Of a stretch of 64,000 bases of DNA, positions 1-64,000 are shown one piece after another. The position numbers and the translations under genes were made by a program. A model generated the notes under the pieces. The model did no database searches and was not told the DNA's origin. It saw only the letters and a program-made list of their open reading frames with translations. How positions within the stretch are numbered: position 1 is the first letter of the stretch; every line of letters begins with the position of its first letter. The stretch is from Octopus sinensis (Eukaryota). The stretch covers positions 46,252,001-46,316,000 of the forward strand of contig NC_043000.1 of assembly GCF_006345805.1 (NCBI RefSeq), given 5' to 3'.

Positions 1-313
1 TTTTTGTAGGCCTGCTACTTATTCTATTGGTCCCTTTTGCTGAACCACTAAGTTACGGGGACGTAAACACGCCAGCATCGGTTGTCAAGGATGTTGGTGG
101 GGACAAACACAGACACACAAACACACACACATATATATATATATATACATATATACGATGGGCTTCTTTCAGTTTCTGTCTACCAAATCTACTCACAAGG
201 CTTTGGTCGGCTCGAGGCTATAGTAGAAGACACTTGCCCAAGGTACCACGCAGTGGGACTGAACCCGGAACCATGTGGTTCGTAAGCAAGCTACTTACCA
301 TACAGCCACTCCT
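1..313 (-). mobile_element. tRNA-derived SINE family A, copy truncated at window edge, with central (CA)/(TA) microsatellite
   Basis: Reverse complement of the family seen complete at 38107-38509; tRNA-like head GGAGTGGCTGTATGGTAAG...GGTTCAGTCCCAC on the minus strand. Confidence 0.85.
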
Positions 314-652
314 ACACCTGTATTGGTATTAAAAAAAAACATTTGTCAATATATTTCACACTACATTCACATAAATCCAGCAGTTTCCTTTTATGTTTTA
401 GAATAGTCCATCAACAAGATAGCAATGCAATTATATAAATATTGATACTGGGATAGCATTATGAATACAACTGAAAAAGATGTGTTGTAAATATTCATGT
501 ATGTATTTTCATTTATTGGACTTCAGTGAAGAATGAAAACATTGAATAAAGAAAGCATATGCAGTTATCAATGTGTTTATATGAAAAAAGTTTCAAATAA
601 AAGAGTGAGACCTTCGAGAATACGTGATCATTTAGAAACAAAGCATCTAGAT

Positions 653-3002
653 CAGGGGTATGAAACATATGGCCCACAGGCCTGCTGCAGGGTTTCATCC
701 AACCCATGAGATGACTTACAAAAGTGTAAAAATTATATATATTTTCTTACTACTGTGAATGTTGATTGTTTGTATATGACTGATTGTTGTGTATAATGGT
801 TCAATTTCTAATAGAAAAAAACTCCTTTAAATTATTTAAAGATTTGTTTAAATATTGTATTGGAATAAATATATATTTTTTGAAATTAATTCAATGACTA
901 ACGTGTTTCTGTTTTTTAGGTGAACATTTTGCCTTGTTTAACCTTACCTAAAATGTCTTTGTCTAAGAAGAGAAAAGAGGATACAGAGTGTAGATTATTT
1001 CAAGAAAAGTGGTTCTTTTCCTGTTCATTTGTGGAGGTGAATGGGAAACCTGTGTCCTTGGTGTGTTTGCAGCAGGTTTCAGTGCTCAGAGAATATGACA
1101 TTTGGCACCATCATGCCAACAAATACGATAACTTGCAAGGACAAATGAGAAGAGAAAAGATAAATAAATTGTTAGCACATCAACCCAAAGCTGAGATATC
1201 AGCCAGGTAGCTGTAAAAGCTAGCTACCTTGTTGCTAGAGAAATAGTATTAGCATCAAAACTGTACTGTGATGGGGAGTTCATGAAAATATGCATATTGA
1301 AGGCTGCAGAAATTGTATGCCTTGAGAAGTGACAGACTTCTGCCTACATTAGCCTGACGAGAAGCACTGTGGCAGATAGGATTTCAGATCTTTCTGCAGA
1401 TTTGGACAGGCAACTGAAGCACAAATTCAAGTAATTTATTGCATATTGGGTTGCAATTGATGAGACCATAGACATTTCAGATGTTGTGCAACTGGCCATA
1501 TTCTTTTGTGGTGTAAACGAGATGTTGACCATCACTGAGGAGTTTCTGGAGCTGGTTCCTATGTTGGACACCACAATAGCAAATGACATTTTCGTCTCTC
1601 TCGTTGGAGCACTGGACAGGGTCAGAATTAACTGGGCCCATGCTGTCAGAGTGGCTACAGATAGCACTCCATCATTGATTGGGAAAAAGCAGGTGTTGTG
1701 AAGCAGTTCAGAGAGAATGTACTGACTGCAAATGGAGGATGTGATTTTTGAATATTTCATTGCATTTTGCAAGTCGTTCAAAATGGATCACATCATGGAA
1801 GTGGTTGTCTGAACTGTTAATTTCATCCAAACTAAAGATCTGAATCACTGTCAGTTTGATAATCTTCTCAGTAATATAGGCATTACCTATGACTTGCCAT
1901 ATCTATCACACCAAGGTAAGGTGATTAAGCCGAGGTGCCATGTTGAAGCACTTCTTTAATCTACGAAAAGAAATTGAACAGTTCATGGGGGAAAACGGTA
2001 AACCAGTGTTAGAATTTCAATCATCAGAAGGGCTCCAAGATTTAGCATTTATCATGGATATTATAGAGCACTTGAATAATCTGAACAAAATGCTGCAAGG
2101 CCACAAAAAATTTGTCACCCAGTATTTTGAAAGCATGTGTGTGTTCAAGTTGAAGCTAACTTTCTGGGAGACACAATATTTTCTTTGTCTAAAAGAAAAT
2201 GTCGTCGAGACCTCAGATAATGTTGACATGAATTGGTACAAAGACAATATCATGGGATTGCTGCAAGAATTTGAGCAACCATTTCAGATTTTTGATGAAG
2301 TTGAGAGATATATTTTACAGTTTTTCGCTCACCAATTATAGTCAATACAACATGAAATGATTGACTTGCAGCATGATTCAAATTTGAAGAATAAATTTAC
2401 CTTGGTGGGCTTGGTCACATTTTATCAGTATCTCTTGCCAAAGTACCCCAAATTGACAGCCCTTGCTGCTAAAGTTTTGCACATGTTCAGGACTACCTAC
2501 CTTTCTGAACAAGTATTCTCTGTAATGAGCATCAATAAATGAAGCTGTGCTCAAGGCTCACACAAAGGCACCTAAATAACATCTTGAAATTGGCTGCTAC
2601 TCAGGATTTGATACCTGATATTGATGCACTTGTGAAGGAGAAAAGATGCCAAGTTTCAGGAACGTACCAAAAATAAATGATAAACAATAATAAAAGTGTT
2701 TTTAAATGTTTTGCAAAGTGCTTTTTTTAAAATTATGAATTGTATACAGTTACAAGGGAGTGTGATGTCTCAGTCTTCTTTAACATTTCCCACTTTCACT
2801 CGGTCAATGTTTTGCAAAAAAAAATTGTTATTTAAACCTGAACATTTTCAGAATGTACTTTTTTACACTAAAACAAAGAGAAAATTTTGAAATTGTTATT
2901 TATAGGTTCTTATGCCATGATTTTACTGGTCCAGTCCAGCCCATCTGAGATCAAATTGGGTTGATATGTTGTCCATGAACTAAAATGAGTTTGGCAATCC
3001 TG
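653..3002 (+). mobile_element. Full-length hAT (Buster/Charlie, SPIN/GTF2IRD2-like) DNA transposon, inactive
   Basis: Left end CAGGGGTATGAAAC; right end reverse complement CAGGATTGCCAAAC; perfect 8-bp TSD ATCTAGAT at 645-652 and 3003-3010 with central TA. Confidence 0.93.
953..2676 (+). pseudogene. SPIN/GTF2IRD2/EPM2AIP1-like transposase pseudogene
   Basis: MSLSKKRKEDTECRLFQEKW...KPVSLVCLQQVSVLREY; LAIFFCGV; QDLAFIMDIIEHLNNLNKMLQG; TTYLSEQVFSVM; ends DALVKEKRCQVSGTYQK*. Broken by stops and frameshifts. Confidence 0.9.
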
Positions 3003-3279
3003 ATCTAGATAAAGCAAAAGAAGGACACAAGCAATTGCCATGACTTAAAAATAAATTCAAAATTTAATCAAGAACTAATGAGTTAATTGTTAAAACAAAG
3101 TAACCAACTAAAGAAAGGATAAGGAGCATCTTAAAAATGTTCATAATTAATTGCTAAATATGAAAAGATTTACATAATATTGGTGAAAATCTCAGCTTTT
3201 CAGTTGTGAATGGAATTATAAATATATGATGGCCTTGGTAAAATTAATATAATGTCACTATTTCCTCTCAGCAATAGTT

Positions 3280-3385
3280 ATCAATAATAATGATGATGAT
3301 AATGACGATGACAATGACGACGACGACGACGAAGATGATGATAAAGGTGATGATGATGATGACGAGGATGATGAAGATGATTTTA
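3280..3385. repeat. (GAT/GAC)n microsatellite
   Basis: Direct reading. Confidence 0.95.
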
Positions 3386-4173
3386 CTCTCATCAATATTT
3401 ATCAGTCAACAAGAATTAATAAGTTGATAGATGACATTGTAAAAAAATATTGTGGTGATTCAGAAGCCACAATTTTTTTTTACAACTTGATGAGACAATT
3501 TTTACTTGAAAATGAATGCTTGCCATTAGTGTCACGTGCATTCTTCAAATACTAATCAAGAAGTTATTTAAGACTTCCTATTTACTGAACAATTGAAAAC
3601 TAACACAAAAGGTTTTCTAATTTACAGACCAGTTGACCACTTTCATCATCTCACTGATGCCACCGAATGTGTTACTGATGGAGCACCTATTGTGATTAGT
3701 TTGCTTTTGTAGATTTTTCAGCACATTAAAAGAGGCAGCTCCAAACATTATTACAATTCAATAACACTTAGATGTGAAACAGCTTAGTAGTAAGACTACA
3801 TAAAAATTTTAACCATGTTTTTATGGCTGTAAATAAAATAAAAAGTCATTTTGAATACCTATATTTTCTGGAAACTTTCCCATGAACATGAACAAGAATT
3901 TGAGCGTCTTTTACTAGATATGGAAGTTCAACGTCTTTTGTAAGGGAAACTGTCAGCAACACTTTTAGGATATCTATGATATTATTTTGTAATATTTTAA
4001 GTCAGATGGTGGGTAAATGTGTAATGAACTGGAAAAACAAACATCTGACATCACTTATCTTTCTGACATCTTCAATAAATTGATTGAAATAAACATTAAA
4101 ATTATAGGAAAACAAAATGAAACTTATTGAAATAAAGGGAAGAATAAATTCTATTATCAATAAAATGTTTCTG

Positions 4174-4737
4174 GGACAACTACTCACATGGATTATTTAC
4201 CCCTTGAACAGTTGACTTCATAAGATAGTCACCCTTGAATAATTTTACCCTTTAGCACATATAGGACTGAAGGTAAAGTGTAGGCAACAAATAGCAAAGT
4301 TGTGGTGAGGGTTGAAGGTATAGTGGATGCTGAATTTGTGATGTAAGTCGCATCTGTGGTGTAGATGTTAATTTATGAAATTGAATTGTAGATGGGATAA
4401 ATTAAAGTGGTAGTGTGTGTTCAAATTATGAGGGAGATTTATGTGGAAATTTGGTGTAGGCTGAAGTCACAGTGCTGGTTAAAGTTGCAGTGTAGGTCAT
4501 ATCTTGTAGATGGTGAAGCTTGAGGCTGTGGTGTATTTGGTGTACATTCAAGGTGCAGTATGTATTGAAGTTGCAGCATAACAGATGTGGTAGTGTAGAT
4601 GATGTTGATTAAAGTTGTAGTGTGAATTGAAGTTGTGTTGTAGATAGCTTAAGATGAAGTTGAAGTGTAAATGCCATAGACAGAGGCAATTGTCTTCGTG
4701 GTGGCTATCAGGGATAATTATCTAGGGGCAGATGTCC
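4174..4737. mobile_element. Putative non-autonomous DNA element with short imperfect TIRs and internal degenerate tandem repeats
   Basis: GGACAACTAC at the left end; GCAGATGTCC (rc GGACATCTGC) at the right end; internal GTTGAAGTTGTAGTGTAG-like repeats; interrupts the Buster reading frame. No clear TSD. Confidence 0.5.
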
Positions 4738-6589
4738 AATTGCCCACCTAAATTACATTCTGTAAAAATACCATTGCAAGGATTTGGTTCTTTAGCAGTT
4801 TCAAATTAAGCAAATGATAAAAGAAAATATTGATTTAATGCTAGATACAGATAAGGAATGTTAATGCTGCCATCTTTACGATGACCAGATTTAAAACTTT
4901 GATGAATTGAAAATAACATAGTAGGATTTAATTCATTTCATTCTGAGACAAATTTTACTCATCCTAATTCACTTCAAGAATGAAAAGAATTATAATAAGA
5001 GTCTGAAACTCATGTGCTGTTTTACAAAATGGATATGAAACATTCTGGCCAGAGATGCAAAACATGTATCCTAAGCTTTAGCAAGGAAAAAAAAGTTGCT
5101 GCTCATTATTTTTCACTTTACATACTTGGTGAAGAGTGGACGCAATGTTGTGTTGCTGTTGTTATGTAAGCAGTGCAATAAAATATCAATAAATGAAAGA
5201 AAGGACTTAAGATCTTATTTTCCAAGCATTAAATCTGATACTGAAAATTTGCAAATTATCATCGACCTCAGGCTAACCATTAAATTATATATATTGATTG
5301 TTAAATGCATTAGGTTAACACATTTTTTTAGTTCTGAAATAATCAATTCTGCTGACGTTCTTTGTTTCTAAATAAATTTGTATCAAAGTTACACTATGAG
5401 TACAAATATGAAAATGATAGTGAGTTTCTCCTTGCATAATAATCCTTTGTAATTCTACAATTATGACTATAATTAATTACTGTTAAATTTATTAGCTTTT
5501 ATCAATATTTGAAAGGGAACGATAAACAACAACAACAAAAAATATTTTAGAATCACAGCTACACAAGAACTGTTGGTTCAGTTTTGACTATTTACTTTGA
5601 AAGCTATAAACGGTATTCAAAATTAAAATTTCAAAGCACCAAACTATCTGCAGTACATGATAAAATATTTTACTAAACAGGTATTTTTTTATCCAGTATC
5701 TGATTGATATAAATTGATTGCAAGCAAATTATATCATACTACTCCTAATTAATCTTCCCAAATAAAAAAAAAGTTATAACTTATTATCATTGTTAATTAA
5801 GGGGAAAGATAATGAATAAAGAGAGCTGTCTCATATAAAAATAAGATGGTGCAAAATATTAGAACAGAATATTTTCATTAAGTGTATGGATGTTTGATAT
5901 GGAACCACAATTTTGAACTGTATGAATATGTACATTTTATGCATGTATGCCTACATGCATGTACAATTAATAAATACATATTTTTAATAATGAAAGGATC
6001 TCTCTTATGGTTTGATAAAAGAAGTAACCTACAGGTTAATCATTGTAGAACAAAGGAGCTGAAAAGAAATATATATATATTTTTAGCTTTAGTTCTAATT
6101 GCACTCAGCAACCTAAAATAATTTTCCTGATTTTGAACATTATTTCTCATCAAACTTATTTCTCATCAAATGTCTTCTAGGATTAGAAAACTGTTTTTAA
6201 AACAATCCTTGCCTTCCAAACTGTCAAATTTGAATTAATTAGAATGGTTAATGGTAAAATATGCAGATACTCAAATTAGAAAACCATATGACAAATTATA
6301 TATGATGATTTGCAAATGAAAAAGACAGCAAATAGAGAAATGTCAAATAGAATGTAAATAAAAATATAGATGGAAATAAAATGCTAAATCTTAAAATAAT
6401 TAACAACAAAACAAGAAAGTATTTCTTGTTGAGTGATTTTAGAAAAATTTGTTGCAAAAATGTTACGCATATTCTTCAAAATTATGTATTGTCAAATAAT
6501 AATAACATGAATATAGCTTATTGAGTGAATTGGAGAACTTGTGCATGGTTGCTTGACTTGCGAAAGATATCTATTAAATATCTCTAAAA

Positions 6590-7200
6590 TCAAAATAATA
6601 GTAATAATAATATTATTGTATACAGTGCTCAGGTGCACCACAACTTGTCAAAAGTGCATATAAAGCATATTCATTAATGTACAAATGTTTGGGAAGTGAA
6701 TAGCGTATGAGTCAGATACATGCTTGCATGTGTATGGAGGGGAGAAAATCAGGTGTAGTGTTGGCGAATATCAGGAAGCATGGAAGTTTTGAAGGATGCA
6801 GTGCTCTGACAACTAACGACTGATTTGTTCCATACTTCAGCAACTCCTAGAATGAAAAAATGTTTCCGAAAGTCATGGGAGCCGTGCTGTTTTCTGACTT
6901 TGTAAACATGTCTATGGGTGTTAGACAGGTGGAGTTTGAAAAGATGCTCAGAGTTATTGTTGGTAAGATGGTTAATAATTTTATGGGTGTCTGCCAAGTC
7001 AGCTGCCAGACGTCAGAGTTTCAATGTATCCATGCCCAGGGAAGTAAGGTGTTCAGAATATGGCAAATGCCTGATGGAGGGTATTCTCTTGGTTGCACGT
7101 CGCTGAACGGTTTCCAGACGATTAATATCCTGGGCAAGATAGGGGTTCCAGCCCGGTGTTGCAAATTCCAGGTGATGATATAAATAATGGTGCCATCCTA
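6590..7200 (-). mobile_element. 5'-truncated CR1/L2-group LINE (ORF2 C-terminus, 3' UTR, (ATT)n tail)
   Basis: HHLEFATPGWNPYLAQDINRLETVQRRATKRIPSIRHLPYSE...LADTHKIINHLTNNNSEHLF...FRKHFF...AEVWNK; tail attattatt near 6590-6615. Confidence 0.88.
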
Positions 7201-7397
7201 GCTACTTCTTCTAAAATAATGGGATGGTTATGACACAAATAATCATAAGTTTTCTTAATCAAGGTTGACTTACACATCAGGAATAACAACAACATGATTA
7301 TTACATAAAAAAGACAGCATTCAAATAATTGCTTTTAATTCTGTCATTATTCTGTTGATAAACTTGGGTGCCATAAACTATCTTACAGTTAGTTGTG

Positions 7398-7402
<5 letters not shown>

Positions 7403-7452
<50 letters not shown>

Positions 7453-7500
7453 CATCCTCAATCATCCCCACCACCACCACCACCATCGTCATCATCATTA
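7403..7500. repeat. (CAT)n/(CAC)n microsatellite
   Basis: Direct reading. Confidence 0.95.
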
Positions 7501-7503
7501 TTT

Positions 7504-7970
7504 ATAATATTTGGGAATATAAAATTTCCTTCTTCAGATAACCCTAGGAATTGATAGAGTTACTGCTACAATCGGTTTTCCACCGTTTTTTTTTTTTGTT
7601 CTTTCCAGAGGTGTCTCTGCAGTGATCTCATGAATCTCCTTCGGGAGTTCCTCATGAGAAGTGCATGAGGTTCATTTTTGATAGCATGCTCATGTATTAT
7701 TTATAAATAAAAACAAAGAAAGAAGGAGTAAAAAAAAAAGGTAACTACACATATAATACATAACTTAGAAGCAGCGCTACAGAAGTGCCAGCACACATGA
7801 GCTTGAGACATGGTCACCCTCATACATTTCTTATAAGGAATTCTGGAAGGAGCTTCGTGAGACCACTGCAGAGACGCTTGGGAAAGGGAGAAAAAAACCG
7901 TTGGAAAACCGATTGTAGTAGTGACTCAATCAATTAATGAAGAAGGAATTTTTATATTCTGAAATATTAT
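7504..7970. mobile_element. Fold-back MITE with ~190-bp imperfect terminal inverted repeats
   Basis: Left arm GAATATAAAATTTCCTTCTTCA...CTACAATCGGTTTTCCACCG...GTCTCTGCAGTGATCTCA matches the reverse complement of the right arm TGAGACCACTGCAGAGAC...CGTTGGAAAACCGATTGTAG...TGAAGAAGGAATTTTTATATTC. Confidence 0.85.
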
Positions 7971-8384
7971 ATCAGACTATATATGATTAAATTATAACAG
8001 TTATTATAGTCCATTGTTGTAACTATAGTGCATTGTTGTGCCATTCAAAACACATTATTTTTTAAAAACAATGCACAATGCTTCAAGCAAACTACAATAC
8101 CCTCCTTTTCTTAAATTTAAATAATGCTATTGGCTAAATATTGATGATTGATTAGGAGAACGTTTAAAAATTTCAGTAATAAATGCTTTGCAGAATTTCT
8201 TTCTGTTCTTTACATTCTGATTTCAAATCACTTTGAGATCAATTCCTGGTGTCATTAAGATGAAGTACCGGTCAAGTACTGAGATTGATCTAAATGACTA
8301 ACCTTACTTTCTCAAATTGTGCCCTTGGCTTATTTTAGAAGCAAATGTTTAATTGTTTCCCATTTTCATTCTGAGTTCTAATAT

Positions 8385-8600
8385 CAATTTCAAATTTTGC
8401 ACAAGGCCAGCAATTTTGTGGGAGAGGGTAAGTTGATTGCATTGACTCCAATGTTCAACTAGTTCTTATTTTATGAACCCTGAAAGGATGAAAGGCAAAG
8501 TTAGTCACTGCAGTATTTGAAGTCAGAATGTAAAGGTGGACAAAATGTTGCAAAGCATATTAACTGGTGCTCTGACAATTTTGCCAGCTTGCTACCTTAT
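8385..8600 (-). mobile_element. SINE family B (putative Meta-domain tRNA SINE), degenerate
   Basis: Reverse complement of the family at 30786-31023 (GCCTTTCATCCTTTC...AAGTACCAG core). A + strand fragment lies at ~8170-8340. Confidence 0.65.
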
Positions 8601-9404
8601 TCTAAGTTCTAATATTGCTAAGATTAAATTTATTTCCCTTTCTTTAGTGGTTGTGAAAATAAGTAGAGTGAAGTGCTTGAGTTGATATATAATCAAAAGT
8701 GTGGTGATATATTTCACTTGAACCTGGCAACTTGGCTGGCTACTGAGAAACTGACAGTTGTTGGGTTTATACTTAAGGGCATTGCATCATGGAAAAGGGA
8801 AATGTATTTAGCAGTGCTTGTGATTCAGGACATAAAGAGCAATGAGACTAAGAAAATTTCATCAGCTATTAAGGACTCATACTTTGTATAAACGAACTCA
8901 TCAATGCAGTTTAGGTCATTCAGTCGAAAATGTTTACTGTTAAACCTCACTTATCAATATGAACAACTAGAGGTATTTGATTGTATCGCCTTCACAAGTA
9001 TTCATATTGGTTTCAGTCAGTGTTTTCCTGTGTTTCCAGATGAGATCAAACTATTTGCATTGGACCAATAGATTTAGAAAAGAAATGGCTGCAGTTATTT
9101 GATGTTAACATCCACTACAAGTCTGGGTCAATAATCTGAAAATTAATCGATAATTTATAAAATTGAGTGCATATTAATGAGACTTCAAGCTATTAAATCG
9201 ACACAACTGTGAAATAACCCTTTCAGAACAGAGCTGAGTACATTTGCTTTATTTCATGCAAAAAAAATCCATTATTCTCATCATATTTGACCATGCTAAA
9301 ATCGAATTTTACAAGCCACCCATATTTGTTTGGCATGATCCTAATCTTATATGTAATATTAATACGAGAGATGGTTGTATTTTAAGGTGGCTATAACAAA
9401 TATA

Positions 9405-9715
9405 ACAGTGACGGCACATGGACTAGTGGCTAGAGCAGTGGACTAATGGTCGAGGGATCATGGGTTCGAATTGCAGACTGGGCAATGTGTGTATTTATGA
9501 GTGAAACACCTAAGCTTCACAGGGCTCCAGCAGAAGGTAATGGTGAACTTCTACTGACTCATTCGTCACAGCTTTCTCTCACTCTTTCCTCTTGCATCTA
9601 GCAGCTCACCTGCGATGGACTGGTGTCCTGTCCAGGTGGGGAACCAATACACTAATGAAACTGGGAAACTGGCCCTTATGAGCCAGGCATGGCTTGAGAA
9701 GGAGCAAACAACAAC
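9405..9715 (+). mobile_element. tRNA-derived SINE with V-SINE-like central domain
   Basis: A/B boxes (TGGACTAGTGG...GGTTCGAATT); CCTGCGATGGACTGGTGTCCTGTCCAGG at ~9609-9636; (AAC)n tail; 12-bp TSD ATAACAAATATA at 9393-9404 and 9716-9727. Confidence 0.75.
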
Positions 9716-9727
9716 ATAACAAATATA

Positions 9728-10975
9728 CAAGGGTGGATTGAAAAGTTCAGTGGATGACCATGAAGGAGCAATGCTAGAACTGTAAAATCTTACATGTATT
9801 CATTTCAATCTTACTTATTAATAACTGTATTGTAAACTGACATCTGACTGTTCAAAGAAGACTTCAGATCTAACTAGTAGTGACATCGCTTGAAAATAGA
9901 CAAGATGTGGCATCATGATGCTATCATCAACAAATAGAAAAATGGTTTAGCCCCCAATGACATTCATACTGACATGGTTGCATCAGAGGATGACAATCCA
10001 GCTTTATCAACTGTGCAAAAGGGGGCAGCTGAATTTAGGCAGGGAAAGAAGGAGTGTTGATGATAACCCAAGGCCTAGATGTACTGCAACTGCAACGAGT
10101 GAGGAAAACATTGATTGTGTTTACCTCATGATGGTGGATGACAGGTGAATGACTATAATTCAAATAGCCAATGCTATTAGCATACCATGTGAGAGAGTTG
10201 AGAATATTCTGCACAATGTACTTGAACTTGGCATGATGAAGGATTCTGCTTGGTGAGTGTCATATATTCTAACACTTAATCAAAAGCACATCGAGTTGAT
10301 TACATCACAGGAAAATCTGACATTGTTTCTGGCAGTCCCAGCTGGTTTTCTTGAATGTTTCCTAACCCACCATGAGTGTTCGGTTCATCACTTTGAGCCA
10401 GAAGCATAGATATAATCCATGCAGTGGAAACACCTCTCCTCCCCTGATCCAAAGAAGGTCAAGGTAGTTTCATCAGCAGAGAAGGTGATGGCCTCAGTTT
10501 TTTGAGGATGCAAAAGGCATTGTGTTTATTGACTATCTTCAAAAGGGCCATGCCATCAATGGAGAGTACTATGCTAACCTACTGAAGCAGTTATGAAACA
10601 CTATGAAGACCAATCACCCAGGAAAACTTATGAAAGGGCTAAGTCCTTTGTTTCAATGGCTGCTGTGCATGATTGTTACTTTGTTCTAGTTGATCAGCCT
10701 CCCTATTCTCCTGATTTGGCCCCATTTGACTATCATTTATTTCCCAACGTGAATAAACACTTGGCTAGGAACCAGTATTGTAGTGTTGAGGATGTCATAT
10801 CTGCTGTTCACAACGTTTTTGATCAGGAAGATGACAGTTTCTTCCCCAATGGGATCCAAGCAGTGCAACACCAATGGAGGAAGTATGTAAGCCATGATGG
10901 GATCTATGTTGAAAAATAAATATCATCCGGTCACATTACATTAGAGTATCTTATGCACTTTTCAGTTAACCCTCA
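9728..10975 (+). mobile_element. Full-length inactive mariner (irritans-like, DD34D)
   Basis: TA flanks; TIRs CAAGGGTGGATTGAAAAGT / rc TGAGGGTTAACTGAAAAGT; motifs HHFEPE...SMQWKH...KVMASVF, QPPYSPDLAPFDYHLFPN, QHQWRKYVSHDGIYVEK*. Multiple stops. Confidence 0.9.
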
Positions 10976-11499
10976 TACATTTACACAGAAATACTATAGC
11001 CAGATGTCTTTTCTAATACCAATAACTATAGAGAGTGATAATGTGTAATGGGTAAAGTGAAAGAGACAGAGAAATGTGTGGAAGAGCTTAATTGCAATTC
11101 ATAGAGTTATTAAATAATATTATTGAGAGAATAGAAAATAACACTTAAAGCTTCACTTCATTCAGAAATATTGGTTCTTTGGAATAATCCATCACTAAAT
11201 ATTGAAGTGAATAGATACTGCTGACTTTGTAGCCACATGAGACTGATTTCATTTTCCTTATAACAACAGTTAGCATTATATCTTGCTATACCCATGAGCA
11301 TATGTAGACCGGAATAAAGTTGTAAATACATTCAGATAGTTGGGAATAGAAGTTTATTCTATTATCTTATGTTTGTTACTTACATTTACTGATCGGATCC
11401 TTTAACTTTATAGTTGACATATTTATTTGTTAATGATTCCAGTCTTGTAATTCTGTGCAAACACCAGTGACAAACAGAATTTAACATAGTTGATTACAG

Positions 11500-11770
<271 letters not shown>

Positions 11771-13287
11771 TATTTATATGTACAATTGTTCCAGCAGTGA
11801 TGCAAAAGTATGTTATAGTGATAGCTGTTCATCAGATACAAGATTACTCTCAAGCTCTGGGCTAACATTATATGTTAAATGCCCATCGAAAATAGGTTTC
11901 CAATAAGATATTAAGTCCAAGTATGATGACTACTGGCTTCTTTCTAAACTTTTATCCAACTAAGATTTTGATTAAAATGTTAATTCAGTTCAGTGTCAAC
12001 TCCATTTCTCAATTATTTCAGTAACTGGATGTTTCAAGCAATCTGTGCAATGCATATCACAAATAACTTTATATAAAATACAAACCAGAATTCAAGGGAA
12101 CTTGATAGATAGATAGCCTGCATTGGCAAAATTCATTTTGTGAAGTTCCCAAAAGTACCAACATTCTGAACAAAGCTTTGCATCAGAAAGAAACATTTAA
12201 AAATGCTTATAGTAACACTGAGTTTATACTGATTTGAAAAATGCATAGAAGATAAGAGGGAAGATTAGGCTAGGTAAGTTTCATTCACAGAAGTAATTCA
12301 TTGGGGCATTACTTTGATACATATTTTTTTTAATTTGTGCTATGTACAAAATTCATGTCTCTTTACATCCAACAGAACTCTGTCATTAGATGAGTCAAAA
12401 CTGTTTAGATAAAATTTGGAATCTTCTTCATTCTTTGAAGAAAGACAAGGGCCATAATGCTAGAATTTTCACTCCTCACAATACTTGACCTTATCATTGC
12501 TCTTCTAGAACTTTGCTAATTCTGTACATAGTTACACATTCAAATATTGAAAAGCAATTTTCAAATTGTTTTTAAATATTTCAGTTTCAGTTTCAATACA
12601 GCAACAATTATTTCCTTTTAGTTGTTAGTATTTTTTCTATTGTCATCATTTTTGATCTTCTATTTATTTCATATTAATTAAAGAATGTGAAACTATCAAG
12701 TTGAGTATCTACACAATATTTGTTGTTAGAATCAATGACATCTTTCAATAATATATATGCTGTTTTATTATGCTCAATTTGACATATTGCTTTATCATCT
12801 GCCATTAAAGCTGAAGATTAAAATGAAATTTCAACAGAATTTGTTTGCATGTATTTTGTTTTAATTATGATGAGGGCTAAATAGTAATTTGACAACTGAT
12901 AATATAATCATAAGTTACAATGAAGAAGATATGTACAGTAGGTCATACTTAATGACAACTTTCCATTCCTTGATAATTGTATTTGCTTTGCATACTTAAT
13001 AACTGAACAAATTAGAAAAACTTCAAATGATGTATGCACCAATAACAATAATGTGTACATATACATATATTATATTGTGACATTTTTATTAATTTCATCC
13101 CCCATTTAAATGCTTCTAAATTAATTTTTTCATCATAAGTGTCAATTTTGAATGAGGTCCTTTAGTCTGAAGCACATTTGAAGAAGGAATAAAATTCAGG
13201 TCATCTAACAGTTGAATAAGAGTTTCTTATGAATGTTCAATATATACATCTGATATAGACACTAACAAGGGAACCACTATGTATATA

Positions 13288-13911
13288 TGGAATCCGAGGT
13301 AGAGGGAGACGCTGGAAGATATGGGATGAGGTGGTGAAGCATGACCTTTGAATATTGGGCCTCACAGAGGTAATGACAAAAGATTGAAACCTTTGGAGGT
13401 ATGCTGTGACTGAGAAGACCTGGCAAATAAAGTGAGTACACAGCTGTAATCATACCAGTATCGCAAAACCAGCCCACTCAAAAATACCTTGGATTGTAGG
13501 GTGAAATGTAGTGCTTAAGGAGATCTATTGAGTCAAGTACATCAACATCAGCAATATCAAAATCAAACCAAATGGAAATTGTAGTTGTGAGCCCTGTGCT
13601 GGTATAACGTAAAAAGCACCATCTGAACGTGGCTGATGCCAGTTGCTGCCTTGACTGGCTTCCATGCTTGATGGCATGTAAAAAGCACCATCCAATCATG
13701 GTAGATTCCAGCTCCTCTGGCCCCTTGTGCTGGTGGCACATAAAAAGCACCCACTACACTCTTGGAGTGGTTGGCGTTAGGAAGAGCATCCAGCTATAGA
13801 AACACTGCCAGATCAGATTGGGGCCTGGTGCAGCCTCCTGGCTTCCCAAACCCCAGTCGAACCATCCAACCCATGCCAGCATGGGAAACGGACGTAAAAC
13901 GATGATGATGA
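13288..13911 (+). mobile_element. 5'-truncated RTE-clade LINE 3' end with tandemly repeated 3' UTR and (GAT)n tail
   Basis: Degenerate GR.RKTWDEVVKHDL..LGLTE.MT..RDLW.YAV.EKT C-terminus; repeated TGGCAYRTAAAAAGCACC motifs; tail ...CCAACCCATGCCAGCATGG...GATGATGATG. Confidence 0.8.
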
Positions 13912-14199
13912 CATACACACATTTGATATTGGTAATGTTGCTTTGCCCTGGTGCAGCAGACCTGATATAATATGCACTGTAATATCTTTTTTTGATAATT
14001 TTGATATGAAGTAAATTTGTTTGATATTTCTAACTGGTTAAATAACCACCTTGGAGTTTCTTTGTTAGCTTGAGGCTTCCTTGCAGACAGGTGCTATGAA
14101 GCAAGATTGGATATGAAGCAACATTTAAAAAATGTTTTCTTACCCACAAGTCAATGAGTTTGCTTCTATATTGACACTTAACCAGCTATAAACAAATCC

Positions 14200-14350
14200 C
14201 ACACTATAACAGTTAAAAGAAGAAAATGATGCATTAGATAATATAGTTCTAAATACCTCTAAATAAGTGACATTGTCATGCATGGATGGAATGCCTTTGG
14301 TGAGGGTCTATTTGATCAAAGTTGGTTTTCTATTAAACAACGACAACACA
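14200..14350 (+). mobile_element. SINE family D 3' part ((AAC)n tail)
   Basis: Shares ...CATTAGATAAT...GGAATGCCTTTG...AAACAAC with fragments at 6530-6590 plus 7200-7297, 28660-28880, 54790-54905 and 60060-60260. Confidence 0.55.
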
Positions 14351-15029
14351 GTGATTTTTTCTTATATGTTACTCATGACACAAACAACACACTCTTAACT
14401 TGACAACTATCTTAACATTAGATAGATTAAGGTGTGCTCTTAGCTCTGTCAAAAGGTTTTACCGCTGATAGTTTGTTGAACACATATATCTAATCTTGAC
14501 TTTATCATTGCAAATAAAGTAGCTTAAATGTTCAACACTCAGAGGCAAATTGCAAAACTGTCATGATAGCTTAGTTCATTCTAGGGGAAATTTTTGCTAG
14601 ATACTCAAATAAAATCTAACACTTTCCAAGAGAATATTTAAGAGACATATACTGTATATACGGAAAACTACAAAAATGCTTCAATTTCTTCTCACTGTTC
14701 ACAGCAATATATCATTTGGTTTTTCATAATGATCTTTTATTAGAAAGACTTGAATGATCATTTTATACTGTCAAAGTTCATCTGAATTCTGTAACACACC
14801 TTTCAATTATATTTAAGTTCCATTGAGTAAAACACAATTAGCCTGTCTATTTTGAAAAAGCTATGCCAAATGAAGTCACTTTTATGCAATCAATCTATTT
14901 AGACATATATTGACAATTTGTCAGTACCAATTGGTAAAAGAAACGGTTAAATGCTGACTAAGGATCTTTGCTGTTATGATAATATTTGATATATATTGTC
15001 AAATATTTTTTGCCAGTACGCATAGTTTT

Positions 15030-15249
15030 TCATCTTTCAATTGTTTCAGTCATTACACTGAAGCCATGCCAGGGCCCCACCTTGAAGAGTTTAGATAAAA
15101 AAATCAACCCCAGTATTTATTTTTAAGCCTGGTATTATTTCCTCAACGTTTTTGTTGCCAAACCACTAAGTCACAGGGATGTAAACAAACCAACGACGCC
15201 ATTGTCTAGCAGTAGTGGGGAACAAACACACACACATACACACACACAC

Positions 15250-15284
<35 letters not shown>

Positions 15285-15430
15285 TACAGACACACATATA
15301 TACAACAAATTTCTTTCATATTCCATCAACCAAATGTACTCACAGGGCTTAGGTTGAACTCCAGGCCATAGAAGAAAATATTTACCTAAGGTGCCTTGCA
15401 TTATGATTCAACTCAAGACTACACAATTAG
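15030..15430 (-). mobile_element. SINE family A, diverged copy
   Basis: Same head, central microsatellite and tail organisation as 38107-38509. Confidence 0.75.
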
Positions 15431-16129
15431 GAATTTGGCTATTTACCAAAGTCATACCAAAAAACAAATCCTTTGAATATAAAACTGGGTAAATTTTTTC
15501 CAGCATTACCATCATTATTGTTATAGCCATCATTAAGTTTTGACCAACAGTTCTGCTCCACCTATTTTCAATTTAGCCTATTTCCCCTTATTTCAGTCTT
15601 GCATAATCTATTCTGTGAGACTCAATAACTTATGATCTGACAGACCTTATCATTTCTTGAAAATTTTCCGATTACCTACTGGAAAATTGTAGCAGATATG
15701 TACCTAGTATTTTTATTGCACAATTTCATCTTAAAACCATACATCCTTTGCAACTTGTATTCCACATTTATGCTGCTAAACATTAAACATCCAAGAGATC
15801 ATGCTCACTATATTTTCTCTTCAGCCTCAACTAATTTTTTTGTTTTAAGTTCCCATATATTTCTTAGTACTTTGCAGCCAGACAAATATTTGATAACATT
15901 CATTGACTTCATTTCATAAATATACTAGCTTCATTTCAAAGCTTTCTGAAGTTTACATACGAATGACAAACATTGAAAAACAAATTGTTTCTGTGATACT
16001 TTAATTTTTGTTTGCAATATGTAATTAACAAATCATAAAGATAAATATGCAAACAATTAAATGTGATATTGCATTTTGCTAGTTGCATATCTCATTGTCA
16101 GACCTCGAAAATGCATCACAGTAAAATAT

Positions 16130-16347
16130 TGGCTTCAAATTTTGGCAGGCACAAGGCCAGCAATTTTGTGTGGTGGGGTAAGTAAATTACATTGATTTCA
16201 GTGCTCAACTGGTACTTACTTTTTCAACCTCAAAAGGATGAAAGGTGAAGTCAATGTCAGAGCAAATTTGATCTGAAAATGTAAAAACAGATGAAATGCC
16301 ACTAAGGATTTTGTCCAGTGTACTAAGGTTTCTGCCAGATCACTGCC

Positions 16348-16348
<1 letters not shown>
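16130..16348 (-). mobile_element. SINE family B (putative Meta-domain)
   Basis: AAGGATGAAAGG core and GCACAAGGCCAGCAATTT tail; abuts the AAT array. Confidence 0.7.
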
Positions 16349-16437
<89 letters not shown>

Positions 16438-16724
16438 GAAAAAATAGCAAAGTATCAGGATCTAGCTATTGAATTATAGAGACTATGGAAAGTGCAGATA
16501 AAAATGTATCCCAGTAGTTATAGGTTCATTGGGAACTATCCCTAAAGATCTGAACAGATGGAAAGAGGAAATAGGCATACAACCCAGTTTAGTGCAGCTG
16601 CAGAAAACAGTGTTATTAGGGACAGATAAGATGCTTAGGAGGGTTCTTGGCATTTAAGGTTACTTGTTGTAGCCCGATGTTAGACTTCTTTTCTTTTCCA
16701 ACAGTCTAATCTGTTGAGTGTATA

Positions 16725-16784
<60 letters not shown>

Positions 16785-17091
16785 GAAAAAATAGCAAAGT
16801 ATCAGGATCTAGCTATTGAATTATAGAGACTATGGAAAGTGCAGATAAAAATGTATCCCAGTAGTTATAGGTTCATTGGGAACTATCCCTAAAGATCTGA
16901 ACAGATGGAAAGAGGAAATAGGCATACAACCCAGTTTAGTGCAGCTGCAGAAAACAGTGTTATTAGGGACAGATAAGATGCTTAGGAGGGTTCTTGGCAT
17001 CTAAGGTTACTTGTTGTAGCCCGATGTTAGACTTCTTTTCTTTTCCAACAGTCTAATCTGTTGAGTGTATATGATAATAATAATAATAATA

Positions 17092-17128
<37 letters not shown>

Positions 17129-17415
17129 GAAAAAATAGCAAAGTATCAGGATCTAGCTATTGAATTATAGAGACTATGGAAAGTGCAGATAAAAATGTAT
17201 CCCAGTAGTTATAGGTTCATTGGGAACTATCCCTAAAGATCTGAACAGATGGAAAGAGGAAATAGGCATACAACCCAGTTTAGTGCAGCTGCAGAAAACA
17301 GTGTTATTAGGGACAGATAAGATGCTTAGGAGGGTTCTTGGCATCTAAGGTTACTTGTTGTAGCCCGATGTTAGACTTCTTTTCTTTTCCAACAGTCTAA
17401 TCTGTTGAGTGTATA

Positions 17416-17475
<60 letters not shown>

Positions 17476-17759
17476 GAAAAAATAGCAAAGTATCAGGATC
17501 TAGCTATGAATTATAGAGACTATGGAAGTGCAGATAAAAATGTATCCAGTAGTTATAGGTTCATTGGGAACTATCCCTAAAGATCTGAACAGATGGAAAG
17601 AGGAAATAGGCATACAACCCAGTTTAGTGCAGCTGCAGAAAACAGTGTTATTAGGGACAGATAAGATGCTTAGGAGGGTTCTTGGCATTTAAGGTTACTT
17701 GTTGTAGCCCGATGTTAGACTTCTTTTCTTTTCCAACAGTCTAATCTGTTGAGTGTATA

Positions 17760-17822
<63 letters not shown>

Positions 17823-18110
17823 GAAAAAATAGCAAAGTATCAGGATCTAGCTATTGAATTATAGAGACTATGGAAAGTGCAGATAAAAATGTATCCCAGT
17901 AGTTATAGGTTCATTGGGAACTATCCCTAAAGATCTGAACAGATGGAAAGAGAAATAGGCATACAACCCAGTTTAGTGCAGCTGCAGAAAACAGTGTTAT
18001 TAGGGACAGATAAGATGCTTAGGAGGGTTCTTGCATCTAAGGTTACTTGTTGTAGCCCGATGTTAGACTTCTTTTCTTTTCCAACAGTCTAATCTGTTGA
18101 GTGTATATGA

Positions 18111-18142
<32 letters not shown>

Positions 18143-18450
18143 TAATAATAATAATAATATAATAGAAAAAATAGCAAAGTATCAGGATCTAGCTATTGAA
18201 TTATAGAGACTATGGAAAGTGCAGATAAAAATGTATCCCAGTAGTTATAGGTTCATTGGGACTATCCCTAAAGATCTGAACAGATGGAAAGAGGAAATAG
18301 GCATACAACCCAGTTTAGTGCAGCTGCAGAAAACAGTGTTATTAGGGACAGATAAGATGCTTAGGAGGGTTCTTGGCATCTAAGGTTACTTGTTGTAGCC
18401 CGATGTTAGACTTCTTTTCTTTTCCAACAGTCTAATCTGTTGAGTGTATA

Positions 18451-18495
<45 letters not shown>

Positions 18496-18781
18496 GAAAA
18501 AATAGCAAAGTATCAGGATCTAGCTATTGAATTATAGAGACTATGGAAAGTGCAGATAAAAATGTATCCCAGTAGTTATAGGTTCATTGGGAACTATCCC
18601 TAAAGATCTGAACAGATGGAAAGAGGAAATAGGCATACAACCAGTTTAGTGCAGCTGCAGAAAACAGTGTTATTAGGGACAGATAAGATGCTTAGGAGGG
18701 TTCTTGGCATCTAAGGTTACTTGTTGTAGCCCGATGTTAGACTTCTTTTCTTTTCCAACAGTCTAATCTGTTGAGTGTATA

Positions 18782-18829
<48 letters not shown>
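16349..18829 (+). repeat. Tandem array of 7 copies of a ~290-bp R4/Dong-clade LINE 3' end, each separated by (AAT)n
   Basis: Units start at 16437, 16784, 17128, 17475, 17822, 18164 and 18495; translation EKIAKYQDLAIEL*RLWKVQIK/CIPVVIGSLGTIPKDLNRWKEEIGIQPSLVQLQKTVLLGTDKMLRRVLGI* fits the C-terminus of an RLE-endonuclease non-LTR element. Confidence 0.9.
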
Positions 18830-18830
<1 letters not shown>

Positions 18831-19195
18831 ATGAACCTCTGCCAAGGCAACACCAATGTCCTTTCAACGAATAGTCAGGGATGATGTTTAGAATGAGAAT
18901 ATCGGAAATAAACTCGACTGCTCTCACAAATGAGAATACTAAAAACGAACGTGACTGCTCACAAAAACTAAGCAAAAAAAAAAACGGAAAAATAATCCAG
19001 AATCCTTGTCCAGGAGCAGATTGATCCCAAAATCTAATCAGTTAGTGCCAGTCATAAAGCCAAACACCCTTGAAAGTTTCATCCGAATCCATCCAGCAGT
19101 TCTTGAGATATCTGTTGACATATCTGTTTGTCCACAGACAAACAAGCATACAAACATGACTGAAAAAATACCTCCTCCTTTGCTAAGGCAGTGGC

Positions 19196-19197
<2 letters not shown>
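18830..19197 (+). mobile_element. Non-autonomous Helentron/HINE-like element (5' end missing), flanked by (AAT)n
   Basis: ACCTCTGCCAAGGC start; AAAGTTTCATCCGAATCCATCCAGCAGTTCTTGAGATATC core; ACAAAC repeats; 3' CCTCCTTTGCTAAGGCAGTGG hairpin-like end; homologous copy at 62915-63275. Confidence 0.55.
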
Positions 19198-19257
<60 letters not shown>

Positions 19258-19269
19258 TAATAACAATAA

Positions 19270-21259
19270 CACTGGCCAAAAAGTTGTTACTTTTTTCTGC
19301 TGACCTAATTTAAGACCATTGAGTTTTAAAATGGCAACAGTTTCTTTCTATCACATCTAGCTTTTTTTCTATGGGCTGGCCCAAACTGTTCTCACCCATA
19401 GCTCCATGCTTGAAATGTTTGAATTACCCTGATTCTCTTTGCTATATATGTGGGTGTTTTACAGTACCAAGTCAAAGAATGAATGTTAGTGACATTGTGA
19501 AAAGATCCTACTTGGCTTACTTAAAGATTAAAGTTGGTGATCAGGATAAATCATGAGCCCAGACAATGTATGTAATCCCTATGTAGAAAACCTATGTCAA
19601 TACACAAGGGCACTGGGAAACAACTAAAATCTGACATTTCTATGATATGGTGGGAGCCAAAGAACCATGTAAATGATTGCTACTTTTGTCTCACAATGAC
19701 ACCAGGAGAACATGACAGAAAATAAGTTACTCAAATCTGGATTCAGCATTTCATTCAGTGTTTCATTTCGATGTAATGCTTATACCCATTATCAAAGATC
19801 TACCTTCAGTGCAAGATGAAAGTGATATATGTGAAGTAAATATAAATCATGAATATGACAGTGATATAGACTTTGCAGAAACATCAATTAAAGAACATGA
19901 AACTTCAACCAGGCAGAACTTATTGATTTAGTTAGAGAGACCTAGGACTGTCAAAAGAGTTATCAGAACTGTTAGCTTCTAGGCTTAAAGAGCAAAATTT
20001 GTTGCAAGATCTCTTGGCATTCTTTACAACTGGAAAATATTTTGTTTACTGTTGTGATATGGCGGGACTGTTAAACGTGATAGCCGTTGAACGGTATGGT
20101 CCTAGTGAATGGAAACTCTTCATAGATAGTTCAAAGAGTCTAAGATGTGTATTGCTCTATACTGGGAACTTGTTTGATGCACTTCCTATTGGTCACTCTG
20201 TACGCTTAAAAGAGAATTATGCTCACATAAAAGCTGTATTAGATTTACTTAATTATGATGAGCACAAATGGGTCACATGTGTTGATCTAAACATCGTCAA
20301 CTTTTTACTTGGCCAACAAGGATGGTATACAAAATATCTGTGTTTCCTGTGTTTGTCGAGAGACAAACATTGGGAACAGAAGCTCTGGCCAGTTAAGAAA
20401 AGCTTGACTGTTGGGGAGAAGAATATCATACACCAACCACTTGTCGAGAGAGAGGAAATTATCTTTCCACTCCTTCATATTAAACTAGGACTAATGAAGT
20501 AATTTATCAAAGCTCTTAATGTGAAGGTAACTGTTTCAAATTCATATGTATATATCCTGACTTAAGTTATGATAAAATAACAGCTGGTGTTTTTGATGGG
20601 CTACAAATTAGAAAGTTAACAAAATGCCAGAATTTGTCATGCTCAATGGCTGACATAGAAAAAAGAGCATGGTATTCATTTGTGGATGTTGTGAAAGGAT
20701 GTTGGGGGAGAGAAAGGCTGCAAACTGCAAGGATTTGGTGGAGACATTACTTGATAGCTTTCATCATTTAGGCTGCAACATAAGCATAAAGCTTCATTTC
20801 CTCAATAGCCATCTCGATGACTTTCCTGCTAGTCTCAGAGACATGAGTGATGAGCATGGTGGGCATTTTCATCAGGCAATCAAGATTATGGAAGCGAGAC
20901 ATGATGGCAGACTACTGTTGGAGTATTCAAAGAGATTGTGCAGACATGAAACACTCCAGACACACTTGCAAGTGGAAGTTTGTTCTGTGAGCATGAAGAT
21001 ATGTATATGATGGTTTGTGTTTTATCCATCATATTAGAAAATTAACAGTAGGTATTTAGTGAAAGGTGATGCTCACTAACATTTCATAATCTATTGACAT
21101 TTATAACCTAAGGTTTGAAGCTATTAGACTTAGTGAACTATCCTAACCAGGCAAATTATTTATACAGAACATCATAAAATAGGGATATGCTATAGAATAA
21201 AAACCTGATGTGTTAGGGGGAAAATGGATGCCATATTTGAAACCAACATTTCAAAATTA
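19270..21259 (+). mobile_element. Chapaev3-like (CMC) DNA transposon with degenerate transposase, right end truncated
   Basis: TAA|CACTG left end; CLNYPDSLCYICGCFTVPSQR...KVGDQDKS; EWKLFIDSSKS.RCVLL; VCVDLNIVNFLLGQQG.YTKY.CFLC; FPLLHIKLGLMK; GCNISIKLHFLNSHLDDFP...DEHGGHFHQAIK. Confidence 0.8.
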
Positions 21260-21710
21260 ACTGTGGGATTCAGGGCGATTACCTGACCAGACATCAGAAA
21301 CTGGACATTTTTGTTGTGAATAAAAAAGAAAGAACATGCATGATAATCAACATAGCATGTCTCAACAGGATCAAAGAGATAAAATAAGAAAAACTGAACA
21401 ATTGTGATGATTTGAAGTGGGAAATATAAAGGTTGTGATCAACAAGGAGAGTAGATGTAATATCAATAGTAATTAGCACACTTGGAAGTATGAGCACTCA
21501 ACTACTAACATAGCTCAAAAAGATTGGTACCAATGTAAGGGCAGAACATCTACAAGAATCAGCATTGCTTGGAACTGCAAGAAGTCTTCACAGGATTCTT
21601 GAAGCATGATCAGTAAACAAATGACACCTTAATCTGCTGGCTGAAGACTGCTGATGCTTCACATTATAACCAGCAAAATGAGCTGAGAGTTTTCATCAAA
21701 TAATAATAAT
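21260..21710 (+). mobile_element. R4/Dong LINE 3' fragment including degenerate PD-(D/E)xK RLE motif, (AAT)n tail
   Basis: LWD..DYLTRHQKLDIFVVNKKERTCMIINIAC...DDLKWEI*RL...ESALLGTARSLHRILEA*, then 3' UTR and AATAATAATAAT. Confidence 0.8.
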
Positions 21711-21980
21711 AGTTGTGCCTATAATAATTATTGCACTGGAAACAGTAAGCCAAAATATAGACAAATGGTTAAAGTATAAGGAGATTGAAATAGAATGCCA
21801 GGTGGAGCTCCTACAGAAAGTTTGTCTCTTGGGGACAGCAATGATTATCAGGAGGATACTAAGCACTTGAGAGACTGCTGGAAACTTGTGGATACCTACG
21901 GTTACTGGTAGTTACCTGCTATCCACATAATTCCTACTAGAAATAAGACTGGACATGAGCCAAACCAAAATGATAATAAT
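21711..21980 (+). mobile_element. Third R4/Dong lineage 3' end inserted at the previous element's AAT tail
   Basis: IVVPIIIIALETVSQNIDKW...VELLQKVCLLGTAMIIRRILST*, distinct 3' UTR, ends in ATGATAATAAT. Confidence 0.7.
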
Positions 21981-23339
21981 AAATATAAATAAACAGATTC
22001 TGTTACTGGAAACTGGTTATCAGTATATAGATGTCATCAGGGAATTCCGGATCTGATATTCTGTCTTATAACCTCAGAAAGCTAACCTTAATTCATATAT
22101 GCACAATCTACTAAGATGTGACCAAAGTGCCTAGGAAAGATAAAATGAAAACGCTTTTATCTCTAACTAGAAAAGTAAGGTTTAGCAAGTCAAGAAGGTC
22201 AAAAATTTCCATTTTGCATTTGTGGATATATGTGTGCATACATGCTTAAACACATACTCATAAATATATGCACAAATTCATTCCCATAAAGATAAATATG
22301 TACACAAAGTGTTTGAAGTTACTTTTTTCATTTTCTGATATCAGAGTACAGTGCATGGATATGTCTATTTTCTAAGATTGCACCAGGCACCTGAGATTAG
22401 TTATAGACTTTCCCTTCTAATCAAAAATGCAGTCTGTCAAGACAAAGATATTGAATGTTTAACACTTGTGTATCGACCATTGCACATTTTGCATATGTAT
22501 TCTCATGATATTGTATCCAGTAAATAAAAAAGGACAAAATGAAATCAGTTTTGGTTTAGGTATATGGCTTCTTTGCCTGATACTTTTTTTCTTTTGCATT
22601 ATTATAAGGAAACATATTTATGCAGGTGGTGTGTAGTTGACTTAATTGACACCAATATGTGATTGGTAACTTTCTTATCAACTTTTGGAGGATGAAAAGT
22701 TTAAGCAACTCTTTCAGGATTTGAAATCAGGACATAAAATTTCGAAGCTGAATACTACTTCAAATGCAATCCAGTGTCTTGACTTTTGTTAACCTCTGTC
22801 AGAAGGCACAAATACATTGTTGAAGTGAATTGATTGAAGTAACCTTCAACCATATTACTAGTATTTTATGAATCCCGGAGGAATGAAAGGTAAAGTGGAC
22901 TCCCAAGTCAAATCAGAGTTTGAACATAAAGCATTGAAAAATAACATTACATTATTGTAAGACATTTATACTAATTCCCATTCCCTTTCAGCCACTCTTC
23001 CACTTTATAGTTTGAAGGATAAAATAACTAGCCTGCTAAGACACTTTACAAATAAGAAATTTTAAAATTCATATTGTATTCAATGCTCAATGCTATTCTT
23101 CAAAATTTATTGTAACATTCATATTTGACTATAGCAATTGATAAAGTTATCTTTTTATATTTTTTTTTCTATTGGAAATTGTAGACTAACATTTTTTTTT
23201 TAGTTATAGTTATCTCATTAACAGCAAACATTGTATACTACTTTTTTTTAAATGTTGATTAATTTTTTCATATCCTGCAAATATTTGGAAAACGTAAAAC
23301 TTTATTCTTTCTGAGAGAATATGGAATGACTGAAAGATA

Positions 23340-23500
23340 AATTTCAGTAAATGCATGTGCATGCATGTCTATGTGTGTGTGCATGCATGTGTGTGAGTGT
23401 GTGCATGCATGCAAGTGTATGTGTGTGTGCATGTGCAGGCATGTGTATGTGTTCATGTGTGTGTGCATGCATATATGTATGTGCGTGCATGTGTGTGTGT
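23340..23500. repeat. (TGCA/TG)-rich microsatellite
   Basis: Direct reading. Confidence 0.9.
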
Positions 23501-24059
23501 AGATAAACAGAGACACCAAAACACAAGGCAAAATTATAATACTCTTCTCTTATTTAAATTCATTATATCCATTCTTATTGCCATTTTGTAAGTCTCTAAT
23601 TAACCCTACTTAGTTGTTACACAGCAGTAATCATTACCATAGCTAATCCAAACTATCACCATCATTATCATTATTATTGTCGTGTACGATATATTAATAG
23701 AAAATACTAATAGGAGAAAGAGAGAGAATGAGAGAGAGGGAGGAGAGAGAGAGCAGAGCTTAAGAGTAAATGTTACATTGGAAATTTTCAGTTTCATTTA
23801 ATAAGGTTCTGAGTTTAAACCTCTCTTGCATCATCAAGTTTATTTTGTTTCTATGTGTTTGGAGTTGATTCAGCAAAAATCATTAAGAAACATCGAACCT
23901 TATGCTTAAAATGCAATCTCAATAGTTTCAATTCACTACGAAGAGATGAAGGAACTTCTACATGGTCACTGAACTTGCTAGAGAAATGTGCTACAATCAC
24001 ATTTCTCTCAGAAAAACTCTTATATATTTGCAGGCAGGCCTTGTCTTTCATCGTGACCT

Positions 24060-24119
24060 GGTGATTACCGCCCGTTGATAAGAGACAATAATCTTGAAAC
24101 CGGTCCGGTGCGTATCACT
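24060..24119 (+). ncRNA. Degenerate minimal type I hammerhead ribozyme motif (Penelope/retrozyme-like)
   Basis: tTGATaA-GAGAcaataaTCTt-GAAA-CCGGTC with palindromic stem III ACCGGT, GUC triplet and extended stem I (GTGATTACCGCCCG / CGGTGCGTATCAC). Three substitutions versus an active core. Confidence 0.6.
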
Positions 24120-26149
24120 CAGGCTTACGAGGAAGGGATGGCCTCCCTTTGCAAATACTTTAAGGACACAGAAAGTGTGTCTAAAGCCAGCTGGAGACGA
24201 TGATCTCCTGGGGCTAAAAAGCTATAGTAACATCCCCCCTTTGTGGTTAGCCATATTGAGATGGCTTTTATACTTTACGTATAAAATCGTATAAGAGGGA
24301 ATATGACATTAAATGTTGTAATTCTATATACCCCTAAAAACACAGAATACTTCGTTTTTGTATCTGGTTTACAATATTCTTTATGTGAAATCGTGTGTTG
24401 AAGCAAATTATGTTGTGTCTAGGGAGAGTCATATTATCTGAATGCCTCATTATCTAACACATTCACTGGTACGATTTCCACAGAATACCCACAACTGGAA
24501 AATCTTAAATCATAGGCCTGCTTCTTAGTTAAAGCTAACTTAGGCTGAAAGAACAACAGTTTGCTTAATAACATAATTATCGACATAGACTGAGATGAAC
24601 ATTCTTTTAATAAGTTGCTATAACTACTTCACATTTGATTGCAGCACAACAGATTAATGTTTTGTGGTCAAGCAGGCTGAGTGAAAAAAAATCTGTTTCG
24701 TAATTTATTACTTGTAAGACTAAAATTGACGTAGTTCAAATTATTACTGTAATAAAATTAAATTTGTTTTATACAAGATTTATATTCTTTGAACTACTTT
24801 AATTTAATTTTCTTTCAACAGACCTTATTGATGATCATGTCTCTTCTGTCTTTCTCTAGACATACTTATTACATGTTTTGAGACGATGCTCTTTGAATTT
24901 CTTTTTTAAAAACCAATTTTAGCATCCTGACACACAAGATTTTTAATATATAATGATCGTTATATAGTGAATTGTGGTACATACATGATAAAATATATCC
25001 ACAGTATTTTAGAACTCAATTAATAATATCGTTCAACTTCAATGCATTATTACAATGCAATAAATCCTGTGAAATAAACTTGCATTGATATACAGAATTG
25101 ACTAAAGTATTAGTAAAGAATATATTTGGATGAAAAAGCAGAAAAGCATAAATTTCACTTCTAATTCATCATTTTGTTGTACTCAGTAGCTGTTTCAATA
25201 GAGTAAAACAAAACATCATTATTTACATAAGTATGTAATTCATATACATAATTAATTTAAAAGTAATATGTCGACTATTTCTTCAGGAGAAGATCTTTAA
25301 ATAAGAGAAGAAAAAAACATGATTATATTCATGTATAGAAGTATGGTACAAGTATTCCAGCAAGGCAATAACTACTCAGGTATGAGTAAAAGAATTAATT
25401 ACATTGATGTTAATGACAATACAGTAACAGACTGAGGCAAAAGTATAACGTTTGCTTAAATGCAGTTTCTCCTCTTTGTCACTCTTCTCACACCTGAGAG
25501 CTACTTTTTTTCTATTTCATTTATATTGATATTTATCTTTCATTTTCTGTTTTTTACTTGCTTCAATCCCTGGACTATGGGCCATGCTAAGACACAGCCT
25601 TGAAGAGTTTACACAAACAAATCTCCAGCACTTATTTTATTTGAAAACCTGGTTCTTATCCTCTAGGTTTCTTTTGCTGAACTGCTTCATTCCAGGGATG
25701 TAAACAAACTGACAGCAGTTGTCAAACAGTGGTGGAGGACAAACACAAATACAAAGGCAAATACACACATACATGTGCTAGTAGCACATGGGAAGCACCC
25801 ATCACACTCTGTAAAGTAGTTGGCATTAGAAAGGGCATCCATCTATAGAAACTATGTCGAAACAGATAACTGGAACCTGAACAGTTCTCTGGCTGGCCAT
25901 TTCCTGGCCATTACATGAGGTCAAGACATGGGTGCATCATACTATGCTGCATCCATCTTGCAGTCTGGGTCACATCAGGTACATTTATGCATACTTTATG
26001 TATCAATTTACCTGATGTGATCCAGATTGCAAGACTGATGCAACATAGTATGTTGAACAACATCCCACCTATCAAGGACAGTTGCAGAATGGGTCAAAAC
26101 GACCATCATACAAAATAAAGAGTCATACCAATTCTCTAACTAATTATAT

Positions 26150-26208
26150 ATATATGTATGCAGGCATGTATGTATGTATGTATGTATGTATGTATGTATG
26201 TATGTATG

Positions 26209-26242
<34 letters not shown>

Positions 26243-26244
26243 TG

Positions 26245-26278
<34 letters not shown>

Positions 26279-26800
26279 TGTATGTATGTATGTATGGAGT
26301 TTCTTTCAGTTTCTGTTTACCAAATCCCCTCATAAGGCTTTGGTCAATCTGAGGTAATAGCAGAAGATATTTGCCCAAGGTGTCGTGCATATAAAGGCAT
26401 ATGGCTCAGTAGTAGAGGGTCACAACAATGAGGTAGTGAGTTCGATTCTCAGACCTGACTGTGTGTTGTGTTCTTGAGCAAAACACTTTATTTCACATTG
26501 CTCCAGTTCACTCAGCTGTAGAAATAAGTTGCGATGGCATTGGTATCAAATTGTATTGACCTTTGCCTTACCTTTGGATAATGTGGTGTGGAGAGGGGAA
26601 ACTGGTATGCTTGGATGACTGCTGGTCTTACATAAAAACAATTTTGCTTGAACTTGTGCCTTGGAGGGGAACTTTGTAGGTGCAAGTCCTATGGTCATTC
26701 ATGGGTCATTCATGAAACTTTACCCTAAGATGACACACAGTAGGACTGAACCTGATACCATGTGGTTGGGAAGCAAATTTTTTGCCACACAGCCCAGCCT
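26150..26800 (-). mobile_element. SINE family A with (TGTA)n centre, split by a nested CORE-like SINE
   Basis: Family A sequence stops at ...CCCAAGGTGTCGTGCA (~26390) and resumes at AAGATGACACACAGTAGG (~26728). Confidence 0.7.
26392..26727 (+). mobile_element. tRNA-derived SINE family E with CORE-like domain
   Basis: A/B boxes (TGGCTCAGTAG, AGTTCGATTCT) followed by GTGTTGTGTTCTTGAGCAAAACACTTTATTTCACATTGCTCCAGTTCACTCAGCTGTAGAAAT; partial second copy at ~59520-59640. Confidence 0.7.
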
Positions 26801-27952
26801 GCACCTTGTTAATATTTATATACATTTATTCTAATCAGAAGAAAAATGGCAGCATATTTCCTTTACAAGCTTTCCAAGACAGTTGAAACTGATATAATTG
26901 ATGCACAGTCTAAACTTTTGCAGGCCACTATTACCAAGTGCAAGAGAGTGCATTCTAGTAAAGATGCCCGCAGACAAAGTAAGGGTGTTAAACTAAGTGA
27001 TTTTAGGCCTACAAGGTTTGCATAAAGCATTTAACAAAGAAAAGAAAATATTTCTCTTCTGCAGTTTTATTCCCCAAGTATTTCTCATAATCTGTCTATC
27101 TATTTATCTGTCAGTCTGTCTGTCTATCATCTATCTGTCTGTCTATCTATCTGTCTATCTATCTATCTGTCTGTCTGTCTATCTATCTATCTAGCCATCA
27201 TCGTCATCATCCCTTAATGTCCAGTTTCCCATGATTGCATGTGTCAGACAAGAATTTGTTGATACAGCTTTTGCATCTATGATCCGAAGCAGTAAGAAGA
27301 CTTAGCAAGGCTATTAGTATGCAGTTTCAAATATGAAAAGAGAGCTAAAAGATTAAATCTGCCAGTGTAAATTTACCACCAAGATGATGTCATTAGATTA
27401 CTGAGAAATAATGAGAAATACAAATACCTCGAAGTGGTGCAAGTACAATGGAGACTCTTCTCATCTGTTTCCAGGCATGGTAATGCTTCCACATGGACAA
27501 GCATGATGATTCGAACAAGACAGGAATCAAACAACATTGCTTGTATGATAGTGATGCCAGTTTACAACTGTTACATGAGATCAAGACATGGATACATACA
27601 AACACACACAAACACCACAAATATACAGCAAGCATCTTCCAGTTTCCATGTACCAAGTCCACTGAGAAGATTTTGTTCTGTCTAAGGGTGGGAAATTGGA
27701 AGATACTTACCCAAAGTGCCATGCAGTAGACTGAATCTGAGACCAAAGATTTGGGAAGCAAGCTACACTTTTATATATATACATATATATCGTGGGATCA
27801 ACAACAATATACTACATCCAGCTGTGTTGCATACATGAGTCTGTGAGATTGCTTGGAAACACAAGGTTTGATAATTAAGTTATTGTGTTTTCACAGCATG
27901 AAACTAGCAGCAGCTCATATTTATACATTGTAGGTGTATATATATATATATT

Positions 27953-28482
27953 ATGAGCAAAATGCCCCTTGTCCAATGGACGGGGCTGAGTTGTCAAATA
28001 TTTAAACCAAATTTTCTCAAAACAACTTGTCCGACCGTCTCATCGGCCTCCCCTTTGAGAAACACTGATTTAACCTAAATTTGAGACACCAGCAAAAGAA
28101 GAAATAAAGATAGACTTTTTTCTATTCCAAAGAAAAACGATTTTATTCACACAAATATGCAACTAAAGAGCTTAAAGTACCAGTAGTGATAAAGCAAACA
28201 GTAAGCTTGGCAGGAAAGAAACGTGCCTTTAAGCAGTACAAAAACAACAAAAAAGGGAAAGTGCAGTTATGTACAGGTTGACGGAAGAAGAGCAGGACAA
28301 AAATGGCTTTATCGATCGCATTCTCACCTGGAATCGAATTTTGTAATTTTTGCAAGACCTATACACGCCCTGATACCATCGGTATCTACTTATCAAATTT
28401 GAGCGCAATTGGATGGTGGATGTCCGAGATCCTCGAAGACACACACACAGACAGAATGGATTTTGTATATATATATATATAT
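27953..28482 (-). mobile_element. Putative non-autonomous Helitron-type element
   Basis: GC hairpin GCCCC(TT)GTCCA-A-TGGACGGGGC at 27964-27986 near one end; the other end ACACACAGACAGAATGGATTTTG(TA)n parallels the architecture of 50943-51578. The CTAG terminus is degraded. Confidence 0.5.
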
Positions 28483-29109
28483 AACAAGAAATAGTCATAT
28501 AATAAAAATTCTAAAGAGAAATCTTTGATATATATATATATATATACACACACATGCACACACACCTATGTCCACACATATTCACAGAAGCCCTGAATAA
28601 TTTTGAAATGTTTTATAATGAAAATGTTTTGTTTAATATTCTCTGTATCAATTGCACTGTAAACTCTCTTGTTATTTAACCTTGGGTCAGCCATGTGATA
28701 TCAAACTAAGTCATGATCAAAGTCATTCTAACTGTAAGCCAATTTGTCTTTCATTTCACAGAGAGTATATTTTGACTACATTATATGTGTCTCCCTCTTT
28801 TTCTGTACAATAAAATGTGATTTGAGACAGATTTGACAACTATTACTAACAGATCAAGCAACCAACCACATTTAGTCTGTCTTTCACATTCTTTCTAGAT
28901 AGTTTCCTTCTACTCTTTAGATAGGATATAGACACCATAGCATCCAAACATCAATTTCTCTTCTATATATAATATATCTAATAGATTTCTTTCAGTCTCT
29001 TACAAATGAAGTTATATGATTCCACATATGTACTCAGTAATCTTGTTTGTCTCTGAAATTCGATAGATTACAATCTTCTCATTTCTCCCTACCATTTACA
29101 AATTTTCAG

Positions 29110-29157
29110 GACTCTGAAACAGGCATAAATCAGTCGTTCATGAGACAGCTTACGACT
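29110..29157 (+). CDS. Candidate small coding exon (DSETGINQSFMRQLTT), host gene unknown
   Basis: Pyrimidine-rich acceptor ...ACAAATTTTCAG, donor GTTAGT, 48 nt, phase 0-0, open. No homology recognised. Confidence 0.3.
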
Positions 29158-29633
29158 GTTAGTTTATAAATGTTAAATCAGCTGTTATTAATTATTAATA
29201 TAAAAAAGTTATGTCATTCTGTTTTGTTCTTCTTTTGTCAATTCTGTATATAATCATTTTTTATTTTTTTTTACACTTGGATTGATCAACTACAGTGATT
29301 GTTAGTCTTTATATTTTTTTTTAAGCCTACCATGATAAAAATTCAAGTATAGGAAAAGAAAGCCGTAGAAAAATTCTTCTTCGAAAAACATTTTTGTATG
29401 GAACAAAATCAATCTATTGTATCTATTCATAGTGTCTGCATCTAATGCAAGACTAAAATAGATATAGAGAACATCCTTATACATCAATATATCAAATGTG
29501 AGTTGTGCATCTCTCTTTAGCAACCTACTTGACAATACAAAACTCAGATTTTTTATGCTTACTCTCTCTTAAAATGTGTCCCCAATCAAACAATACTAAT
29601 ACTAATGATAATACTAATACTGATATAATAAAG

Positions 29634-29639
<6 letters not shown>

Positions 29640-29670
<31 letters not shown>

Positions 29671-29679
29671 TAGATAGAT

Positions 29680-29744
<65 letters not shown>

Positions 29745-29745
29745 C
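29640..29745. repeat. (TA)n(GATA)n microsatellite
   Basis: Direct reading. Confidence 0.95.
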
Positions 29746-30090
29746 TGATGACCTCAAACTGTATATGAGGAATGGGAATGGAAAAAAATTTTTGGAGACT
29801 ATGATCCAAGCAGTAAGAAAACTTAGCAAGGCTATTAGTATGCAGTTTCAAATATGAAAAGAGAGCTAAAAGATTAAATCTGCCAGTGTAAAATTACCAC
29901 CAAGATGATGTCATTAGATTACTGAGAAATAATGAGAAATACAAATACCTCGAGGTGGTTCAAGTACAATGAAGTATGAGAAGTGAGAGAGCAAGTCTGC
30001 AATTAGTACAAGAGAAGGATTAGGAAGCTGTTTGAAACAAAATGAAATGGAAAGAACATTATCAAAGCAATGAACACATGAGCCATTGTT
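29746..30090 (+). pseudogene. R4/Dong LINE reverse transcriptase fragment (domains 5-7)
   Basis: TDDLKLYMRN...MIQAVRKLSKAISMQF...NNEKYKYLEV...YKRRIRKLFETK*NGKNIIKAMNT*A; bases ~29800-29970 are duplicated at ~27275-27452. Confidence 0.8.
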
Positions 30091-30259
30091 GTATGAAGAT
30101 ATTCATTTTCATTTAACAACATTTACATTTTCTGAATGTGCTAATGTGGATATGGACAAACAACATAAGTTCATCCCAGATCATATCTAGCTAGAATTCT
30201 CTGTTGACCAAGAAATAGGAATAGCATATATTGACAGAATTTAAAGTGGTCAGTGACAC

Positions 30260-31340
30260 CGAGTTCAAACTGTCTTGAAAGCAACCAGTTTCATCCCCAT
30301 TTTCAGGAGTTGGATTACTGCATTGTACAGCAATAGTTGCTGGGTGGTCAGAGTAAATCAGGACCGTTCAGTATCAAGTGCTCACTCCAATAAGGTTTTC
30401 TTCTCTCATCTTGTATGTATGAATGTATTTACTCATGAGTCACTACCCTTGAGGGGCATCCTACCTGAACAATAATATGGAAAATTTGTCAGCACATGCA
30501 GAAAACATCACAGTATTAGTGTCAGATGCTATCACATCGAGGGGATCAGCATTGCTATAAGGAAATGCAGGGCAAAGAGAGGAGCAAAATTTTACCTGGA
30601 AAAGCTAGTGGGCTTCTGCTTAGCATTTAGTGAGGCAGATCTAGTGCCATCTAACAACACCTATGGGCACTGGACAGATGGCCTGATCAAACTGCTCAAT
30701 GTCTGCTTCAGTCTAAAGCTCTAATTACATAAAATATGAGATGAGGTGGCTAATAGGATGACCAATCTCACTCAGAAAAGTGTTGAGAAGGCAGTGAGCT
30801 TGCAGAAGCATTAGTACACCAGGTGAAATGCTTAGCGGCATTTCGTCTGCTGTTATGTTCTGAGTTCAAATTCCGCCGAGGTCAACTTTGCCTTTCATCA
30901 TTTTAGAGTCGATAAATTAAGTACCAGTTACACACGGGGGTCCATGCAATAAACTTAATCCCTTTGTCTGTCCTTGTTTGTCCCCTCTAAGTTTAGCTCC
31001 TTGTGGGCAATAAAGAAATAAGAAAAATGTTAAGAAAAAACTATTCATCAAAGGTCGTGCAGAGCTGCCAAATGCAAACATTGGATTCATTATCTATTAC
31101 TCCCTGACTGTCATGTCTCATCTCATTTCATGTCAGAACAGACTGAAATATCTGCTCTTTTGTATTCTATGGAAAGAATACTTTCCACAAGAGAGTTAGT
31201 CCATCTGCTATCAACACTCACTTGAAAAGGAAAAGAAGGATGGAGAGGGCATTGTTGCCTGCCAGCAAATTTTCTGAAAACTAGATGAGAATAACAAACA
31301 TGATCAAAATGAGTGACTCTACACTGACCACGCACTTTAA
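30260..31340 (+). pseudogene. Tx1/L1-clade LINE ORF2 fragments, interrupted by a SINE and internally deleted
   Basis: VLKATSFIPIFRSWITALY...VVRVN; LSAHAENITVLVSD; EKLVG...GHWTDGLIKLLNV; after the SINE KKLFIKGRAE...IIYYSLTV; then C-terminal HLKRKRRMER. Confidence 0.75.
30789..31022 (+). mobile_element. SINE family B (putative Meta-domain tRNA SINE), near-complete
   Basis: GGCAGTGAGCTTGCAGAA head; GAGTTCAAATTCCGCCGAGGTCAACTTTGCCTTTCATC...GTCGATAAATTAAGTACCAG core; degenerate TSD AGAAAAGTGTTGAGA / AGAAAAATGTTAAGA. Confidence 0.8.
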
Positions 31341-31439
31341 AATTACAGGCAGACTGAATCAGGTGGGTGCTTGCATAAATAGTCAGGGTTACTTTGCTTT
31401 TCTTTGAAGTTATCAGAAGTTATCTCCCTTAATTATTAG

Positions 31440-32460
31440 AATTTTATTATCTCATTAGTTTTGCTGTAAATCCGTGTACACAGGCAAACTTCTTTGCGTT
31501 TTTTCCTGTTTTGCAGTAATTGTGTAGCTCCTTGTCACCTTGTAGATTCTTATCAGTTTGGTAACAAGAAGACTCCTCAAATCTCAGAATCTTTCTCTCA
31601 AAATGTTTGCAGAACACAGAATGGCAATACATGTCACAATTCCACTACCCTTCTAGCCTCTTAGGTGCCAAGTGCACAAACTACTACAAAACAACTGTCA
31701 TCTTTTTATTCCAAAATCTTTCCATTCTTGATATTTTTCAATTTACTCAGTTTCATTGATATCCACTCTACTATTGTATAGTATAACAATATCTGTGATC
31801 TTAAACTGTTTGTTAAATTTTTGTCTTTTCTTTTGCCCTCTACAATCATATCTGGTCTGTTTGGTCTATTCTTTTCAATTGTATAGTCAGTCTTGAAGGA
31901 GAAATCTCATAAAATCCTGCAAATATAATTTTCTATCATAGACTCCAGTTCATTCTCATACCATTTTTTTGCACTTTGAGTCCAAATAATCAGCTAATAT
32001 CCCAATGCTCTAGTTTACAAAAATAATCATGCCTGCACATGCACTAACTTCATGCATTCATTTAAGAGTGGGTTAAAGCTTTTGTTTCTTTTTCCACAGA
32101 TTTAGTATTTGCTATCTGACTGAATTTTACTGATCTTTACCCTTATAAAATTCATTCTAATAGCTATGCTTACTAACTTAATTTCTTTTTTTTTTCAGGT
32201 TTTCATTTGACTACCACAACCAGATTTCTTTACTCCCAAGAATGTAAAAGTTAAATGCACTTCTAGACGTTTAAGAACTATTTTTGTTGATTCTAAAGTC
32301 TTGTTGCTTGTAACAGAGAGTTTCTCTTTAGTAAATAGACCATATTTTCAGTTAAGTGGGTCAGATCTTTTGCATCTTTTTAATGTTTCAGTATGGAAGG
32401 AGAGGTTGTGTTCCTAACCAACACAGAATTAAGTTCCCCAGCCATACACACAATGTAATG
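31440..32460 (-). pseudogene. R4/Dong LINE remnant (thumb, CCHC knuckle, RLE, 3' UTR)
   Basis: Minus strand: AIRMNFIRVKISKIQSDSK; CGK...ECMKL..RHD..HWD; KWYENELESMIENYICRIL*DFSFKTDYTIEKNRPNRPDMIV; AILCSANILRE. Confidence 0.75.
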
Positions 32461-32697
32461 TTGTTTACAGACTAGAAATCACTCAACTTACTATCCAACA
32501 CGCGAGGCTATACATGGTAACTATATATAGAGAGGGAGATAATAATATTTTAGAGAATTATTAAAGGTGATGAACATAGCTCACTTAGAATAGTAGAATT
32601 TTCAATATACTGAAATGCTTTATTTTATCTCATTTTCACATTCAAATTCACCCAATGTTGTTTTATCACTTTCCTCCTACTGTTACTACTACCACCT

Positions 32698-32743
32698 CTC
32701 TTTCCATCTATCTATCTATCTATCTATCTACCTATCTATCTAC

Positions 32744-32781
<38 letters not shown>

Positions 32782-32787
32782 ATCTAC

Positions 32788-32848
<61 letters not shown>

Positions 32849-32865
32849 AAACTATCTATCTATTT
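32698..32865. repeat. (CTAT)n microsatellite
   Basis: Direct reading. Confidence 0.95.
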
Positions 32866-33171
32866 ATCACAAGTAATAAAATAATTATTACAAAACTGAT
32901 TTAGATGATCATATATCTTAGCATTTGAATTTTGACTTTGGATCTTGTCAAACAAAATGAATACTTGTCAAATAAAGTCATTTAAAAGTATTTCTAAACT
33001 GAAATAATCTATTAACATCGATAGCGATGCTATAAATGACAAAGCATTACAACAGATAAACCAAAAAAGAAACAGAAACAAAAGTTTTATTTTTGATACA
33101 TTAAATTGAAAATGATGTGCTCATTGGAGTAAAAATATGTGTGTATGTATTTATACACATGTATGTAGTTC

Positions 33172-33187
33172 ATGATGATGATGATCA

Positions 33188-33273
<86 letters not shown>

Positions 33274-33275
33274 GC
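33172..33275. repeat. (GAT)n(ATT)n microsatellite
   Basis: Direct reading. Confidence 0.95.
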
Positions 33276-34341
33276 TTTTAATTTATGCTTCTTTGGTGTT
33301 TTTAATCAAGCAGAGTAGTTAATTTATTAGAAAAATTATACATAATCATAAAGTTTCAGAAATAAATAAAATTTTATATGTTCCCACATTTATTCATACA
33401 GCTTCACACTAATCCTGATTAGAAATAACTAAAAATTTTAAGCAATGTTTATTGCTCACTTTGTTTATTTTTCTGTTCATAATTTTCTAACTTCAAAATG
33501 TATCAGTTCCATAAGGGTGTTAAAATGGTTTTGTATTGCTTGAACACTGCTATGAAATATTTGATAATTAATTCTACTTTTTAGGTTAATCTAACTTTCC
33601 TGTTTTTCAGCAATACTTATAAACATTAATTGACCTCATCAGTGACAGAAATCTTAATGATGTGCAGCAATGAAAAAATATATATATATTGAAAATATGA
33701 AGAATAAATAGTAATGGTTGCTTCTTGCTATATTCTTTGAAACTAATTCCATATGAATATGAAATAATTTTTCAATTACATTTTGCTATAATCACAGAAC
33801 TTGGGGAAGTTTCAATACATTATTTCATGTTTTATGTTTTTTTTTCTTAGCATTACTCTTTTCTTTCAGCTGTCTTGTGAAGAATGAAATATTTAACCAG
33901 TGGTGACAAAAACAGAAAAAACATAAATTTGAGAGGTGATGAAATCTTTCTAGTGACACTTTTGTCCTATCAACGTAGATTATTTTAACATGATCTGATT
34001 TCTTAATTAGAAAGAAATTAATGTTTATTATGGCAATTTAATGATTTAAGATCTATTCAAATTGAATTGCCAATGCTTCTCAAGGTTTTGATAATGAATA
34101 GTTTAAGTTTATCTGAAAACTGTTTTGTAAATCTCAAGTAATAAATAATGTACTTATCATATATGATTGAATTCCTGAAAGAAGGAAAATGTATTTGAAG
34201 AAAAACGAAAACAAGAAAAGCTAAGAAATTTTCATTTTTATCTTATTTAAATTTCAATATTCTAAGTACCAAAACAGGAAAGGTTGGAAAAGAATTCTAA
34301 ATCAAAGCAATATGATTCTTTAAGAAAATTACACATGTGTG

Positions 34342-34381
<40 letters not shown>

Positions 34382-34627
34382 TGTGTGTGTGCGTGAGTGT
34401 GTGTGTGTGTACGTGTGCATGCATGTATTTGGGGGAACAGCTGGCTATCAAGTTAAGAAGTATACTGCTTTGCAGCTATAAGGTTCTGTGTTCAGTTCCA
34501 AAGGGTAACATCTTGGCTAACTACCATAGGGTTGACCAATGCCTTTTAAGTTAATTTGTAAATGTAAACTGCAGGAAGTCTATTGTCTGTGTGTGTGTAT
34601 ACACAAACACACACACACATACATAGA

Positions 34628-34800
34628 CATATCATCATCATCATCATCATTTAACGTCTGTTGTCCATGCTGGCATGGGTTGGACGGTTTGATCAGGGTT
34701 GGCAAGCTGGAAGGCTGCACCACACCCCAGTCTGATTTGGCATGGTTTCTACAGTTGGATGCCATTCCTAATGCCAACCCCTCTGAGAATGTAATGGGTG

Positions 34801-34805
<5 letters not shown>
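34628..34805 (-). mobile_element. Short 5'-truncated RTE 3' tail
   Basis: Same tail as 13700-13911, in reverse orientation. Confidence 0.75.
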
Positions 34806-34842
<37 letters not shown>

Positions 34843-34969
34843 CATACATATTATAAATAACTGTGTGTGTGCATGTATATATATATATTATATTATGTAT
34901 ATATATATATATATATATAGATATATATTCATACATAAACATATATGTATGTATATATATTCAAAATGT

Positions 34970-35172
34970 GACCGCGTGTGTAGCGTTGGCGATCTTTTTC
35001 TTCCGTCTTCCCTTCTCTGGATCTTTCTTTCTCCTATGTTTCCGACAAAGAGCTCCGCTCGAAACGTTAAACCCTCCTTCTTTCCTTCCTTCCTGAGCGT
35101 CCAATAATACTATATTTGTTCCACGTCCTCGCGTTGTTGTGTTTTTTTGTGTTTTCATGTTTGGATTAACTA
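34970..35172 (+). mobile_element. ~200-bp hammerhead-containing repeat, copy 1 (Penelope pLTR/retrozyme-like)
   Basis: GTTT-CcGACaA-A-GAGCtccGCTC-GAAACGTT-AAAC at 35038-35072; homologous to 35795-36010. Confidence 0.65.
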
Positions 35173-35192
35173 TATGTATATGTGTATATATA

Positions 35193-35223
<31 letters not shown>

Positions 35224-35619
35224 CATATACAGTGTAGGTTCTGATAGAGTTGAAAATGAGTGTATTTCCAATGCAGCACTTAACACAAGCACCAGTCCAC
35301 TGGTGCCGAACTGCAGCACCTCAGTGGTAAAAGCAGTGTGTAAGTATTTGAAAGAGTAACATAGCATCAATAAGACGATAAGGAATGAATATAGCACAAC
35401 TTTATTATTAATTACAATTGTCTTTGTAGTACTCCATTTTTTTTACTACATTGCACGGAATTGTTTCTGTGTGAAGAGTAACATATCTATGGTTGAATAT
35501 TTGCAGTAGAGCTTCGTCAAGTATTTCTTTGCATAATACAAATAATACATATTTTGTGTTGCTTATGTTGTGAGTAATCATGGCAATGAATACATAAATA
35601 GTGATAATGATAAAGGACA

Positions 35620-36001
35620 AAAATATAGCTGTCTGGTAAGAAGTTTGCTTCCCAACCACATGGTTCTGGGTTCAATCCCACTGTATGACAATGTGGGCAA
35701 GTTTCTTCTACTATAATTTCAGGCTGACCTAAGCCACGTGAGTGAATTTGGTAGATGGAAATTGAAAGAAGCCTGTTGTGCATGCATGTGTGCGGCCACG
35801 TGTGTATCGTTGGCAACTTTTTTCCTCCATCTTTCCTTCCTTGGATCTTTCCTTTTCCTATGTTTCTGACGAAGAGCTCCGCTCGAAGCGTTAAGTCCTC
35901 CTTTCTTTCTTTCCTTTCCTGAGCGTCCAATATCTCTATACTTGTTCCACGCCCTCGCATTGTTGTGTTTTCTCTTTGTGTTTTCATGTTTGGATTGACT
36001 T

Positions 36002-36049
<48 letters not shown>

Positions 36050-36170
36050 CATATATATATACATACATATATGTGTGTGTGTGTGTGTGTGTATTTATGT
36101 TTGTGTTTGTCCCTCCACCATCACTTGATAACCACCGCTGGAGTGTTTATATCCAAGTAACTTAGCGGTA
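35620..36170 (+). mobile_element. SINE family A, split by the hammerhead repeat in its central microsatellite
   Basis: Head at 35620-35790; tail TTTGTGTTTGTCCC...AACTTAGCGGT at 36090-36170. Confidence 0.7.
35795..36010 (+). mobile_element. ~200-bp hammerhead-containing repeat, copy 2
   Basis: GTTT-CTGACGA-A-GAGCtccGCTC-GAAgCGTT-AAGT at 35862-35896. Confidence 0.65.
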
Positions 36171-37353
36171 CAAAGCACTGGCCAGTAATAAATCACAAAA
36201 ATAAATAAAACAACTCAATAAAGTAAGTACCATTTGAGCACTGAGTTCAATGTAATTGTCTGACCCCCTTCTCCTAAATTTGGTACCCTGGTGCCAAAAT
36301 TAGAAAGAATTATTATGTTTATTTTTATTGTCCTCATCAATTTCTTGCCATGGTAAAACTTCACTTTTCATTGCACAGGGACTACCTTTTGTGAATATTT
36401 TAAAAATTTGGATATCTCATTTTTGTAGTTTCTTGTAATTAAGTCAAGAAAGAGGGGTAATCAGTTGCTTTTAATTTTTCTTTGTTATTAAATAATAAAA
36501 CAAACATTTTCAACAGCTTCTTGTGCCAAACCAACATTCATTATAAACCTGCCAGAAAAACACAACCACAAAATAGGCAAAACCCCTTGGTTCTTGCATT
36601 AAAAAAGGCATAAAATTAAAAGTACAAACTGAACAAAAACTGTTACTGAAGAAAATATTTTTTGAGAATATATTAGTTGCTGATATTTTATTACAAATAT
36701 GAGCCAGATAGCAAAACTGAAGATGTATTTAACAACAACAAATATTTATCTTTATCAAATAGTCACAGAAATTAATAACAATGGTATCTATTCTAATTCG
36801 AAAAATCACACCTATGTTGACTACCTATTTTCTTTCATCCAGGGTTGATAAAATAAATTCTACTTTAAGCATTGAGGTCAATAAATCAGCTAATTTTGAA
36901 GTATTGTACCAATTTTACAAATTAATAGTTTGCATGTTATCAACATTACTTTTAAAACGATACAAGTTAATTCCAGTAGCAACAGAGAATAAAAAATTAC
37001 AAATCTGTTAATGCTACACAAAGTTATAAATACTGACGTGGGAAGAGAAAAATATTAGTGAACCAAATAAACATTTCTGTAGGTTTTAACTCTTTAGCAC
37101 TCGGGTCACTCAATCGATTGTAATGATTTTTTTTTTTTAGATTGTTTTGAATTAATCGTTCATAATCTTGTAGCTTTAAGATTCTTATGACATGGTTGTA
37201 GAATGACATTCCAGTGTAAGTGTGAAAGGCTACATCCTGTTGATTTTGAAAATATAACAAAATATATGGTTGGGATATAGACAAACCTAAGGACATCTCA
37301 GTTAATTTCAAATGGATTAGTATCAGAAATATCTACTTGTGTTCATCCTGCAG

Positions 37354-37396
37354 AAAGAGGAAAAATCTTAGAGCTGCTGACTAGGAAATATGCTAG
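37354..37396 (+). CDS. Candidate small coding exon (ERGKILELLTRKYAR)
   Basis: Acceptor TCTACTTGTGTTCATCCTGCAG, donor AG|GTAAAA, 43 nt open frame. Confidence 0.3.
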
Positions 37397-38106
37397 GTAA
37401 AAGGTAATGCTTTTACTCATGTACATATCAACATGTTCATTGGAATCGTTTACAGAATAAAATAACTCAAGAACTTTAACTTTGCCTGAGTGCATGCCTG
37501 CATGCATGTGTAAATTGTGAATACGTCCATAAGTGTATGTTTGTACATTTGCAAAACATTTATTTAGTCTCACTTTATAAATGTCTGAGGTTAGACCATA
37601 AGTATGGAAGATGACTTCTGGCATTTGTTATTATTTTAACTTAACAAAATGGACTCCAGGAAACTTGCTAAAATAGTGATGTTAGAATTACTAGATAAAT
37701 GTACAGGAACTGTTCACTGGTTAGTGTTGTAAAGAGAAAATGTTTGAAGAATAAATAAATTGGATATGCCATCATCATAAGAAAAATCCAGAGTTTCTAT
37801 TTACTCAGCTAATCTGAATGCATGTCTATCAAGTGTATGCATGTAAACTTATTTTCAAATTGTATCTTACATAAGTGTCAATGAGGGAAACTTTATGTAT
37901 TTGTTTTCTCTACTAGAAATAGCAACTAAATTTTATGCAGTCTCTTTCTTAGAAAATAAGAGATATTGGACAATATAGTCCTGAATAAACTTTGTAGAAA
38001 GAATGAGATGGTCAAAGTTAGAAAGCATTTGCCTACATATAAGTAGATAGTAAGCTGACCAGAAACAAAATAACAATAACAATATATTACGTAAAAAAAT
38101 CTGTGT

Positions 38107-38509
38107 AGGAGTGGCTGTGTGGTAAGTAGCTTGCTTACCAACCATATGGTTCCGGGTTCAGTCCCACTACGTGGCACCTTGGGCAAGTGTCTTCTACTAT
38201 AGCCTTGGGCTGACCAAAGCCTTGTGAGTGGATTTAGTAGATGGAAACTGAAAGAAGCCTGTCGTATATATATATATATATGTGTGTGTGTGTATGTTTG
38301 TGTGTCTGTGTTTGTCCCCCCAACATTGCTTGACAACCGATGCTGGTGTGTTTAAATACCCGAAACTTAGCAGTTCGGCAAAAGAGACTGAGAGAATAAG
38401 TACTAGGCTTACAAAGAAAAAGTCCTGGGGTCGATTTACTCGACTAAAGGCGGTGCTCCAGCATGACCACAGACAAATGACTGAAACAGGTAAAAGAGTA
38501 AAGAGAGTA
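38107..38509 (+). mobile_element. SINE family A, complete, little-diverged copy
   Basis: tRNA head with A box (TGGCTGTGTGG) and B box (GGTTCAGTCC), CORE-like GGCACCTTGGGCAAGTGTC, central (TA)(TG), and tail ending (TAAAAGAG)n. Confidence 0.9.
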
Positions 38510-39912
38510 TGAAATGAGGTTTGGGCAAAAACCTGTCCTGGACTATGTGAATAAGAAGACAACTATAGGGGAATTTTTGAATGGTGTAGGACACAGCATC
38601 AGGTTGTAAGAAAATAAAATTTAAGTGAATCTCAACTCTTAATGTGGTTTTCAATATAGTGTCTGTTTTAATTTGATATTCTTTTTATTATGCTCATCTT
38701 TGTAACTGGGATTATTATATTAATTAATGTAATATTTTACACCTCAGAGCATGATCAATCTCAATAAGCTACAAATAATAAGAATAAGAATTATGTTTTA
38801 AAAATGCTTGTTCTTTTTTGTCATTGGGTGTTTTTTTTTCCCCAGCACTTTCTTTTTCTAGGAGGTTTTGTCCTACACACACATGAAACTTAAGGATAGA
38901 CTTTCATAATTTCTTCATAATTTCAACTTTGGGCTTATGAATTAAATTTCTTCCACATCATTTCATAAACATATTTATGCCATCCTCTCTCCAAACTTTC
39001 CATTTTAACTCGTGTACTGATGATAAAGCTAATACAGTTAAAAGAGTAATGAAATCAAACAAAAGCGCTTATAAATAAAGCTAATGCAAAAATTGCATTA
39101 TGAAACTAAAAGCTTCAAGAAGCACACTACACGGCCCATTTACTATGAATGCATGTACAATAATAAGGCAATCCATTGTGTTACAAGATTAAGACAAGCA
39201 CTGGAGTAATGAAAGCTATTAGAAATAGAATTTTCCATGAAATTAAAAATATGGCTCCTAGCAATGCAATTGATTCTAAATATGGTAGAAAGGCAATGGA
39301 GTAACAAAAGTGGTCGATCACTGCGCAGAATACCTTGTAGTGTTTGGTTTTTACTCATTTTACATTCACTGTTCAACTTCTAATAAATTCATCTTTGCCT
39401 TTAATCCTTCTGAGGTTAAAATAAAGTACCTGTCAAGTACAGGGGTCTGTTAAATCGATTGATTTCTCACTTAAAATTTGTGCCCGTGTGTTTATGTTAG
39501 AGATCAAAACTTAAATAAAGTTACAACTTTCAACATACAAAAGCTGATATATAGAGAAATCATTTCAAACTTCCATATGAATACTAGACACATGATAGTA
39601 GCCAATCAGAAGCAAACCAAAGGATATTCAGCAACAGCTAAATTGATTTTCAATATCCCCCCACCCAACAGATTAAAGAAATATTAAATATTTATTTTCC
39701 AACAGCTTAAATTAATACTCTTAATTTGAGATGTAAAAGAATCTTTTTATGCCACTTAATTTAAATTGGTATTTTGAATTATTAATTAATGTATCAGATA
39801 CAAAAACTAATATTTGTTTTCTTTTGTCCCATAAAGTTGATTAGCTTCATTGTAGGTAACTGCATACGTTTTTGTTGTTTTTTTTCTCTCTCTCTTTTCT
39901 TTGATATGTCAG

Positions 39913-40026
39913 AGGATGAAGAGCATGACGACTCTCTGGAGGTAGAAGAGTTGGGGAAAATATTTAATATTGGAGTAGTTAATAAGATATCTAGAAAATT
40001 AGAGGTTTGTGTTTGGAAAACGAAAG
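39913..40026 (+). CDS. Candidate coding exon (EDEEHDDSLEVEELGKIFNIGVVNKISRKLEVCVWKTK)
   Basis: Long polypyrimidine tract then TCAG; donor AAG|GTAATT; 114 nt, phase 1-1, open. Confidence 0.35.
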
Positions 40027-41744
40027 GTAATTTCTAGAATGAATGATTTCATTTGAGATGAACTATAATTAAACTTGGGGTATGAATAGAAAGAATTAGG
40101 GAGGCAGATATATTGGGTTCAGTAAAGGAGCTGCTATGCAATCCTTTAATTTGCTAGAATTAGCAGTGAAATATCTCTGAAATTATATACATTTCCCTCT
40201 CAGAAAGGATGCATCAGATAATATGACCTTTATGGGCAATCTGCATATGTAAAAGACAAGATAGTCGTAGCTAGAAGATTAAGAAGTCTCAGACAACAAG
40301 TAATCAAACAGGGCCTATGCATTCACAGAGAATCACTATAGCTGATTGAATGGACACAATACATTGCTAGCATTTACTTAATCAATCCTAGAAGATGAAA
40401 GGCAAAATCAATCATAGCAAAATTTGATGTCAGAACATTAAAGGACATAACTAAATATAATAAAGCTTTTTGTTTGATGTTATATCAAATCTGCCATTCT
40501 ATAATACTGCAGATTTGTTGTACTAATAATCATAGAAATAGCTACTGAAATACTCAGTGCTAAAACTTTGTGTCTGAGTACAAGTTGTCTCTAGGTATTA
40601 CAAGAATATTTTATTTTTATTTGACGTCCGAGATGTAGCTGCTAAATTCCTCTCAAATCACATTCAACCTTATAAAAAAGGACACATTAGAGGATATGAT
40701 TCAACAAACCAATGAGGAATATCTGTGTAATGGCTCATTAGGAACAACACCTAAATCTCTCTCAGAGGACATCTTATTGTCTTAGAAAATGATACATTGA
40801 AAAATGTGGTCTTAGGTGTACTTTACATAAGAAAAGGACAGAATGGTCATGGCTGAAATATTTTTGATCAAGATCTGTTGTATCAGGTCTAATGGTGTTA
40901 TAAACTTTGTCAAGATACATGTATACAATAGAAACTGGTTGCATATGATAATATGCATTTGAAAAAAATTTAAGTACCATTTACATGGGGAAATCATTCA
41001 CTGTTTTGTCTACCAGAACAGTGCAGTGAAACTATTTCGTTTTTTAGCTCAGTGGTTTTCAAATGATGTTCCATGGGGTTTTAGAAATACAATTTAAGCT
41101 TTTAGAAAATCAATACAATTGCTCAAGCATTTTGAAAAACAAGCTATTCATAATTTTTTAAATTGCACATATGATTAATAAAACAAGGTAAACAATGATT
41201 TTTTATATTTTTGCCACACTTTTAACTTAAAAATATAGTTTATTTTAAAACTTTCCATACAAAGTGTGTGACTATTTTTCATTTTATCTCCAACGCATTG
41301 CAAAACCAAACAGATTCAGATCTTCTATTTTAGCTACTATATTAATTGTATTACATTAGTTCTTCCACAGTTTTTTGACAATAGTCCTTGTTATAATATA
41401 ACTTACTTTCTGTCTTTTATCAAAGCAGTTACCAGAGTACTGCTGGGTAATTGAGAAAACAAAGGATGCAACATAACGCTGGCCTTAGGTCTATTTGTTT
41501 TCAGTTAGAAAAGTTTCGTGGGAAAATTAGTTAAAGTCCATGACAGCTGATGGCACATAATCGATTCCTTACAATCTAAACTGATTTCTTATTGCAATTA
41601 ACTATACAGAAATATCAAAAAATTAGAATGCACCAAAAATACTCAGTACTAATGACTTTGGGGAGTAATCTGATATGAAGGAAATATTACAGCCAGATAT
41701 TATTTGCTTGTTGAAGTTCAAATCTTTTACTACTATCTACCAAT

Positions 41745-41980
41745 ATTAATTCCCAAAGGTGAAGAGTTGGTAGAATTGTTAGCAATCTGGGCTAAAGGCT
41801 TAGCAGCATTTTGTCCATCTTTACATTTTGAGTTCATATTCTGCTGAGGTCCACCTTACCTTTCATCCTTTTATAGTTGATAAAATAAGTACCATTTGAG
41901 CATTGGAGACAATGTAATTCGAAATACTTCTTCCCTTGAAATTACTGGTCTTGTGCCAAACTTTGAAACTAATATTAAGT
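41745..41980 (+). mobile_element. SINE family B copy
   Basis: Same core as 30789-31022. Further degenerate copies at ~22620-22960 (-), 40330-40470 (-) and 43020-43190 (+). Confidence 0.7.
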
Positions 41981-42493
41981 CCCAAAGAATCACAACCATT
42001 CTTTAAAAACCTTACCTATATCATCTCATCACTGAATTAAAAATTTTACTTTTAAGGATCTTCAACTTATTCTAAAATTCTGTTCCATGTTATAAGCAAA
42101 TTTAATTTAGTTTCTTGCAGTTATTAATGTAATTTTATGAAAAAATATTCTACAATACTTTAGCTAGAGTTAATACATTGAATTCACGATTACTGGAAAC
42201 AGCTGTAAGCTAGATCTACTACAATAAAGGAAAAATATGTAATGACCATTATTTATGCCTTGTCTTGTATATCACTCTGAGCAGAAACCAGTTTGACAGG
42301 AGCACAACCATGGATTTACAATATAGAATGGTGAGGAACCATAACCTCAAACCCTGCAATAAAAATATTTGGAGTTCTTCACTAATCTAAGCAATATTAT
42401 TAGCCTAGTGTGCCAACAGAGAGCTTATGTAGTAGTTATAATCCCTCACTAGTTACTGTTATACATACATACATACATACATACATACATACA

Positions 42494-42529
<36 letters not shown>

Positions 42530-43998
42530 CATATATGTATGTATAAAATACAATGGGCTTCTTTGAGTTTCTTTCTACCAAATGCACTCACAAGGCTTTG
42601 GTCAGCTTGAGATTAGAGAACACACTTGACTATGATGCTATGGTTAATTACTGAAACAAATAAAAGATAATGATAAAAGAATTAGAACTAAGTGTGAGAA
42701 ATATTAGTCAATGGCAAATATCATGCTTATTAGTTCAGAAAATGGAATATATTAGGACTTTATTAAAAACACTATAAAAGAAAACTTCAAATAAGAACAA
42801 TCTTGATTAATTCCCTGTCAGCTTTCTTTATTAATTCCCTGTCAGTCTGTATAATATATGGTGTGTGCCATAATATTTATAAACATTCAAATAGAGTTAT
42901 CAGTTTATGTGTCTCATCATTATTCCATCACAATTATTGTATGTTTTGACCACTATCCAACATCTGATATATGCAAAATAGATTAAAGCATTTCATGGTC
43001 AATGCACTAAAGGCTACATAAGCAGGGAATTTGTAGAAACACTGGAGGACTGGACAAAATATTTGTGGTATTTATTTTCTAGCCAGTAAATTCTGCATTT
43101 TGTTTCAAATCCTGCCATACAACCTCACCTTCATTCTTTCAAGCACTGATAAAAATAAAATACCAGTCAAGTACTGAAGCCAACATATTGTTTCTGTAAA
43201 GCTTGCTAAATGTAAATGTGATTATAGAAGACTACAACTAAGACTATAAGTTCTAATTTAGTTTGTCTTGAATGTGATAAATCTGCTAACACACGACAAA
43301 CTATCAACAGCGAATATAACATAAATCCTTTTATTCCAATAATGCTTGTGCAAGGTTTGCTATCTGTTTTTCCATAATGCTATGGCTTTCATAACATAAC
43401 TCATTCCTATGTGATATATATATTAGACTTTACTTGCTATGCTTTAAGTAATTATGTCAGCTAACAAAATTAATGGTTATCGAGTGAATAAAGCTCTCAT
43501 AGTTACATACTAAGTAAGCAATTATATTTAGTGTTATTGCATGACATTACCATCTAGACTAGTCAACCAAGTCATAGCTTTGTTGTCATGGTGTAGTTTT
43601 CTGTCAAATTTATTCTAGACGTAGACGCTTTAAAACGATTAAATTTCTTAATTGATTTTTGTTGAATAGCCAATAGAAAGAGGTAAATTGGAGCATACTT
43701 TGTCATGAAATTATCAACTTTTGTTAGCAATGAAATAATTCCTGATGGTGAAATATTTCAAATGATTAAAAATATTTAGTTTCAAAAGAGAATAAAATAG
43801 ATGCATTAGTTCTTAAATAATCCCCATTGATGTGGTTACAATTCCTTTCAGATCTACAAACAATAATAATTTCCCATTATTAGGAAGAAACATAAGAAAG
43901 AACATAAAACTAATTAAACTAATCTAATACTTCAAAAATAAAACAGTTGCCCATTCTACTAAGATAGTTTATATGTGATAAAATTGTCTGTATAACAG

Positions 43999-44064
43999 TA
44001 TACTATGAAGGTGACAGAATGAAACCACATATGGGAGAATATCCAGACTCCAGACATAGAGCAG
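43999..44064 (+). CDS. Candidate coding exon (YYEGDRMKPHMGEYPDSRHRA)
   Basis: Acceptor TTGTCTGTATAACAG, donor CAG|GTAAAG, 66 nt, phase 1-1, open. Confidence 0.35.
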
Positions 44065-44518
44065 GTAAAGAAACAGAAAAAACTATTTTGAGAATGTTAT
44101 TTAACAAATTATTGACCATTTCATTACAGCTTTGGTAAAGCAGTTTGATGAGCATAAAGTAACTATTATGCCTTGATTAAATGTCCTTCCAGATAGTTTT
44201 AAGACAACAGTTTAAAAAAATTCCAATTGAATTTAATGCTAATTACATTATGTGGTTAAAGAAAAAGAGTAAAATGATGGAAATTTTGTATTATTGGTTG
44301 ACAAAATAACTATACTATAAATATACTATAAATAATCCGTTTATTGTGAACAAGTCTGCACAAAGGCGAAGTATGTAATTTTCTTTCATATATTTAAATT
44401 TATGCAGTTTTTCAGGATTATTTCAGCAGATTTCAGTGAACATGTGTTTTATCTGTCAATAATCTATATTTCTTTCCTTACATTTTCATCCATGGTTGAA
44501 GATGACTGTTACATATAC

Positions 44519-44885
44519 ACTCTTTTACTTGTTTCAGTCATTTGACCGTGGCCATGCTGGAGCACTGCCTTTAGTCGAGCAATTCGACCCCGGAACTTAT
44601 TCTTTGTAAGCCTAGTACTTATTCTATCAGTCTCTTTTGCCAAACTGCTAAGTTACGGGGACATAAACACACCAGCATCGGTTGTCAAGCGATGTTAGGG
44701 GGACAAACACACATACACACACACGCACACACATATATACATACATATAGATGACGGGCTTCTTTCAGGCTTTGATCGGCCTGAGCTATAGAAAAAGATA
44801 CTTACCCAAGGTGCCACACAGTGGGACTGAACCTGGAACCATGTGGTTGGTAAACAAGCTACTTACCACACAGCCTCTCTTATGC
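44519..44885 (-). mobile_element. SINE family A, near-complete
   Basis: Reverse complement of 38107-38509 with a small internal deletion. Confidence 0.88.
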
Positions 44886-45097
44886 CTATGGGGACAAGAA
44901 TTCAAAGAAAGATTCTTTAACCAAATTATTTTATTGAGAATTTAAAATAAAAATCAGACATGGCTGTGTTTATGTGAAGTTTTCTTCATGACAAAGTGTG
45001 GCACTTTGGACAAGTGTTTTCTACTATACTATGAGGCTGACCGATGCTTAGAGAATGGAAATTGTGTACAACTGTGTAGAATCCTTTCATTTGTGTG

Positions 45098-45143
<46 letters not shown>

Positions 45144-45185
45144 CCATGTTTCTTTGCATGTGATCCTGTTCAAGTGATGATGGTA

Positions 45186-45833
45186 TTCATCATCATTTAA
45201 CGTCCGCTTTTCATGCTGGCATGGGTTAGACCCTTTGACTGCAGACTGGCGAGCCAGATGGCTGCATCAGGCTCCAATCTGATCTGGCAGAGTTTCAACA
45301 GTTGGATGCCCTTCCTAACGCCAACCACTCTGAGAGTGTAGTGGATGCTTATACATGCCACCAGCATGAGAGCCAGTCAGGTGGTACTGGCAATGGCCAT
45401 ACTCAAGGAATTTTTTACATGCCACCTGTATAGGAGCCAGTCCAGTGGCACTGGCCACGACCTTACTCAAAGGTTGTTTTTCATGTGCCAATGGCACAAA
45501 TGCCAGTAAGGTGACGCTGGTAATGATCATGCTCGAATGGTGCTTTTTACATATCACTGGTATGGGAGCCAGTCAGTGGCCCTGGCAGCGATCACACTCG
45601 GATGGTGCTCTTAGCGCTCCACTAGCACGGATGCCAGTCATGCGGTGCTGTCATCGAATTTGATTTCGATTTCACTTGCCTCAACAGGTCTTCACAAGCA
45701 GAGTTTAGTGTTCAATGAAGGAAAGGTACACATAAGTGGGCTGGTTGCACCACTGGCATAGGCCACAGGTCATGGTCTTACTTGGCTTACCAGGTCTTCT
45801 CAAGCACAGCATATTTCCAAAGGTCTCCCTCAA
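45186..45833 (-). mobile_element. 5'-truncated RTE LINE 3' end with tandem 3' UTR repeats
   Basis: Minus strand RDLWKYAVLEKT then repeated TGGCAYRTAAAAAGCACC-type units and a (GAT)n tail; same family as 13288-13911. Confidence 0.8.
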
Positions 45834-48800
45834 GCAATATGCCCTTCAGTATGAAAGCATCTTACTTCAGGCATGTGAAGAGAAGTAGAAAAACAAAAAT
45901 AACTTAATTGAAAAATGCAGTTACTGACAGGAAAGGCATTACACTATAAAGTACTTCATTAATAAGACTCACCCAGCCCATGCCAGTATGGAAAAAGAAG
46001 CATTGAAATGATAATGATGAATGTGCATTTTGATATGTATATTATGAGATGTAAAAAGCCTATTTTAGTGTCATAAAATATCCAGCAGAACTGTTAGTAT
46101 TAAATTGATCTCAAAATAGCACGCTGACATAAAACTCATGCTTCTTCCACCACCTCTGAGTTAAACATCAACATAAACTATCACAAGCTTACAAATATAA
46201 TATGATTGAAAAGCCTTTATAAGACACTTCACCTCCAGTTCACATTTCTCAATATTCAAACCCTTTCTATAAGCCACATGCCTAATTTGATATAGCAAGC
46301 AATATGCACAAAATATTCATTATTCTCTAGAACTACCTGTCTTAAAATCATTCTTGCTAACTGCTGGAAATTCAAAAGAAATGTCAGCCATTTGAACTCT
46401 TTCCTGTCCAAACCTCTGAGTACAACAATTCAAAAGGATGAAATATCAGTTAAATTATCCTTACCATTTAATAACTGGTTTATAATATTTTGAGATTATG
46501 TAATGTCTTATTCATTAATTTATAGCTTAAGGAAGAGCCCTAACAGGCCAAAGATCAACAGGAAAATTGCCTAAAATAATAATAATGTCAAAATCTTATT
46601 TAACAATTTTGTGCACATTCTGTCAACTGTTACTCCAATGGCAAATGTTATAAACATTGATATTCCAAGTTTTTGAGCTGAAAGATCGGCTTTGATAATT
46701 TATTGTAATGTAAGGAATACATCAGAAGGAGATGACTTAAATTTTCCAATGTAATTAGGTCATAGATATAAATCTTCTGGATAAAGCAAAAGTATATCTC
46801 AGGAAATTTTTCAAAAATTCATAGGCAACTTATTTCTGAAAACTACATAAAAGCAATGTAGAATACATTCTACCGAAATCCTATAATATAATATTATATA
46901 AAAATGCATATATCTATACACACACACACATATATATATTGTTGCATATATTATATTCAAAGTATCTCAAAGATAGCTCAAACATGTTTTATTTTATCTT
47001 TTCATTAAAAAACCAATAGCAGGACTTCACAACTAGATACTTATTAAAATAAAATATATAGGAAGCATTGTTATTTCTCATCTCACAGCTCACTGTGCTA
47101 TTACGTCAAGAGAATATTGTGCTACCAGTTAGATTTCAAGCATAAAGTGCTAAATTCAATTAAGATATCTTTTATAATATGGTGTAATATTTCCTTAGTT
47201 ACAGTGTAAATTATTCAAAACTAATAAAGTAAGTGTTTGGGAGACAGGCTTTTTCCAGAGGTATTATGTAAATTATTTTCTCTTCCTTTTGAGAGATTTT
47301 GGCTTGTAATCTTCCAGTGTATTGAATCAATACTTTGATTAAGAATTCAAATATCAACACTGCAAACATCATGGAAAATTCTACGTAAAATATTTAAAAA
47401 TTGCCCTAATATGATGTATCACATATCTAAATTTCTCTTTGATATGAATCAGCCTTTTATGTAGATATATATATATATATGTGTGTGTGTGTGGTGTGTG
47501 TGTGTGTGTGTGTATGCTTGAAAACAATAATGTTACCTGAGCTTCTAACTTCCCTACCTGCAATTATTATTCTGGAATAGTGGTGTACTTAATTTCTTAT
47601 TCATAATTTAGTTCAAGTCATTTATAACCATTCTAGAGATCTTTACAGATTATATTGCATATCCAAAAGACTTTTCCAAACCATTCTGAGAAATTTTGCT
47701 GGTATTGTCATTAAATGCTCTTCCATTTTAAGCTCTGATACAGAAATATGTAACTGCTCTACAGAATTTTATGTAGCAATCTGTGTATCATACACAAAAC
47801 AAATACATCATTGAAAGCCTAAATAACTGTGGTATTCTTGAGAAAGTATCTCTTAATGGCAGACAAAAATTGACCAGTAGTGATATGTACATTTCTTCCT
47901 CTTTGGACTTATAATGCAGCCCAAGAGTATGGGTGTATTTACAACAAATATCATCAATATGTATTTAGCAGAGTAACACTAGTTCTTATAAGGTTATATA
48001 GTTTGAATGTTCACTCTATTATTATGTGTATTTTTCTAAACTTAGTTGGCAAATATTTATTTCAAATTATGTTTCATAAAATTTTCAAAATTCATTGAAA
48101 TTACAACTGTATTGGTAATTTCTCTTTCTTTTGCTAGATTAAAAAAAAATGAAACAGCATGCCACATTTACTTCTACAATGCAGTTACTTCAACAGCAAC
48201 ATTTGTCTGTTAAATAGTAAATACTTATAAGTGTTTTATACTGTGCTATAGACTTTACAGGGAATACTTTCAAATCAGATACAAGTTACATACCTTTTCA
48301 ATCAGTTATGAAAAAATTAGGGGCATTACAACATTCTCCAAGTAAATTTAGAATCTGAACCCAACTGGATCTATGATTAAAGTATTGACAAATAAATCAT
48401 CAAATCTCCACTGCATATATCAACAATGTCATATATCCCTCCTGCCTATCAGAGAAATACAACATCCTGACACAACCATTGTAACAAATAAATTTAAAAT
48501 CAGAACTGGTGTCTTTGTGCACTCATAAAATCAATTTTATACTTGGAATATACTTGCTGCCAACCTGGAAATGTTGCATGCCTTTGCAAAATCATACCAT
48601 GCACTTTCTGCATCAACAAACATTTCAATTCTTGCTAACTTCTGTTTACCAATTCTTCTTTTTTATTTACTATGTTTTATGCTTTGTTTTCCCTTCATTA
48701 TGTCTGCCACTTTTCCCTAATCCTTGACTTATGGCTTCTACCTTATCAATTTTTACATTTCAGCTGATTCACTTTAAATCTGTCCCCAACCTGTCAATAA

Positions 48801-49609
48801 TTATTATTTATAACCGATTCATAAAATCAAACTTTATTTCACCATTCAGACAGTAAAATTTGCACAGATGGATGCATATACCAGGACCACATTTACTTTT
48901 CCTTTGACTTATTTCTTTGTTCTATATACAATTTTCTCTTTTTATTTTCATTCTGTATTATATTTCCCACACTTTATGTATGTAATACACTCTATTATTT
49001 TCATTTACATATCTTTTTTGCACTTTCATGAAAGGAATTGCTCATCTAACTAAATATACCTATGTTTGTTTTTAAAATATTTTTGTAAGCATTTAATGAT
49101 TGTATGCTTTATGCAAGTGTGCATATTTAAGAACAGATGTTCACATCCATGTGTTGTACATTTGTAATACTTTTTACAAATAGAGCTAAGCATCTGTGCA
49201 AGTAAGTGCTGCTTGCATAGTGCATTCATCAATTGGGCATTCCTCAATATATATATATATCAGTGTGTGTAAGTGTGTGCAAGTACAATGGATATCAGCC
49301 TAATATCTACACATATTTTGAAGTGTTTGTGCATGTATGTTTCTGTGTGCATTTATGTGTTTGTATAATTAAGGGGTCCTTTTTCTTCTTGCTATTTTCT
49401 TTTTTCATTTTCTTTTTGTTGTTCTTTTCCTGTTTTACAAGTTATTTGGTAACCTCACACAGTGTCAGTGACTCAAAGAAAGTATGCTGTATGCACTGTT
49501 TAGTGGTTGGGGCATCCAGTCATAGAAACCATACCAAAAGTAGCATTGGACCTAACCAGAATCTGTCAAAGAATCCTACCTATACCAATATAGAAAATAG
49601 AAGTTAATT

Positions 49610-49800
49610 GGTGCCATATATATTTTTATGTGTATGGCTGTGTGATAAGAAGCTTGCTTCCCAACCACATTGTTCTGGGTTCAGTCCCACTGCATGGCAC
49701 CTTGGGCAAGTGTATTCTACAATAGCCTTGAGCCGACCAAAGCCTTGTGAGTGGATTTGGTGGAAAGAAACTGAAAGAAGCCTGTTGTATGCTTGTTTGT
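49610..49800 (+). mobile_element. SINE family A head
   Basis: TGGCTGTGTGATAAG...GGTTCAGTCCCACTGCATGGCACCTTGGGCAAG. Confidence 0.8.
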
Positions 49801-49819
49801 ATGTATATTTATATATATA

Positions 49820-50940
49820 CAGAGTGAGTAAGATTTTTGAGGACAGTTTTATGTTTATAAATAACATAAATATATAATAACAGATAATAACCTTATTTAT
49901 CAAAAACTACTATGAGGATAAAGCTAAACCATTTTTTCTATAATGTTATTCAATAAAGCCAGTTTCAGCTTCAACAACTGCTTCTGTATGAGATCTAAAT
50001 CATCTCTGTGCTCGAATCAAGTGGTCCTGGTTCATTTTTGGTCATTACTATGACAATGGCGACTTTCAAAGAAGCTGTTATAGGCATGTTCATTGAGCTC
50101 TCTCTCAACAACGCTCCACATGTAATAGTCCAATGGATTGAGATCTGGGGAATTAGAAGGCCAAATATTAGAGGTTATGTGATTATGAAAGTTTTCAGCC
50201 ATCCATTCCTGTGTTACTATAGCCATGTATGATAGTGCAGAGTTTTACTGGAACACATATGGCCTTCCACTGTATACACTGTCTATCCAGGGCTTAACAA
50301 TTATTTCTAGAACCTAAATGTAGGTGGCAGAGTAAACTCTAAGGCCTTGTGGAATGATGTAAGGAGGCATCACATGTCCTTCATTGCTGACAACCTCTAA
50401 AACCATAACCGTTGCAGGAAATTTTGTATGCAAAACACTTGGAACTTCAGAAGGGTCTGCACATAACCATCTGTCATTTCTTCTGTTAACTTTTTGATTT
50501 TGGTCAAAGTTTTTCTCGTTTGAGAAAAGCCAAATCAAATAATCTTCTGCTGGACGTTTCAGTTTGTCTAAGAGCCTTTTAGATCTGATGTGTGATTTTC
50601 TTTTGCTTTATCAGACAAATGACCTTTCCTCATTATATGAGACTTATATCTGATGTCCTTGTGAACAACATTTCTGACAGTTCCTTCTATCACTTGGAGA
50701 TCTTTTGCAATTGACTTCATGTACTTTCTCGGATTGTAACCAATGGTCTGTTGAACTTGTTGGATAAATTCAAGTGTTTTGATGGTTTCAGAGTGTTTAG
50801 AATACTTTTTCTGATTTTGGTAATTGTGATACGTTTCTATCTTCAGTCTCTAGCTCCTTACAAACTTTGTAGACAAAAGATCTGGCAACTTTTAAAAATC
50901 AAGATATTTCTAAATCCCTATGCTCAGCCTTTATAACTAT
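49820..50940 (-). mobile_element. maT/DD37D Tc1-mariner transposon, 5' end lost
   Basis: TA|CAGAGTGAG end at 49820; minus strand AEHRDLEI..FLKVARSFV, MKSIAKDLQV, WLFSNEKNFDQNQKVNRRNDRWL, KFPATVMVL, PYVFQ, WPSNSPDLNPLDYYMW; stop at 49946-49948. Confidence 0.85.
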
Positions 50941-50942
50941 AA

Positions 50943-51578
50943 CTAGCAGTATCGCCCGGCGTTGCTCGGGTTTGTAAGGGAAATAACTATATAAGCATTT
51001 TTAGAGAGTTATAGCCAAAAAATAGCAAAAAATGCATTAAAAATGGAAAAAATATGATGGTAATTTTTTTTTTAAATCGTTGACTCATCGTAGACATTTT
51101 TAGAGAGTTACTTCCCTTATATAATAGCGAAAAAATGCATTAAAATGGAAAAAAAACGATGGTAATTTTTTTTTTAAATCGTAGACTCATGTAGACGCTT
51201 TCTTAGCCATTTCTGTTTTGGTGTCTTCAAGCCATGAAGTCGTTGTTCTAAAAGAACACTGGTCTCCTTGACAACGCATTACGACGTTGATTTCCTTACA
51301 CTCCCTTCCCCACAGGTGCAGGTGTGAGCGTGGACGCCAACTCCGCCGCCATCGACACACGAAAAATTATGCATTAAAATGGAATAAAAAATGATGTTAA
51401 ATTATTTTTAAATCGTAGACTCATCGTAGACGCGCGCTAATATTCAGACGGGCTCGATATGAATCACGACTATAAGCTACCCGAATTTGGTTAAACTGTA
51501 CCGCAAAATGTGGGAGTAGTTAGGAATCTAAATCGAAGGGGACAGACACTCACACAACTACAGTTTTATATATATAGA
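50943..51578 (-). mobile_element. Non-autonomous Helitron, little diverged
   Basis: Minus strand starts A|TCTATATATATAAAA and ends with hairpin CCCGAGCAACGCCGGG then CTAG|T; A|T target; three internal ~70-100-bp subrepeats. Confidence 0.85.
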
Positions 51579-51579
51579 T

Positions 51580-51975
51580 ATACATAGTGCAGTAGTGGTG
51601 AGATATGACAGCAAAGAAAAGCATACATTCACTCTCTGCATGCAATTAGACTCGGAAAGTTCGTGAGGAACCCATTGACCCAATTTGCTGACTTTTCCGA
51701 TAGCACACAGGTGTCAATGAATGGTTGAATGACCAAATCCAAGCTTCTCTGCTAGTTCCTCAACAGTTACGATGATATTTTATTCCACCAGGGTTTTCAG
51801 GATGTCCTTGTCGAGTTCTACAGATCTTTCAGGATGAGGCTCGTCTTCTAGGCTGTAGTTTATGGCTCGGGATTTCTGGAACCACCATTGACACTGCCTT
51901 ACGCTTATTGTCCAATCCCCATATACTGCATTAATATTTCTTGTACTTTGCACACATTTATATTCTGTTATTCTT
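51580..51975 (-). pseudogene. Mariner (DD34D) transposase N-terminal half
   Basis: RNINAVYGDWTISVRQCQWWFQKS...SLEDEPHPERSVELDKDILKTLVE*...EELAEKLGFGHSTIH..KVSKLGQWVPHELSE. Confidence 0.85.
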
Positions 51976-52013
51976 TTATATGTTTCAGCCTTGAGGTTGT
52001 GGCCATGCTGGAT

Positions 52014-52014
<1 letters not shown>

Positions 52015-52057
<43 letters not shown>

Positions 52058-52360
52058 TATCTGTCTGTCTGTCTGTATGTATATATGTATATGTATGTGT
52101 GTGAACAATAATATTTTCAACAGATGTGTTGCAAATGTATCTGATTGTTCTCAAGCTTCAATACTGTGTGTGTGTGTGTGTATGTGTGTGTGTGTATGTA
52201 TGTATGTATATGTATGTATGTATGTATATGTATGTATGTATGTGTGTATGTATGTATGTGTGTGTGTATGTATGTGTGTGTGTATGTGTGTGTGTATGTA
52301 TGTATGTATGTATGTATGTATGTATGTATGTATGTATGTATGTATGTATGTATGAGTGTA
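52015..52360. repeat. (TG)n/(TGTA)n compound microsatellites
   Basis: Direct reading. Confidence 0.95.
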
Positions 52361-53614
52361 TGTTTACTTTATTACTAATTACTCTCTTCCAAGAACATTT
52401 TCACTCACTCTTAGCTCTTAGCTTCCCATACATTTTACTCATGTATCTATCAGCGTCATAGACAGAATACTTTCACTTTAGTCTTCCTCAAATCACTCTG
52501 TCGCTATTTACTTTCATTTTATTCGTTGCCCACTGTGTGTGTGCGTTTGCGTGTGGTGTAAACCAGACTAAGAAAAGCATTTGACACACACACCAGAATG
52601 TGAGTTTTCTGTAAATTTTGCTTAATTGGAGTTTAAATTTTAAAAACTGGACCTGGCATGACGCGATGCATTGTACTCTCAAAAATGCTAGGTAAATTGT
52701 AATTGAAGAAATCCTATATTGTAGATTTCTATAACTCCCAAAGGGAGGCAGATAAAATCTGCCTTTTATAATAAGAGATAACTGCATGCCTCTTCATTTC
52801 TTGAGTAAGCTGAGGGTCTGCCATTATTATTTTCTGAAACAAAGATTATATAGAGTTAGCAAATAATGCAGCAGTGACCCAAAGAATGTATGTCCTCAAA
52901 TACTTTATGCACCCTGTGTATATATATATATATATAATATATATATATATATGTATGTATATACACACACACACACATGTTTATATTTATGTGTGTGTTT
53001 TTGTCTGTGTTTGTCCCACACTACCACTTGACAACTGGTATTGGCATGTTTACATCCTCACAACTTAGTAGTTTGGCAAAAGAGGCCGATAGAATAAGTA
53101 CCAGACTTTAAAAAATAGAAACCCTGGGGTCAATTTGTTCAACTAAAAACCCTTCAACATGGTGCTCCAGCATGGCTGCAGTGAAAAGACTGAAACATTT
53201 AGAAAAATAGAAGAATAAAAGAATGTTTATGTGTATACATATGTCTACATCAGTCAGAGTGTGGTAAAATAATTCAAATGTTTCCTTTTCTACCATAACC
53301 TACAACTTCAATCACATTCCATGACATCTTGGGCAAATGTTCTTTTTCATGGCTTTGGGTCAATCCATACCCTGCAAGTGAAATTGGGTACACAGGATCT
53401 GTATAGAAACTCATTGTGGAGCTGGGGTTATAGCTAGAATTAAAATGATATACTTTTGTCATGCTAAATATGCCTGAGAGTTATGTTAATGGTACACCTG
53501 CTTTAGGATTATTCAGCTGCTTAGACAATATTTCAAGAGTGGTTGATTGAATAACTGAATACTCATTACCAAGCAATAGCAAATCACCTGCATGTGTGCC
53601 TGTATCTTTTAATA

Positions 53615-53841
53615 TACTCTTTTCTCTTTTACTTGTTTCAGTCATTTGACTGCAGCCATGCTGGAGCACTGCCTTTATAGTCAAGTAAATCGACCCCAGA
53701 GCTTATTCTTTGTAATCCCAGTACTTATTCTATAGGTCTCTTTTGCTGAACTGCTAAGTTATGGGGGTGTAAACGCACCAGCATTGGTTGTCAAGCAATG
53801 CTGGGGGGACAAACAGACGCACAAACATATACACACACATG

Positions 53842-53875
<34 letters not shown>

Positions 53876-54047
53876 CTTATACAATGGACTTCTCTCAGTT
53901 TCTGTCTACCAAATCCACTTACAAAGCTTTGGTCTGCCCAAGGCTATAGTAGAAGATACTTGCCCAAGGTGCAATGCAATGGAACTGAACCTGGGACCAT
54001 GTGGTTGGTAAGCAAGCTACTTACCACACATCCACTCCTGCGCCTGT
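53615..54047 (-). mobile_element. SINE family A, complete
   Basis: Reverse complement of 38107-38509. Confidence 0.88.
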
Positions 54048-54904
54048 ATAAGTAAATTTATGTGAATCTTATGTTTATATTTTACACATATGCGCATTTA
54101 TTTATGCAGAGGATCTCAGCGTCTGCAATGTGATAAAAAAGTCCTAAATTGCAACGGAATGAATCATCAGTTCCAAAAAAATAAGTGTGTTTATGTGCAG
54201 ATGTGTGTGTACATGTGCATATGTCTACATATCTGTATATATCAGTGTAATACATGTTGAGTTGCATCTTGTTACATTGAAAGTCAAATTAGTTTAACCT
54301 TAGAAAAACAATAAACTAACTGACATATTTAATGGGAATTAATGCGGTCAACTAAATTTCATGCAGGTAGTGCCCCAGCTTGGACATGAAACGGAAATTA
54401 CTAAAGTATTAAGAAGAGTACATGCTTAATATTTATCAAAGAGTGCAAACTGTTCTTACAATTACCATTAAAATTAAATTACTATAAAATTAAATGACTG
54501 TCAATATCCACTGGAAGACTTTTAAACTTTTAATCTATTAATTGAATTTAAATAAATGTCTGAGGTTAACTCATAATGGATAATTAAAACATTTTCCCAA
54601 AATAAAATTTTTGTTAGTGATACAGAGTCGTCTTCTAAATATTAAATACATTAACACAGGAAAATACCATGTTGAAATTTAAATTTTTCTTTAATGGTAT
54701 AATAGAAGGTTAATTCTTTTGGTTGTCTTGAATATTTGTATATCAATAAAGTAACAGATTTAACAAATGAAAATACTGACAGCTAATTACTAAAACATTA
54801 ATTAGCAGTAATAGTTGCTGCTGCTTAGCCCCAGTTCTGCCCTAATACATCAAACTTATGATCAAAAGCTCTCCAAGTGTATCTTAGAGTGCATTATTTA
54901 TAGA

Positions 54905-55125
54905 GTCTAAGGTGGTGAGCAGGCAAAATCATTAGCACACCAGGTAAAATGCTTTGTGGCATTTCATCCACCATTACATTCTGTGTTCAAATTTTGATGA
55001 GGTCGGCTTTGCTTTTCATCCTTTTGGGGTCAATAAATTAAGTACCAGTGAAACACTGGGGTTGATGTAATTAACTAGTCTCATCCCCACCCCAAATGTC
55101 AGGCTTTGTGCCTTTTATAAAAGAG
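54905..55125 (+). mobile_element. SINE family B copy
   Basis: AAGGTGGTGAGCAGGCAAAATC...GCTTTTCATCCTTTTGGGGTCAATAAATTAAGTACCAG. Confidence 0.8.
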
Positions 55126-57385
55126 ATTATTCAATGAGTTCTTTTTAAAAGATGGCAGGGTTTGATTTCTGACTAGTTTTGTTGGGAGACCATGTTGAAC
55201 CTTTAAATTTGATCTGAATAGAAAAGTATCTTGATAAACATGATATTTCATGTATGATAATTGGTCACTGATAGCCAAGATATCTCAGGGAAAAAAAAGC
55301 ACTAACTGACAGGCAATCAAGAAATATCTTTCCACAAAATGATTAAATGCTTTGAAAATGTTTTAGCACTGGAAAATCTCAGTGTATGCAATGTTGCTGA
55401 CAGTTTTTCAACTGTGCCTTAAATCTGCAGTACTCTGTAGGGTTCTTTACAGAGTTACATTTAATTCTCCTGTGATGGCAAGAGAGCAAATGGTAAGGCA
55501 AAATATTTTTCAAAATCATTACAAATTTGCATAAACATGATGCACACACATGCAATATTATTCTAAAACAAATATACTGGTTCATTGGATCCTGTAAAAA
55601 CATCCAATCCATGCCAGCATAGACGATGAACATTAAATGATGATGATGATGAAGATCATGCTGATATTGGTACTGGCGTTGGTGGTGGTGATGTTGGTGG
55701 CAACAGTGATGATGAGAATAATGATGATGAGTTAAATAAGCCGCATAGTCACTGATGAAATCTGAATTAAAGAATTGAAATTGATCAATTCTTAACTGCT
55801 TTTCAGTCTGTGAAGATGTTGCATATAGATGAGTTGTTCTATAGAGTGTTAGCTATAAATATCTTCAGATATACTCTATAGCTAGAGCAACAACAAGCAA
55901 TAAAATCAAAATTAACAAAGGTTCTACATGAAGCTAGTTCAACAGGCCAGTTAGAATTTTCTGATCAAAAGGGAATGAAAATGTAAAAATTGCTTGGAAC
56001 ACAGCAAACGACATTTTTCAAGTTTTATTTGGTGTTGCTGTTGTTGTTGTTGTTGTTGTTAAGCAACAAGACGGGTAAGGGAAATTAGGTGATGGTCTAG
56101 GGCTTAGGGGCGGGAGACCCTAGACTTTGGAGAAAAAAGAAACTTTGGTCATCTTGTTGTAGTCGAGGGCTCTTCGTTGACACCCGATACTACTGGGAGG
56201 TAGCCCTCAAAGTCACTGGAAATGATGATCTCCAGGTCCAAATTCTTGAACAGCATTTGGTGTTGCTGTTTCTGTTGCTGCTGTGTAACTCCATGTAATT
56301 CCTTTTGAAGCGAACTTAATCCAGTTGCTAGTTGTTATCATCACCAGATAAATAAATTCATGGACAGTTTGTTTTAAAGCTACATAACTTGCAACTAATT
56401 TTTTGCAATATTCTGCTAAGTAAATTTTCATTTAAATTGTTCTGCAATTAAGAATTTGATTCTATTCTATTTTTCTACATTTTCAAATTTTAAACTACTA
56501 CATTTTCTTAGCTTATTATTTGTTGGTTTCATAACATATTCCTAAAATATAAAAAAGAAAAACATTGTAAAGTATAAAATATCTGCTCTCAAATAGTAAA
56601 TTTTGAAAAACATTTTTCTAACATCTAAAATGGTTTTCTTCTGAATTTGTCATTGAAAAGAATTTTTGATATTAGTTAATACATTAGGAAGTGCTTATTC
56701 ATGCTGCTTATTTGCGAATTCTTTAAAAATTCTATTGTATGTGCAAAGGCCTAGACTGCTTATTTTACTGTTAAGACTTACGGATTTGCAAAAGCAAATA
56801 AGCCACAAGATCTAAAGAGTTAATGGTCATATACCGTAATTGCTAAGAATAAGAAAAGATTAAGGTTTTTAGTTTAATGTCTAGCCAAGAGAGATTGGTG
56901 TCTTCAAACACCACAGCACTAATACGAAAATTGATAAAAAGAAAATGGTTTCTATAGAGCTAGTGTTGTCCACTTAATTTATTGCTGTTACACAAACAAT
57001 ATGAATGGGAATTTATTCAAGTAATTACCCAGTCAAGTTCTTTGCTCAAAATAGTGTACAATAGTTTTGTTGAACTCTTGATCCAGCTGTTAATAATAGG
57101 GGTTGTTTTTGAAATTTCAAGACTTAATTCTATGAAGAATTTTGGAGACAAGAAAACTGAAATATTAACTGAAGAGCAACTTATTCATATGTTAAATTTA
57201 TAGGAAGGAACAAAAAAAAAAACTGATGAAAGAGAAAAAGAAAAAAAAGAAAAAATAATTATCCATTGTTCTTACACTAATGTCATTGCATGAAGATAAA
57301 ACAAAATTGGATACTAAATAAGCAAATATTAAAATGTTGGCAGATTCTTTTAGTCGTTATGAGTTAATACCTTCTCTTTATTCAG

Positions 57386-57474
57386 TTAATGGTAACAAGC
57401 ACGAGATGATGAAAGTTTTGTTATCTTTGGTTGAGATTTTTGAAGAGCTTAAAGACAAGACTGACATCTTGTAA
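57386..57474 (+). CDS. Candidate terminal exon (VNGNKHEMMKVLLSLVEIFEELKDKTDIL*)
   Basis: Acceptor CCTTCTCTTTATTCAG, phase 1; the frame is also open upstream to an alternative AG at 57343. Confidence 0.3.
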
Positions 57475-59204
57475 CAAGCTATCTTCAATATTATTGATTA
57501 ACAGACAAAACCTTTTCTTTCTTGATTACATTTCAATGCATTATTTTTAAAATGAACTTCAGAATGACATCATACGGCCAAATAATAAGTCCTTGAAAAT
57601 TAATGTTATATAGAAAATGCAAAACTTTTGCTTTCATGTTAAACTTTTTGACAGATTTTAAAACCAATTTTTATTCTTGTGTTTCATTTGTATTTGATTC
57701 CACTTTACTTTACATTTATTCCCAAGAGACAGAAATTAAGTCACTGGAAATAACAACTTGTCCTTAACAACAAAACTGCTTAGCCGTCCATTTTATTCAT
57801 AAACCACTTGAATGCAAATTTGTAGATGACTGTATCTTTCATATTTTTGACCTTTGTGTAAATTAAGATATAAAGATAACTCAAGATAAATGATTTGTTA
57901 TTAGTCATGTAAAGTTTAGAATGATTTACAACAGTTCATTTATTTATAAGTATATCTAATTCTATAGTGAAATTTTCAGCTGATTCACTATAACTTGGTC
58001 AAAGAAGATGTCTTACTTCCAAGTGCAGAATAAGTGGTTGTCTCAAGAGGAATTAACAACAAGAATGTAAAGTCAGCTCCAAGATATCAGGATGGATGGA
58101 CTACTTAATCTTAAATTTCTCTTCTATCTTTTAACAACTAAAAAAAGAAAAGGAATTAAAAATATCACTTATCATTAGATATTAGAGCCAGGTTGATATT
58201 ATACCTGAAGTGTACTGTTTTGTTTAAAAAAAAAGTTTGATAATTTCATTGATTTTGGAATTAGAATTAATTTCATTTCCCAACATAAGTGAATATTTTG
58301 AAGACCAGCAAACAAGGGCAAAGGTTATACTTCCAGTAATGAGGGCTACAAAGCCATACAAATATTCAGAGTTGTCTCCCTTGCTTGTCCAAATACTAAC
58401 GTTAGCAAACTATTAATGCTTTTCTCCTAATTTTTGCATGCAACCCAACTATAACTATTGATTGGTTATAGCAACAGAAGCCAGCTGCATAAATAATTGC
58501 TACAAGATATAAATTATTCCCCCTATCAGAGTATGACAAAATGTTCATAAAACAATGCAAAATATTTTAGGCATGCATTGAATCCAGTAAGCCAAAATAA
58601 AATGTAGACCTGACTGATACTGAAATAAATTCTTGAAATCAACTACAATTTATTAAACTATTATCCTCATCTTCAAGGATGAAAATTTGCTATAATATTA
58701 ATATCTACATAATGTTTCAATTAGTTAATCTCCAGTCATCATCAGGTATCTAGGAACATTCATCAGTGATATAGTTAAGTAGCATGCTTATTATCTTACA
58801 TTAGAAATAAAGTTCATAGTTCATTTTCAGCCTAGTATTATGTGCATAGCGAGGAATAACACCTAATGACAATCATATATTAAACTAATGCCAGTTAAGT
58901 TTAGTGGTGAATATAAATAAGAGACATGCTTCATTTCTGAAGAAGAAGTTAATAATGTGAAAAATGATAGCCATACTGTATTTACTTATGTATAAATCAC
59001 ACTATTTTATACTTGGTTTTAACCGAAAAAACTAGTTTGATTTATAAACGTGGCTAAGCAAAGAAATTATGAATAAGAAAATTTTTTGTATCAAGATTTG
59101 ACACTAAATTTAGAGTGTGATTTAGTAACAAGTGTATCACATGAACAAATACAGTCTTCCTCTTCATCTTCTTCTTCATCATCATCATCATCGTCGTTGT
59201 TGTT

Positions 59205-59420
59205 GACATCATCATCATCTTCATTATCATTTTATGCCTGTTTTCCAAGCTGACATGGGTTGGACAGTTTGACTAGAGCTGGTAAGCAGGAGAGCTGATT
59301 TTGGCTTGGTATCTACAGTTGGATGCCCTTCCTAATGCTAACCACTTTACAGGGTGTGCTGGGTGCCTTTTATGTAACACTGGTGCAGGTGCTTTCATAT
59401 GGTGCTGGCATGGGTGCGTT
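59205..59420 (-). mobile_element. RTE 3' tail fragment next to (CAT)n
   Basis: CATGGGTTGGACAG...GGATGCCCTTCCTAATGC motif. Confidence 0.7.
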
Positions 59421-60639
59421 GAACATGACCTGAGATATTTAAGTGTTTAATCAACTGTTTCAGTGATTCTTAAATGAAACATAGGGAGCAAATTGACAAT
59501 AAAAATTATTCACTGATAAGAAAGGCAATAGCTTTGTAATTAAGGTGTTGCTCTCATGATCCTCAGATCATGGGTTTGATTCCCAGACAAAGTGACATGT
59601 TGTGTTCTTGAGCAAAATACTTCATTTCACATTGCTTTAATGCTGTGTGAGGACTGGCATATCAAAGAATAGACCCAACGTTTCCTTTCCCCTGCATGTT
59701 GTAAAACTTGACTAAAAGAGGTTGAGGTATGATTTGCACTCCGACCCTGTTAAACCCTCACCAGCAATGACTATCCAAACAGACACATGGACTGGCGCGT
59801 TGTCACCTGAGTGGGGCAAAGGCATAATCTACCAGGAATAGAATGGAATCACCAACAAATGGTGGGTGCACTGATGTGCTGTTACAGCACATGCTCCCAT
59901 ACTACTGCTACAGCTGGTAACAAAAACACACCTAAAATTAACACTTGCATATGTTACATCACTAACTTAATCAGCTATGGGACAGCAACAATAAAAAAGA
60001 TATTTTTATCAATGAATGCAGTTCAGAGTGCAGCTGCATTTGTGGTTCAAATGGGTATTTAAATGTTGTTATTGTTTAACCCCATAATAAACCTGAATAA
60101 GTAAACATATGATCAAAGGCAGTTCAAATGTAAACATTCAATCTTATTTCCAAGGACATTATCTAGTGTGTCCTTCCTTTCTATGAGTATGGTTTTCAGG
60201 AAGATTTGGTTGCTACTTCCAGTAGATCAAGCTACTTCATAAAGGCTCCACAAGATAGATAACTAAGAAAGACAATATGTTCACCATACTATGGATAATC
60301 TGTGATTATCTGTTTTATATAAAGTAAAAAGAATGGTAGTTCAGCCCTGAGTAACAGAACTCTGATCAGTGACGTTCCAACATTAACAATCCATTTTCAT
60401 CAACTAAAAGAGACCATATAATCTAATTTTCACAGTTTAAGTTTTATTATCACTATTTAGTCTTTTAACATTTAAACTGGCCAAATCTGGCCCAAATATT
60501 CAGCCAGTTTTATACTAAAACTTGCCAGATCCAGACTCATACATCTACCCGGTAATCTCATTCTAAAAACTAACACTCACATCATGCTAATCCCAGAGTA
60601 TGAGATAATGCATGATTAGTTCAAAACAAAGTGAATAAA

Positions 60640-61035
60640 TAAGTGGTTGGATGAGCGGTTTGGAAGCAGACTTCAAGATCAAGAAGGGAAAAGCATGGGC
60701 AGCCTGTTACAAACTAAAGAAGGTCTGGAACTCCAAATTGCCCAAGCAAATCAAAATCAAGATGTTCATTGCAACTGTTGAATCAGTGCCATTATATATC
60801 AGCGAAACATGGATACTGACAAAGAATTTATCAAACAGATGAAATGGATGCTACACACGGATGCTTTGAATGGCCCTAAATGTGAAATGGCAGCAGCATA
60901 TGACAAATGAATGCCTTTTTGGAGATCTGCCAAAAAGTAACAAGAAGATCAGGCCAAAACAGTTGCAACTGTCTAGCCATTGTGTGCACCACTCTGAAAT
61001 GGAAACATCCAAATTAGTCTTGTGGAACCCACTTC
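60640..61035 (+). pseudogene. RTE/RTEX-clade LINE ORF fragment (post-RT region)
   Basis: KAWAACYKLKKVWNSKL..KIKMFIATVESVPLY.SETWILTK...GCYTRML*MALNVKWQQHMTN..LFGDLPK...HCVHH...SKLVLWNPLHG. Confidence 0.85.
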
Positions 61036-61129
61036 ATGGTGATGTAAGAAGTGGACTTTGTTTATAGTCACCAGGATTGAAATCCAGCCATAATAAATAA
61101 TAATAATAATAATAATAATAATGAGAATA

Positions 61130-61354
61130 ATACTCTTTACTCTCTCTTTTCCTTGTTTCAGTCACTTGACTGCAGCCATGCTGGAGCATTGCTTTTAGTC
61201 GAGGAAATTGACCCCAGTACTTTGTAAGCATAGTACTTATTCTATCGGTCTCTTTTCCCGAACCACTAAGTTACAGGGATGTAAACATACCAGCATCAGT
61301 TGTCAAGTGATGTTGGGAGCACAAACACAGACACACAAACATATACACATATAT

Positions 61355-61413
<59 letters not shown>

Positions 61414-61586
61414 TACGACGGGTTTCCGACTACCAATTTCCATCTACCAAATCCACTCACAAGGCTTTTGTCAGCCTGAGGTTATATTAGAAGACACTTA
61501 CCCTAGGTTCCATGAAGTGGGTCTGAACCTGGGACCATGTGGTTGGTAAGCAAGGTACTTACCACGCATCCACTCCTGTGCCTATA
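61130..61586 (-). mobile_element. SINE family A, complete
   Basis: Reverse complement of 38107-38509. Confidence 0.88.
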
Positions 61587-61591
61587 GGCAC

Positions 61592-61625
<34 letters not shown>

Positions 61626-61833
61626 GCAACAACATTTGACATCAAAATCAGAATGCTAAAAAGATAAGGTGACAGAGTGTGATTTGAAGATGAACAACAC
61701 AGAGGGTTCATTATTGGTTTCATGGAAGTCAACTAGACTTCAGGGAGGAAATGACCCAAGATATCTGGTACTGTGAGATCTGTCTCAAAGATTTCACCAA
61801 AGACCTGGTTTTAAGGAAATATTGCAAATAATG

Positions 61834-61873
<40 letters not shown>

Positions 61874-62184
61874 GCAATGAAAGCTTTCACTTCACTTATA
61901 TTGGACTTCTAATAAGAACACTGAATATCCCTACATATTGAGGGAATCTGCAATGGTTCCATCACAGAACATTTTTGATTTTATACAATGAGTCCATCAG
62001 TAAATTATTTCGAAACAGCTACTGAAACTGTTTTAAGAAAACAAGATTAAGTACATGTCAGTTCTGAAAAAGGTGTGACTTTTAATCTTTTAAGGTGTTT
62101 TTGTCTAATTTCTTTTACTATGCGAGAATGATTCATTTGAATATAATTGCAAGCAGCTTTTAAATTGTCTATTAAGATAAGTGC

Positions 62185-62248
62185 TTCTCTCTCACCTTCA
62201 TTCCATCCTCTTGTCTCACTCTCCTCTCTCTCTCTCTCTCCTCTCTTT

Positions 62249-62281
<33 letters not shown>

Positions 62282-62391
62282 GTCTGTCTTTCTCTTTAAA
62301 TAAGTACACAGATACACATATACACGCAATAATATATTGTGGGAAGTGAGTATACATGCATGTGTGTGAGTGTATGCATGTGTGTGTGTTG

Positions 62392-62432
<41 letters not shown>

Positions 62433-62640
62433 GTGTGCGTGTGTGTATGTACGTATATGCATATACATATATAAATATACAAATGTATATGCATATATGT
62501 ATGGCTGTTTATATGTGTGTGTTTGTATATATATATATATGTATATATATATGTGTGTGTGTATGTATATATATATATATATACACACACATATACATTT
62601 TTATGTACATACACTCACAAACATATAATTACATATGCAT
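62185..62640. repeat. Compound (CT)n/(TA)n/(TG)n microsatellite block
   Basis: Direct reading. Confidence 0.9.
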
Positions 62641-62914
62641 GTGGGCGGGTATATGCATCTGTACAGAAAAACTGTAAGATAATTTGTGCCTATTTGATTG
62701 CCTTTTGTGTATAAAGGACTTCTATTTTTTTTGTTTCAGTTCTTAATCTTAATGGTTTTTACACATGATAGAAGCTTACCGATTGCCAGAAAGAAAAATA
62801 AATGACCTTTTCATTACATTTTGACAGCCTTGTATAAGTACAGAGAGTTACTAGAAACACCAGTGGAACACTTGAAATACATACTATTGCAAAAAGTAAG
62901 AAAAACATATAATG

Positions 62915-63275
62915 ACAAGAGCACTCAGAGAGTGCAAACATCCATGAAAGCAACTTCAACGTCCTCTCAACGATTAGCTGGAGAATATCTGAAATAACTT
63001 TAAGTGGTCTCACAAACAAGAATACTAAAAATGAACCCGACCGCTCTCAAAGATTAAGTAAAAAAAAAAAATCAGAAAAATAATGCAGAATCCTTGTCTG
63101 GTACCAGATTGATCCCAAAATCTAATCAGTTTTTGCCAGTCATGAGGCCAAACATCTCTGAAAGTTTTGTCTGAATCTATCCAACAGTTCTTGAGATATC
63201 TTATCCATGGTCAAGCAAAAAACAAACAAACACGACTGAAAACAATACCTGTGCCTTCGCTAAGGCAAAGATAAT
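62915..63275 (+). mobile_element. Helentron/HINE-like non-autonomous element, near-complete copy
   Basis: ACAAGAGCACTCAGAGAGTGCAAAC start; core shared with 18830-19197; 3' GCCTTCGCTAAGGC hairpin. Confidence 0.6.
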
Positions 63276-63561
63276 AGCATACTGGATGTGAACACGCAGT
63301 TTCTTAACCATATAATACTTATTGTTAAACTTTCAAAACTACATTCTTAAGGATAGAAATGACCAAATTGAATACTTCAATTATCCATATGGGTTTTGTA
63401 TAATTAAACTATGTTACTGCATACAAGTAATGATAACTGGTAGTTGTTGCAGAATTACTGACATCTATGTGTGTGTGTGTGTGGTGTGTGTGTATGTGTG
63501 TGTGAGTATGTGTGTGTTTATATAAATATAAACACACATACACATATGTATTACATATATA

Positions 63562-63728
63562 TCATCATTATCATCATCATCGTTTAACGTCTGCTTTCCA
63601 TGCTAGCATGGGTTGGACGATTTGACTGAGGACTTGCAAACCAGATGGCTGCACCAGGCTCCAATCTGATCTGGCAGAGTTTCTAGAGCTGGATGCTCTT
63701 CCTAACGTCAGGATGCCCCTATATATAT

Positions 63729-63760
<32 letters not shown>

Positions 63761-64000
63761 TTAGCGTCCGTTTTCCATGCTAGCATGGGTTGGACGGTTC
63801 AACTGGGGTCTGTGAAGCTGGAAGGCTTCATCAGGCCCAGTCAGATCTGGCAGTGTTTCTACGGCTGGATGCCCTTCCTAATGCCAACCACTCCGTGAGT
63901 GTAGTGTGTGCTTTTTACGTGCCACCCGCACAGGTGCTAGACAGAGCTGGCAAATGGCCACGAACGAATGGTGCTTTTACGTGTCACCGGCACGGGGGCC
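63562..64000 (-). mobile_element. Two adjacent RTE 3' ends with (GAT)n tails; the second runs off the window
   Basis: CATCAT...CGTTTAACGTC...CATGCTAGCATGGGTTGGACG starting at ~63575 and again at ~63730. Confidence 0.8.

What the first reader, a model, noticed from the sequence alone, without database searches (positions are those of the whole stretch)
16349..18829. Satellite born from a LINE 3' end: 7 x (R4/Dong fragment + AAT spacer)
All seven units begin at the same 5' truncation point and share the same inactivating lesions (in-frame TAG; extra A in ATAAAAATGT). They were therefore amplified from one dead insertion rather than inserted independently. Dong-type R4 elements are known to target TAA microsatellites, so insertion gives a unit with (AAT)n on both sides, a ready substrate for unequal exchange or slippage. 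Each unit retains the 3' UTR hairpin (TTAGACT...AGTCTAA) and tail, so array transcripts might be remobilised in trans as a SINE-like element (inference). A T/C variant (GGCATTTAA in units 1 and 4, GCATCTAA in the others) records the duplication history.
Basis: partly seen in the sequence, partly recalled or inferred. Interest (0 to 1): 0.8.

Follow-up and report, generated by a model that had tools for sequence, protein, structure and literature searches.

The report
Seven-copy tandem array of LINE tail
A dead tail-end fragment of a Dong-like LINE, a type that inserts into TAA repeats, has been copied in place into seven near-identical tandem units separated by AAT repeats in an octopus genome; this is a clean but small example of the known way transposons seed tandem repeats.

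Summary
Window 16349-18829 holds seven 288-291 bp cores, each followed by an (AAT)n tract (TRF period 344, 7.1 copies).

Each core is the last 72 codons plus the 70-nt 3' UTR of a very abundant, decayed LINE family. The family has a C-terminal CCHC motif and a restriction-like endonuclease, and its copies end in (AAT)n, so it is Dong-like.

All seven units share the same 5' truncation point and seven substitutions found in no other sampled copy. A 27-mer carrying three of those substitutions occurs exactly seven times in the 2.72 Gb genome, all in the array. The truncation junction occurs only here, plus one unrelated single copy. The units differ from one another by one substitution and some 1-bp homopolymer deletions, which are probably long-read consensus errors. 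They are about 10% from every dispersed copy.

So one old dead insertion was amplified in place, and this was not repeated insertion of a short family. Unequal exchange between the flanking AAT tracts is the most likely route (inferred).

- The hairpin it named is not the family's conserved one.
- Remobilisation has left no descendants.
- "Satellite" overstates a single 2.4 kb locus.

This is a known kind of event, so interest is modest.

The parts
16125..16348 (+). Upstream flank: an old SINE-like repeat that ends at the (AAT)n tract
   Evidence: about 5144 first-look candidates in the genome. Other copies are 76-81% identical and match query positions ~35-259. One search shows the shared 3' end ...CTGCCAG.TCACTGCCTT.
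16349..16436 (+). 5' boundary microsatellite, (AAT)n of 88 bp with two GAT interruptions; probably part of the original target tract
16437..16727 (+). Unit 1 (291 bp). ORF remnant of 72 codons at 16438-16654, stop TAA at 16655-16657, 3' UTR at 16658-16727, terminal hairpin CAACAG/CTGTTG at 16699-16716. Carries T at variant position 16654.
16728..16783 (+). Spacer 1, pure (AAT)n, 56 bp
16784..17074 (+). Unit 2 (291 bp, C variant)
17075..17127 (+). Spacer 2, 53 bp (AAT)n with AT-for-AAT irregularities. It would be 56 bp if three missing A's are consensus errors.
   Evidence: the error reading is inference.
17128..17418 (+). Unit 3 (291 bp, C variant)
17419..17474 (+). Spacer 3, pure (AAT)n, 56 bp
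17475..17762 (+). Unit 4 (288 bp, T variant, three 1-bp homopolymer deletions)
17763..17821 (+). Spacer 4, pure (AAT)n, 59 bp
17822..18110 (+). Unit 5 (289 bp, C variant, two 1-bp deletions)
18111..18163 (+). Spacer 5, 53 bp (AAT)n with three AT-for-AAT irregularities
18164..18453 (+). Unit 6 (290 bp, C variant, one 1-bp deletion)
18454..18494 (+). Spacer 6, pure (AAT)n, 41 bp
18495..18784 (+). Unit 7 (290 bp, C variant, one 1-bp deletion)
18785..18829 (+). 3' boundary microsatellite, (AAT)n of 45 bp
18834..19195 (+). Downstream flank: a copy of a ~380-bp repeat family ('B'), about 20 nt short at its 5' end here. Other copies are bounded by (AAT)n on both sides and end in a hairpin directly before (TAA)n.
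   Evidence: about 4989 first-look candidates, 81-84% identity; flanks of seven copies.
19196..19269 (+). (AAT)n tail after family B

Best explanation
A Dong-like LINE inserted into a (TAA)n microsatellite. This LINE type has a reverse transcriptase, a C-terminal CCHC motif and a restriction-like endonuclease, and it targets TAA repeats. Reverse transcription stopped early. The cDNA joined the target at a 2-nt AT microhomology, leaving a 291-bp stub: the last 72 codons plus the 70-nt 3' UTR, with (AAT)n on both sides. The stub then aged as a single dead copy and picked up about as many private substitutions as any other copy of its family. Much later, misaligned exchange or replication slippage between the two flanking (AAT)n tracts produced a dimer. 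The resulting 347-bp repeat (291-bp core plus 56-bp spacer) then supplied long homology for further unequal exchange, up to seven copies. Microsatellite slippage afterwards altered some spacers to 59 and 41 bp. The array is most likely a neutral by-product with no function.

Shown: the unit's identity, the single origin of the units, the absence of dispersed copies carrying the array's markers, and the age contrast. Inferred: the recombination mechanism and the order of events.
For: Identity of the unit:
- Dispersed copies continue 5' of the unit into an ORF that reads ...CRLC..SEC...RRPD..D..EK..KYQDL.... This is a CCHC motif plus a PD-(D/E)XK restriction-like endonuclease motif.
- Full-length relatives of 1100-1300 aa carry this region at the extreme C-terminus. 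They have a central RVT_1 domain and no AP-endonuclease match.
- Their best solved relatives are R2 proteins (E 5e-21), against 1e-10 for L1 ORF2p.

TAA targeting:
- 20 of 23 dispersed copies are followed by (AAT)n.
- 5'-truncated copies L026, L030 and L044 have (AAT)n upstream.
- A full-length relative sits as three head-to-tail copies separated by (TAA)n.
- The literature says Dong targets TAA repeats, including DongBg in a snail (PMC3812793). Dong-R4 LINEs are abundant in Octopus (PMC13282606, PMC9115989).

Single origin:
- All seven units have the same 5' end.
- Seven substitutions private to the array are shared by all units.
- A 27-mer holding three of them occurs exactly seven times in 2.72 Gb, all in the array.
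- The junction pattern occurs in the array, in one unrelated 78%-identical single copy with 1 mismatch, and in five 2-mismatch places that were not examined.

Age contrast:
- The unit has 7 private substitutions and 14 differences from the family majority. Dispersed copies average 6.4 and 16.5.
- The units differ from each other by a single substitution.

AAT tracts as exchange substrate:
- Four of six internal spacers are 56 bp, once three AA-to-A dropouts are allowed in each of spacers 2 and 5 (inference).
- A second locus (L045) is a 1458-bp composite unit repeated 2.5 times at 93.8% identity, with unit boundaries in (AAT)n tracts.

The array is 2.5 kb in gap-free sequence, shorter than typical long reads.
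Against: - No reads, population data or orthologous loci were available, so the copy number and the timing are unverified.
- Near-identity of the units could reflect continuing homogenisation of an older array and not recent amplification.
- Sequence alone cannot separate unequal exchange from slippage, rolling-circle amplification or local re-insertion of array transcripts.
- The genome search scores only the best candidates for DNA queries (40 of 2550), so the sample of dispersed copies is small and biased towards those most like the unit.
- R4-clade membership was not tested by phylogeny.
Confidence: 0.7

Rival explanations
1. Retrotransposition built the array. Either transcripts of the locus itself were reverse-transcribed again into the neighbouring (AAT)n tails by a Dong enzyme acting in trans, or a single insertion event produced a concatemer through template jumping of the reverse transcriptase between identical truncated RNAs.
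For: The family inserts into TAA repeats, and each insertion recreates a target, so head-to-tail chains do form (L066; chains of AAT-bounded repeats in the window). Apparently intact Dong-like ORFs of up to ~1300 aa exist in this genome. Uniform 56-bp spacers are compatible with this route. Template jumping by R2-type enzymes is from my own knowledge, not tested here.
Against: No source with the array's private substitutions exists outside the array. The unit's own family shows no open frame above ~400 aa among the 150 copies scored, and its copies differ pairwise by about 10%. The intact families are only 37-39% identical in the matching protein region and have unrelated 3' UTRs. A concatemer made at the original insertion would by now have units as diverged from each other as dispersed copies are, unless it had been homogenised.
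Confidence: 0.1
2. A genome-wide short (SINE-like) family with this fixed 5' end inserted seven times into one microsatellite.
For: One other locus (L044) has the same truncation point in an (AAT)n tract.
Against: The junction pattern with up to 2 mismatches gives 12 hits in 2.72 Gb. Six are in the array. Only one other was looked at (the 1-mismatch hit L044), and it is a 78%-identical copy without the array's markers; the five 2-mismatch hits were not inspected. 21 of 23 sampled dispersed copies continue 5' into the ORF. The shared truncation point is explained by AT microhomology between the cDNA and the AAT target.
Confidence: 0.02
3. The array is real but its copy number, or part of its internal variation, is an assembly artefact.
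For: All seven length differences among cores are 1-bp homopolymer deletions. The irregular spacers look like AA-to-A dropouts. Both are typical of unpolished long-read consensus in repeats. By its statistics the genome is the PacBio-based Octopus sinensis assembly.
Against: The array is only 2.5 kb, inside gap-free sequence with distinct flanks, so single long reads should span it (inference). Units differ in spacer length and at one substitution. No second haplotig copy of the flanks exists that could have been merged wrongly: the best non-self matches are 81% and 84% identical.
Confidence: 0.08
4. Rolling-circle amplification. A unit-length circle was excised by recombination between the flanking AAT tracts, replicated as a concatemer, and reintegrated at the same tract.
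For: The spacers are very uniform at 56 bp and the units are near-identical. This route is proposed in the literature for TE-derived arrays (PMC5932611 introduction).
Against: There is no direct evidence. Unequal exchange explains the same data with fewer steps. Spacers of 59 and 41 bp, and the T variant in units 1 and 4, need later events under either model.
Confidence: 0.08

Closest known systems
Dong (Bombyx mori) and Dong-like elements such as DongBg and DongAg, in the R4 clade of restriction-like-endonuclease non-LTR retrotransposons
   Same: Single ORF with a central reverse transcriptase, a C-terminal CCHC motif plus a PD-(D/E)XK endonuclease, and no AP endonuclease. Copies insert in, and are tailed by, (TAA)n. 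Dong-R4 elements are reported as abundant in Octopus (PMC3812793, PMC13282606, PMC9115989).
   Different: Clade placement by RT phylogeny was not done. No HDV-like ribozyme was detected at the 5' end of a full-length relative (inconclusive). What sits here is only a dead 291-bp stub of an old, apparently extinct octopus family.
TE-derived tandem arrays, such as the R1 array on the D. melanogaster X chromosome, and the 'TE dimer expands into satellite' model (McGurk and Barbash 2018, PMC5932611)
   Same: A site-specific LINE ends up in head-to-tail tandem with target sequence between the units and is then expanded, as in that model. The junctions are tail-to-internal because of 5' truncation.
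   Different: In that model the first dimer comes from two insertions at one site. Here the identical truncation point and the shared private substitutions point to duplication of one old insertion, with the flanking microsatellite as the substrate. The array is tiny (7 copies, 2.4 kb), whereas R1 reaches hundreds of copies.
Partnerships between non-LTR retrotransposons and microsatellites, for example RTE-associated microsatellite families in Lepidoptera (PMC2887409) and the review PMC3812793
   Same: LINE 3' ends are physically coupled to microsatellites, which gives repeated microsatellite-flanking sequences.
   Different: Those cases are dispersed copies that share flanks. This one is a local tandem amplification of a single copy.

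Membership tests
R4/Dong clade LINE | Single ORF with a central reverse transcriptase and no N-terminal AP endonuclease | tested here: met
   Full-length relatives P0005, P0010, P0014 and P0015 (1110-1304 aa) have RVT_1 in the middle and no Exo_endo_phos match. Their best PDB relatives are R2 proteins. This was tested on relatives at 42-46% identity; the sampled octopus copies of this family are all broken.
R4/Dong clade LINE | C-terminal CCHC zinc motif followed by a PD-(D/E)XK restriction-like endonuclease | tested here: met
   Motifs CRLC..(H/Y)IVSEC and RRPD..IID..EK..KYQDL were read directly in P0002, P0003 and many copies. There is a weak zf-RVT match. No dedicated profile exists in Pfam, so this rests on motifs.
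R4/Dong clade LINE | Dong-type target: insertion into (TAA)n with a (TAA)n 3' tail | tested here: met
   20 of 23 dispersed copies have at least three AAT repeats within 60 bp downstream. Truncated copies have AAT upstream. Full-length relatives are chained through (TAA)n.
R4/Dong clade LINE | RT phylogeny places the element in the R4 clade and not in R2, NeSL, Hero or CRE | not testable with these tools
   No reference R4/Dong protein sequences could be obtained, and the PDB holds only R2 and L1 enzymes.
R4/Dong clade LINE | HDV-like self-cleaving ribozyme at the 5' end (PMC3774820) | tested here: inconclusive
   An Rfam scan of the 5' UTR of a full-length relative (L066 3640-4100) gave only low-complexity noise. 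Such ribozymes are hard to detect with these models, and no full-length octopus copy of this family was found.
Satellite DNA | Head-to-tail tandem repetition of a unit | tested here: met
   Seven units with a period of about 344-347 bp.
Satellite DNA | Long arrays or many loci making up a notable share of the genome | tested here: not met
   The marker 27-mer occurs seven times, at one locus. The hairpin-gap-hairpin pattern at this period is found only here.
SINE-like non-autonomous retroposon | Many dispersed copies that share a fixed 5' end and the unit's diagnostic bases | tested here: not met
   The junction pattern is essentially confined to the array. No dispersed copies carry the private substitutions.
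TE tandem formed by double insertion (McGurk and Barbash model) | Units are independent insertions, with differing truncation points or source-derived differences | tested here: not met
   The truncation point is identical, and all units share seven substitutions found in no sampled dispersed copy; three of them, tested genome-wide as a 27-mer, occur nowhere else.

The most novel reading that the evidence does not exclude
LINEs that target microsatellites, and their non-autonomous passengers, routinely plant units flanked by (AAT)n that then amplify by exchange between the microsatellite tracts. On this reading Dong-type elements are a systematic source of tandem repeats and nascent satellites in octopus genomes, and this locus is one caught early. 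The second AAT-bounded tandem duplication (L045) and the frequent chains of AAT-bounded repeats hint at this but do not show it.
Probability: 0.15. Interest if true: 0.55.

Novelty: new member of a known kind. Interest (0 to 1): 0.3.

Why it matters
The locus shows the first steps from transposon fragment to tandem repeat unusually cleanly. The founder can be identified, its age before amplification can be gauged against sister copies, and the flanking microsatellite supplies an obvious exchange substrate. If the pattern is common in octopus genomes, which are rich in Dong-type LINEs and AAT tracts, it would help explain their tandem-repeat content and local structural variation. On its own it is a single 2.4 kb neutral array with no sign of function.

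Tried and rejected
- Fixed-5'-end short family: rejected. The junction pattern is essentially limited to the array.
- Dispersed descendants of the array: none found.
Covariation support is thin, with one compensatory pair.
- Pfam and PDB searches on the C-terminal piece alone gave nothing useful. Full-length relatives were needed.
- Source names for relatives: none on record.
- Rfam scans for a 5' ribozyme and for RNAs around the array returned only low-complexity noise.
- A supplement search for an octopus Dong sequence to compare found only RepeatMasker labels.
- A genome-wide survey for other arrays was not feasible.
- Two searches with a full-length protein failed and still counted against the cap. 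A 405-aa piece worked.
- A three-unit higher-order repeat, suggested by T in units 1 and 4, rests on one site and imperfect spacer agreement, so it is left open.
- Comparing two copies of one locus (L015 and L022) to gauge assembly indel noise gave 7 substitutions and 6 gap events in 3.3 kb. This is suggestive only.

Full report
**The observation.** Tandem Repeats Finder reports a 344-bp period, 7.1 copies, 96% matches and score 4649 at 16380-18829, interleaved with (AAT)n tracts. Anchoring on the core's first and last bases gives seven cores of 288-291 bp. The internal AAT spacers are 56, 53, 56, 59, 53 and 41 bp. An 88-bp AAT tract lies on the 5' side and a 45-bp tract on the 3' side.

The aligned cores differ at only eight columns:
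- Seven are 1-bp deletions inside runs of two or three identical bases.
- One is a T/C substitution, with T in units 1 and 4.

The two irregular spacers look like (AAT)n with A's dropped. If so, four of the six internal spacers are 56 bp. I read the deletions as long-read consensus errors (inference). The genome handle has 2,719,151,902 bases in 13,516 sequences, and one scaffold is 105.89 Mb long. These figures match the published statistics for the PacBio-based Octopus sinensis assembly (PMC10700109).

**What the unit is.** In frame, the core reads EKIAKYQDLAIEL*RLWKVQIKMYPSS.... Dispersed genomic copies are about 90% identical to the unit. 21 of 23 sampled copies continue upstream into an ORF whose intact form reads ...RRPDLVVVDK...IIDFTVPND...EKIAKYQDLAIELQRLWKV.VKCIPVVIGALGT...RILRRVLGI-stop. 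Longer open pieces add a CRLC...SEC zinc motif upstream. This is the CCHC plus PD-(D/E)XK layout of LINEs that carry a restriction-like endonuclease.

An all-against-all profile search found 10,464 relatives. Those of 1100-1300 aa carry this region at their extreme C-terminus. They have a central RVT_1 domain and no AP endonuclease. Their best solved relatives are R2 proteins (E 5e-21), against 1e-10 for L1 ORF2p.

The unit is therefore the last 72 codons plus the 70-nt 3' UTR of such a LINE. The family is very abundant: the 291-bp unit gives 2,550 first-look candidates, and its 148-aa C-terminal query gives 61,024. It is also decayed. Sampled copies differ pairwise by 10.3%, and no open frame exceeds about 400 aa among the 150 copies scored.

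**Target preference.**
- Twenty of 23 dispersed copies are followed by (AAT)n, sometimes after (AAC)n.
- Three 5'-truncated copies have (AAT)n upstream.
- A full-length relative from another organism lies as three head-to-tail elements separated by 34-146 bp of (TAA)n.

This matches Dong, which the literature describes as TAA-specific, including in a snail (PMC3812793). Dong-R4 LINEs are reported as a major and partly recent component of Octopus genomes (PMC13282606, PMC9115989). I could not run an RT phylogeny with reference sequences, and an Rfam scan for the 5' HDV-like ribozyme reported for Dong was negative but inconclusive. 'Dong-like' is therefore well supported by architecture and target, while clade membership is not proven.

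**One insertion or seven?**
- The junction pattern (AAT)3-AG-AAAAAATAGCAAAGTA, with up to two mismatches, has 12 hits in the genome. Six are in the array.
- The one 1-mismatch hit outside it is a single copy only 78% identical to the unit and lacking the frameshift. The five 2-mismatch hits were not examined.
- The shared truncation point is explained by 2 nt of AT microhomology between the LINE sequence (..GGTATAG..) and the AAT target.
- Against 23 dispersed copies, the unit differs from the majority base at 15 columns, one of them the inserted A. Seven of the changes occur in no other copy, and all seven units share them.
- A 27-mer holding three of these occurs exactly seven times in 2.72 Gb, all in the array.
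- The unit's load of private substitutions (7) and of substitutions against the majority (14) matches that of dispersed copies, which average 6.4 and 16.5. The units themselves differ by only one substitution.

So the founder aged as an ordinary dead copy. It was then amplified late, or the array has been kept homogeneous since. Repeated insertion of a short mobile family is excluded. Independent insertions from a lost source are very unlikely.

The TAG also occurs in L016 and L026, and the extra A in L008 and L010.

**Mechanism.** The unit is flanked on both sides by AAT tracts of 45-88 bp. Misaligned exchange or slippage between them gives a dimer, and the 347-bp repeat then supports further unequal exchange. 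The recurring 56-bp spacer fits growth by whole units, and the spacers of 59 and 41 bp fit later microsatellite slippage. A second locus, L045, shows a 1458-bp composite unit with a Dong 3' end, repeated 2.5 times at 93.8% identity, with boundaries in AAT tracts. This supports AAT tracts as exchange substrates in this genome.

All of this is inference from anatomy. Rolling-circle amplification, or re-insertion of locus transcripts, would leave similar products. The T variant in units 1 and 4 hints at a three-unit duplication step, but it is a single site.

**The 3' UTR and remobilisation.** The MFE fold of the unit's 3' UTR, and the consensus fold of 23 copies, give a stem across the stop codon and a terminal hairpin CAACAG-UCUAAU-CUGUUG. 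One compensatory change supports the hairpin.

No copy derived from the array exists elsewhere. The genome does hold Dong-like families with uninterrupted frames of up to about 1300 aa. These are only 37-39% identical to the array's family in the matching region, and their 3' UTRs are unrelated, though they too are TAA-tailed. Trans-mobilisation of the array is therefore unsupported and unlikely.

**Surroundings.** The array sits in a chain of repeats in the same orientation:
- an old SINE-like element ending at the 5' AAT tract;
- the array;
- a 5'-shortened copy of a ~380-bp family whose other copies are bounded by (AAT)n on both sides and end in a strong hairpin before (TAA)n;
- another (AAT)n tract.

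A similar chain lies at 61096-61871. The neighbourhood is otherwise made of transposon remnants. Neither flank has a near-identical second copy in the assembly, so the locus is represented once.

**Comparison and verdict.** Tandem arrays derived from transposons, including site-specific LINEs such as R1, are well known, as is the dimer-then-expansion model (PMC5932611). This case differs in one detail: the first duplication seems to have used the flanking microsatellite of one old insertion, not a double insertion. I found no paper in the held library describing Dong-derived tandem arrays, but the principle is established. It is a new member of a known kind, small, single-locus and probably neutral, so interest is modest.

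Noticed in passing
window 18834-19195; loci L059-L065: Family B, about 380 bp with ~4989 first-look candidates, is bounded by (AAT)n on both sides in several copies. It ends in a 10-bp-stem hairpin (CCTCCGCCTT-CGCT-AAGGCGGAGG) directly before (TAA)n. It is a candidate non-autonomous retroposon that targets TAA repeats, possibly dependent on Dong.
   Followed up: partly
L066 (ENA ERZ25039471 contig_5771) 229-11239: Three head-to-tail full-length Dong-like ORFs (1138, 1138 and 1001 aa) from another organism, separated by (TAA)n tracts of 34-146 bp. This is a tandem chain of whole elements.
   Followed up: partly
L045 (G000 C2:149297500-149301500): A 1458-bp composite unit holding a Dong 3' end and (GTA)n and (AAT)n tracts is repeated about 2.5 times at 93.8% identity, with unit boundaries in (AAT)n tracts. 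It is an older, second example of an AAT-bounded tandem duplication.
   Followed up: partly
G000, many loci; 3' ends in L072-L076: A different Dong-like family has dozens of copies without stops and open frames of up to about 1300 aa. Copies are TAA-tailed and their 3' UTR is unrelated to the array unit. This fits reports of recently active Dong-R4 elements in Octopus.
   Followed up: partly
L044 (G000 C3:41924000-41925200, minus strand): An independent single copy of the same LINE family is truncated at the same AT microhomology point inside an (AAT)n tract. It also has an internal duplication of about 40 bp near the stop codon.
   Followed up: partly
window 61096-61871: Another chain of short repeats separated by three (AAT)n tracts. 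One of the repeats is SINE-like, with an internal CA/TA microsatellite.
   Followed up: no
window 10578-10919 (+), 21268-21600 (+), 32164-31820 (-): A remnant of a mariner/Tc1-like transposase C-terminus (PPYSPDLAP.DYHLF), plus two distant remnants of LINEs with a restriction-like endonuclease. ORFs at 19936-21010 are of unknown kind.
   Followed up: no
L015 versus L022 (G000 C8443 and C2:150745898): The same locus appears twice in the assembly, with 7 substitutions and 6 gap events in 3.3 kb. It is probably a retained haplotig or a recent segmental duplication.
   Followed up: partly
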